Shown here: positions 1 to 64,000 of the stretch, piece by piece | Position numbering within the stretch: position 1 is the first letter of the stretch | Layout: each line of letters begins with the position of its first letter | Assembly: GCF_028641065.1 (NCBI RefSeq) | Contig: NC_073405.1 | Coordinates: 3,782,001-3,846,000 of the forward strand | DNA length: 64,000 nucleotides | Direction of reading: 5' to 3' | From: Leucoraja erinacea | Lineage: Eukaryota | Made by a program: the position numbers and the translations under genes | The notes under the pieces: model-generated | Told to the model about the DNA's origin: nothing | Seen by the model: the letters and a program-made list of their open reading frames with translations, nothing else | Database searches by the model: none

Positions 1-140
1 CAAAAGGTGCTGGAGAAACTCAGCGGGTGCAGCAGCATCTAAGGAGTGAAGGAAATAGGCAACGTTTCGGGACGAAACGTTGCCTATTTCCTTCGCTCCT
101 TAGATGCTGCTGCACCCGCTGAGTTTCTCCAGCACCTTTG
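1..140. repeat. Penelope pLTR-derived fold-back (near-perfect ~140-bp palindrome)
   Basis: caaaaggtgctggagaaactcagcggg...aacgtttcgggacgaaacgtt...cccgctgagtttctccagcacctttg. Confidence 0.85.
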
Positions 141-1589
141 TCTACCAAAGAAAACAGGTGCAGGAGTAGGCCATTCGGCCCTTCAATATGATCATGGCTG
201 ATCATCTAAAATCAATACCCCGTTCCTGCTTTTCCCCCCATATCCCTTGATTCCTTTGGCCCTAAGAGCTAAATCGAACTCTCTCTTGGAAAGTGAAAAT
301 TGAAGAAACATGGGTGGGGGTGTCTTACCTTCCATGCCCCAAACACGGCTGCAGGAGCCCCCCCCCCCCACCAGGAACAAAGGCTGAAGAGGGCCGTGCA
401 AGGAGAGGGACAATGGTTTGCAGGACGACCGGAATGGTGGTGACAGCTGCAACGGAACTTTGTGTCCAGCTGATACTGGTGGGGCTGTAAAATGGCACCT
501 CTTGCTTACAGATGGACTGTTCTGGCCATTATGTATTAACTGGAGCACTGTGCCTATGTGTGGTGATATTCTGGCTGAGCTGCATTTCACTGTACCTTGG
601 TACATGTGATATTAAATAATCAATTAAACCATAAAACAAGAATATGAACTAATTTTTTTAAAAATGTCACCAGTGTACTGATCAACTCTCTTAGCTGAAC
701 ACAATTAAACTCTAAAGATAGACACAAAATGCTGGAGTAACTCAGCGGGACAGGCAGCATCTTTGGAGAGAAGGAAGGGGTGACTTTTTGGATCGAGACT
801 TTTCTTCAGGCTGACGTGTATAAAATCATGAGAGGAATAGATCGGGTAGATGCGCAGAATCTCTTGCCCAGAGTAGGGGAATCGAGGACCAGAGGACATA
901 GGTTCAAGGTGAGGGGGAAAAGATTGAATAGGAATCTAAGGGGTAACTCATTCCACACAAAGGGTGGTGGATGAATGGAAAAAGCTGCCAGAGGAGGTAG
1001 TTGAGTCTGAGACTATCCCAACGTTTAAGAAACAGTTAGACAGATACATGGATAGGACAGGTTTGGAGGAATATGGTTCAAGCAGGTGGGACTAGTGTAG
1101 CTGGGACAGGTTGGCCACTGTGGGCTACTTGGGCCGAAGGGCCTGCTTCCACACTGTATCACTCTATGACTCTATGAATACACCAAATTCAAAAAGACAA
1201 CAAAACATTTTCATTTCTCTACATTTGGTTAACAACCATCGTTAGTTTTATTAAGTACCTTCTTGAAAGTAATTACTAGGTTTCGACTTGAATACCTGAC
1301 CTCTATTCTTGGTTTGATAAGATACAAGGGAGTCTTCTCATTCTATAACAACAGTCTCCACCCAACACACAAACTAATCTTTTCTTTTTCATCCCAATTG
1401 CTCTGTGTATTTCAGCATTTTCTACATTCCTGTTTTTTTTTTAACCTCTTGCAGATTAGTATAATTGTTGAGGGCAAACTACTCTTTAAAATATTTATTT
1501 TCCGTTTCTTATGTCTTTTTCAGCCAAGGTTTAAATATTTCTGTGCCAATACATACTTTGTCTCAATTCATTTAACCATCCAAACATGC

Positions 1590-2520
1590 TGGAGTAGTTT
1601 GAGATCGAGAAGCAGGTGATACTGAGGCTTTTGAAGAACATTAAGGTGGATGCGTCCCCAGGGCCTGATGAGATCTGTCCCAGGTTATTGAGGGAGGCAA
1701 GAGAGGAAATTGCATGGGCCTTGACAAGGATCTTTGTTTCTTCTCTAGCCAAAGGCGAGGTTGCGGAGGACTGGAGAGTGGCCAACGCCAAAGATCCTAT
1801 AGCAAGATAGACCACTCCTGCTAAATGCAATGGGCTGACGTGTAGTACGCAACGGAACGGAACTTGGGCCTTTTTTTCATCCATTTCCGTAACCGGACCG
1901 GACCCGACCTGACCCGACCCGACTCGCAGTGTAATCAACGTTGCGGGGGAACAGTTTGTGTTAATAAATTATAATTCTGAAAATGAGGAGAAGATTTCTC
2001 CCAAATAAATTTTATTTTTACGAGGATGTTTCAGTAACCGGCTTCCATCTCCGCACTAGTATCTTTGCTCCACTACGGGATCTTTGGTACGGAGACGGAA
2101 GCCGGTTACGGAAATGGGGCCGAAAATTACCCATGAATCTGCCCATGACCGTACTGCATCTTTTTTGTTGAGTGGACTATCTTGCTCGCTATAGGATCTT
2201 TGGCCAACGCTGTTCCTTTATCTAAGAAAGGAGCGTGGAGAGAATCCAGGGAACCATAGGCCAGTGAACCTCAAGTCAGTGGTCGGGAAACTAGTGGTCG
2301 AGAAAGGGCTAATTACGGATTGTCAGCACGGTACACAGCAGGTCATGTCTCCATATTTGAGTTTTTGAGGTGGTGACATTGATGACTGTATGGTGGTGAA
2401 TGTTGAACACGTGGATTTTAGTAAGGCTTTTGATAAGGTCCCTCATGGTAGGTTGATCCAGAAGATTAAGATGTACGGAATTCACAATGACTTGGTCATA
2501 TGGATTCAGAACTGACATTC
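1590..2520 (+). mobile_element. CR1 LINE ORF2 internal fragment, interrupted by the P-like MITE
   Basis: SPGPDEICPRLLRE...EDWRVAN|AVPL..KG continues across the MITE. Confidence 0.8.
1789..2202. mobile_element. Non-autonomous DNA transposon, P-element-like, 414 bp
   Basis: TIR CAAAGATCCTATAGC ... GCTATAGGATCTTTG; exact 8-bp TSD GCCAACGC (1781-1788, 2203-2210); splits a CR1 ORF2 fragment. CANRG ends with a 7-8 bp TSD fit the P superfamily. Confidence 0.8.
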
Positions 2521-3150
2521 ATAGAAACACAGAAAATAGGTGCAGGAGGAGGCTATTTGGCACTTCGAGCCAGCACCGCCATTCATTGTGATCATGGCTG
2601 ATCATCCCCAATCAATAACCCGTGCCTGCCTTCTCCCCGTATCCCTCGATTCCACTAGCCCCTAGAGCTCTATCTAACTCTCTCTTAAATCCATCCAGTG
2701 ATTTGGCCTCCACTGCCCTCTGTGGCAGGGAATTCCACAAATTCACAACTCTCTGGTTAAAAACTTTTTTTTTCACCTCAGTCTTAAATGGCCTTCCTTT
2801 TATTCTAAGACTGTGGCCCCTGGTTCTGGACTCATCCAACATTGGGAACATTTTTCCTGCATCCAGCTTGTCCAGTCCTTTTATAATTTTATATGTCTCT
2901 ATAAGATCCCCCCTCATCCTTCTAAACTCCAGTGAATACAAGCCTAATCTTTTCAATCTTTCCTCATATGACAGTCCCACCATCACAGGAATCAATCTCG
3001 TGAACCTACGCTGCACTGCCTCAATCACAAGGATGTCCTTCCTCAAATTAGGAGACCAAAACTGTGCACAATACTCCAGATGTGGTCTCACCAGAGCCCT
3101 ATACAACTGCAGAAGAACCTCTTTATTCCTATACTGAAATCCTCTTGTTA
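2521..3150 (-). mobile_element. CR1-clade LINE 3' end (ORF2 C-terminus plus tail)
   Basis: LYRALVRPHLEYCAQFWSP...RRMRGDLIETYKI...GYGEKAGTGY. Confidence 0.9.
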
Positions 3151-3151
3151 T

Positions 3152-3288
3152 ACACGGTGAGTGATGGAATCTTATGTTGGGGAACGGGTTGCGTTGGGGG
3201 ACCGGGCCTCCCGTGGGGGCTATGGGTGAGTGAGTGGTGGATTATTGCGTTGGGGGACAGGGCGCAACCGGGTCCCACTTGGTCTAGT
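3152..3288 (+). mobile_element. Possible Helitron/Helentron-type 3' terminal fragment
   Basis: GC-rich with internal repeats, ends GGGTCCCACTTGGTCTAG|T before a TA-rich tract; classification tentative. Confidence 0.35.
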
Positions 3289-3627
3289 TATATATAAATA
3301 TACATGCATACACATATGTATGAAAATATACGCATATTGTCACTGGTTCTCGATTCTAGATCTTGCTGTCTAACTGCACCAGAAGGATTGCAGCAGTTTA
3401 GGGCAATTGCATATCGCCATTGTTCCTGGGTAAGTAGAAATGAGGAATAAAGGCTGGCCTGACAGGCAATGTCCAGTCCCCAAAATTGAATATAATAAAG
3501 GCGGCAAGGTGCAGCAACGGTGAACTATCTGGTGGCAATAATGAATCTCCTTGAGCTCTCTCTCCATTTTTGTTTAAAGTTTTACCAATTGTTTCATCGT
3601 CACATGAAGACAAATAATGGCACCTAC

Positions 3628-3705
3628 CGACTGTGCACGCTACGAAGTAGATTCTTGAGGCCTGCACCTGAATATCAAACCGGTGGCAGTATGCCACCAG
3701 CATTC
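3628..3705 (-). CDS. SPPL2B: SPPL2B exon 13 GMLVAYCHRFDIQVQASRIYFVACTV
   Basis: 78 nt, cag/ ... /gtaggt. Confidence 0.95.
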
Positions 3706-6700
3706 CTGTAAAGAAGACACAACAGATAGTGTCACTTGCAGTTTTGGACAAGGAAAGAGGAGTCAACTTTAATTACAATAAAGAGCAAAAAGAATGTCAG
3801 TATAATGCACACCAGGCAAGTCTGACAGTTTTTGTAAAATTGCAACACACTCTCCATGCGAGAACAAAGTCTCAGTGAATCACCGAGTGACTGTGCCAAA
3901 GCGAGACGCCACCAAAGTCAGACGCCACATGATACGTGGGCACACAAGAATCCGCACATGCTGGAATCATGAGCAAAGGGCGGAACGATAGCGCAGCGGT
4001 AGAGTTGCTGCCTCACAGAGCCAGAGACCCGGGTTCGATCCTGACTATGGGGGCTGTCTGTACGGAGTTTGAACCTTCTCCCCGTGACCCGCATGGGTTT
4101 TCTCCAGTGCTCCGGTTTCTTCATACACTCTAAAGACATACAGGTTTGTAGGTTCATTGGCTTTGGTAAAAATTCTAAATTGTCCCTAGCGCGTAGGATA
4201 GGGTTAGTGTATGGGGGTTGCTGGTCGGCACGAACTCGGTGGGCTGAAGGGCCCATTTCCGCGCTGTATCTCTAAACTAAACTAAGTGTCGGAGGAACCC
4301 AGCGGGTCTGGCAGGGAATGGACAGGCGGTTGAAGGGGCTGGCGATATCCCAGGGTCAAAACGTCGTCTGTCCATTTCCTCCACAGATGCTACCTGACCC
4401 GCTAAATTCCACCAATATTTTGTTCCCTGCTCAGCGCTTGAGATCCGACAATCATTTAATCCGAAAAAAACCCTAAACAAACGGTTCTTTGTTTTAAAAT
4501 CAAACAAATAAGATTCCAGAGTTCAGAAGAAAATGATTTACCTGGTATTAAGACATCACCAAAGCCAAGGAGGGAGAAGGGTCTGTCACACAACGCCAGA
4601 GGCGAGGAATTCAACCGAGGCACCTTCAATACCATTGGGAGCTAAGATTAAACAACAATCTCATCAACAATACAAATCATTGCATTCTACTACAGAAGGA
4701 CATTATTTGCCACTTACTCAGTCTAAAACATTTAATCCTTGTCTGTAACTACCCTAATCAATGCAATTTCCTCCAGCATTGAAAACAAGCAACAAATCAT
4801 TTGTGCAAATTTGTACCCAATATGGAGCAACAGATGAACTGCGGATGTTACGAAAATAGGTGGAGGGGGGCAGATCATGTAGAGAAAGCAGGGACTCTGC
4901 AGAAGGACGGACAGGTTGGAAGAGTGGATAGAGAAGTGGCAGATGGAATATAGTTTAGCAAAGTGTGGAGACATGCATTTTGATAGTAGGAATAAAGGTG
5001 TAGACTATTTTCTAAATGGGGAGAGAATCCAGAAATCGGAGGTGCAAAGGGTCTTGGTGCAGGATTCCCAAAAAGTTAATCTGCAGGTCGAATCGGTAGT
5101 AAAGAAAGCAAACTCAATGCTAGCATTTATTTCAAGAGGGCTTGTATATAAAAACAGGGATGTAATGCCGAGACTCTATAAGGTCACGCCGCATTTGGAA
5201 TATTGTGAGCAGTTTTGGGCACCATATCTGAGGAAGGATGTGCTGGCTCAGGAGAGGGTCCAAAGAAGGTTTACAAGCTTGATCCCAGGAATGAGTAGGT
5301 TAACCTATGATGAGCGTTTGTCGGCACTGGTACTCGCTGGAGTTTAAAAGAATGAGGGGGAACTCATTGAAACACACAGAATAGTGAAAGGCTTGGATAG
5401 AGTGGATGTGGGAGAGTCGAGGACTAGAAGTCACAGCCTCAGAATTAAAGGACATTCTTTTAAGAAGGAGATGGAAACACCATACAGAGTTCAGAACAGG
5501 GAATATTTGAAGGTAGACAAAAATGCGGGAGAAACTCAGCAGGTGAGGCAGCATCTATGGAGGGAAGGAATAGGTGACATTTCTGGTCGGGACCCTTCTT
5601 CAGTCTCAACCCGAAACGTCACCTATTCCTTTGCTCCATAGATGCTGCCTCACCCGCTGACTTTCTCCAGCATTTTGGTGTATCTTCGATTTTTCCAGCA
5701 TCTGTAGTTCTTTCTTAAACAGGAGGATATTTGGTCTCTTTTCCACTGTACCTTCTCATGAGTGGAGAAATCAGAAGGTCCAGCAGCCACTTCCACCATG
5801 ATGCTCTCCCCACTCTGAAACACAGACACTTGCTCTTTAGAAAGACATCGTGACCTCAAAACTTAAACAACTCTTTCAAATGTTTGGAAACGGGTCAGAA
5901 CAAATATTTTGGATGCAGCAGATTTGCCACCCTGTTCCCATAAACTGGGTACAATGGCCCGGAGATTATATTACCCGACTAGTCTCCGAGAGGTGTGAAT
6001 ATACAGGTGAGGAATTTAAGTTCTTGCAAGTATATCGTTAACCAAGAAACTAAAAGATGGTTGTACAAGATCAAATCAAACAAAATGCTCAGCTTGGCGG
6101 GTACAGCAGCATCTATGGAGCGAAGGAAATAGGCAACTTTTCGTGAAACGTTGCCTATTTCCTTCACTCCATAGATGCTGCTGCACCCGCTGAGTTACTC
6201 CAGCATTTTTCTCTACCTTCGATTTTCCAGCATCTGCAGTTCCTTCTGAAACAAAATGCTCAGCTTGCCAGGCATCATCTGTTGGGAGGCAGAGTTAGTG
6301 TTTCCTGCTGGTTGCCTTTCATCAGAAATTCCCCAGCGGAGGCCAAGTCAGTGGATATTTTTAAGGCAGAGGTAGGCAAATTCTTGATGAGAACGGGTGT
6401 CAAGGGATATGGGGAGAAGGCAGGAAAATGGGATTAGGAGGCAGAGATAGATCGACCATATTTGAATGGCGGAGCAGACTCGATGGGCCGAATGGCCTAA
6501 TTCTATAACTTGTGAATACCGTGACATTAATATTGCCGAGCCATGGGCCTGCACAGAACTCTGAAGAAAACTAAACTAAAATAAACAGTGCCACACTAAT
6601 TATGGATTACACAGAAAAGCTTTCAACTTACCCGAGTGAGAAACGGAGTTATGAAAACAAAGAAAATATCGTACACAAAGAGAACCACCAGCAGTAATGT

Positions 6701-9700
6701 GCAAGCCTGGAATAAATAAACAGTGCCATTAGAATCTATGAACAGATAATACAGGAACTAATAATAAACAATAGACACTGAGTCCAATATAAACACATTC
6801 CACAGGCATTAAACAATAGGTCAATTACATTCTATTTAGATAGAATTTAAAGCACATCTTAATAGACTTGACGGGCTTGATGGAATAAACATGATGGGCT
6901 GATTGACATTCTTAAACTGGAAGATTCAATCAGTCTTTAGCAATTATGTTCCATTGAGGGCGGCGCGGTGCCGCAGCGGCAATGCCGAAGACGCGGGTTC
7001 GATCCTGACTACGGGAGCTGACATACGGAGTTTGTACGTTCTCCCCGTGACCTGCGTGGGTTTTCACCAAGACCTTTGGTTTATTCCCACACTCCAAAGA
7101 CGTACAGGTTTGTAGGTTAATTGGCTTGGTGTTAATGTAAAAATTGTCCCTAGTGTAGGTAGGGTAGTGTCAATGTGCAGGGGCCAATGTGCCGGGGCGG
7201 ACTCGGTGGGCCAAAGGGCCGGTTACCGCGTTGTTTCTCCAAACTAAACCAAATTTGGTTCAGTAGAATACAATGGTATTCTGTTGGTTCACATGCTTGA
7301 TCAATGGTGTTTTATCATTAATATCTTATTATTATTATTAATGTTTAGTGTTTTCTGAGTCATTCGTAACTGTCACTGTATGTCATGTTGTTACTTGTGG
7401 GAGGAGCACCAAGGCAAATTCCTTGTATGTCAATACTTGGCCAATAAACTTACTTACTTACTTACATTTAATATTTGTCCAAATATTAATATGTATCAAG
7501 AGACCGTCAGCAAATTCAAAGCAATGTGAGTTCATCAGGTGAAACAAGTGATTGAACTTTACATAAGATTGATTTAAAAACTAAGTTTCCCCTTTGTATA
7601 TTGATTATTTTTAACGTTTTGAACTCCAGATTTCCCAACAAGGAACCACTTTCAGATCACCAATGCTCTGCTCTGGCCAGTACAATGCTGGTCAGATTGC
7701 CAGTTGTGCAGTGTAATCTCGGATGGCAAGTGTCGCCAGGTACAGTCAAGCATGGTGGGTTCAGCCTCTCCACAGCTAGAGTCCAGTACCACCGAGCAGG
7801 AGTCAAGATAAGGAACTCTGGCTGGTCTATGCTAGTCCAGGGACACTTAAACAAATAGAACATAGATACAAAATGCTGGAGTAACTCAGAGTAACATGAG
7901 AGCAGGAATGGGTGACAAAGAAGGGTCTTAACCTGAAACGTCACCCATTCTTTCTCTCCAGAGATGCTGCCTGTCCCACTGAGTTACTCCAGTAATTTGT
8001 ATCCATCTTCGGTTTAAACCAGCATCTGCAGTTCCTTCCTACATAGAACAGTAAAGCAGAGGAACAGGCCCTTTGGCCCACAAAGTCTGTACTGATAACA
8101 ATGCCTAATTAAACTAATCCTTTATCCTGTACCTTTACACTGTGGACGTCTTGATTGCAATCATGTATTTTAGAGTGATACAGTGTGGAAACAGGCCATT
8201 CGGGCCAACTCACCCACACCAGCCAACAATGTCCAAGGTGGGTGTGTGGAACTAGCTGCCAGAGAAAGTAGTTCGTTAAGGCTGGGACTATACCAACGTT
8301 TAAGAGACAGTTAGTTTTAAGAAGGAACTGCAGATGCTGGAAAATCGAAGGTAGATAAAAGTGCTGGAGAAACTCAGCGGGTGCAGCAGCATCTATGGAG
8401 CGAAGGAAATGGGCAACGTTGCCTATTTCCTTTGCATCGTAGATGCTGCTGCACCCGCTGAGTTTCTCCAGCAATTTTGTCTACCTTTAAGAAACAGTTA
8501 GACAGGTACATGGATAGGACAGGTTTGGAGGGATATGGACCAAACGCTGGCAGGTGGGACTAGTGAAGCTGGGACATGATGGCCGGTGTAGGCAAGTTGG
8601 GCCGAAGGGCCTGTTTCCACACTGTACCACTCTATGACTCTACAAGTGCAAACTGTAGAGCAGCAAGAGCAAGCCAGCCTGGTGCCCAGCATAACAAGCA
8701 GGTAACAGATTTGCACTGTGTCATCATCTCTGGACCTTCCTGCCCAACCAACGAAAATGACTGGAGAGGCATTACGTCAAAAACATAGATCAAAGCTACG
8801 GTTATGACTTTACAATGGCTGACCTCCACCCAGTGTAGTCCCAAGGTTGATACATGATCTGCCACTGTTGCCAGTAGAAGGCCAATAACAATGATCACTA
8901 TAACAGGCTTCCCCTGAAACGCTTGGTTTTATCACCAGCATGTAGTCATTGTCTAATCCTTTTGTATGCATGACAACAATCCAGTACTCTAAACACATAT
9001 ACATAACCTTGTAAGAAGAAAAAAAAGGCATACCATACAAACTAGGCATCCCTGAAAGATGGAAGTTTAGTTTAGAGATACAGCCTGGAAATAGGCCCTT
9101 CGGCCCATCGAGTCCATGCCCACCAAAGATCACCTGAACAATAGTTCTATCCTACACTCTGGGAACAATCTACAGAAACCAATTAACCAACAAAACTAGA
9201 CGCAAAATGCTGGAGTAACTCAGCGGGACAGTCAGCATCTCTGGATAGAAGGAATGGGCGATGTTTCGGGTCGAGGCCCTTCTTCAGACCGCTTCAGGTC
9301 TTGACCCGAAACGTCACCCATTCTTTCTATCCAGAGATGCTGCCTGTCCCGCTGAGTTACTCCAGCATTTTGTGTCTATCTTCAGTAAACTAGCATCTGC
9401 AGTTCCTTCCTGCACATTAAACCTACAAATCTGTACGTCTTTGGAATGTGGGACGTCAGAGCACTTGGGGGAAATTTCATGTGCTCACAGGGAGAACGTA
9501 CAAACTCCGTAAGGGCAGCACCCGCAGTCTGGATGGAACCCAGGTCTGTGGTGCTGTAAGCAACAACTCTAGCGCTGCACCACCATCCCGCCCCAAAGTG
9601 TAAACGTCGTGCTTGTCAGGGCTGCATGAGCCTATAATCTGTAGTTGGCGCCACCTAGTAGTTTAAAGAGAAATTTCTGTAAACAGGTTGCTAATTAAAC

Positions 9701-12700
9701 TCTCAATATCAGAGATCTGAGAAACTGACTACAGTTTAAATGTGCAAGTTGAAGAAAGATTTCTGAATTGTTTTAATAGTCATAGAGTGATACAGCCGGT
9801 AAACAGGCCCTTCGGCCCAACTTGCCCACAAGGGCCAGCATGTCCCAACTAGTCCCACCTGCCCGCGTTTGGTCCATATCGCTCCAAATCTATCCTATCC
9901 AGGTACTTGTCTAACTGTTTCGTTAACATTGGGATAGTCCCAGCCTCCACAACCTTCTAGGGCAGCTTGTTCCATACGCCCACCACCCTTTGTGTGGAAA
10001 AGGTTACACTCGGATTTCTATTAAATCTTTTCCCTTTCACCTTAAACCTAGCCCTCGATTCATCTACTCTGGGCAGCGACTGGGGAGGGCTCGGGGAGGC
10101 CCCGACCACGGGTGAACATTAGAGGAAGAAGATCGACTTTGGTGCCTTCCCTCACAGTGGGAAACTTTGATTCTGCTGTGTGGGGATGTTTTATGTTGAA
10201 TTCTATCAACTCTATGTTGTGTTATTTATTTTTACTGTCTGGCTGTATGGTGATTGCATTTCACTGTGCCAACCGGCACATGTGACAAATAAATGTATCT
10301 TGTATAATCTACCCAATCTATTTCTCTCAAGATTTTATGTACCTCCATAAGATCAAGTAAGGGAAGAGAATAGCTGCTCTTACTCTTACCCATATCACAA
10401 CCAATACATTTGCTGCAGTACTGATTAGCAAGTCTACCACTAATCCAGGGGCATCCGACTCATGGCAAAGAATGACAGACCACCTCTCTCTCTCTTGCTT
10501 CTCCTCATGTTAAATGGAAAAAGTTAAGTTTCCCTGCGCGTTGTAACTGTTCCAAGCGGAGATCAGCCTTGGTCACTTAACACAAGATGTAGTCCTCGTA
10601 CACAAATAAATTAGGTTCATCACTTGAACCTGCCGTGGCTTGGAGTACAATGCATTACCAGCTTCGTTCACTCCTTCCATCCGGGGAGGTCGAAGCAGCT
10701 AACCACCTCAGTACTGAAACAGTTCTTAGTTCACAATCGACAACTTTAATAGTAGCATGGAAGTTGCAGTTGCTGGGAGAGGGGGTATAAAATCAATTGG
10801 AAAAAGGGTCTGTTGATGGGACACATGCATTAGATAATGGACAAAGGTTTTTGCAAGGTAAAATATACAAGGATTTTTTTTTTCCCCCCCCAACAGGAAT
10901 CAACAAGTTCAACCAAGAATCAGTGCAATTTTGGGATGTTCTGTAAACATTGCTGCAAAGTCCAGTCAATGAATAATGTACATATCCGACAGAGGGAGTA
11001 ATGGGATAGTAGACTAACATTACATCACAATTGGTTAATATTCATGGAACACAGGTCACAGTACCTTGAATGTTGGCAGTCTGATTGTTTTCAACATGTA
11101 AAGGCAAAATGCAATTCCTAGAGTGTCTTGTAAAATCCATGCCCACCTGTAAAATAAAGTCTGTTCAGTGCCTCAAAACTCAAGGGCTGGAGAGTGCAGG
11201 GCCTGTAGGGCCTGTACCACTTACGTGATTTTCCCGGCGGGGTGACTCCTGTACGGTTGTGAGTGGTCGCCCTAAAGAGTCGTACTTTTCTCTGGCCTCC
11301 GCTGGATTTTCAACAGGTTGAAAATTTTCAGCCACCTGCTGCGACTATGACGGGTGCCGCCGGCAAGTCACCGAAAACTTCACATAAGTGGGACAGGCCC
11401 TTGATTTATTGCATATCTCAACAACGTAACTAATGATATTATTCAGTACAATAACGCTGTACACTGAGTAACCAACGATATTATTCAGTGCAGTAATGTT
11501 GTACATCAGCTCAGACTAACCTTGGTCACTGAAGCATCGAAGATATGCATTTAAGAATATATCGTGAAATGTCTTCAATTAATTTTGAAGGTGGTAAGTT
11601 ACTCTTTGAACAAAGTAAAACCAGGAAGTATAAACTAACACTCTGTGAGTCTCGACCTGAAACATCACCCATTCCTTCTCTCCAGAGATGCTGCCTGTTC
11701 CGCTGAGTTATTCCAGCTCTTTGTGTCTATCTTCTAGCATCTGCAGTTCCTTCTTAAACAATAGATGCATGTTTGTAATAGTCAATTGGTGCAGGAGTAG
11801 GCCATTTGGACCTTCGAGCCAGCACCGCCATTCACTGTGCTCATGGCTGATCATGCACAATCAGTACCCCGTTCCTGCCTTCTACCCATATCCCTTGATT
11901 TCGCTATCTTTAAGAGCTCTATCTAACTCTCTCCAGAGAATTGGCCTCCACTGCTTTCTATGGCAAAGAATTCCACAGATTCACAACCCTGTGAATCAGA
12001 GAATTCCAGATTCACAAAAAAAGTGTTTCCTCATCTCCGTTCTAAATGGCTTACCCCTTATTCTTAAACTGTGGCCCTTGGTTCTGGACTCCCCCATCAT
12101 CGGGAACATGTTTCCTTCCCTCCAAACCCTTAATAATCTTATATGTTTCAATAAGATCCCCTCTCCTCCTTCTAAATTCCAGAGTATACAAGCCCAGCCG
12201 CTCCATTCTATCAACATGACAGTCCCGCCATCCTGGGAATTAACCTCGTGAATCGACACTGCACTCCCTCAATAGCAAGAATGTCCTTCCTCAAATAGAA
12301 ACAGAAAAGATTGCAGGTGCTGGAATGTAGAGCAAAAAAATTGCTGGGAGGAACTCAGCAGCTCTGGCTACATCAGTTGGGTTATCAATGAGTTGGTTTA
12401 TCAATTGTTTCAATCTATCAACTGGTTTAGGAATCATCAATGTTTTAGGTGAAGATCTTGCATGAGTGTGGGGAGGGGAGATACCTGGTAGTAAGAGGAG
12501 AGGGAGGATGAAACAGGGACATGTGGACTGGGTGATAGGTGGACTGAGGGAGGGTGAGGGATGATGGGCAGACAAAATCATAATTCATAGAACTTTAATG
12601 TCAGGGGCTACAGAGCACCAAAGAGAAAAAAATATATCCTTGAACATGCAGGAAATATTACGAGAAATCTGTAAACAAGCAAGTTCAGAGCTTAAGCAGT

Positions 12701-15700
12701 GAATTAAAATAACAATGGGTTGTTCAAGGTCACTGCAAACAGAAACGTTTTTTGGCAAAGTCACTTAATCTGCAAATCATTTTTCAAGTGTGGAGCAGTG
12801 AGAGAGAGAGAGAGAGAGTTCGGATAAATTGCAAGATAAAGAACAAGGTTTAAATTTTTTTTTTTTTTTAAAACGTACTTATCCTCATTTCTGAACACAG
12901 CCCACACACAACTCACGCAGGCACAGAACATGCCCAGGAGTAACATCCGCACTTGGGGTCGTTTGTGAGTACACGGCAGCTCTGGAATCCTGAATGGAAG
13001 CAGAGAGAAATAAATGCCAGAGTAACATCGGGAGGACAAGGGTGAATACTAAAAAGCAGCATTGTTTCAACACCAGCTTCACCCGTTTCAAAAAGGATCA
13101 TATTTTAAAATTATATTATACCTGCATTCACAGAAAGGAATTTTCTGAACAAATGGGGCCAGGCAGCTGTAAAGTCCAATGGAGGAAGCAAGGCAGAAAA
13201 TTCCTATAATTGCGTACACTGGTTTAGAGAAAGGGAAAACATAACGTGAGAAATGCCGCACAGAAATATCAAAGCAGTTTCTACAATTTTGCTCCCTGCA
13301 CTTAAAAAAATGATGGCAGCTAATTACAACCTGAATATTTCCTCTGTATTTTATTTATTGCTCATTGTCCACCCATTTCTTCTGTTGCAAAAAAAACTTG
13401 TATTGTTCCAGAGACCAGTTATTCTCGTCACCTCACATATTTGGCTTTTGAAACTGGGCAATTAATTTTTATAGGATGGGTGTGAATGGATAGAGTGGAT
13501 GTGGAGAGGACATTTCCACTAGTGGGAGAGTCTAGGACCAGAGGCCATCATCTTGGAATAAAAGGATGTACCTTTAGAAAGGAGATGAGAAGGAATTTCT
13601 TCAGTCAGAAGGTGGTGAATTCACTGTACACGTGACAATAAACTAAACTGAACTCAGTCTCCCTTCAGAGAAAGGTTCAGCTGCAGAACACTGAGAACCT
13701 GTGGAATTCATTGCCATTGACGTTTGTGGAGTTCAAGTCAATGGATATTTTTAAGGTGGAAATTGACAGATTCTTGATTAGTAAGGGTGTCAGGGGTTAT
13801 GGGGAGAAGGCAGGAGAATGTGGTTGAGAGGGAAAGATAGATCACCTATGAATGGTGGAGTAGACTTGGTGGGCCGAATGGCCTAATCCTGCTCTTAGAA
13901 ATGATGAACCGTGAAGGACTCTCACTTCAGCCCAATGTGGATCTTGCTCAAAAATGCACATAATAAGCTGTTTCAGTAGATCATTTTCCTTTTATTATTT
14001 ATTCAATTGAGATCAGTCAACTCAAGACCGAGTAGGTCAGAGATAGGGAAATGATGAAGGAAGGGAACTGGAAATCTCTTTGTTACAGATGCGAAGCAAA
14101 GCTCCGTGTATTCGTCCACTCTCCCCAGCAGTCAATATAGGTTCTATGTTGAGATTGTTCTTGTCAGGACCTCAATGCATTTAACCCACAATAATAGGTT
14201 TAGGGCGGCACGGTGGCACAGCAGTAGATTTGCTGCCTCACAGCGCCAGAGACCTGGGTTCGATCTCGACCACGGGTGCTGTCTGAACGGAATTTGTACA
14301 TTCTCCCCGTGACCTGCGTGGGTTTTCTCCGGGTGCTCCGTCCGGTTTTCCCCCACACTCCAAAGACGTACGGGTTTGTAGGTTAATTGGCTTCAGTACA
14401 ATTGGTAAATTATCCCTAGTGTGTGTAGGATAGCGTTACTGCGTGAGGATCGCTGGTTGGGGCGGACTCGGACCCTGTTTCTGCTCTGTATCGCTTAACT
14501 ACCACACCATCCTAGCCACACACTCATCTCCCCGCTACCTTCAGGTAGAAGGTACAGGAGCCTGAAGCCTGCGAAGAAATAGCCTCTTCCCCACAGCCAT
14601 CAGGCTATTAAACTCAACTGAAACAAGTCTCTGAACACTAATAGACCATTATCTGTTTATTTGCACTTTATCTGCTTATTTATTGATGTTTGTATATATA
14701 TTGATATAATGGTATATGGACACACTGATCTGTTCTGTATTCGTGCCGTCTATATTCTGTTGTGCTGAAGCAAAGCAAGAATTTCATTGTCCTATCTGGG
14801 ACACATGCCAGTAAACTCTCTTGACTCTAACTAAACTAAAAATAATATTAAGGTGCAACGTCTAGCCTACTGTGTATTTGCAAATTCAGAAAGCAGCGAC
14901 ATACCTAGCTGATTGTAAAAGTAGTAAAGGAGTACCAGCATTGAGCAGCACATCACCACAAAAATACAGATCATAATTGGCGTCACATCAATAGTCTCAT
15001 CATCTTGTTTGTCCACTCCATCGTGCTTGTGCTTCATGTATCGCCTTTAAAAAACAAAATGTTAATAATAGGCACGCTTTACGTAAAAGTTTCACATCAT
15101 TGCAAAGTGGACCCTGAAGATTCAAACATGACACGAGTGTTTTCAAAAGGCAATATGCTGCCCGAAAGCAAATGAAGGCCAAGGAGCTAAGAAACTGTGA
15201 AAATTGGAAACCCACCCAAATAAATAGTGTCACAAATTATTTCATCCTTTTAATTCTGTGACAATGACAGTAACAGGTCAATTAAAGGGAGCAAGGTGGT
15301 GCATTGAGATTAAATATTACAATTTCCATCTGTGGGGCACAGATTCAAAATCAGATAATTCCGGGCTTTGTAGTTACCCCTCATTGACAAACACAATAAC
15401 TTTTGCCTCCCAATCCAGTTGCTGAAGCAATGACCAAACACATTGAACCAGGGCATGGTGTTTAAGAAGGAACTGCAGATGCTGGAGAATCGAAGGTTAC
15501 ACAAAAAAGCTGGAGAAACTCAGCGGGTCTGAAGAAGGGTTTCGGCCCGAAACCTATTTTCGTCCATAGATGCTGCCCCCGGCAACTTTAAGCTAGTGAA
15601 CACTTTAACCAACACATGTTAATAAGTGAAACCCAACAATTTCGTTATTGCCCTTAACTTTATGAACACTTTAACCAACACTTTATGAGTGAAATAACAG

Positions 15701-18700
15701 TTACCTCCAGTAACTAATGATGAACAGATACCTCCAGTATACCAGAACCAAACACAGTCAGTCAATGAGAAAAAATGTACAAATCCAGAATCAACAAATT
15801 TACCCCCAGAGTAATCCCCAGGTTGGGAACCCTTGCCTAAGAAGTAGGGTAAACATCACTGGTACTCCACAAGTTACATCTCAAGGATTAGATCCTACTT
15901 TTTGAAGCATAAAGAAGGTACTTCTAAACTGGACTACAACATCAGATATGCAAAAGAGAACAAGAGAAGAGAATTGCAGTTATGCAAATAATAATTCAAA
16001 ATTATATGTAAATATAATGCAAACATCTGCCTGGCAGATAGGCACAATATGCTGGAGTAACTTGGGTCAGGCAGCATCTCTGGAGAAAAGAAATAGGTGA
16101 TGTTTCAGGTCGAGACTCTTCATCAGAATGGAGCGGCTGGGCTTGTACACTCTGGAGTTTAGAAGGATGAGAGAGAATCTTATTGAAACATATATGATTA
16201 TTAAGGTTTTTGGACACGCTAGAAGCAGGACACATATTCCCGAAATTGGGGGAGTCCAGAACCTGGGGTTATTAAGAATAAGGGGTAAGCCATGTAGAAC
16301 GGAGATGAGGAAACACTTTTTCTCACAGAGTTGTGAGTCTGTGGAATTCTATGCCTCAGAGGATGGTAGAGGCCGGATCTCTGGATACTTTCGAGAGCTA
16401 GATAGGGCTCTTAAAGATAGCAGAGTCAGGGAATATGGAGAGAATGCAGGAACGGATTACTGATTGGGGATGATCAGCCATGATCACATTGAATGGCGGT
16501 GCTGCCTCGAAGGGCCGAATGGCCTACTCCTGCACCTATTATCTATTGTCTATTGACTGAGAGTCAGGGAGTGAGAGACAGCGTGTCATTGTCACAGATT
16601 TAAAGGGATGAAATAATATGTGACACTATTTATTTGAACGGGTTTCCAATTTTCTTAGCTCCTTAGCCTTCATTTATTTTCAGGCAGGATATTGCCTTTT
16701 GACAGAATGCTGCCTGACCCACTGAGTTACTCCAGCATGTTGTGTCTATTTTCGGTGTAAACCAGAATCTGCACATCTGTCTGGCAGAGTCAGACAAGCT
16801 GATTGGAGCACTATCCACATCTGTCAGTGCCTTGTCTCACTCCAATCTGATTGTCATTTCCTCAGCACCACCACTTACTTCTTCACATCTTTGCTTCCTG
16901 CCCAGTAGCCACCAATTGCTACTGTACCGACTGCCATTACAAAGATAACCACCATGTTATAGTCCAGGAACGGTTCATTTGGGGCGTACATCGCCACTTT
17001 GATTGCTTTCCCAAACGTCTGTTGGGGAAAGAAAGCAGGATTTAAGTTTTCAGGTCACTAGCTGACATCGTACATCGCTGGCTGTACAGGACAGGTTGTT
17101 GGAGCCCCTCCATAAAATTGACATGCTAAACTTTTAAATGGTCAACTTATGATTCTGCTCTGTCTCCTCACCTTCTAACAGCTAATGATAGCATCTGGGC
17201 TTTCATGTCTTTTGGGGCCACGTATTTTGGATATCGACGGACAAAGCTAGGTCCCATTTTTAACAATTCCCAAGTACATGATGCTAATTGTTTTGCTATT
17301 CTGATTTAATCTGTAACAATACAAGACAGATGAATGGCAACAATAAAACAATCATCAGGTCAACATTGAAGCACAGTATACTAACAAGTAAATGATACAA
17401 TGCCCTCCATAATGTTTGGGACAAAGTCCCATCGTTTATTTATTTGCCTCTGTACTCCAATCTCTGTACTGTTTTTTTTCTATTACAAATCTCAAATTGC
17501 AGAGTACAGAGGCAAATAAATAAATGATGGGCCTTTGTCCCAAACATTATGGAGGGCAATGTACAAGTGCAGGACGGTATTGCAGTGCTTGGAGGGATGA
17601 GACTGACAGAATTGCAGTACGGGTGCAGCAGTGGCGAAATAGGCAACGTTTGGGCAATACCCTCTCGTAGTGTTTCGGCCCGAAACGTTGCCTTTTTCGC
17701 TTAATGCTTCACCCGCTACGTTCCAGCTTAAATACAGTAACCTGCTTCACAGAATTGCTCAAAGTGGGTAAAATGAGAGAATATCTAGATTGTCTCAGAA
17801 GATCACTTCAAATTAAATACAGCATCCTGCTTCAAAGCTCAATAATTGAGAGAACCTAGATTGCTCAGAAGATACTTCAAATTAAATTAGTAAACTAGAC
17901 TGCAACAATCAATCAAATCTCTAGTGTTTGGCAGGGTCTGCTAGCTTTGAAGTAGTTCCTGACTATTACCAGCAGATACCAACAATCTCTTGATGGCCTT
18001 GCTCCAGAAACTAGAAAGGGTGTAGAGAAAATTTACAAGGATGGTACACAAAAAAGCTGGAGAAACTCAGCGGGTGCAGCAGCATCTATGGAGCGAAGGA
18101 AATAGGCAACGTTTCGGGCCGAAACCCTTCTTCAGACTGATGGGGGGTGGCGGGGAGAAGAAAGGAAAAAGGAGGAGGAGGAGAACGAGGGCTGAGGGAG
18201 AGATAGGAAGGGGAGGAGACAGCAAGGGCTAACAGAATTGGGAGAATTCAATGTTCATGCCACCAGGATGCAGACTCCCCAAGCGGAATATGAGCTGCTG
18301 TTCCTCCAATTTCCGGTGGTGCTCACTCTGGCCATGGAGGAGGCCCAAGACAGAGAGGACGGATACGGAATGGGAGGGGGAGTTGAAGTGCTGAGCCACC
18401 GGGAGGTCAGGACTTCCTTTGGGTGGGGGTAACAGGCCCTTCGGCCCAACCTACCTATGCCGACCTATCTATCTATGCTAAATGTGTAGGAACGAACTGC
18501 AGATGCTGGTTTACACCGAAGATAGACACAAAATACTGGACTAACTCAGCGGGACAGGCAGCATCTCTGGATGGAAGGAATGGGTGACGTTTTGGGTCGA
18601 GACCCTTCGTTAGACTGAGTCTGACCCTTCTGCAGACTGAATCTGAAGAATGGCCTTGACCCGAAACGTCACCCATTCCTTCCATCCAGAGATGCTGCCT

Positions 18701-21700
18701 GTCCCGCTGAGTTACTCCAGCATTTTGTGTCTACATCCATCCACACTAGTCCCACCCACCTGTGTGTGGCTCATATCCCTATAAACCACAGTTAAATTAT
18801 AACTGCAGATGAACAGTAAGCCACGTTTGCCAATTAATTTCAGTCAGCTTTCAGGTTCCAAAGGTCCTGAGTTTTCTTCCACACACGTCTAACAGCCTAT
18901 GAGTGAGAGCTGCAGTCACTGACCCACTCCGAACAGCAGTAAATACTTTCAAAACACCACACCCTCTAACATGGACACATGAGAAGCTTTACCTTTGATA
19001 TATCAAGCATGTCATCGTAACTGAGGAGAGCAACTGGGATATCAATCTCCTCGTACTGACTCCCATTTCCACCCGGGGGCACCTGCAAAGTCGAAGAGAC
19101 ATTTCTACATAAATCAAAAATGATAGTTTACACTGACATATCTATGATCATATTGTTCCATTATGCATTTACTTAACAGTTTTAAGAAATGCAAGACGAG
19201 AAAGCAAGAGCCTTGGGCACTGTCAGCACAAACAGTACCGTGCCTTGTCATTTGTGCCAACGTTTCCTATAGATTCACCACGAGGAAACTGATAATTGGC
19301 AGAATAACAAACAACACATTTATCCCATTACCAGTGGATTTCCCATGGCACTGCTCATGAAGCTATTAAGAGAAATAGCCCGAGCAATCGCAAAAAAAAA
19401 AAAGAAGGCACAATCTGGGGGCTATATAAAAAGATGCAAAGCCATGGAAAACAAAGTCATACCACTGGAACATCAAAAAAAGGAACACAGTTGTACAGTA
19501 CTGATATAGGCTCTCTGTGTCTGGTAACCATCTTACCCATCTAACTTAATCCCACGCCTGCATCAATTCCATATCCCTCTTCTCAACGCAAAACATCACC
19601 CATTGAGTCGAAAGTCGTAAGTTATGGGAGCAGAATTAGGCCATTCAGCTCATCAAGTCTACTCCGCCATTTAAACATGGAGGGCACTGTATGTTATCCC
19701 ACTTTCTCACCCACCCCCTACACACTACATCTCTCCTTCCTAACCCCATTCTTCTGCCCTCGCCCCATAACCCAACACCCGTACTAATCAAACCAGACCC
19801 AGACCGTCACCCATTCCTTCGCTCCTGAGATGCTGCCTGTCCTGCTGAGTTACTCCAGCATTTTGTGTCTGTCCCTCTGTACGTTGTTCATTCAATTATG
19901 TGTCAAAATGTTTCTTAAAATGTAGTTACTGCTTGTGTTGTCACCACTTCCTCTGGCAATTCATTCCAGATACCAACTACTCCATGTGAAAAATTTACCC
20001 GAAAAACATCCTTTGAAACTTCTTCACACCTTTATCTTATATCCTCTAATTTTAGTCACTCGGCTGCCATTAGACGCACACACTAGTCATCTACCCCAGG
20101 TGGACGCAAAATGCTGGAGTAACTCAGCGGGACAGGCAGCATCTCTGGAGAGAAGGAATGGGCGACATTTCGGGTCGAGACCCTTCTTCAGACTGAATCT
20201 ACCCCATCTACGCATCTTATAATTTTATATGCTTCGATCTTGTCAGCCCTCTTTGCTGTAGGGAAATCTAGAAAAGAAACAGATAAAACATTTATTTTCA
20301 TCCAAAACTACTTTTTTGAATGAAGTCCCTGCCCCAGAAGGGCCATAAAGAGTGGACCTACAGGGTAGTTAAGAGCAAAGGACGAAGATGTTTCAGACTA
20401 TTGAACGAGGGACAGTGGGAGGAAGTATTCCAAAACATGTTCCACATGCATTTAGAAGGCCACTGGGAATGGAGCAATTGCACAGTGAGGGTGGCAGTGG
20501 CACAGCGGTAGAGTTACTGTCTCACAGTGCCAGAGACCCGGGTTCAATCCTAAGTGTGTGCTCTCTGTACAGAGTTTGTACGTTCTTCCTGTGACCTGCG
20601 TGGGTTTCCCCGGATGCTCTGTTTGCCTCCCACACTCCAAAGATGTGCAGATTTGTAGGTAAATTGGCTTCGCTAAAAACTGGATAGCATGCAACAAAAG
20701 CTTCTCACTATACCTCGGTACACGTGGCAATAGACTAAACTAAACTTTATCTTTTTTTAAATTTTCGATCGATGTACAGAAACTTAATTATTTCTTCAAC
20801 GTAAAGCATTTTGGTTTCAACGCGAGTTGATTTAAACGTGCTATATCAATAACATTTACTTACTTACTTACTAAACTAATTGTAAACGTGCCCCTAGTGC
20901 GTAGGACTGTACTCGTGTGTAGGGCGATCGCCAGTCGCCGCGGACTCAGTGGGCCGAAGGTCCTGTTACCGCGCTCTCTCTCGCTCTAAAGTCTAAAGGC
21001 GGGATGGCTTCAGAACGGAACAACTCGACTTGGCAAGGAACTAAAGAATACACTTGCCCAAGGGTATGGAGGACCACATAAAAAATGTCAGGGTTGGTGG
21101 CAAGTTTAACACAATGGTGAATAACCACTGGAGACAAGGAAGCACGTGTGCAAATTATTAGAAACAAGAACACAAGGTGAACCAAAGGCAGAAAAACAAC
21201 CGTTATCACAAGAGGTTGTGTTTAAGAAAGAACTGCTGATGCTGGAAAAATCAAAGGTAGACAAAAATGCTGGAGAAACTCAGCGGGTGAGGCAGCATCT
21301 ATGGAGCGATGGAATAGATGACGTTTCGGGTCGAGACCCTTCCGGGTCTCGACCCGAAACGTCACCTATTCCTTCGCTCCATAGATGCTACCGGGTCTCA
21401 ACCCGAAACGTCACCTATTGCTTCGCTCCATAGATGCTCCCTCACCCGCTGAGTTTCTCCAGCATTTTTGTCTGCTGCTGTCACAAGAGGACCAGGAAAG
21501 AATCTGAAATTGCTCTGCAGCGGCACCTGGAGGCCAGAGTCTAGAATTGAAGCCACTGTGGAACCACTCCACCAGAATCTTTAACATGAAATGTCAACAC
21601 CCTTTCAAACGTCACATGGTTTAGCTTGCTAAAGAGTATCAGCATACATAAAGCATTAATAAAGTCTAATCTAATCTAATCTAATCTAAAATACCTGGTG

Positions 21701-24700
21701 CAAAGTACATCATTTCCAGAGGGAACGTTGCACGTAACAGCTGGTAAATCGACTGCCTCACAGTGCCAGAGACCCAGGTTCCATCCTGAACTCGGGTGCT
21801 GTCGGTGTGGAGTTTGCACATTCTTCCCGTGAGTGCAAGAATTTCCTCCCATTTCATCCCACACCCCAAAGACATGCGAGTTTGGAGGTTAATTCTACTC
21901 TGTAAATTGTCCCTAGTGTGTAGGGAGTGGGTGAGAAAGTGGGATAACATACAGTGCCCTCCATAATGTTTGGGACTAACCATATATAACCATATAACAA
22001 TTACAGCACGGAAACAGGCCATCTCGGCCCTTCTAGTCCGTGCCGAACACTTATTCTCCCCTAGTCCCATCTACCTGCACTCAGACCATCACCCTCCATT
22101 CCTTTCCCGTCCATATAACTATCCAATTTATTTTTAAATGATAAAATCGAACCTGCCTTCACCACCTCCACTGGAAGCTCATTCCACACAGCTACCACTC
22201 TCCGAGTAAAGAAGTTCGCCCCCATGTTACCTCTAAACTTCTGTCCCTTAATTCTCAAGTCATGTCCTCTTGTTGAATCTTCCCTACTCTCAGTGGGAAA
22301 AGCTTATCCACGTCAACTCTGTCTATCCCTCTCATCATTTTAAATCATGATAAAGTCCCCCCTTAGCCTTCTGCGTTCCAAAGAATAAAGACCTAACTTG
22401 TTCAACCTTTCTCTGTAACTTAGTTGCTGAAACCCAGGCAACATTCTAGTAAATATCCTCTGTACTCTCTCTATTTTGTTGACATCCTTCTAATAATTAG
22501 GCGCCCAAAATTGTACACCATACTCCAGAATTGGCCTCACCAATGCCTTGTACAATTTGTAACATTACATCCCAACTTCTATACTCAATGCTCTGATTTA
22601 TAAAGGCCAGCACACCAAAAGCTTTCTTTACCACCCTGTCTACATGAGATTCCACCTTCAGGAAACTGTGCAGTTAATCCTAGATCCCTCCGTTCAACTG
22701 CATTCCTCAATTCACTACCATTTACCATGTACGTCCTATTTTGATTTGTCCTGCCAAAATGTAGCACCTCACACTTATCAGCATTAAACTCCATCTGCCA
22801 TCTTTCAGCCCACTCTTCCAAATGGCCTAAATCTCTCTGTAGACTTTGAAAATCGACTTCATTATCCACAACACCACCTATCTTAGTATCATCTGCATAC
22901 TTACTAATCCAACTTACCACACCATCATCCAGATCATTGACGTACATGACAAACAACAGTGGACCCAACACAGATCCCTGTGGCACCCCACTAGTCACTG
23001 GCCTCCAACCTGACAAACAGCCATCCACCATTACTCTCTGGCATCTCCCATTCAGCCACTGTTGAATCCATCTTGCTACTCCACCATTAATACCCAACAA
23101 TTGAACCTTCTTAACCAATCTTCCATGAGGAACCTTGTCAAAGGCCTTACTGAAGTCCATATATACAACATCCACTGCTTTACCCTCATCAATTTACCGA
23201 GTAACCTCTTCAAAAAATTCAAGATTAGTCAAACATGACCTTCCAGGCACAAATCCATGTTGACTGTTCCTAATCAGACCATGTTTGTCCAGATCCATAT
23301 ATATATTATCTCTAAGCATCCTTTCCATTAATTTGCCCACCACTGACGTCAAACTAACAGGTCTATAATTGCTAGGTTTACTCTTAGAACCCTTTTTAAA
23401 CAATGGAACAACATGCGCAGTACGCCAATCCTCCAGCACTATTCCCGTTTCTAATGACATTTGAAATATTTCTGTCATAGCCCCTGATATTTCTACACTA
23501 ACAAGGACCCATCATTTATTTATTTGCCTCTGTTCTCCACAATTTGAGATTTGTAATAGAAAAAAAATCACATGTGGTTAAAGTGCACATTGTCAGATTT
23601 TATTAAAGGGTATTTTTATACATTTTGGTTTTACCATGTAGAAATGACACCTGTGTTTATACATAGTCCCCCCATTTCAGGGCACCATAATGTTTGGGAC
23701 ACATGGCTTCACGGGTATTTGTAATTGCTCAGGTGTGTTTAATTGCCTCCTTAATGCAGGAAGAAGAGAGCTCTCAGCACCTAGTCTTTCCATCACCTTT
23801 GGAAACTTTTATTGCTGTTCAACAACATGAGAACCAAAAGTCAAAGAAGCCATTATGAGACTGAGAAACAAGAATAAAACTGTTAGAGACAGCAGCCAAA
23901 CCTTAGGCTTACCAAAATCAACTGTTTGGAACATCATTAAGAAGAAAGAAAGCACTGGTGAGCTTACTAATCACAAAGGAACTGGCAGGCCAAGGAAGAC
24001 CTCCACAGCTGATGACAGAAGAATTCTCTATAATAAAGAAAAATCCCCAAAACACCTGTCCAACAGATCAGAAACACTCTTCAGGAGTCAGGTGTGGATT
24101 TGTCAATGACCACTGTCCACAGAGCACTTCATGAACAGAATTACAGAGGCTACACTGCAAGATGCAAACCACTGGTTAGCCACCAAAATAGGATGGCCAG
24201 GTTACAGTTTGCCAAGAAGTACTTAAAAGAACAACCACAGTTCTGGAAAAAGGTCTTGTGGACGGATGAGACAAAGATTAACTTATATCAGGGTGATGGC
24301 AAGAGCAAAGTATGGAGGAGAGAAGGAACTGCCCAAGTTCCAATGCATACCACCTCATCTGTGAAACACAGTGGTGGGGGTGATATGGCCTGGGCATGTC
24401 TGGCTGCTGAAGGTACTGGCTCACTTATCTTCATTGATGATACATCTGCTGATGGTAGTAGCAAAATGAATTCTGAAGTGTATAGACACATCATATCTGC
24501 TCAAGTTCAAACAAATGCCTCAAAACTCATTGGCCGGCGGTTCATTCTACAGCCAAACATTGATCCCAAACATACTGCGAAAGCAACAAAGGAGTCTTTC
24601 AAAGCTAAAAAATGGTCAATTCATGAGTGGCCAAGTCAATCACCCGATCTGAACCCAATTGAGCATGCCTTTTATACAGACAAGCCCACAAAACAAGCAA

Positions 24701-27700
24701 AAGCAATTCAAGCCTGGCAGAGCATCACCAGAAAAGACACCCAGCAACTGGTGATGTCCATGAATCGCAGACTTCAAGCAATCATTGCATGCAAAGGATA
24801 TGCAACAAAATACAAAACATGACTACTTTCATTTACATGACATTGCTGTGACCCAAACATTATGATGCCCTGAAATGGGGGTGGGGGACTATGTATAAAC
24901 ACTGCTGTAATTTCTACATGGTGAAACCAAAATGTATAATAATAGCCTTTATTAAAATCCGACAATGTGCACTTTTAGCCACATGTGATTATTTTCTATT
25001 ATAAATCTCAAATTGTGGAGTACAGAGGCAAATAAATAAATGATGAGTCTTTGTCCCAAACATTATGGAGGGCACTGTAGAACTGGTGTGAACTGGGTGG
25101 ATCAAAGGGCCTGTTTCCAGGGTGTATCTTAAAAAAAACCCCTCTTAACACATTTGTCAATCATAGAAATTTCTCCAGCAATACCTGGATTCCAAAGCCT
25201 AAAAGTGTAAAGAAAGTTTAACATCCTGTGTACTTTAGAAATAAGTTACACATCCGTGGGTAGCAGCTGGGGTGTACATTGGCACAAAATGTCTGCAAGA
25301 AATACAGGGCACTTGCATTCAAATGAAATTAGCATGCATGTTAGTGCATGAATAACTGGTATTCAAAGCGGAATATAACTTCTTGCCCCACAATCATGAT
25401 TCATTCACCCACGGTTTAAAATTATACAGTTTTTATTTTTAAATATTCACAGTGGCAATTTTGTTTTGGTCTAAATTATATCAAATATTGGGTAAACTCT
25501 AAATATCAATGTTATAATGGACCAGAGCTCATCCTCCCAATGGCACCTTGAGACAGGCGTAGTAAGCGCAGGTCATGCATGTTAGGAAGCACACCTCATA
25601 GACCCACTGAACCACAATAATATCCTCGATACATTCCACAGCTGAGTACTGTGCACTAGTGTAGTTTAAAACCAGTCACACTGAATTGCTCAACTCACAA
25701 CTTAATGACACGACAGTGTCGAGGATACTCAAACCTAAAGCCTCTCTACCCTATCATACATAGGATAGGATACATATCATATGAGCGGCACGATGGCGCA
25801 GTGGTAGAGTTGCTGCCTTACTGCGCTGGAGGCAGGGGTTTTATCCTGACTATGGGTGCTGTCTATACGAAGTTTATACATTCTCTCCATGACCGTGTGG
25901 TCTCTCCATGACCGTGTGGGTTTTCTCCGAGATCTCCGGTTTCCTCCCACACTCCTAATGCCCCTGTCCCACTTAGGAAACCTGAACGGAAACCTCTGGC
26001 GACATTGCGCCCCACCCAAGGTTTCCGTGCGGTTCCCGGAGGTTTTTGTCAGTCTCCACTACTACCTGCAACCTCCAGCAACCACCTGCAACCTCCAGGA
26101 ACTGCACGGAAATCTTGGGTGGGGCGCAAAGTCTCCAGAGGTTTCCGTTCAGGTTTCCTAAGTGGGACAGGGGCTTACGGCATACAAGTTGTAGGCTAAT
26201 TGGCTTGGTACAAGTGTAAAATGTGCGGGGATCGCTGGTTGGCGCGGGATCAATGCCACAATGGTTGGGAATTATGCTGTGAAGAGGACACAATGAGGCT
26301 ACAAAGGAACGTAGAGTGGTTAAATGAATAGGCAAAGATCTGCAAATCGTGTATAATGTGAGAAATCCGCAAATTGTCCATTTCGGCAGGAAAATTTAAA
26401 AAAGAAACAAAATATAACCTAAATGCAAGAGATTGCAGAGTTCAGGGATTGCAGGGAATTAAAATGACATAGTGCATGATTTTTAGAGACATTGCAAGCA
26501 ACATAAAGCTACAGGGTAAACAAAAGTGCTGGAGAAACTCAGCAGGTGCAGCAGCATCCATGGAGTGAAGGAAATAGGCAACGTTTCAGCCCGAAACGTT
26601 GCCTATTTCCTTCGCTCCAAAGATGCTGCTGCACCCACTGAATTTCTCCAACACTTTTGTCTACCTTCGATTTTCCAGCATCTGCAGTTCCTTCTTAAAC
26701 ATAAAGCTTCAGGGTATTGAGTTTAACACCAGGACGATGTTGTTATTGGTGCACAAAACATGATTCCCTTCTCATATATCTGTACTGTAAATGGCTCGAT
26801 TGTAATCATATATTGTCTTTCCGCTGAGTGGTTAGCACGCAGCAAACATTTTTCACTGTACCTCAGTACACGTGGCAATAAACTAAACTGAACTGAACTC
26901 TTTGCTAGTAGGGGCATTAAGAACAAGAGTAGGGAGGTTATGACTCAGATATTGGAGGAACAGCACCTCATATTTCGCTTGGATAGCTTACAATTCAGCA
27001 GTGTGAACATTGATTTCCTTTACGACCACGAGGTTATGAATCGGTTGTGTGAGAGGAAACGACATGTCCATAAAAAGTGGCATGGTCTAACGTTAGACCA
27101 GAGGACTGGAAATTCCACAAGAACCCGAAGTAAGAAATGAAAAAGTTAATGAGGAAGAATAGTTGAGGGAAAACTGGCAGATAATATCAAAACAAATAGC
27201 AAGTCTTCTGTAGAAAGGAAGAGGATAGCTTGGGTAAGTTTGGGACATTTGGAGAGTGAGGCTGGGGAATTAATAACAGGAAACAATGAAATGGCAGATC
27301 AGTTAAATTAACATTGCATTAGTCTTCATGACCCGAAACATCGCCCATTCCTTCTCTCAGTTGCATGTCCCGCTGAGTTGGTTTAGGTTAGAGATAGTGT
27401 GGAAACAGGCCCTTTGGCCCACCGAGTCCGCGCCGACTGCAATCCCCGCACACTAACACTATCCTACGCACACTAGGGACAATTTACAATTATTCCAAGC
27501 CAATTAACCTGCAAACCTGTATGTCTTTGGAGTGTGGGAGAAAACCAGAGATCCCTAAGAAAACTCACGCAGGTCACAGGGAGAACGTACAAACTCCGTA
27601 CAGACAGCGCCCGTAGTCAGGATCGAATCCGGGTCTCTGGCGCTGTGAGGCAGTAACTCTACCACTGCGCCACAGTGCCGCCCCACTCCAGCATTTTGTG

Positions 27701-30700
27701 TCCCGCACCAGTCTTCGTGGTGGAGGGAACTCCTAATATCCCCAAACAATTCTGATCGGCTGGTTTTCAACAGTGTGGAAGAAGCAATACGGATCACTAA
27801 CACGAGGACCAAGGTATTGAGAAAGACCAATCGGACTAATGGCAGACATGTTGCCTGGTCCTGATGGCCTGCAACAAAGAGTTTCAAGGAAGTGGCTGCT
27901 GAGATAATGGAGCCATTGATTAAGATTTTTTCAAAACTCATCACGTCCTGGGAAGGTAATAGCAGATTGAAAAACTGATTCCATTATTCAAGAAGGGAGA
28001 AAGATTTAAAAAACTTACAACAGATTTTGGTCTGTTAGCTTAATAGCTGTTGTTGGCAAAATACCAGAATCAATAAATCACTGGAGAAATAGTTATTTAG
28101 AAAAGCTTAATGTAATCAAACCAAATCAACATGATTTTGTGAAAGGTAAATCATGTTTAAGAAATCTGTGTACTCCCTTCACATTCCCACATTGACCTTT
28201 CTCTCCTGGGCCTCCTCCATCTCACTCCAGAGTGAGGCCAAATGCAAATTGGTGGAACAGCACCTCATATTTCGCTTGGGCAGCTTACAGTCCCGCAGTA
28301 TGAATATTGTAGACACAAAATGTTGGAGCAACTCAGCGGGACAGGCAGCATCTCTGGAGAGAAGATATGGGTGACGTTTCAGGTCGAGACCCTTCTTCAG
28401 TCTGAAGAAGGGTCTCGACCCGAAACGTCACCCATTCCTTCTCTCCAGTGATGCTGCCTGTCCCGCTGAGTTACTCCAGCATTTTGTGTCTATGTTTGGT
28501 TTAAACCAGCATCCGTAGTTCCTAGTATGAACATTGATTTCTCTAATTTAAATTAACACTCGCATCCCCTGTCTCTCGCTCCGTCCCTCCCCCGTCCTAG
28601 TTGTTGTACTCGTTTGAATATCGTCCTAGTGAGTCTCATTGTCTGTAACTCGTTTTCACCTCACCCATGGCTAACAGTGGCCTGTTCCTTTATCATCGTT
28701 ACTTTTTTGTATATATTTAATTCATTTGTTCTATATCTTTCTATATCACCATCGATATCTCTCATTTCCCTTTCCCCTGACTCTCAGTCTCAAGAAGAGT
28801 TTCGACCCGATACATCATCTATCTATTCCTTTTCTCCAGAGATGCTGTCTGACCCGCTGAGTTACTCCAGCTTTTTGTGTCTATCTTCGGTTTAAGAAAT
28901 CTGTTACTGACTCTAGGATGTAACAAGCAGAGTTGAAAGAGAGGACCCTGCAGATATAGTGTTTTTTTCTCTTGTTTTCAGAAAATATTTGACAAGATGC
29001 TTCAAGTAAGGCACAGGATAGAGTTCAAGATATTAGGGAAAGTACTTTAACGTGAATTTATGGCTCATTAAGACAGAGAACATAAGAGTCAGCATAAATT
29101 AGTCTTTTCAGGCTGAAAGGATATCACTATTGGGAGCCAAGAATTAGTTCTTGACTAAATCATTTACAATTTATGTTACTGACCAAGAGGTTGGGACGAT
29201 GTGCAAGGTATCCAGGCTTGCCAACTTCACGGAAAGAGGTAAAACGTTGTGATGAGTATATTAGGAGTCTGCAGCTGGATGCAGATAGGCTGGGTGAGTG
29301 GATCGGTGAGGGAAAGCATGAGGTAATGCACTTTGGCAAGAGGAATCGAAAGGGAGATCATTATCTAAATGGAGAAAGGCAGCAGAACGGGTGGAGTACA
29401 CTTGGTGCTCACAGTCTGAAGAAGGGTCTCGACCCGAAACATCACCTATTCCTTCGCTCCATAGATGCCACTTCACCCGCTGAGTTTCTCCAGCATTTTT
29501 GTCTACCTTCGATATTTCCAGCATCTGCAGTTCTTTAATGATTAAATCCTTTGTACTTTTCTGTAACTTTCAGACATCATATTTCTTTAACTAGATCAAC
29601 TGAATAAAATTATTCTAATTGGCAAGGAATTGAACACTGCCAATCATCTCATCCAATATATATATTTTTAAATCACATTTCTCAAACATAACAAACGCAA
29701 GATAGACATAAAGTGCTGGAGTAACTCAGCAGGTCAAGCAGCATCTCTGGAGACTGTCACACTCAACTTTGATGCTGAGACTCAATGTTGATTCTTTCAG
29801 GGGACCCACTGGGTTTAAACCCACATCAAAATGACTGTGCTGCATCATATATGAATGGTGCGGCCAAATCTTCTTCAATCAATGAATGAGGACAATGTGC
29901 AACTATAAACACAAGGCATAAACTGCGAAGCACACCAGCTCCGAATGTCCTGAGCAGTAAACAAACTACTGGGGGAACTCAGCAGGTCAGGCAGCATTGG
30001 TGGAAATGGACAGGTGACGTTGCAGGTTTGGACCCTTGTTGCTCCAAGTTCCATCAGAAATCTGAAGGACACCCACAGATGATGATTAAGCTTGGACCAA
30101 CTAAATGTCATTAATTTGCAAAAGCTTTGGCAAGCTACATGAAAATGGCCACCTTGAAACCTGTTATATAGGAGACTCTCGAGGTAGCTAAAACTCTAAT
30201 TCAATCCGAGTACATAACATAGGCCCTTCATCAGCCTTAGCACTCCATGCGAAATGAAACAGCACCAGACATATCCTTGCTAAAACAAAGGAAGAGTGAG
30301 GTGGAGGCAGACTGGGGGACAAGTGGACAGGGTTTCCGTTCATTATTGTTGAGAAACCTTTGCCGTTGACTTCTTACGCACTCAAGATTAACAGGTATCA
30401 AGGGTAACATGAAATTCATGACAGCCACTTTCAGCCAAACCAGAACAATTTTACTCTCTGGAGAAACTCAGCGGGTGTGGCAGCATCTATGGAGCTTGTG
30501 TTAGTGCAGATGTTGCTCCACAGATGCTACCGCACCCGCTGAGTTTCTCCAGCACTTTTGTCTACCTTTGATTTTCCAGCATCTGCAGTTCCTTCTTGAT
30601 CAATTTTACTCTCTCACTTGTCTTACCAGGCTCTCTCTGCTGACGATGATCAGACCCTTGGCTCCGTTGATTTGTGCAAGTCGCACTTTATCATAGAATG

Positions 30701-33700
30701 TACAGTTCCCACGCATCACCATCGCAATTCTGTAGTTAAACCCTTGCAGCGGCACATCTGATGGTGTGCACAGCATGGAAGATGTCAAATCTTGGACCTG
30801 CAAGAGAGACTGAAGAAGAACTCCATTTTAGATGCAGGTTAAACAAATTGCAAGATGCTTTCAAGCAACACCTTTTGTCAACGTAAAATGCTCCCTACTT
30901 TGTCCATATAATACAATGTCCTTGCGCTGGTGTGAGTGCAGATGTTGCTCAGATTGGATGGCTTAACTTGTGGGGAGAGATTAGATAACTGGACTTATTT
31001 TACCTGGAGCGAAACGACTTGTTAGAGGTATATAAAATTGTAGGAGGCATTGATCGGGTACACAGTCAGAATCTTTTCTCTATAATACAGATATCAAGTG
31101 GGCATGGGTTTAAGATGAGATGAAGCAGATTTAAAAGGAATTTAAGGAGATTTTTTTTAATTACACTGTTTTTAACTACACTGTTGCTTGTTGCCAGAAG
31201 AGGTGGTGCAAGCGGATACAATCGTTACATTTAAGGAACAGTTAGACAGGAACTTGAATAGGCCAGCTAGATATAGACCAAAAGCGTTTAGATTAGATTA
31301 GAGTAGATAGGAACAAAGGTTGTCATGAACATGATAGGCTGAATAGCTCTGTGATGAGGGTTGTCCTGATGCAGGGTCTTGACCCAACTCATTGACATTT
31401 AGGGAGATATGGGCCAAAGCCGGGGCTAGCTTAGATGGTTGGGCTGAACGGCCTGTTTCCATGCTATATGATTAAGTAATTGGCGTACTTATCATAGTCA
31501 TACAGCGTAGAAGCAGGCCCTTCAGCCCAACTTGCCCAGCTGACCAAAGTGCCCCATCTATTCTAGTCCCACCTGCCTGCATTTGGCCCATATCCCTCCA
31601 AACCTATCTTATCCATGTACTTGTCCAAATGTTTTTTTTTACTAAATGTCGTGATAGTACCTGCCTCAACTACCACCTCTGGCAGCTCGTTCCATACACC
31701 CACCACCCTGTGTGTGAAAAGGTTTTTTGAACTCGGGTGAAATTGACATAAAACTAACTGATCATTAAATGATTCAAATCTATTCATTCTTAAAAGTGAA
31801 AGATACCGAGAAGAAAGCTAGGCAGGAGCAGCATTCACCTCTTGATTCTTATTCCACCAACATTTTTTAAGCTTCTCGATCCAGACTGAGCATCTGTTAA
31901 ACTGCCATGTTGAAACCATTCAGAGACATGCAGCGCAGAGAAAATGGTGGCTTATGACTGAAATTCTTTCAGTGAAAAATGTAACAAGAAACCAAAAAGA
32001 ACTGGTGGCATTATGACAGGCATGTCTAGAACATTACACTTAGATGTGAGAGATTGCCAGCTAAAGCCGCACATTAAAACAAAATCTCCCTCTCTTTGAA
32101 CATTACTGGATAATACACTTTGCAGCAGCCTTGGGTTTTTGTTTTAAGATCCAAGGTCATTTCTGAAATGTCATGCATTTACATAAACTAGAAGCCTGGA
32201 AATGTTATTAACTTATAGCCTTTTAAAGTATCTAACTTTTAACTCTGTCCACATTCAATCTCAGAGGTAAAATCTCTGACTGCACCACTTTTGTGAGCAA
32301 TACAACAATGTAACGAGGAAGACTAGGGCTGCACGAACAGTGTAGGGAGGAACTACAGATGCTGGTTTACACCGAAGATGGACACAAAATGCTGGAGTAA
32401 CTCAGCGGGGCAGGCAGCATCTCTGGAGAGAAGGAATGGGTGATGTTTCGGGTCAAGGCCCTTCTTCAGAATCAATGGGTGTCACTTTGAGTCGAGAAGA
32501 GGGATATGGAATTAATGCAGGCAAGTGGGATTAAGTTAGATGGGTAAAATGATTGTCATAAGACAGTGGGCCAAAGGGCCTGTATCAGTACTGTAGAACT
32601 ATGTGACTGTGACCCTTTGTTTTGTTGCTCCAGTGGTATGACTTTATTTCCATAGCTTCCATATCCATGACAAATAGAACTGTCAGGACTCCCGTGTCAG
32701 GAGTACAAGATCCATTCATGGAACAAGCAGGCAGGGAAAGTTGTAGATGCACATGATGATCATCTTATCCAGAGTTCTATCGAATCCATCCATACTTCTA
32801 TACTTACTGCTTTACTGAGATCATGAGGTAAATATGCCCAGGAGGGGTTGAACTGGATACAGTAATCTTTTGCACTTCCATGCTCTTTATCCGACAGCAC
32901 GTTGACCATCCCATACTCAGCCAGGACCTGCGCATTGCAAAGCAAAATGCATCATATTGTCAGCTCCAAATGTAAAAAGTATAAATGACATCTGCTATGT
33001 TTAATTTAAATGCACAGCTGGAACACCAGCTGACAGACACAAGATAACTGTGCACCCTCTTCATTTTTCTCTGTATCATTTGAATATATTGACGGTTTAT
33101 CTGAAAGGCCCAAAATAAATAGTAATCAGGGAATAAATAGCTGCATCACAGGCTGTGGCAATCAATAGCATTTGGTCAGAGAGAATATAACTACACATAG
33201 ACACATCACTTGACTGCCATGAAAATTGCCTGGCAAGAAATAGTTAATGTAATGAGAGTTTAGGAGTAAACTCCATCTTGTAGGGCAAGAATTCCCAACC
33301 TGAGGTAAATTTACCCCCGGGGGTATGTTTCGCCTACCCAAGGGGGCAAATTTGTTGATTCTGGATTTGTACATATTATTTCCTCATTGACCGACTGTGT
33401 TCTGGTACACCAGTATCTGTTCATCATTAGTTGTTCATAAATAAGTGAAATAACATTGTGATGTGCTATTAAAGTTGCCAGGGGGTAAACGGGACGAAAA
33501 AGGTTGGGAACCCCTGCTGTAGGGGATGAGGGAGAGTAAGGTGGGGGGCGGGGGGTGAAGACATGGCCCTGGGAGTGGGAGACACACAACACGAGGGTGG
33601 GTCACAAGCCCCGGGGGGAAGACATGTGCCCTTCTTCTTCTTGCGTATGGCGTGCACACCCTAAAGTTGTACGGATATGGATGAGGGGGGCTACGGATGA

Positions 33701-34076
33701 GGGGAGGGGAGATACGGATGGGGGGGGGGGGGGGGGGTACGGATGAGGGGAGATACGGATGAGGGGTGGATACACAGATGAGGGGTGGATACACAGATGA
33801 GGGGAGGGGAGATACAGATGAGGGGGGATATGGATGAGAGGGAGATATACAGATGAGGAGGCAGATATAGATGAGGGGGGGAGGGGAGATACAGATGAGG
33901 TGGGATATGGATGAGAGGGGGATACAGATGAGGAGGGCGGATACAGATGAGGGGATGGGGATACGGACGAGGGGATGGGGATACGGATGAGGGGGGGGGA
34001 GGATACGGATGAGGGGAGTACTCAGGGGTCGTCCATGTCCCTTGTCCCCCGTGTCCGTGTCCGTGTCCGTGTCCCG

Positions 34077-34108
<32 letters not shown>

Positions 34109-34230
34109 GCCCGTGTCCCGTGCCCGTGTCCGTGTCCCGTGTCCGTGTCCCGTGTCCGTGTCCGTGCCCGTGTCCCGCCGCTGACCTGGGGAAGCTGCAG
34201 CGCGATCATCAGCAGCAGCGCCAGCGCCAT
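3628..34230 (-). CDS. SPPL2B: Signal peptide peptidase-like 2B (GxGD intramembrane aspartyl protease), coding exons 1-13; the remaining 3' exons appear to lie left of the window
   Basis: 13 GT-AG exons splice in phase. They encode a signal peptide, a PA domain (RGNCTFYDKVRLAQ), a TM region, the catalytic YD (LFVYDIFFVF) and GFGD motifs. The translation closely matches recalled human SPPL2B, and the head-to-head arrangement with LSM7 matches human 19p13.3. Confidence 0.96.
3978..4285 (+). mobile_element. HE1/V-SINE-type tRNA-derived SINE. Further copies: ~6957-7250+, 9405-9592-, 14202-14500+, 20488-20997+, 21735-25130+ (split by Tc1), 25784-26250+, 27380-27683-, 41280-41530-, 48438-48855+
   Basis: Pol III A box (GCGCAGCGG) and B box (GGTTCGATCC), central conserved domain, CR1-like 3' end and (CTAAA)n tail. 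Confidence 0.85.
4542..4641 (-). CDS. SPPL2B: SPPL2B exon 12 LPMVLKVPRLNSSPLALCDRPFSLLGFGDVLIP (catalytic GxGD)
   Basis: 100 nt, tag/ ... /gtaaat; LGFGD motif. Confidence 0.96.
4845..5475 (+). mobile_element. CR1 LINE ORF2 fragment
   Basis: KWQMEY...KCG.MHF, PHLEYCEQFWAP. Confidence 0.85.
5752..5814 (-). CDS. SPPL2B: SPPL2B exon 11 SGESIMVEVAAGPSDFSTHEK
   Basis: 63 nt, cag/ ... /gtacag; SIMVEVA motif. Confidence 0.94.
6632..6706 (-). CDS. SPPL2B: SPPL2B exon 10 ACTLLLVVLFVYDIFFVFITPFLTR (catalytic YD)
   Basis: 75 nt, cag/ ... /gtaagt; YD motif. Confidence 0.96.
11065..11146 (-). CDS. SPPL2B: SPPL2B exon 9 WAWILQDTLGIAFCLYMLKTIRLPTFK
   Basis: 82 nt, cag/ ... /gtactg. Confidence 0.95.
11207..11401. 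mobile_element. PIF/Harbinger-like MITE
   Basis: AGGGCCTGTACCACTTA ... TAAGTGGGACAGGCCCT termini. Confidence 0.65.
11780..12295 (-). mobile_element. CR1 LINE 3' end
   Basis: MFPMMGESRTKGHSLRIRG and characteristic 3' tail. Confidence 0.8.
12879..12989 (-). CDS. SPPL2B: SPPL2B exon 8 IPELPCTHKRPQVRMLLLGMFCACVSCVWAVFRNEDK
   Basis: 111 nt, cag/ ... /gtacgt; short 132-nt preceding intron. Confidence 0.94.
13122..13218 (-). CDS. SPPL2B: SPPL2B exon 7 VYAIIGIFCLASSIGLYSCLAPFVQKIPFCECR
   Basis: 97 nt, cag/ ... /gtataa. Confidence 0.94.
14905..15044 (-). CDS. SPPL2B: SPPL2B exon 6 RYMKHKHDGVDKQDDETIDVTPIMICIFVVMCCSMLVLLYYFYNQL
   Basis: 140 nt, aag/ ... /gtatgt; phases 2 and 1 fit the neighbouring exons. 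Confidence 0.94.
16127..16556 (+). mobile_element. CR1 LINE 3' end nested in a Penelope fold-back
   Basis: MERLGLYTLEFRRMR...YGENAGTDY plus (TCTATTG)n-like tail. Confidence 0.82.
16879..17018 (-). CDS. SPPL2B: SPPL2B exon 5 TFGKAIKVAMYAPNEPFLDYNMVVIFVMAVGTVAIGGYWAGSKDVK
   Basis: 140 nt, cag/ ... /gtaagt; first TM helix. Confidence 0.95.
17398..17561. mobile_element. 164-bp MITE of the same Tc1 family
   Basis: TA|CAATGCCCTCCATAATGTTTGGGAC ... GTCCCAAACATTATGGAGGGCAATG|TA; about 60-bp inverted arms matching the Tc1 TIR. Confidence 0.88.
18993..19082 (-). CDS. SPPL2B: SPPL2B exon 4 VPPGGNGSQYEEIDIPVALLSYDDMLDISK
   Basis: 90 nt, cag/ ... /gtaaag. Confidence 0.94.
21977..23500 (-). mobile_element. 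5'-truncated CR1-clade LINE (RT domain to 3' end) nested in the Tc1 left TIR
   Basis: NYRPVSLTS, DFSKAFDKVPH, GVPQGSVLGP and YADD motifs; tandem-repeat tail near 21977. Confidence 0.92.
23827..24822 (+). pseudogene. Tc1-family transposase, frameshifted
   Basis: HTH, GRPRKT linker, WTDETK and WPSQSPDLNPIEH motifs; frameshift near 24030-24095; QQDNDPKH motif degraded to QPNIDPKH. Confidence 0.9.
25960..26174. mobile_element. PIF/Harbinger-like fold-back MITE inserted in a SINE
   Basis: GCCCCTGTCCCACTTAGG termini with about 85-bp inverted arms. Confidence 0.75.
28309..28492. repeat. Penelope pLTR-derived fold-back with back-to-back hammerhead-like cores
   Basis: About 90-bp inverted arms centred on CAGTCTG at ~28401. 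Confidence 0.85.
28402..28429 (+). ncRNA. Putative minimal type I hammerhead ribozyme core (mirror copy on - strand 28373-28400)
   Basis: CUGAAGA-a-GGGU cucg ACCC-GAAA-CG-UC: conserved core, 4-bp stem II, loopless palindromic ACGU stem III as described for PLE hammerheads; stem I is very short. Confidence 0.55.
30627..30809 (-). CDS. SPPL2B: SPPL2B exon 3 (PA domain) SLLQVQDLTSSMLC...RGNCTFYDKVRLAQINGAKGLIIVSRESL
   Basis: 183 nt, cag/ ... /gtaaga; PA-domain RGNCTF motif. Confidence 0.95.
32808..32927 (-). CDS. SPPL2B: SPPL2B exon 2 VLAEYGMVNVLSDKEHGSAKDYCIQFNPSWAYLPHDLSKA
   Basis: 120 nt, cag/ ... /gtaagt; EYGMV and KDYCI..P.WA.LPHDLSKA motifs. Confidence 0.95.
33286..33516 (+). mobile_element. 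hAT (Charlie-like) MITE, about 231 bp; related partial inverted copy at ~15575-15835
   Basis: Ends CAAGAATTCCCAACC / GGTTGGGAACCCCTG; 8-bp TSD TTGTAGGG/CTGTAGGG. Confidence 0.75.
33670..34015 (+). repeat. G-rich minisatellite, about 20-bp unit GGATACRGATGAGGGG
   Basis: Tandem imperfect copies in SPPL2B intron 1. Confidence 0.9.
34040..34176 (+). repeat. (CCGTGT)n microsatellite immediately inside SPPL2B intron 1
   Basis: Direct reading. Confidence 0.92.
34186..34230 (-). CDS. SPPL2B: SPPL2B coding exon 1, signal peptide MALALLLMIALQLPQ
   Basis: AAGATGG Kozak context, hydrophobic leader, CAG/gtcag donor, phase 0 into exon 2. Confidence 0.85.
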
Positions 34231-34276
34231 CTTATTCCCGCTCGGCCCCGGCCTCGGCCGCCGCTCGTCCGCTCCC

Positions 34277-34285
34277 ATGGACGCG
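34277..34285 (+). CDS. LSM7: LSM7 putative coding exon 1 (ATG GAC GCG /gtgagg)
   Basis: Only + strand ATG I could find in the CpG island that is followed by a phase-0 donor; mammalian LSM7 exon 1 also encodes only the first residues. Confidence 0.6.
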
Positions 34286-36950
34286 GTGAGGTGACTGTCT
34301 GTTTGCCGCCGCCGCCGCCGGCCGTCGCTGCTGTTGCTGTCGCTGCTCGCCCACGGCGCGGGCGCGGGCACGGGCACGCACGCGGGAGCGGCGCCGCTGA
34401 CGCGCTTCACGGGGACGCGCCGCGCCGCGCGGGGTTAAACGTCGGCGGGAGAGGGAAGGAGGGGGAGGGGTGACGGGGGCCGGCGGGCGAGGAGAGGGGC
34501 GGTGAGTGAGTGAGGGCGGGAAACACATCCCCCCCACCCCACCCGGGCAGCACCGGGCTCGGTTAGCCCTGCCCGCCCCGGCCTGGCCTTGCCTTGCCGC
34601 CGTGTGGAGAGTCGCGGCTCCCGGAGGGCCCGGGCCTGGTCCCCGCCATTACCCGCTCTCCCGGTGGTCGGAGGGTTCAAGCCGCCCCCCCCCCCATAGG
34701 GTCGCGGCTTCCGGGAGGGTCTGGTCACGGCTAGAACCAGGCCCCTGTCCGCTCACCCAGAGGCCCGAGGTCCCCCCCCCTCCCCCCCGCCGTCTCCCCC
34801 CCCCGCCGTCTCCCCCCCCCCCCCCGCCCTCCCCTCCCCCCCCCCCCCCCGTCTCCCCCCCCCCCCCCCCCCCCCCCGTTGCACCTCACCCCCGGCGCCG
34901 CGCTCTCCGCGGCCGCCCGTCTCCCCCCCCCCCCCCCCGTCTCTCCCCCCCCCCCCCCGCCGTCTCCCCCCCCCCCCCCCCGCCGTCCTCCCCCCCCCCC
35001 CCCCCGTCTCCCCCCCCCCCCCCGTCCCCCCCCCCCCCCCCCGTCCCGCCCCCCCCCCCCCGCCGTCTCCCCCCCCCCGCCCCGTCTGCCCCCCCCGTCT
35101 CCCCCACCCGCTCTCCACTGTGTCTCCCCCACCCCACCCTGTCTCCCCCGTCTCCCCTTGAGATGACCCCCCGCTTGAGGTTCACGGGTCGTCATGAAGC
35201 TCGGCATTGTTTCATATTTTTTTTTTGCGCCGCTGACAATAATTCTTCTGCCTCTTCAATTCAGGACAAGGAGAAGAAGAAGAAGGAGAGCATTCTCGAC
35301 CTCTCCAAGTACATAGATAAGACAATCCGCGTGAAATTTCAAGGTGGACGAGAAGGTAACGTTGAACTTGTAGATATGTGACTATCACCTAAATATTAAC
35401 CAAGTAATTATCATTTCAATCGTAAGATCATAAGAGATAGGAGTAGAATGAGGACATGCAGCTATTCAATCATTCTCTTAACCCCATTTTCCTGCCTTCT
35501 CCCCATAACCCCAGACACCTGTCCTAAACAAGAGTCTATCTCCGCCTTAAATATATCCACTGACTTTGCCTCCACAGCCTTCTGTGGCAAAGTATTCCGC
35601 AGATTCACCACCCTCTGACTAAAGAAATTCCTCCATCTCCTTCCTGAAAGAACATCCTTTAATTCTGAGGCTATGGCCTTTAGTCCTAGACTCTCCCACA
35701 TCCACTCTATCCAAGCCATTCACTATTCTGTATGTTTCAAGGAAGTCCTACACCAGCACTCCCAAGTCCCTTTGCACATCGGATTTCTGAATTCTCTCCC
35801 CATTTAGAAAATACGCCTTTCTTCCTACTACCAAAATGCATGACTCCACACTTCGTTACTCTATATTCCATCTGACACTTCTTTGCCCACTTTCCCAACC
35901 TATCCCAAGTGTTTCTGCAGAGTCCCAGCTTCCTCAATCTGCACCACCTATTTTCATATCATCCGCAAGCTTAACCACAAAGCCTTCAATCACCTCATCC
36001 AAATCATTATTATACAACGTGAAGAGCAGCGGCCCCAGCACCGAGCCCTGTGGGACTCCGCTAGTCATTGGCAGCCAACCAGAAAAAGCCCCCTTTATTG
36101 CCACTCTTTGCCTTCTGCCATCCAGCCAACCTGATATCCATGCTAGTATCTGCCCTTTGATACCATGGATCCTCATCTTCCGTAGCAGCCTCCCATGTGG
36201 CACTTATCAAAGGCTTTCTGAAAATCTGGGTATACAACATCTACTGACTCTTCTTTGTCTGTCCTGACTAATTGGCCCATATACTTCCCACTATTCTGCT
36301 TTGCTCCCTTCTTGTACAGCTGGGTAATATTGGCAATTTTCCAATCATCTGGACCCACGCCTGACTCCAGTGATTCTTGAAATTAGATATTAGATAAGTT
36401 ACTATTATCTAAATATTACACAAGTAACTGTTATCTGAGATGGGGTCCGAGCCTGAAATGTCACCCATCCTTCTTCTCCAGAGATGCTGGCTGACCCGCT
36501 GAGTTACTCCAGCACTTTGTGTCTGTCTTTATTATTTAAAGTACTTGGACGTTGACAAAATACCGTGACATAGGGTGAAATTTGTACCCCCTTCCCCGGT
36601 GGTTGGGGGAGGAAGAACGTTGTCTAGCATGAGGTAGACAGGCAGAGTGGGGTCGAGTTGAGCTTAGAAATAGGCCATGGATAGAGTGAAGAGTTTGCAT
36701 CTTATTCCCGATGGTAGTAACATTGTTCAATTCAATTTGTATTGAAAACCGTTTCTGGTTGGGGTAATTGCACGATATATATATAACATTTGGCACTAAT
36801 TAATTATAGTCAAACCTGTCATTCCTTGCCTTTCATTGCATCCTGTCATCCTTTTTCCCCATTATGTGACTAACCATCAGGTCCTGTCTTAAATCACCCC
36901 TTTCAGCTATAAATTCCAGTTACTCTGAATTTGGATGTAATGACCTGTTT

Positions 36951-36988
<38 letters not shown>

Positions 36989-39900
36989 AATTGCCTGCTT
37001 GATTTCTTGACGCCTTTAATTTTCCACCAGAAGTACTCTATGCTTATTTTGTTAAAGGTTTCAAAATGTAAAACATACTTGGGTTAGTAAGTGATCTGCC
37101 TTTTATGAAAAGTAAAAGGGAACCATTCTGCCACAAAAATGCCAGAAGGTGACCATTTCCAACTGACGGGTTTAGAGGGATATAGGCCAAACACTGGTAG
37201 AACTGGGGCAGCATGGGCAATTGGGGCCGAAGGGCCCGTTTCCATGCTGTATGACTGACTTTTTCTCCCACCATTAATATCTTGTTGTTACCACTGACCA
37301 GAAACCCAACTGTACCAGCCACATAAATACTATGGTTTCAAGAGCCGATAAAGGGATGAATACCCTGTGGCGGGTTACTTGCAACTTGATAACCCAAGGC
37401 CTTTTCACCATCGACATGGCTAAACGTTAGGAGTGTAAAGGGCCTGTCCCACTTGGGCGTCATTTATGCAACATCATTTACGGGTCACGACGCGTGCATT
37501 ACGCGTGGTGACATATGCAGTCGTGCGCGGAGCCCCAGGATTTTGGGATGCACAAAATCTTCACTGCGCCACCTGCGTGACGCGCAAAGGACTCCCAAGT
37601 GGGACAGACCCTTAATGTCATGCCGTCTGTATGAATGCCGTGGCAACAATTCTCAAAAAACCCAACGCTATCTAGCACAAAGCAGCTCACTCGATTTCTA
37701 ATCTCTTTCTTCCCTCCCCCCAAATCAACCATCCTAAAATTCAGTTCCCTCCATTACTGGCTCACAGTGTCTATACCAATGACAGAATGCACTGTAGTTC
37801 CTCAATCAGGCTATTCTGATAACATGGCCCAAACCTGCGACCTCTCTTGCTGGGAAGAACAGGGGCAGGAGGCGGATGGGTGCGCCTCAACCTCTTGCAT
37901 TGGTTTAGTTTATTCATTGTCACGGGAATGAAGATACAGTGAAATGCTTCTTCTGCAAGCTATTCAGTATAATCATACTGTACTAGATCCTCATCTGGAA
38001 TAGCGCACTGAGTCGCCACATCCCAGCAACGTCCAAGTCTCTGAAAAGTCTGATTTAGGCCCAAGGAGGAATGTCATTTCTTATATTCTCGCAGTAAAGC
38101 CTGGTGGTCTGGCAGCAGATGATCGATAAACTAGGGAGGGGTCGGTCTAGTCCAGTTCAATGCCGCCTCATCCTTCCAGCTGCCACAAACTGTACTCGAT
38201 TTACTCGCTCACCCGGCTGCTGTAGGGCCTCCTGTGGCCGCCTCTGTCAACACGATGATCTGTGATCACCACAAATGCACCGTGCATCACCTCCAGCAGA
38301 TGCCCCTCAACCTTGTCAGCTGAGGTTGCCATGTCCTGCTACCTGAGTTAAGCACTGGACTTTAGGGGTCTTCCCAAGGGCGTGGGAGGAAGGAGAGTTC
38401 ACAAGCTGTTCACAGCTGGCAACTTTCCCCCACACCTGATGTACGCCATCTTGATATGAACATATGTTGTATCATGAGAGGAATAGGTCGGGTAAATGCA
38501 CAGAGTCTCTTGCCGAGAGCAGGTGAATCGAGGACCAGGGGACATAGGTTTAACGCGAAGGAAAAGATTTAATAGGAATTTGAGGGGCACGTTTTTCACA
38601 CAAATGTCATGGGTGTATGGAACAAGCAACCGGAGGAGGAAGTTGAGGCTAGGACTATCCCAACATTTAAATAGTTCAACAGATACATGGGGGGGGGGAG
38701 TCTGATCATAGAAAAATGATTTGATCGCCATAATTATTTTTCGCTTCCACAGCCAGTGGGATTTTGAAAGGCTTTGACCCACTCCTCAATCTTGTGTTGG
38801 ATGGAACTATAGAGTATGTGAGAGGTAAGATAAAAATGAATGTTTTTTGTAATAAAATGAGCTGCATAGAACCCATGGCATAACATCACTTGAGGGTTCA
38901 GTATATTCAGCCGCTGCTTCCTTGTGAATATATAACTTTAGGTAGACCCCAAAGAAGAATCCCGAGGCTCTCTTAACTTAGTTTAGACAATAGGTGCAGC
39001 AGTAGGCCATTCGGCCCTTCGAGCCAGCACTGCCATTCAATGTGATCATGGCTGATCATCCCCATTCAGTATCCCATTCCTGCCTTCTCCCCATATCCCC
39101 TGACTCTGCTATCTTTAAGAGCCCTATCTAGCTCGCTCTTGAAAGTATCCAGAGAACTGGCCTCCACCGCCCTCTGAGGCAGAGAACTCCACAGACTCAC
39201 AACTCTGTGGAAAAAGTGTTTCCTCATCTCTGTTCTAAATAGCTTATCCCTTAAACTGGTTCTGGAGTCCCCCAACATTGGGAACATGTTTCCTGCCTCT
39301 AGAGTGTCCAAACCCTTAATAATCTTGTATGTTTCAATAAGAATCCCTCTCATCCTTCTAAATTCCAGAGTGTACAAGCCCAGCCACTCCATTACCTCGG
39401 TGATATATGACTGTCCCGCCATCCCAGGAATTAACCTTGTAAACCTACGCTGCACTCCCTCAATAACAAGAATGTCCGATTTGCTCTCGGCTACCTTGCT
39501 TAATTGTACTGAAAGGTTATGTGATAACATGGACGGCACAATGGCGCAGCGGTAGAGTCACTGCCATACAGCACCAGAGTATGTTGCTGAATCAGTGTGC
39601 AGAGAATCCGGTTGGAGTTTTCACTGTCAATGAGGCGTGAGTATTTGGGAGCCCCAAGGATGTCTTGGTGCTGGAATCTAACGCTAATCCATTTGGTATT
39701 TCTCTTAGTAGAAAAAAGGCATATTGACACTAATTACTTTGTTCTAATATGCTGGGAGTGAGATAACATTGATGCTTAAGATGGCAGTATAGCAGATTTG
39801 GACAAACTAGTATAACTGTGCTGCTTCAACTAAACATTATAAATATTTTTATCTTTTTAAGTTGAGGGGTTTGCATTTCATCTTTAAATTTGCCCAGTGT

Positions 39901-40116
39901 GTTCTGTGCCATGTGTTGTGTTGTAGAGCTGGATGTTTGGAGCTAAAGTATAAATTGTGCTAATGACTTTCAGATCCAGATGACCAATACAAATTGACTG
40001 AAGACACGCGCCAACTTGGCTTGGTTGTGTGCAGGGGGACTTCAGTAGTTCTAATCTGCCCGCAAGATGGCATGGAGGCCATTCCAAACCCCTTCATTCA
40101 GCAGCAGGATGGTTAG
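34277..40116 (+). CDS. LSM7: U6 snRNA-associated Sm-like protein LSm7; join(34277..34285,35265..35355,38753..38824,39974..40116), 104 aa
   Basis: Spliced translation MDADKEKKKKESILDLSKYIDKTIRVKFQGGREASGILKGFDPLLNLVLDGTIEYVRDPDDQYKLTEDTRQLGLVVCRGTSVVLICPQDGMEAIPNPFIQQQDG* is nearly identical to recalled vertebrate LSM7. Exon 1 is inferred. Confidence 0.95.
34770..35160 (+). repeat. Poly-C / (C)nGTCT low-complexity tract in LSM7 intron 1
   Basis: Runs of C separated by GTCT/GCCG; G4-prone on - strand; homopolymer lengths may be assembly noise. Confidence 0.88.
35265..35355 (+). CDS. LSM7: LSM7 exon 2 DKEKKKKESILDLSKYIDKTIRVKFQGGRE
   Basis: Branch-like gctgac near 35232, ttcag/ acceptor, G/gtaac donor, 91 nt. 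Confidence 0.96.
35425..36380 (-). mobile_element. Degenerate CR1 LINE in LSM7 intron 2
   Basis: DFQKAFDK, PHGRLL, GVPQGSVLGP, ADDMKIGG. Confidence 0.85.
37439..37612. mobile_element. PIF/Harbinger-like MITE
   Basis: TAA|AGGGCCTGTCCCACTTGGG ... CCCAAGTGGGACAGACCCT|TAA; 3-bp TAA TSD. Confidence 0.78.
38753..38824 (+). CDS. LSM7: LSM7 exon 3 SGILKGFDPLLNLVLDGTIEYVR (Sm1 motif)
   Basis: acag/ ... /gtaaga, 72 nt. Confidence 0.96.
38985..39478 (-). mobile_element. CR1 LINE 3' end in LSM7 intron 3
   Basis: VQRRFTRLIPG...GYGEKAGMGY. Confidence 0.85.
39974..40116 (+). CDS. LSM7: LSM7 exon 4 coding part (Sm2 motif LGLVVCRG), stop TAG
   Basis: ttcag/ acceptor, frame continues to TAG at 40114-40116. 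Confidence 0.96.
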
Positions 40117-40860
40117 CCTGGAAACGGCTCGTCACCAGATCTCAGGATTTCAATTTAGTTGGTTTTATCCATTAGCCAAAGCTGATGTGTCAGATGGGAC
40201 TTCTATTATCACCAGCGCGGGGAGGTTTCTAACTGTGTGTGCTAAACCGGCTAAGTGGTGTGGGTGGCAAGCAAGAGATGTGGACAGATCAATCACAAAC
40301 TCATTGCCAAGTTATGCATAATGGCATTGGTTCTATTACCTGTAAGCTGAGAAGTGGTGCTTTTTTTTATAGGGCAGTGGTCACAGCATCCAGAAATGAA
40401 GCACGGCCAGTGCAAATGGAGAAGTTTAATAAGCAAAAAAAACCGCAATCGTTTCTTGCTATTAACTGAAATAATAGCCAGAAACTCTTGGCTACTTAGC
40501 AAATTGGGCAGCTTTGGTAGAGGAAGCAATGTTTCAGATCGGAGACCTTTTTCCAAGGACATTGATCTGAATTGTGAACGCTTTCTCTGTCCTCTGATGC
40601 TGCTTGACCTTTAGAGCATGTCCAGCATTTTCCATGCTTATTTTCAGAATGCTGAGCCCCCTCTGGCACTGCAGTCATGTCAACTGCAGCTGGATAGACC
40701 CAGCAATAATCACCAGTGAAAGACACTTTTGTTAACAAAACCAGCTGATTTAGAAACCTGCAGTTTTATACTTTTCATTGACATTGTTTATGTAAAATGA
40801 ACCAACATTTCTGGAGACGTCTTTTATTTTCTCAAAATACTTTTACTCAATTCCTTTTAT

Positions 40861-41250
40861 AATAAAAAAGAAAGAGAAAACTCTAAATAGTTGTTCCAGA
40901 TGTTTGTGAATAACATTTCAGTAACTTGTGTTGGAGTCTTGCATAGAAACTTTATTTAATGCAAGTCTTTTTTGAGATTTGATTTGTTCCCGTTTACATT
41001 TTCAAGCTGGGCCAGGATGGATTGCTAAAAATTGTCCAATGTGTACAATAAACTCTTGTTTTTCCAATATTCGTTGTTGATTCTGTGTTATTTTGCTGCA
41101 TTGAAAATAATTTGTGCTGCTCCAGTTTAAAAAAAAAACCCCATCTCAGATCAGAAGACGAGATGATGTTTTCCCTTTTGAACTCGTGTTTGGAGGTTGT
41201 CACGAGTGGTTATGATCTGTAAAAGTGTCTGAAAATGCGACGTAAATAAA
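40861..41250 (+). terminator. Candidate LSM7 polyadenylation signals: AATAAA at 40861, 41047 and 41245
   Basis: Three canonical hexamers in a repeat-free AT-rich 3'UTR; which one is used is unknown. Confidence 0.5.
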
Positions 41251-41336
41251 AACAGATCGATGACTTAACATTTGATCCAGTGCAGAAACATGCCCTTGGG
41301 ACCACGCCGACCTGTGATCCCCGCATATTAACACAA

Positions 41337-41369
<33 letters not shown>

Positions 41370-44034
41370 ATTTTTACATTTACCAAGGCAATTTTACCTA
41401 CAAACCAGTATGTCTGGAGTGTGGGAGGAAACCAAGATCTCTGAGAAAACCCACGCAGTCATTGGGAGAATGTACAAACTCTGTACAGACAGCACCCGTA
41501 GTCAGGGTCGAACCCGGGTCTCTGGCGCTGGAATGGGACTGTCCCAGTTAGGCGTTTTTGCAGGCGACTGTCGGACAGACACAGACACCACTTCCTTCAC
41601 CAGCCCGTTATGCCGGCGGGGGACAAGGCAAGCGGGGGGAGCGCTGTCTGAGTAAAATTCACAAATTCACATGGTGCAAAGCCAATGTGATACAGACACA
41701 CACCGCGATGAACAGGTGCTGTAATTAAGACTGTGAACGCAGTGTACGAGAAGGGTCACGTAAATCCTGTAATAGGGGGGAGAAGGAGTGGAGATAACTT
41801 TTAAGAAGCCAGAGATACACGGCTGTAAAGCTCAGCAGACATTAACATCGGTTATCCTTGGTTCTGAAAACCACTGCTTACGTGTTTTGTTTTGCCCAAT
41901 GGGTTAAAAAATGAAATTCACCAGTTTTTGACTGAGATAAAATTGAATCTTTTGCTCAGACAGTGGAAACATTCAAAGCGTTGGGAGGAAAGGAATTGCA
42001 GATGCTGGAAATCTCAAATAAAAATGGCATGAATTCTCAAAACAGCCAGCAGGTCAGGCTGCATCCTGGGGGAGAGGGACTGAATTAAGGTTTCGGGTCA
42101 TTGAGTGAATGGGAGTGCTTAGAGGGCGGGCATATAGAGCAAATACAGTGTCCTGGGTCTCCTCCATTGTCAGAGTGAGGCTAAACGCAAATTGGAGGAA
42201 CAGCATCTCATATTTCGCTTGTAAAAATATCCACTGACAACCTCCACAGCCGTCTGTGGCAAAGAATTCCATGGATTCACTACCCTCTGACTAAAGAAAT
42301 TCCTCCTCATCTCCTTCCTAAAAGAACGTCTATTAATTCTGAGGCTGTGACCTTTAGTCCTAGACTCTCCCACTAGTGGAAACATCCTCTCCACAACCAA
42401 AAATTACATTTTTACATATTACAGCCCAGTGGTATGAATACTAATTTTGCTAGTAACCCCGACATTCCCTCTCTCTTCAACGCTCCCCCACCCAAGTCGC
42501 ATCAGCTCCTTGTTTTCACCCAACAAACAGCTAACAATGGTCTATTTCCTTTATCATCGTTACTTTTTTGCATATCTTTCATTCATTGTTCTGTAGCTCT
42601 ACATCATCATCTATATCTCTCGTTTCCCTTTCCCCAGACTAGTCTGAAGAAAGTTCGCAACCCAAAACGTCGCCCATTCTCACCAGAGATGCTGCCTGTC
42701 CCGCTGAGTTACTCCAGCTTTTTGTGCCTATCTTTGGAAATAAGCCCTTTGGCCTTTGGCCGAACTTACCCATGCCAACCAAGATGCCCCAGCTACGCTA
42801 GTCCCACCTGCCCACATTTGGCCCATATCTCTAAACCTATCTAAGGTAGACACACAATTCTAGAGTAACTCAGCTGAATTCCACAGATTCACATCTCTCT
42901 GGATGAAAGCACCTCTGGAGAGAATGGAATGGGTGACGTTTTGGGTCGAGACCTTTTTTCTCTCTAAACCCATCTCATCCTTGTGCCTGCGCAAATATCT
43001 TTAAATCCTATGATAGTACCTGCCTCATCTACCTCATCTGGCAGCTCGTTCCAAATGCCAACCTCCATCTGTTCGTCCCTATGGTTCCTATTTAATCTTT
43101 TCCCCCCTCACCTTAAACCTATATCCTCTAGTTCATGATTGCTGTACTCTGGGTAAAAGATTCACCCTATATATTCCCCTCATGATTTTATACATTTCGA
43201 AAAATTGCACAATGCAGAGCCAGAAGGCAAAACCACCAGGTTAGGCTGGGCATATCCTCCACTCCCAGAGAGAAATTTAAAGGAAGCTGAACTAATACAG
43301 ATGGATACATAGATACATAGGTACAGGAGTAGGCCATTCAGCTCTTCCGCCATTCACTGTGATCAATGCTGACCATCCCCAATCAGTACCCCATTCCTGC
43401 CTTCTCCCCATATCCCGATTCCACTAGCCCTAAGAGCTCCATCTAGCTCTCTTTTGAATGCATCCAGTGAATTGGCCTCCACTGCCTTCTGAGGCAGAGA
43501 ATTCCACAGATTCACATCTCTCGTTTTTCCTCATCTCAGTTAGGCCTACCCCTTATTCTTAAACTGTGGCTCCTGGTTCTGGACTCCCCCAACATCGGTA
43601 ACATTTTTCCTGCATCTAGCGTGTCCTATCCCTTAATAATTTTATGTTTCTATAAGATGCCCTCTCATCCTTCTAAATTCAAGCCCATTCATTCCATTTT
43701 TTCATTATATGACAATCCCGCCATCCTGGGAACTAACCTGGTGAACCTACGCTGATGAAATGACTGATGCACACTGAGAGACTAAGCTACCTTTAGTTAT
43801 AGAATTCAATATGAAATCCAGAAAGCTGCAATGTGCTGGGCCGAAGATGAGGTGTTGTTCCTCAAGCTTGTGTTTGGTCTCATTGTGACAGGGCAGGGGA
43901 TACCAGACCAATAGGTTGGAGTAGGAATAGGATGTGGTCTTAAAGTGGTGGGAAACGGGAAGCTTGGTAGCCTCTGCAGAATGAATGCAGGTGCTCTACA
44001 AAGCGATCAACCAATCGATTTTAGATCTAGCATT

Positions 44035-44680
44035 TAATCTAATCTATTTTCGCATTTATTTTCAAGTGGGCATGTATACAAAAAAAAACAGGAATGTAAT
44101 GCTGAGGCTCTATAAGGCGCTGGTCAGGCCGCATTTGGAATATTGTAAGCAATTTTGGGCACCATATCTGAGGAAGGATGTGCTGGCTCTGGAGAGGGTC
44201 CAGAGGAGGTTTACGAGAATGATCCCAGGAATGAGTAGGTTAACCTATGATGAGCGTTTGTCGGCACTGGGCCTGTACTCGCTGGAGTTTAGAAGAATGA
44301 GGAAGGACCTAATTGAAACGTACAGAATAGTGAATGGCTTCGATAGAGTGGATGTGGAGAGGATGTTTCCACTAGTGGGAAAGTCTAGGACTAAAGGTCA
44401 CAGCCTCAGAATTAATAGATGTTCTTTTAGGAAGGAGATGAGGAGGAATTTCTTTAGTCAGAGGGTGATGAATCCGTTGAATTCTTTTCCACAGAATGCT
44501 GTGGAGGCTGTCAGTGGATATTTTTAAGGCAGAGATAGATAGATTCTTGATTAGTACGGGTGTTAGAGGTTTTGGAGAGAAGGCTGGAGTTTGGAGGGGG
44601 TGATAGATCAGTCATGATTGAATGGCTGGGCAGACTTGATGGGCCTAATGACCTAATTCTACTCATCACTTATGACTTTG
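44035..44680 (+). mobile_element. CR1 LINE 3' end
   Basis: LYKALVRPHLEYCKQFWAP...FFSQRVMN. Confidence 0.87.
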
Positions 44681-45689
44681 TGATTCTCCAATACAGAGAC
44701 CACATTCTTCATCCAACTTCCAATCTGATCTATTGTCCTTGTCATCCTGTTGAGAATTTCTGGCATTTTCAGTGTTTGTGTTAAACATTCAGAATGTTTG
44801 TTACCAAAATCTTTCAAGGTCTTTTACTGCAACAAAGACATTTTGACTCAACAAAATCGCTTCCGTGTGATCATGGTTATCACTGGAGCTACTGTATGAG
44901 TTTAGTTTATTTTAGTTCAGAGATACAGTGCGGAAACAGGCCCTTCGGCCCACCGAACAGTGATCCCTGCACATTAACACCACCCTACACAGGAGGGACA
45001 ATTTACACTTATACCCAAGCCAATTAGCCTACAAACTTGAACGTCTTTCGATGAATGAAGCTGGGAAAACCTACCAGTGCAGAAATATTCCGGAGGAAAT
45101 AATCCCCCAGCAAGGAATGAGCCTGGGGCACTGGATTACAGTAAGGGGTGTATCTGTGGAACTGCACCTGGAGAAATGTGCCCGATGGAAGTGTCAGACC
45201 GTGGGTAGAATACTCCAATCAGGGTCGGCACCTTGGGGATTTGTGCGGTTAGTCCGAGCATCGTACTCTTGTCAGTCCAGTCAACCTCGCCATCCAGAGA
45301 TTTATTCCACAGAACCAGCTCTGGGAAGTTTATTTTGTCAAAGAGTCCCCAAGAGTATCGAGGACCAGAGGACGTAGGTTCAAGGTGAAGGGGAAAAGAT
45401 TTAATAGGCATCTGAGGGGTAACGTTTTCAGGGTGGTGGCTGTATGGAATAAGCTGCCAGAGGAGGTAGTTGAGGCTGGGACTATCCCAACGTTAAAGAA
45501 AAAGTTAGACAGGTGCATGGATAGGACAGGTTTGGAGGGATATGGACCAAGCCCACGAAGGTGGGTCTAGTGTAGTTGGGACATGTTGGCTGGTGTGGGC
45601 AAGTTGGGCTGAAGGGCCTGTTTCCACGCTGTATCACTCTCTGACTCTACGAGTCAGCACTTTCATATGTGGAGTTAAGGAATCCTCAA

Positions 45690-46261
45690 CGAGGGAATTC
45701 ATTATTTTATTAGAAAGCAATATTTACATAAAACAGGCAACAATGTAAACACATGGCTCCCCATTATCAAGTCACTGGATCTCCAATGACCCAATCAATT
45801 TGTAATTCTATACAGGTATCCACATCTAAAATGCTGCAAAACGATTTGACATGAATTCCGTACGATAAACCCACAGAACACTGTACTTAAATATCATTCC
45901 ATATATAATTGTGCTGTCATTTGCTAAGCTTTATTTCTCAACTAAGTATTTGTACCCATGGCTCCAATAATTATTACAAGTCAACTCAAAAAGACTGGTC
46001 AACGGATCTTTTAGCAAACTCCTAATTTGACTGAATCAGCCAATATTGGAGAATGTATCATCTACTTCAGAAAACGCAAGTGCAGCTTTAAGCTTACTCA
46101 TGTGCTTCAAGTATATTATGAGCAACATGTTTAAAAGTGGCTTTAAAAGCCACTTTTAACACAATGTTTTTGTTTCTTCAGTAACCAACTCAAAACGTCT
46201 TGACAGAGGAGACACGGGGAATCAAGGAGTCGCAGGCGCAGGTTTTAAAGAAGACAGGAAC
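45690..46261 (-). other. Putative non-coding terminal (3'UTR) exon of the CDC42SE-like gene
   Basis: Polypyrimidine acceptor ctccttttcag/ at 46262; repeat-free AT-rich segment; AATAAA on - strand at 45711-45706. Confidence 0.6.
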
Positions 46262-46649
46262 CTGAAAAGGAGATGAGATGTACTTTAAGATGCAAGTCAA
46301 ATACAGACAGCTCATGTACCAGTCAGACACAGAAACCCAACATAAATTATCTGCATAGGCACAAAATGCTGGAGGAACTCAGCGGGTGAGGCAGCATCTA
46401 TGGAAAAAAGTTTTGGGTCTTTCCATAGATTCCTTCTCTCCATAGATGCTGCCTCACCCGCTGAGTTTCTCCAGCATTTTGTGTCTACCTTCGATTTTAC
46501 CAGCATTTGCAGTTCTTTCTTAAACATAAATTACCTGCATAATTGTAGTCCACTGATATCTACATTATTTCATTCAAATTCTTATTGAAGCATTCTCTGC
46601 TCACCAAACAGGCCATGGCAGAGTCTGTCAAAAACAAACTTCCTTCAGT

Positions 46650-47185
46650 CACAAGTCCCAAATCTGAGGAAGGACACTATTGCCTAGGAGTGCAGAGAAC
46701 TCTTCACCAGGATTCCTGGGATGTCAGGGTCTTATGAAGAAAGACTGGATGGACTTGGTTTAACCTCTCTAGAATTTAGGAGATTGAGAGGGGATCTTTA
46801 GAAACTTACAAAAAAGGGGCAGGACAGGCTAGATGCAGGAAGATTGTTCCCGATGTTGGGGACCATTCTTGCCAAGGGGTCTCAGCTTAAGGATAAGGGG
46901 GAAATCCTTTAAAATCGAGATGAGAAGAACTTTTTTTCACACAGAGAGTGGTGAATCTCTGGAACTCTCTGCCACAGAGGGTAGTCGAGGCCACAGTTCA
47001 TTGGCTATATTTAAGAGGGAGTTAGATGTGGCCCTTGTGGCTAAGGGGATCAGGGGGTATGGAGAGAAGGCAGGTACTGGATACTGAGTTGGATGATCAG
47101 CCATGATCATATTGAATGGCGGTGCAGGCTCGAAGGGCCGAATGGCCTCTACTCCTGCACCTAATTTCTATGTTTCTATGTTTCT
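46650..47185 (+). mobile_element. CR1 LINE 3' end
   Basis: ...FKRELDVALVAKGIRGYGEKAGTGY plus (TTTCTATG)n tail. Confidence 0.82.
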
Positions 47186-48623
47186 AAGTGTTTGTGGTGC
47201 CAATTTTGGCGTCACTTTGACTTGGACCCTGATAACTCTTCACATGGATTTATGGCAGGGGAGAGGCACATAGCAAATGAAACCATCAATGGGATCAACG
47301 AGAGTCGTTGTCTCAAAAAGGGGCAGCTGGCATCATCAGAAACCCTCACCATTCTTGCCATGCTCTCATTTCACTCTTGACATCGGGAAGAAGGTTTAGG
47401 AGCCCAAAAACTGTAACATCCAGCTTCAGGAGAAGCTTCCTCCCAACAACTAACTGTCAGGCTATTAACACTTTGCACAGAGATCAGAAAAAAACAGAGA
47501 AGTTTAAAATGAGGGCAATGGTAGACTTGTGGTCAATGAACACAGGGATATAGAATCAACAGGGTCGGGTCGAGACCCTTCTTCAGACTGATGTCCGGGG
47601 AGTAGGATTATACATAGATAAGGAAGTGTAAGGTGTGAAAACAGGGCAAAGGGAGTGGAGATCGAGGTAAATGTAGAATAGATCATTGTTAGCTGGGAGG
47701 TAGACAAAAATGCTGGAGAAACTCAGCGAGTGCGGGCAGCATCTATGGAGCGAAGGAAATAGGCAACGTTTCGGGCCCGAAACGTTGCCTATTTCCTTCG
47801 CTCCATAGGTGCTGCTGCACCCGCTGAGTTTCTCCAACATTTTTGTCTACCATCGATTTTCCAGCATCTGCAGTTCCTTCTTGAACACAATAAACTCACT
47901 TGAACTTGGGAAATGATATTTATGGGCAGCAGAGGGTGCTCTAAAAGAAAGACTAATGATATACACTAGCCTGAGATGAGATGATACGAACAATAGAACT
48001 TTATCCCAGGAGGGATATTGATCAGCCAACAGCCATCAATCACAAAATACATGAAGCACGAAATTAAAGTGACAAGTGGAAGGGATTGGAGATGTGCAAA
48101 GGTTGAGGAGGGGAGTCAGTCTACCCCATGACCAAGGGGGAGTTGTTGATGTTTGAGAGCCACAGGGAAGAAGGATCTCCTGTTTTAGTTTAGTTTAGAG
48201 ATGCAGCATGGAACCGTCTTCAGCCCACCGAGTCGGCCCCGACCACGGATTTCCTGTTGAGACTAGTTCTACGTTATCCCATTTCCACATATTTGAAAAT
48301 TGAAACTAATTTAAATGACACAAAATAATTGCCCTTTATCTCAAATGAGCACTCGGTTTACCATGACACTGGTTCAACACAAGCCATGGGAAATGTCCAC
48401 TGACTCAACACAGGAGTGGAAAGTCCAAGGCAGGAGTATGGTGGCGCAGCAGTAGAGCTACGACCTCACAACGCCAGAGACTAGGGTTCGATCCTGATTA
48501 CGGGTGCTGTCCGTACGGAGTTTGTACGGAGTTCTCCCTCGTGACCTGCGTGGGCTTTCTCCGAGATCTTCGGTTTCCTCCCACACTCCAAAGATGTACA
48601 GATTTGTAGGCTAATTGGCTTGG

Positions 48624-48793
48624 NNNNNNNNNNNNNNNNNNNNNNNNNNNNNNNNNNNNNNNNNNNNNNNNNNNNNNNNNNNNNNNNNNNNNNNNNNNNN
48701 NNNNNNNNNNNNNNNNNNNNNNNNNNNNNNNNNNNNNNNNNNNNNNNNNNNNNNNNNNNNNNNNNNNNNNNNNNNNNNNNNNNNNNNNNNNNN
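48624..48793. other. Assembly gap (170 N) inside a SINE
   Basis: Run of N. Confidence 0.99.
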
Positions 48794-49074
48794 AGCAGGT
48801 CGGTGCGGACTCGGTGGGCCGAAGGGCCCATTTCCGCGCTGTATCTCTAAACTAAAAACTCTTAAGTCTTAGAGTCTAAGTGCGGTGGTGAGCAAAGATC
48901 TGACCCATTGCGATTTCAAAATGTATTCATAGGCTGGACTGAATTCTGTAACACAGGATCTTGAAAGCAACGCCAATGACTAAAAGCTTTTCTTAAACCT
49001 ACAATCAATATCACAGTAATGGTGATACTTACAAATGGATTAACTGGAGCAATGTAACTCCATTGCTGATGACG

Positions 49075-49176
49075 CTATGCTGCTGTTGTATCGATGAGAT
49101 GCATTGTCCGAATACTAATTGGCACAGAGTCACTGTAGCCGCCCTTAGACTGCATCTGGTCGTGTACATCATTTAC
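49075..49176 (-). CDS. CDC42SE-like last coding segment with TAG (exon continues to a donor after 49033)
   Basis: ttgcag/ acceptor; QMQSKGGY motif; stop at 49077-49075. Confidence 0.92.
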   Translation of the reverse strand, partial: VNDVHDQMQSKGGYSDSVPISIRTMHLIDTTAA

Positions 49177-52100
49177 CTGCAACAGAACAAAATGAAATGG
49201 CTTGTTAATTGGATAAAAGTGCAATATTTTAATGCTGCACTGTCAAAACGTTCTTATTTTCTAACGAAGAATGTTGCTTGCTTTCAATTTATAGTTTGTT
49301 CAATATCCAAACATGTTATGAAAAATCAGTCAGGATATCAGCATACTTGCCAACCACTTCCTCGGGAGTGGCATCCAAGAATCACCACTTCTGCAGCACT
49401 CCAGCCAAGATTTGACCCCTCGTTTTTTAACTTAATATGCTTAGCACAAAGTTCACTTAGTACAAAGTGAATTAGCAGAAAACTTTAAGTGTGGAATAGG
49501 TCAGGAGGACACATTATTGGCAACAATGCTGAACACAAGATTCAACTGTCAGCTCCTTCTGCCAGTTTACCCACTAAACAAAAATCAGATTCATTTCTGG
49601 TTTCTGGAGGGAGAGACAGATTGCATTTTGCAACGATCTTTGGCAAAGATTCTCCTAGAGCATCACCCCCTACATCGAGAGAGTTAGTCGTCAAGTGCAG
49701 AGAATATTTTGACCGTACAAAATGTCGTGCCAGTTTCAATCCAAGGCCATTGAGTTAACTTGGGCAGTAAAAGGTAATTCTCAATATATTCAAGCTGAGC
49801 GCGACAAGAATGAGTTCCTCCAGGTCATTATGCAGACGTTGTCGTAAAAATGTGCTGACGCAGAGTGGAGGTTTGATCTCGCCAAGTTCACTTCACACCT
49901 CATGCTGTTAAGGAGCATATACTCCCTGTGGTTTCTGCTGAGTGCTTTGGTTTGTTCCTGCATCCCAAAGACCCAATTGGAGGGCTTGTGTTAGGAGGGA
50001 TTTGATAAACCGAGTCTGTTTTCTCTGGCGCAAAGGAGGCTGAGGTGTGACATGACTGAGGTACATTAAATTATGAAAGACATATACATGCTGAATAGCC
50101 AGCAGAGACACAAGAGACTGCCGATGCTGGAATCTTGAGCAAAACGCTAAGTGCCGGAGAAACTCAGCGGATCAGGCAGCGTCGGTGGAGGGAATGGACA
50201 GACGACGTCTTGGGTCAGGCTCCGCCATCAAACTGAGCACAGGAGTGGAGAGAAAGTTGTAAAAGGGCAGGTTGTGGAGATACTGACAAAGGCTCATGGT
50301 GAAAAGGAGACAAGAGGGAGGCACATAAGAAAACAGGAGGAATTAAATGTAAAGCAGGAGGGGGGGGGGATATGGGTGAAGAACGCCTGGAAAAGAGGGG
50401 GGGGGGGAGAAAAAAGGCATTGTGGGACTCTGGGCTGGGAGATGAGTGGGTGAAAGGTGGATGTAGGCGGGGGGCAGGTTGTGGGAGATCGCTGACAAAG
50501 GCTCATGGTGAAAAGGAGACAAGAGGGAGGCACATAAGAAACAGGAGGAATTAAATGTAAAGCAGGAGGGGGGGGGGATATGGGTGGAAGAGGACGGGGG
50601 GAGTAAGGAAAAGAGGGGGGGGGGAGAAAAAGGCATTGTGGGACTCTGGGCTGGGAGATGAGTGGGAGAAAGAAACTGGGTGAACGGGGGAAGGGGGAAA
50701 TTGTGGGGAAAAGTAATCGCACAAGGTTGGGGGATATTACTTGAAATTGTATAACTCAATGTCCATAACGTTGGGTTGTTGGCTGCCCAAGCGGAACATG
50801 TGGCGCTGATCTTCTAGTCTGCGTGTAACCTTGTTCTGGCAATGGAGGCGGTCAGCGCCAGCGTCCTCTCTCCCTTCTGACAGCCATCTTGGACACAAAA
50901 TCTAAAATCTCTGCCTATTCCACTGACACTTCCACACACAAAAATCATCCCAACTCCTTCCTCAGGAGCCACAAGTGGTCCTGTGCCACTGTGGGGGGGA
51001 AGGGGGTAACAATGTCCAGGTCCCCATCCCCAGTTCTCCCAAAGTCAGGCCTATTGAGGCCTCCGCTATTGCCTCTACGGAGGCCCGATGTTCCTGGCCG
51101 TTCTGGCCGGGTGCTGTTGCCCCGGCGTCGGGAGAGTCCTCTCAGTGGCTGGGCCACCTAACTGGAGACCGCGGCTTCCGAAGCCGACAAGGCCGCGCTG
51201 GTTTGGAGCTCCCAGGCTCCCGATGTTGAAGTCGGCGCCGCCCAGATGGCTGTCGGAAGGGAGAGTCCACTCCGCGCGGTTTTGGCTGCCGCTGCTCTCT
51301 CTTCATATTGTGTTTTTTGAGGTGTCTTTGAAATTCTCGGCGGTCACAGCTTTTACCGGATATGTTTTTTTACCAGTAAGTGTCGATCCAGCGCGGCGAC
51401 CCAGGCAAAATTTATTATTATCGCCCTTAGCTCCGCGACCTAGCCTAGCTCCCCACTAGTGCTGTGCCATCCACACGAAGCAAGCCTTTCACTATGCTGG
51501 GCAGAGGTCCCCCACTCCTATGTGACTGATCAACTGATCTCCGTAACATCCACGCCCACAAACATGGCAGGCCACCAGGCCACGGGTTTTCACTCTGCTA
51601 CCCTCTGGGAGGCGATTACAGGTCTCTGAGAAAAAGCGATAAAAATACCGACTCTAACAGGTAGGGGGGACCAATAATTCGAAATATTTCTTACCCCCTT
51701 TTTAATACCATTTATTATTTTCTTTACTGAAAAGTCTATTTTGTGTTGTACAGTTGTTGTGCAATGACAATAAACATATTTCATTTCACATGCTCACATG
51801 CTCACTGTAATGAACTGCTAGAAAGCATAGAACATTACAATTGAAAAATAACTTGTAAGCTTTCAGAATAGGTGAGAGACACTTACAGAGTGAATTTGTT
51901 CGCCGAACATATCTCCAGCCCCCATGTGAGATGTGTGAACAAAGTTTGTTGGCTCTCCGATCATGGTCCTATCTATCCGTCGCCTCCTTTTCTGCGAAAG
52001 TAGTACAGATATTAACGGTGTGACTCTACAGAACTTTAACGCAGGGGTACGCTAGCAGTGAGGAGACAACACAGCTGGAATGATACATGATATCTACAAC

Positions 52101-53144
52101 GGAAAGCAAGCATGAGAAATACACCCTCCAACCTCATCTACTGTATCCGTTATACATCGGCGAGACCGAACAAAGACTGGGCGATCGATTCGCTGAACAC
52201 CTTTTCTCAGTCCGCCTGATCTCCCGGTTGCGAAACACTTTATTTCCCCTTCCCATTCCCACACTGACCTTTCTGATCTAGGCCTCCTCCATTGTCAGAG
52301 TGAAGCTAAACGCAAATGGGAGCAACAGCATCTCATATTTCTCTTGGGCAGCTTACAGCCTAGTGGTATGAATATTGATTTCTCCAACTTCAAGTAACCC
52401 TTGCATTCCCTCTCCCACCCAACTCGTACCAGCTTCAAAGTCATCTTGTTGAGTCTCATTGTCTGTACCTGTTCGTTCCCACCTGGGCCACAGCTAACAA
52501 TTGCCCTCTTTCCTTTATCATCGTTTGTTTTTTGCATATCTTTCATTCATTTGTTCTATATCTCCCCACATCACCGTCTATTTCTCTTGTTTCCCTTTCC
52601 CCTGACCCTCAGTCTGAATCTGAAGAAGGGTCTCGACCCGAAACGTCGCCTATTCCTTTTCGCCAGAGATGCTGCCTGACCCGCTGGGTTACTCCAGATT
52701 TTTATGTTTGTCTTCGGTTTAAACCAGCATCTGCATTTCCTTCCTACGCAGGAAAAATACATCCTTTATAAAGGTTTTCTCCCATCTAAATATGATTACG
52801 TAGCAGCTTAGTCTGAGCGGAAAGGCAATCCAAACCAGTAAATAGGCATCGCAATACTCATGCGTGATAGATGTTAGATATGGTTATTTCTCTCAGCTTG
52901 TGCAATCTAAATGTGCCAAACAAGGGCATCCAGGAATACAAAGAGCAGATGGTACTTCTGTTCAAATCACTGTGCCTTCTCTGTTGAATGTTTATAACAA
53001 ACTACTCTACGCCATTAATAATGTTCTGTACATTATAAAATCAATAAGCAGCTAAACCGTGGGAATCGTGATTGTAAACAGCACACTCACCGGCTGTGGT
53101 TGTTCTGCAATGCAGCAGTTGAAACATAACCAGAATTCGCTCAT
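49075..53144 (-). CDS. CDC42SE2: CDC42 small effector (SPEC/CDC42SE family), CDC42SE2-like; join(53144..53091,51991..51887,49176..49075), 86 aa
   Basis: Translation [18 protein letters not shown]|[35 protein letters not shown]|[33 protein letters not shown] has the N-terminal CC, a basic patch, the CRIB motif [11 protein letters not shown] and QMQSKGGY. All junctions are phase 0 GT-AG. Whether it is an orthologue or a paralogue of CDC42SE2 is uncertain. Confidence 0.9.
50266..50666 (+). repeat. Tandem duplication, about 200-bp unit x2, inside a Penelope remnant
   Basis: GGCAGGTTGTGG...GACTCTGGGCTGGGAGATGAGTGGG repeated at ~50266 and ~50472. Confidence 0.88.
51887..51991 (-). CDS. CDC42SE-like CRIB exon
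   Basis: 105 nt, cgcag/ ... /gtaagt; CRIB motif. Confidence 0.94.
52138..52750 (+). mobile_element. Penelope-like element 3' end: GIY-YIG endonuclease remnant plus pLTR
   Basis: [18 protein letters not shown], then remnants of the ORF C-terminus, then the pLTR with CTGAAGA...GAAACGTC. Similar remnants at ~18045-18410(-), 28170-28895(+), 42148-42735(+) and 50110-50850(-). Confidence 0.8.
53091..53144 (-). CDS. CDC42SE-like first coding segment [18 protein letters not shown] (exon extends 5' to about 53366)
   Basis: CCG/gtgagt donor; upstream acceptor tttctacag/ at 53367. Confidence 0.92.
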
Positions 53145-54444
53145 TCTTACAAGCTACTCCGCAATATTTGGCAAATCCAGAATCACTTGGCGATAAGAGA
53201 AGTCCCAAAGAAACCAAGTGGTGTGAATGTTACACGGCACTACGAATGTGAATTTGTGGGCCAGAGTCCAACAGTCAGGCAAGCTTATTATTGGTCTTCC
53301 GACTTCAAAGTTTCTCCTTCCAACGCTGCAGCAGGTGAGTGTTTCCCCGGTCCTGTTTTATCCAATCTGTAGAAACAAAAGAAATATTTGTTTTTCGTGA
53401 AACAAATCTCTTTTTTGGATTTTCTAATTGCCTCTGTGCCCTGCGCGGTTAGACACCAATGAAATGCGGGCTGGCCATCTACACAATGACTTTAAATAGA
53501 AAATATTGTTCCCATAGTGACTGAAGGAGCTCATCTGGCAAGGATTCACTGCAAATAATATTGTATGTTCTCAGTTTCAATTCCAAGTCAAGTGCTATAT
53601 TCGGAGGCACTAACAGTCGATGCAGTTAATGAATTAAAAACATGGCTTCATGATCCTGATCTAAATGAATAGTTTCTGTGATGAATGTTTCGAAAACCAC
53701 CGCTGTGCAATACCAAGTCAAAGTCTGCAATCTAGTATGTGTAGCAAGGAACTCCAGATGCTTGTTTAAACCGAAGATAGACACGAAGAGCTGTGATAAC
53801 AGCGGGTCAGATAGCATCTCTGGAGAAAAGGAATGGGTGACATTTCGGGTCGAGACCCTTCTTCAATCTGAGGAAGGCAAGCCCGAAAAATACGTAATTT
53901 ATAAAGGTTTTCCTCCATCCAAATCTGAAGAAGGGTCTCCACCCGAAACGTCACCTATTCATTTTCTCCAGAGATGCAGTCTGACCCGCTGAGCTACTCC
54001 AGCTTTTTGTGTCTATCTGCAACCTAGTATCCTACTTTACAAAGAGTCAGCCGAGTAAACAGTTCCGTGCAAGAGGCACGCTTCAGGGAAAGCAGACACT
54101 GGCAAGGACAATCCATCTGGATCCAACAATGCCATTTTGTGCACCATAAATCAAAACCTTAGTAACAACCAATCATAGTGTGTCAATGGAAAATCTGCAA
54201 AAGGGAATGCGAAAAGCCACAGACGCCCAAAGCCATAGGTGAATTATGTGTCCTTCAGCCAACAGATTCACAGGACAGGAGGAAGAAAATCTCCATCAGA
54301 AAAGTTGCAAACTATTAAAAAAAAGAAAGCATCATTTTCAATTGCTTCAAATGTCTAATTGGCACCACTGTAGGAAAAGCACACGATTTGCTAGCTTTAT
54401 AATATACAGCTTGCTCTCAAGTCACAGCCAAGCAATAAACTCAC

Positions 54445-54663
54445 CTCAAATCACTGCACAATCAATGTTTTCAAATGGATGGGGCACCTCTGACTGCTGG
54501 ACAGGACACTAGCGTTGTTAGGCACCAAGATTTGTCTATGGATTTCCCCCTCCCAGTATTTTGGTCGGTTGCCCTATGACTCAGAGACTTACAGCATTTG
54601 TCAACGTCTTTATACTGTAGTCATTACCCAGTTAGTCAGACATTGTGGTAATCTTCTGGAGCA
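54445..54663 (-). other. Putative 5'UTR exon of the CDC42SE-like gene (alternative donors at 54592 and 54444)
   Basis: tatttatttcag/ acceptor; donors /gtaagt and GAG/gtgagt in unique sequence. Confidence 0.5.
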
Positions 54664-54772
54664 CTGAAATAAATATCTTCAGTAAAATACTTCAACACAA
54701 GAGCCGACTCTCCCACAATCTTTTGCTAACTCATTGCACAGAAGAATCTCAATCCAGTTGAATCCATAATCT

Positions 54773-54972
54773 TGTTTAAGAAGGAACTGCAGATGCTGGA
54801 GAATCGAAGGTTACACAAAAAAGCTGGAGAAACTCAGCGGGTGCAGCAGCATCTATGGAGCGAAGGAAATAGGCAACAAGGAAGAAGGGTTTCGGCCCGA
54901 AACGTTGCCTATTTCCTTCGCTCCATAGATGCTGCTGCACCCGCTGAGTTTCTCCAGCTTTTTTGTGTAACC
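54773..54972. mobile_element. Penelope pLTR-derived fold-back insertion with 14-bp target duplication
   Basis: TGAATCCATAATCT at 54759-54772 and 54973-54986 flanks inverted pLTR arms. Confidence 0.85.
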
Positions 54973-56446
54973 TGAATCCATAATCTGTTGACTGGGAAAT
55001 TAGAGCACGGAATATTCAGGTCATCTCGGCCCTACAAAAGATTTCAGTTTCTGTGCCGAACAAATTTTTTTCACCAACTTATGGAATAGTAGATGCTTCT
55101 GCACTCAACTTTCAATAACCCTACCATAAATTGACTTCTCAGGTCCATATGCCTAAATGCAATTTATTTAAATAAATGATACCACAGAAAGCTGGACTGC
55201 CTCCACAGCATCTGTGGAAAGAAGAACTGGAAGCTCATTCCAAAATAGACCAAACTGCAGTAACTCTCGATTGAAGAAGGAGATTAAAGAAGGGTCTCCC
55301 CCCCATCATATTTCCCTGCCTAAACTTCTGTCCCTTATTTTGAAGTTTTATGTCCCTCTTAGTGTTATGAATCTTCCCTATTCGTCAAAGGGATAAGCCG
55401 TGTCCAAGAATCACATCAACTCGGTCTATCCCTCTCATCATTTTAAAGACCTCTATCAAGTCCCCCCTAACCTCATGGGGTCCAGCATTTTGTGTCTCTC
55501 TTTGGTTCAAACCAACATCTGCAGTTCCTTCCTACACATTTCCTTACAAGGGTTTACTCTGAGGGAACAAACTCCTGTTTTGATTAAGACAATTTCCCAG
55601 AGTGACAGCACCCATCTTTGCTGGAATAATGCCGCAGAGAAAAGTCATCCTGTTTTAATTGTGATAAAACCCCATGAGGTCAGGTATTTGTTACTTGGGG
55701 TTACTGCCCCGTAAACAATGAATTCCTTTACAATGGGTGCCCTCCTGCTGACACAATCACCCTCCTTAACGCAGAAAAACAACTGGTTAGTGATGTGATG
55801 CTTGGACCACGGCACCTTGTCCTTTCCTGACGTAAACCAAAACCCACTGAGTCAGGGCTTTCTGCAAAGTTCTGGTTCTGAGCTAATTGAGCAAGTGTGG
55901 TGCATTATAATGAAAGGACTGAGTGAAGGCAACAATTTGAACCCCTGTGGATAACAGAAATGTGCATTTTTTCCCCAAACCACAGGTAGGATTCTGCCTC
56001 CCCTTTAGCGCTAGTAAGATAAAGAATGTACATTAAAGGAACTTTAATTGTGAGATTAAGGTAACAGGTTACAGCAAATCCAACGGTGAAATAGCATGTA
56101 GCAAATTGAAGGTTGTTTGATCAGTTTCTGATTGAAATTGCAGGTTAATATTTTTGCAGGGTCTCCTAGGATCTGTAACTTTCCATCTTACTGTCTACAT
56201 TCATAGAAAAACGACTTGCACTTGTATTATGGCAGGAATGTTCTGTAATTTTTGAAGCAATCTTTATTTAATAAATTGCGCATGCAACTAGCAGCTTTAA
56301 TGACTAATTTGGCTAAGACAGTGAGTCATTGAACCATCAGTGCAGAGAAATGGTGAATTACATCGGTGGTGATGTCAAAGAAGTTGATCTCATCTGAGTT
56401 AGCACCAGGGACCTTATATAATTTCCCTGTACATGACACCAAGCAG

Positions 56447-56856
56447 TTGAAGTTTAGAAGGATGAGAGGGAATCTCATTGAAACATATAAGATTGTTAAG
56501 GGCTTGGACATGATAGAGGCAGGAAACATGTTCCCGATGTTGGGAGAGTCCAGAACCAGGGGCCGCAGTTTAAGAATAAGGAGTAGGCCATTTAGAACGG
56601 AGACGAGGAAACACTTTTTCTCACAGAGAGTGGTGAGTCTGTGGAATTATCTGCCTCAGAGGGTGGTGGAGGCAGGTTCTCTGGATGCTTTCAAGAGAGA
56701 CCTAGGTAGGGCTCTTAAAAATAGCAGAGTCAGGGGATATGGGGAGAAGGCAGGAGGGGGGTACTGATTGGGGATGATCAGCCATGATCACATTGAATGG
56801 TGGTGCTGGCTCGAAGGGCCAAATGGCCTACTCCTGCACCTATTGTCTATTGTCTA
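56447..56856 (+). mobile_element. CR1 LINE 3' end
   Basis: FRRMRGNLIETYKI...GYGEKAG. Confidence 0.85.
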
Positions 56857-57596
56857 TAAAAAAAGGGGGGGGGGGGGGAGAATAATTTGGGCAAAGCTCA
56901 GCTTTAAAGATACTTCAGTATCTCATACCAACTCAAAATTCTTCAACTAAATTCACAGATATTGGATCAATCATGGGTATGGAGAGAAGGCAGGGATGGG
57001 ATACTGAGTTGGATGATAAGCCATGATCATATCGAATGGCGGTGCAGGCTCGAAGGGCCGAAGGGCCGAATGGCCTACTCCTGCACCTATTTTTCTATGT
57101 CCTATGTCTATCATGAAATTGCCCAGGAAATGTATATCCTGATCGAACATCGTTCACACAGAAAGAATACGATGCAATACCTGGTAATTAAGGAAGAAAA
57201 CATTGTATTGTCAAAACTATGCACAGATTAGGGATCATTTCTAGAAACATTCATAAAAGACTGAAACTAATACAAGTTTGTCACAGTATGAACATCAATT
57301 TTAAGCTGGCCGCAGCTGCATCAAGGATTTAAAACATCTTGTTTCAATGCTGGGTTTTTGCTCGCAAACTGCAATTGCCTTCTATATACCTCGTCCAATT
57401 TACAAGCAGTAATGCCCCATGATTGCCAACAGCACAAGCCCAGGGAAAGACATGCAATCAGGGGAGGGGGAGGCCAGGCATGCAGCCAGGGAAGGGAGAT
57501 GCAACACTGTCATTCCTCTACACAAAATATTGACAACCCAAATTCCCAGGAGTCAATATCACCAACAATTTCTCCTGGACCACCCATTTTGAGGCA

Positions 57597-58200
57597 ATGA
57601 CCAAGAAAGTACACAAACACCTCTACTTCCTTAGAAGGCTTAGGAAGTTCGGCACATCCTCTACAACTCTCAGTAACTTCTACAGATGCAACATAGAAAG
57701 CATTTTATTGGGATGCATCACAGCTCCATCCAAGACCGCAAGAAATTGCAACAAATTGTGGACGCAGCCCAGACCATCACACAAACCAACCTCCCTACCA
57801 CTGACTCCATTTATACCTCATGCTGCTTCGGCAAGGCCAGCAGCATAATCGAGAACAAGTCGCACACTGTCCACTCCCTCTTCTCCCCAGGCAAAAGGTA
57901 TGGTAGTGTGAAAACGCACACTTCCAGATACAGGACAGTTTCTACCCGGCTGTTATCAGGCAAATGAATCATCCTACCACAACCAGAGAACAGTGCTGAA
58001 CTACTATCTACTTCTTTGGTGACCCTCGGACTATCCTTGATCGGACTTTGCTGGCTTTACCTTGCACTAAAAACGTTATTCCCTTATCATGTATCTATAC
58101 ACTGTAAATGGATTGATTGCAATCATGTATTGACTTTCTGCTAACTGGCTAGCATGGAACAAAAGCTTTTTACTGCACCTTTTCGGTATTAAACTGAAAC
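57597..58200 (+). mobile_element. Rex1/Babar-like LINE 3' fragment
   Basis: KK...LYFLRRLRKFG.S..TL.NFYRC.IESIL..CIT motif typical of Rex1-type ORF ends; related 3' pieces at ~14510-14830 and 47290-47470. Confidence 0.7.
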
Positions 58201-58501
58201 TGTGTAGGAACTGCAGATGCTAGTTTACACCGAAGAGAGACACAAAATGCTGGTGCATCTCGGCAGGACAGGCAGCATCTCTGGAGAAAAGTAATGGGTG
58301 ACATTCAGTCTGAAGGAGGGTCCCGACCTGACTTCATAATAAATCTCACCCCCTCCATAATACACACTGGTCAACCTGAGGAGCACCTGTAGCAACAGAC
58401 CGGTTCCGCCAAGAAGCAGGACAGAACACCACAGGAGATCCTTCTTCCCTGTGGCTATCAAACTGTACAACTCCTCTCCTTTCTGCCGTGGGTTAGACCG
58501 A

Positions 58502-58936
58502 TGCCCCTGTCCCACTTAGGCAAATTTTTTAGGCGACTACAGGCTAGTAGGCTGTCGCCACATGCTCGCCGGGGTGTTGCCTGTATGGTCGTGAGTAGTC
58601 TCGTCAGTCGAGCAAAGAATCGTAGCGTTTTTCTGGATTTTGAAATGCTTAAAACTTTTCGGCGACAGTCGGCTTGACGCCAATGAACGTAGCTTGACTT
58701 CTCCAGACGTACGTGGTGTCGTAGGTTGTCGCCATAATGACGTAGGTGCTGTCGTAGGTTGTCGCCGGTGCTGACTTCGGTGAATTCCATTGGCGACTAC
58801 CAACGTCAACCAGCGACATGTACCTTGTGGGTAGCTTGCGGGTAGCTGGACTTCGACTAGGTGGTAGGTTGTTGTAGACATTGTCGTAGGGGGGGAGACA
58901 GTCGCCGAAAAAAATCGCCTAAATGGTACAGGCCCT
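58502..58936. mobile_element. PIF/Harbinger-like MITE with GTCGTAG/GTCGCC-rich interior
   Basis: GCCCCTGTCCCACTTAGGC ... GCCTAAATGGTACAGGCCC termini; subterminal inverted GGCGAC/GTCGCC. Confidence 0.65.
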
Positions 58937-58969
58937 TCCCTGTGAGACCTCCTCCTCCCACCCATCACC

Positions 58970-59016
<47 letters not shown>

Positions 59017-59116
59017 ACCCCCCCCCCCCCCCCCCAATGTTTGCACAACTCTATTCTTGGACTTATCCACTCGTTACTTTGATTTTCATGTTTCATGCAT
59101 TTTGTTGTGTTTTATA

Positions 59117-59530
59117 GACATAGAAAATAGGTGCAGGAGTAGAGGCCATTCGGCCCTTTGAGCCTGCACCGCCATTCAATATGATCATGGCAGATCATCC
59201 AACTCAGTATCCTGTACTTGCCTTCTCTCCATACCCCCTGATCCCTTTAGCCACAAGGGCCACATCTAACTCCCTCTTAAATATAGCCAATGAACTGTGG
59301 CCTCAACTGTGGCAGAGAATTCCACAGATTTACCACTCTGTGTGAAAAATTATTTCCTCATCTCTGTCCTAAAAGATTTCCCCTTTATCCTTAAACTGTG
59401 TGACCCCTTGTCCTGGACTTCCCCAACATCGGGAACAATCTTCCTGCATCTAGCCTGTCCAACCCCTTGAGAATGTTGTAAGTTTCTATAAGATCCCCCC
59501 TCAATCTTCTACATTCTAGCGAGTACAAGC
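59117..59530 (-). mobile_element. CR1 LINE 3' end
   Basis: RRLRGDLIETYNILKGLDRLD and tail. Confidence 0.82.
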
Positions 59531-59739
59531 ATCTGTATCTGTCAAGAACGGGGTGTGGGCCCGAAACGTCGCCCACTCCTTCTCTCCCAGAGATGCCGCC
59601 CGTCCCAGCTGGGGGTTACTCCAGCATTAACGTTGCCCAGCAGCAGCACCAGCCCCGACCCCCACCCTCTCTCCCTCCCAGCACAATAACGGGCAATGAA
59701 CGTCCACATGAAGCGAGATACCCACACACACAAAGCAGC

Positions 59740-60050
59740 ACCTCCGCCCGAGGATGGATCGCCGGCGACTGGGAGAGCCGAGCCGAGCAAGGCCGAGTCT
59801 AGCCGAGTAGGGCCGAGCCGATGGTCGCCCGCAGCAACCGCCCCGCCTGGTACCTGAGGCCGCAGCTCCTCCCCGGGTCCTAACGCCCGTCCGCTGCTTG
59901 CCCCCCACGGTCCTAACGCCCGCCCGCCCTCCTCACATCAAGCCTCTGTGAGACACCAACCCGCGTCACGGCACCTGCCGCAAGCTGCCAGGGTTGCGCC
60001 ATAAGAAAACGTTACAGGTCACTCACTGCGTGCCCCTTGCCTTGGCAAAA
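59740..60050 (-). promoter_or_regulatory. Small CpG island, probable promoter and first non-coding exon of the CDC42SE-like gene (donor CAG/gtacca after 59854)
   Basis: CpG-rich; GC boxes (CCGCCC); CRE half-site CGTCA near 59965; donor oriented toward the gene. Confidence 0.55.
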
Positions 60051-60060
60051 ACCTCCAGCT

Positions 60061-60098
60061 CAAAGATCCTATAGCAGAGCAGAGCTATAGGATCTTTG
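60061..60098. mobile_element. 38-bp remnant (probable excision footprint) of the same P-like family
   Basis: CTCCAGCT + CAAAGATCCTATAGC-agagcaga-GCTATAGGATCTTTG + CTCCAGCT. Confidence 0.8.
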
Positions 60099-63000
60099 CT
60101 CCAGCTTACAATAAAACTAGAGACTGAAGAAGGGTCTCGAACCGAAATAGGGTCACCTATTTGGAAATAATTCAAAACTCCAGCACTTTGTGTCTTTTTT
60201 TTTCTGTACAAAACAAAAAACAAAGGAAACTGTGTCAGTCAGGGAATTCCACAAATTCACCCAGAGAGTTGTGAATTTGTGGAATTCCCTGCCACAGAGG
60301 GCAGGGGAGGCCAAATCACTGGATGGATATTTAGAGAGAGTTAGATGCAGCTTCTAGGGGCCAGTGGAATCAAGGGATATGGGGCGAAGGCAGGCCTGGG
60401 TTATTGATTTGGGACGATCAGCCAGGATCACAATGAACGGAGGTGCTGGCTAGAAGGGCCGAATGGCCTCCAGCACCTATTTTCCATGTTCTATATGAAA
60501 TTGAACTTATGCAAACTCCTCCACATATCTCCTTGTGAAGTCGGTAACAACTGTGGCATATTCCTTTTCTCCAGAGGTGTTGCCTGGCCAGCAATTTGTG
60601 ATTATTTTCAGCAATACACTAATACAGTACTGAAACTCCACAGTAATAAATCGTGCTGAATTCACCACACTTCACTTTCAGCAACAAAAGAACTACATTC
60701 TGCTTTCTGTGCTTTCCCTTTGCTCTATTTATTGGACTTGAGTTTGACCTGATATTTATGTGTAGTATTATCTGATCGGATTGAGTGACATGCAAATCAA
60801 AGCTGTTTATCCTCAGTACACGTGACAATAAACTAGACGTAAATGAACTGGTGATATAGAAACAAAGAACTGCAGATGCTGGTTTATGCCAGATAGACAC
60901 AACGTGCTGGACTCAGTGCGTCAGGCCGTATCTCTGGAGAAAAAGGATTGGTGAGGTTGGATCCCGTCCCAAAACACCACCTATCCCTTTTCCTCCAGAG
61001 ATGCTGCCTGGCTCACTGAATTACTCCAGCACTTTGTGTCTGCGAGAAACTGCCGATGCTGATTTACCAAAAAAAAACACAAAGTGCTGGAATAATTCAA
61101 ACTCCAACACTTTGTATCTTTTTTTTTGTACAAAACAAAGTGAACTGAACGTATTCAAACTCCTCCACACATTTCCTTATGAAGTTGGTAACAACTGTGG
61201 CATATTGGTTCAGGTCCATTGCTGAGTCCTTGAATATTGCCCAGACTACCGACTCAAAGCAATACCAAAGTCGTTCTTCTCCTCAGTCCTCACCACTGAG
61301 GCTGCATTCTATTCCACCATTTCATAAGATCATCTTTCCTCTCACCTCTAGATACTATTTCAGGGTCTTGGCTCAAAATAAAATACATATTTTGTCTCCA
61401 CAGATGCTGCTCGGCCTGTTGAGTTCCTCTGGCATTCTGCATTTCTTACCAGAATCCAGCATCTGCAGTCTCTTGTGTCGTTGTACCTCTTTCAGTTTAC
61501 TTTAGTTTATTTTACTATCATCATGTGTATCTAGGTGCAGTGAATAGATTTTGTTTGCATGCTATCCAGTCAAAGAAAAAACTATCCATGATGACAATCA
61601 AGCCATCCACAGTGCGCAGATAAAAATAATAGATACAATATTTAGTGCAAGATAAAGTCTGATTAAAGATAGCACAAAGGCATCCAATAAGGTAGATGGC
61701 AGGTCAGGACCGCCCTGCTTCTTGCCAAATCATCATATACTTTGAGTCACAAGCACTCATGAAAAGTTAAGATGTCGAGCAATAGGCCATCTGGCCACTG
61801 AAACATGCCCCACCATTCAATATAATCATGGCTGATCTATCCGGGCCTTAACCCCTCCTCTGTGCCAGATGCCCTCAATTTTTTGATCTTTCAAAAATAT
61901 ATCTAAGTTCTTTAGTCTCTATACATCTATTAGTCTCAACCATGAGTATACAACAAATGCCCAAACTCAAACAAAACCCCAAAAATATTAATAAATACAT
62001 TTGTTAATATCTTTCATTATGGAGAGGATTAGTTAATTGAATTGAATTATTGGCCAAGTATTCATATACAAGGAATTTGCCTTGGTGCTCCGCTCACAAG
62101 TGACAACAACGTACAGTGACAGTTAGGAATGACACATAAAACATTAAACACTAATAATAAAACATTATTGAATCAACATATGAATTAAATAAAATACCAG
62201 GGCAAAAGGAGGCTACAGGTTTTTGGTAAAACTGTTTTTATGTCTGGCTGTGGCAGCTTTGTCAACTGAATGGAAAAAATCTAATGTTGCAAAATTTAAA
62301 AAAAATCTGCTCAGTTACTTTGTCAACCACAAAGAGAGTTCACAAAGGCCACACATTGTGAATGATGAGCTGCAGTCTGTGGAAGGAAGATCACCTGCCC
62401 AAAAGCGATGCTGGAACAAATGGCTTGGTGTTCAATGGTTGTGTGTAGTTCTGGTCGTCACATTAGAAGGTAGAGGCTTTGAAGGGCATGCATACAAGAT
62501 TCACCAGGATGGTGCCTGTGTTAGAAAGTATCAGCTATAAGGAAAGTGTACGAAGGAACTGCAGATGCTGGTTTACACTGAAGAGAGACATAAAATGCTG
62601 GAGTAACTCAGCGGGACAAGCAGCATGTCTGGGTAGAAGGAATAGGTGATGTTTCAGGTCGAAACCCTTCTTCAGACTGAAAGTCAGGGGAGAGGGAGAC
62701 ATAAGGGAGACATTAGACATAAGGTGTCAAAACGAGACATCAAAAGAGATGATAATCAAGGAAAATGTATAGATCATTGTTAGCTAGGAAAGGTGATTAC
62801 ATTTTATCTCTGTTTGCTTTGTTGTCATTCTCTCATGAAGGACTGTTGGACTATTGGACTGTTTGCTTTGGAGCATCGGAGGCTGAGGAGAAACGTGATC
62901 TAAGTATAGAAAATGGTGGCATAGACAGGGTGGATAATCAGTCTTTTTCCCAGATTAGAAAGGTCAAATATTAGAGGGCGTTACTTTAAGGTAAGAGGGG

Positions 63001-63925
63001 GAAAGTTTAAAGGAGATTTACGTGGTTGCCAGGGAATAGTGGGTGTCTGGAACATGCTGCCAGGGGAAAAGGTGGAAGCAGATATGATAGGAACTTTTAA
63101 TAAACATTTACACAGATACATAAAGGGGCAGGACGTTGAGGAATTCAGATCACTTTTAGGCAGAAATCTGCTTTAAATTGGCATGATGGCTGGCACAGGC
63201 ATTGTAGATGAAAGGACCTGTGCTTGCTCTGTACCATTCCATCTTCTATATATCACACCTTTTGAATTCCCTCAGTTCTCTGGATTTTACTCCCGCTTCA
63301 CTTCTCTCTGACTCTGTCTTTAAGTTTTATCCCTGGCCATTTTATACCTATCATTGTGAAATTCCCTTTCTACTCCAGAATAAACTGCCCTCAGCGGAGA
63401 CCTCAGTTATATCCCCATGTCGAGTCGAGGGAGGAGGTATAGCGACAGGTGTTGCATCTCCTTTGCATCGGTTTAGTTGTATGATCAGCCATGATCATAT
63501 TGAATGGCGGTGCAGGCTCGAAGGGCCGAATGGCCTACTCCTGCACCTATTTTCTATGTTTCTAGTTTCATTCAGATAGATTTCTAAACTCTGATTTAGT
63601 TGGCAATATTCTATTTACTTGTGTTTGAAGCTGGGGGGAAGGGGTCTAGCTTTCCCTTAGATTGTGCTAGGTTACCTTACAGATGAGATGCCTCTCTGGT
63701 CAAACTTGGGTCAAACGAAGTTATTGGTCTATTAAAATAGGCTTGGATGCCAGACCTATTTTTTGCTTTGATCCGCTGTTCTTCCAGCAGTTTATTTTCT
63801 GCTCTGGATACCAGATATGTTTGGCTCTGGCCTGTGGGTGTAGTGTTTGTTCCCCTGGCAGAGGGTTTTAATATAGATCTTTGATATAGAGCAGGGTTGG
63901 CCTGGGAGGGGAGGGGAGGGGGGAG

Positions 63926-64000
63926 ATGGCGGCGGAGGCCCGGGACGAGATGGCGGTGCCGGCCCCCGACGCCGTGCTGGAGGTGGGCCAGCGGCTATTC
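63926..64000 (+). CDS. Possible first exon of an unidentified gene, MAAEARDEMAVPAPDAVLEVGQRLF..., open to the window edge
   Basis: Abrupt CpG-rich start, GAGATGGCG Kozak context, 25 open codons; family not recognised. Confidence 0.4.
   Translation, partial: MAAEARDEMAVPAPDAVLEVGQRLF

What the first reader, a model, noticed from the sequence alone, without database searches (positions are those of the whole stretch)
60053..60106. Apparent P-element excision footprint upstream of the CDC42SE-like promoter
Seen: an exact 8-bp duplication (CTCCAGCT) flanks 38 bp made of the first 15 nt of a TIR, 8 nt of filler or TIR continuation, and the inverted 15 nt. The same TIR bounds a 414-bp element at 1789-2202. 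Established: Drosophila P transposase cuts with 17-nt staggered ends, so repaired donor sites keep about 15-17 bp of each TIR between the TSDs; hAT and Tc1 do not leave such footprints. Inference: a P/THAP9-like transposase mobilised this family in this lineage, with both an insertion and an excision scar in one 64-kb window. The scar leaves a 15-bp hairpin close to a probable TSS.
Basis: partly seen in the sequence, partly recalled or inferred. Interest (0 to 1): 0.72.

Follow-up and report, generated by a model that had tools for sequence, protein, structure and literature searches.

The report
P-type transposon excision scar
This 38-base mirror-image stub between two 8-base repeats is likely the scar left when a P-element-type jumping gene cut itself out; hundreds of such stubs lie in this genome, and where they stop suggests the enzyme likely cut 18 or 20 bases inside its ends, depending on the end's sequence, rather than the 17 known from fruit flies.

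Summary
Observation confirmed. The genome G000 holds 297 such end-to-end stubs of 30-60 bp with exact 15-nt arms; in the first 50, 46 have an 8-bp TSD and they fall at 45 unrelated sites. The same ends bound ~1-kb non-coding elements and P-transposase-coding copies; a sister-TIR copy is a complete 10.5-kb element with perfect TSD, THAP, DDE and GTP-binding domains. So the P attribution holds. The inner nick therefore likely follows TIR sequence, not a fixed ruler. The window's scar reads 20+15 nt joined at GC, plus a duplicated AGAGC. No promoter function or TSS was shown. The scan has reported such scars before on other DNA of this genome.

The parts
60053..60060 (+). left copy of 8-bp target-site duplication
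60061..60080 (+). retained first 20 nt of one element end (stops at the AGC^AAGAT junction; nt 21 also matches, probably by chance)
   Evidence: match to parent ends; cap shown
60081..60085 (+). second AGAGC: likely templated insertion at the join (its last GC is shared with the right arm)
   Evidence: 33-mer without it is the second commonest scar class (10 of 50); a 43-mer with two extra copies exists; inference for the mechanism
60084..60098 (-). retained first 15 nt of the other element end
60099..60106 (+). right copy of 8-bp target-site duplication
1789..2202 (.). 414-bp non-autonomous element of the same TIR clan, TSD GCCAACGC at 1781-1788 and 2203-2210; its first ~150-170 bp match the 3' ends of P-transposase-coding copies at 75-83%
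59400..60000 (.). CpG island, probable promoter/first exon of the CDC42SE-type gene; candidate splice donor near 59854 on the minus strand
   Evidence: TSS not determined
53091..53366 (-). CDC42SE-type exon with start codon at 53144
   Evidence: gene name from recalled N-terminal motif
51887..51991 (-). CDC42SE-type exon with CRIB (PBD) motif
   Evidence: Pfam PF00786 22.5 bits over cut-off 21.3

Best explanation
The 38-bp insert is made of the outer 20 and 15 bases of a P-superfamily transposon's two ends between an 8-bp duplication, and is likely the scar left when such an element was excised and the two single-stranded tails were end-joined. Steps: (shown) an element with these TIRs inserts with an 8-bp TSD; (shown) TIR-bearing copies encode a THAP + P transposase; (established for Drosophila P, PMC2895639) excision leaves long 3' tails of TIR sequence on the donor flanks, which are joined blunt, at microhomologies or with templated insertions; (inferred) here the tails were 20 nt long in this subfamily and 18 nt in the sister subfamily, both ending at the AGC^AAGAT junction, so the inner nick is likely placed by the inner TIR sequence; (inferred) this scar is 20+15 joined at GC with one templated AGAGC. 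It is most likely a neutral fossil at a promoter edge.
For: 297 paired-arm objects of 30-60 bp, control 0; 249 of 297 are 30-40 bp and only 50 exist at 41-70 bp. 46 of 50 have an 8-bp TSD at <=1 mismatch, 0 of 50 at 6, 7, 9 or 10 bp; 45 unrelated sites; modes 38 (13), 33 (10), 40 (6) = 20+20-2, 20+15-2, 20+20. 2462 full-length ends continue CAAGATRG, yet in short objects 590 ends stop at nt 20 against 49 with a matching nt 21, 7 of those with nt 22, 1 with the whole AAGATAG. De-duplicated: 50 of 90 ends stop at the junction, 1 at +1, 39 short of it. Sister TIR: of 45 scored ends at 28 sites, 35 stop at nt 18, 1 at 19, 0 at 20; modal scar 34 = 18+18-2, blunt 36 four times, 18+20 blunt once. Complete 10,519-bp element with sister TIRs, perfect TSD and a 773-aa P frame, with Pfam P domains, split THAP, the three catalytic acids and 7 of 8 GTP-contact residues of 6P5A. 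The exact 20-type TIR ends P-coding copies on C1300 and, with one change, C4. Empty paralogues in a host repeat carry one copy of the 8-mer (54 of 100 rows, 44 scarred, 2 other). Two of four TSD-less scars sit inside a larger TSD-bounded unit, as expected of joins between ends of nested elements. Same junction classes as Drosophila P excision (PMC5466332 Table 1; PMC2895639).
Against: No site was seen both filled with a full element and as a scar (0 of 100 rows hold a full element). No complete coding copy with the 20-type TIR at both ends was found: four have only the 3' end within the 20-30 kb read and broken frames, and 0 of 20 followed 5' ends led to a transposase. The junction is also a GC microhomology, which would pile joins up there anyway. 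For the 19-nt end type the data do not decide: 5 of 28 ends match one base further and no blunt join was seen. One identical 38-mer occurs at 7 of 45 sites. Raw genome counts are inflated by passengers in other repeats (17 of 26 loci share one site; several of 10).
Confidence: 0.8

Rival explanations
1. P-type scar, but the cut is a fixed 17 nt as in Drosophila (or another constant length); the apparent cap comes from repair: short synthesis from the sister chromatid, or trimming of a longer tail, followed by joining at the GC microhomology, with 'blunt' classes made by GC slippage.
For: The cap coincides with a self-complementary GC in every TIR type; aborted gap repair followed by end joining is the common outcome in flies (PMC2895639 passage); 2 long-retention objects exist.
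Against: The next palindromic microhomology (AT at nt 24-25, a 48-mer) and 21+20 or 21+21 joins are absent from the full list of 50 objects of 41-70 bp, whereas 20+20 makes up 5 of 45 independent scars and 18+18 four of 28 sites. In flies many joins keep the whole tail and none exceed it without Rad51.
Confidence: 0.13
2. The short objects are themselves mobile mini-elements inserted at empty sites.
For: Identical 38-mer at 7 unrelated sites; intact outer TIRs and TSDs; no filled/scar pair seen.
Against: 14 length classes in 50 with microhomology and templated-insertion joins; scar types mirror the end pairs of long elements (20/20, 19/20, 18/18); TSD-less hybrid scars inside larger units; Drosophila P needs 138 and 216 bp of end sequence (PMC1562414 passage). 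Large identical sets are passengers in other repeats, sharing one flank.
Confidence: 0.04
3. Transposase-independent deletion of the loop between paired TIRs (hairpin or cruciform collapse) left the stubs.
For: Scars inside one host repeat show many secondary duplications and deletions, so these palindromes are unstable.
Against: TIRs pair over about 27-33 nt, so such deletions should leave arms of up to that length; the cap lies inside the TIR at nt 18 or 20.
Confidence: 0.03

Closest known systems
Drosophila melanogaster P element and its donor-site end-joining products (PDB 6P5A; PMC7776569 section 6 read; PMC5466332 section 9 read; PMC2895639 passages read)
   Same: CA...TG termini, 8-bp TSD, THAP-HTH-RNase H/GTP-binding transposase (E 1.3e-42 to 6P5A), scars made of TIR tips with blunt, microhomology and templated-insertion joins; target bias T at 2 and A at 7 (35 and 32 of 46) fits GTCCGGAC (PMC2577343 section read).
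   Different: Retained tail capped at 20 or 18 nt rather than 17, varying with TIR type; natural, genome-wide record in a vertebrate rather than laboratory recoveries; K400 is R.
Zebrafish Pdre2 / THAP9 (PMC10983969, first part and passages read)
   Same: Vertebrate P-like elements with 8-bp TSD and internally deleted copies.
   Different: Pdre2 has 13-bp TIRs and about 50 copies; the passages read report larger donor deletions and give no stagger length. Here TIRs are about 30 bp with 2462 exact full ends. Orthology to THAP9 not tested; named nearest hits are mollusc P transposases at 35-40%.
Anopheles gambiae P-MITEs (PMC1562414, passages read)
   Same: Short non-autonomous elements sharing ends and 8-bp TSD with P masters.
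   Different: The word footprint does not occur in that paper's main text; the objects here are far shorter than those MITEs.

Membership tests
P superfamily DNA transposon (parent elements) | TIRs beginning CA with 7-8 bp TSD | tested here: met
   46 of 50 scars; 18 of 20 long elements paired with 8-bp TSD; feature list recalled
P superfamily DNA transposon (parent elements) | Transposase with HTH, split RNase H and GTP-binding insertion domain inside the TIRs | tested here: met
   Sister-TIR element on C956, both ends and TSD; 20-type copies only at the 3' end
P superfamily DNA transposon (parent elements) | N-terminal THAP domain | tested here: met
   Two upstream frames in L038 match THAP positions 1-28 (18.5 bits, under cut-off) and 49-87 (28.9 bits, over cut-off); splicing not shown
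P superfamily DNA transposon (parent elements) | DDE triad and GTP-contact residues | tested here: met
   D206, D296, E524 align to D230, D303, E531; 7 of 8 GTP residues identical. The C4 copy lacks the E
Drosophila-type P excision footprint | TIR tips of both ends kept between an intact TSD, with end-joining junction classes | tested here: met
Drosophila-type P excision footprint | Retention capped at 17 nt | tested here: not met
   cap at 20 and 18
Drosophila-type P excision footprint | Same site known with the full element before excision | tested here: inconclusive
   0 of 100 host-repeat paralogues filled; runs show the scar shared by organisms A and B and a possible empty site in C
Drosophila-type P excision footprint | GTP-dependent staggered cleavage shown biochemically | not testable with these tools
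   needs enzyme assay
Domesticated vertebrate THAP9 | Single-copy gene without TIRs; orthology by tree or synteny | tested here: not met
   multi-copy and TIR-bound; tree not built
hAT superfamily | hAT transposase inside these TIRs | tested here: not met
   The only transposase found inside or next to these ends is P-type; no separate search for hAT frames was run

The most novel reading that the evidence does not exclude
In this vertebrate P lineage the long staggered cut is not a fixed ruler: the non-transferred strand is nicked at an inner TIR motif (AGC^AAGAT), giving 18-, 19- or 20-nt tails according to the TIR, even at the two ends of one element, and the genome's hundreds of independent scars map that nick without biochemistry.
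Probability: 0.6. Interest if true: 0.68.

Novelty: new variant of a known kind. Interest (0 to 1): 0.55.

Why it matters
[quoted passage not shown] Two natural subfamilies whose scars stop 2 nt apart at the same motif give a direct prediction that can be tested by TIR swaps, and an apparently intact vertebrate transposase frame with several 95-99% identical copies to test it with. It also shows that end joining after P excision left a large germline record in a vertebrate. The single scar at this promoter has no shown function, and the scar class has been reported by this scan before.

Tried and rejected
17-nt cap: rejected. Constant 20-nt ruler (my first reading): rejected by the sister subfamily stopping at 18. 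Taking raw counts as independent events: rejected; the 36-mer hybrid (47 of 89 rows) and much of the 20-29 bp class (975 places; 10 loci inspected) are passengers in other repeats. Search for a complete coding element with 20-type ends: 20 of the 40 best 5'-end hits followed for 9.9 kb, none coding; 20-30 kb around four coding copies gave no matching 5' end. Filled/scar paralogue pair in a host repeat: none in 100 of 168 rows. Promoter enrichment: 9 of 19 scars near a CpG island against 54 of 400 random window points, but 4 of the 9 are one GC-rich host repeat and the background is one window; not used. Expression and TSS: no RNA holder listed; no RNA run was laid, so the TSS stays open. Organism C allele: contig ends its match at 60060 with 19 unaligned letters that were not displayed; left as suggestive only. 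Literature: seven searches listed no paper on natural P footprints in a vertebrate or on a stagger other than 17 nt; the library lacks most subscription papers and Repbase; two primary papers were not held; no supplements were opened. Sequence look-up in earlier findings gave nothing.

Full report
Observation. The window shows CTCCAGCT, a 38-bp insert with perfect 15-nt inverted arms, and CTCCAGCT again at 60053-60106. The same 15-mer bounds a 414-bp element at 1789-2202 with TSD GCCAACGC. It is the only such short object found in the window by a looser scan. The window lies in G000, 2.19 Gb; I read it as a skate-like genome from recalled repeat content and earlier notes, which I did not test.

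The class. G000 holds 297 objects with both exact arms 0-30 nt apart, control 0; 50 have 41-70 bp, all listed, 48 of them within 60 bp, so 249 of 297 are 30-40 bp. A further 975 objects of 20-29 bp match 10-nt arms, but of 10 inspected several share flanks, so that count is not a count of events. For the first 50 places, an unselected sample by position, 46 have an 8-bp duplication at one mismatch or fewer and none has one of 6, 7, 9 or 10 bp; they form 45 flank clusters and 14 length classes, with modes 38 (13), 33 (10) and 40 (6). TSD positions 2 and 7 are mostly T and A (35 and 32 of 46), which fits the P target motif (PMC2577343, abstract and section 6 read) but also hAT preferences (recalled), so it does not discriminate. 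In one host repeat, 54 of 100 listed copies (168 in all) have a single copy of the 8-mer and no insert, 44 carry a scar or its remains, 2 are other, none has a full element (counted by eye).

The parent. PF21787 finds 40 matches in G000. Around 14 of them I read 15-30 kb. On C956 a 10,519-bp unit has sister TIRs at both ends, the perfect TSD GTCGTGAC and a 773-aa open frame with the P HTH, RNase H and GTP-binding domains, two upstream THAP pieces, and E 1.3e-42 to Drosophila P transposase with the catalytic triad and 7 of 8 GTP-contact residues kept (residue list from PMC7776569 section 6). Five other contigs carry it at about 92-99% identity in pieces. Copies on C1300, C4, C8 and C1132 encode a related transposase (79% for the C4 frame) and end 3' in the 20-type TIR, exact on C1300; C1300 and C4 homology stops at that TIR. 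Their frames are broken and their 5' ends were not found. The 414-bp element's first 150-170 bp match these 3' ends at 75-83%. Non-coding elements of 863-1764 bp with 20-type TIRs at both ends and 8-bp TSDs are common (18 of 20 followed) and are the likely donors of scars such as this one. Named nearest proteins are mollusc P transposases at 35-40% (best 120 of 330 listed).

Where the scars stop. Full ends continue CAAGATRG after nt 19 or 20 (2462 ends) and left and right ends stay alike to about nt 33. In short objects 590 ends match through nt 20 and then differ (pattern RRAGC), 49 match nt 21 (pattern RGAGC, full list), 7 of these nt 22, and 1 the whole AAGATAG; most nt-21 cases are explained by the partner arm beginning with A or by CpG decay. 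These counts include passengers. On 45 independent scars, 50 of 90 ends stop at the AGC^AAGAT junction, 1 one base later, 39 earlier. The classes read as 40 = 20+20, 39 = 20+19, 38 = 20+20 less a GC overlap, 33 = 20+15 less GC, and the longer ones carry local duplications. These are the classes recovered after P excision in flies, with 17 in place of 20 (PMC5466332 section 9 read; PMC2895639 passages and table rows read). The window's scar is the 33-mer with one extra AGAGC.

Ruler or motif. The sister TIR has only 18 nt before the same AAGAT. Its short objects (89 rows, full list) include 47 rows of one 36-mer; 17 of the 26 loci examined share one site in a host repeat. I kept one of these and 29 of the 31 other places (2 not fetched): 28 of 30 have an 8-bp TSD at one mismatch or fewer; at 28 sites by script (27 by eye, L247 sharing the L181 site), 35 of 45 scored ends stop at nt 18, 1 at 19, none at 20; the mode is 34 = 18+18-2, with four 18+18 and one 18+20 blunt joins. 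The search pattern fixed the first 17 nt on one side, which hides shorter ends but not longer ones. So the cap moves with the motif. Against this: the junction is itself a GC microhomology; the 19-type ends are undecided (5 of 28 match one base further, no blunt join, counted by eye); only one blunt 18+20 join shows two lengths on one element; and nothing here is biochemical.

Mini-element rival. It is the join expected from two 20-nt tails ending in GC. Two of the four scars without TSD lie inside larger TSD-bounded units of 158 and 300 bp, as would follow from joining ends of nested elements. Drosophila P needs 138 and 216 bp at its ends, Anopheles P-MITEs under 100 (PMC1562414 passages). 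No filled/scar pair at one site was seen, so excision itself remains inferred.

The locus. A CDC42SE-type gene lies on the minus strand with exons at 53366-53091, 51991-51887 and near 49155 (the name rests on a recalled motif plus the CRIB match). A CpG island spans about 59400-60000 and a candidate donor lies near 59854. The scar is about 60 bp beyond the island and folds as a hairpin (-16.1 kcal/mol for 60053-60106, DNA parameters), which any such palindrome would. In public runs (4 of 24 laid) X1 (organism A, possibly the source) and X3 (organism B, one contig across the whole stretch) carry the same scar; an X13 contig (organism C) matches 59976-60060 and then has 19 letters that do not align, as an empty site would give, but the letters were not shown. 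The TSS and any regulatory effect are untested.

Comparison and verdict. It works like a Drosophila P footprint and its parents pass the P-superfamily tests, but it fails the 17-nt feature and is not the domesticated THAP9. Seven searches (listings and abstract starts only, apart from the papers named) showed no report of natural vertebrate P scars or of another stagger length; subscription papers, Repbase and supplements were not seen. Eight earlier notes of this scan describe the same scar class elsewhere in this genome, some already mentioning differing lengths; they are not independent support. Verdict: new variant of a known kind, interest 0.55.

Noticed in passing
L002, L007, L009, L013, L143 and the rows: One scar carried inside another repeat has diversified strongly: 11-14 bp tandem expansions, deletions into the flank, and 12-bp remnants, nearly all built on the same 15+20 polarity. 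Palindrome instability or re-cutting by the transposase are both possible; unexplained.
   Followed up: partly
L038:7257-7582, L054:6890-7301, L036:2895-2930: The coding P elements themselves contain several older scars of related TIR variants, so these elements inserted into and left one another repeatedly.
   Followed up: partly
L015 (158-bp unit) and L117 (300-bp unit): Scars with no adjacent TSD sit inside larger TSD-bounded units: likely joins between the end of an inner and an outer element.
   Followed up: partly
G000 contigs C956, C1087, C1188, C1296, C1305, C154: Six copies of a ~10.5-kb P element with 772-773 aa open frames at 98-99% protein identity, all on small contigs; C1188 has non-matching flanks. 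Possibly recent activity or unplaced duplicates.
   Followed up: partly
window 2029-2114: Inside the 414-bp element a 28-nt inverted repeat encloses two direct, degenerate TIR-like ends.
   Followed up: no
window 60012-60068 in run X5: A high-depth contig matches up to the eighth base of the scar and has 4 unaligned letters; could be a different allele or end clipping.
   Followed up: no
window 60240-60291: A perfect 21-nt inverted repeat with a 10-nt spacer 140 bp from the scar, unrelated to the P TIR.
   Followed up: no
G000:C10:4279166-4279230: A 65-bp scar holds about 25 nt that look like a captured retroelement tail between two 20-nt arms (identity recalled).
   Followed up: no
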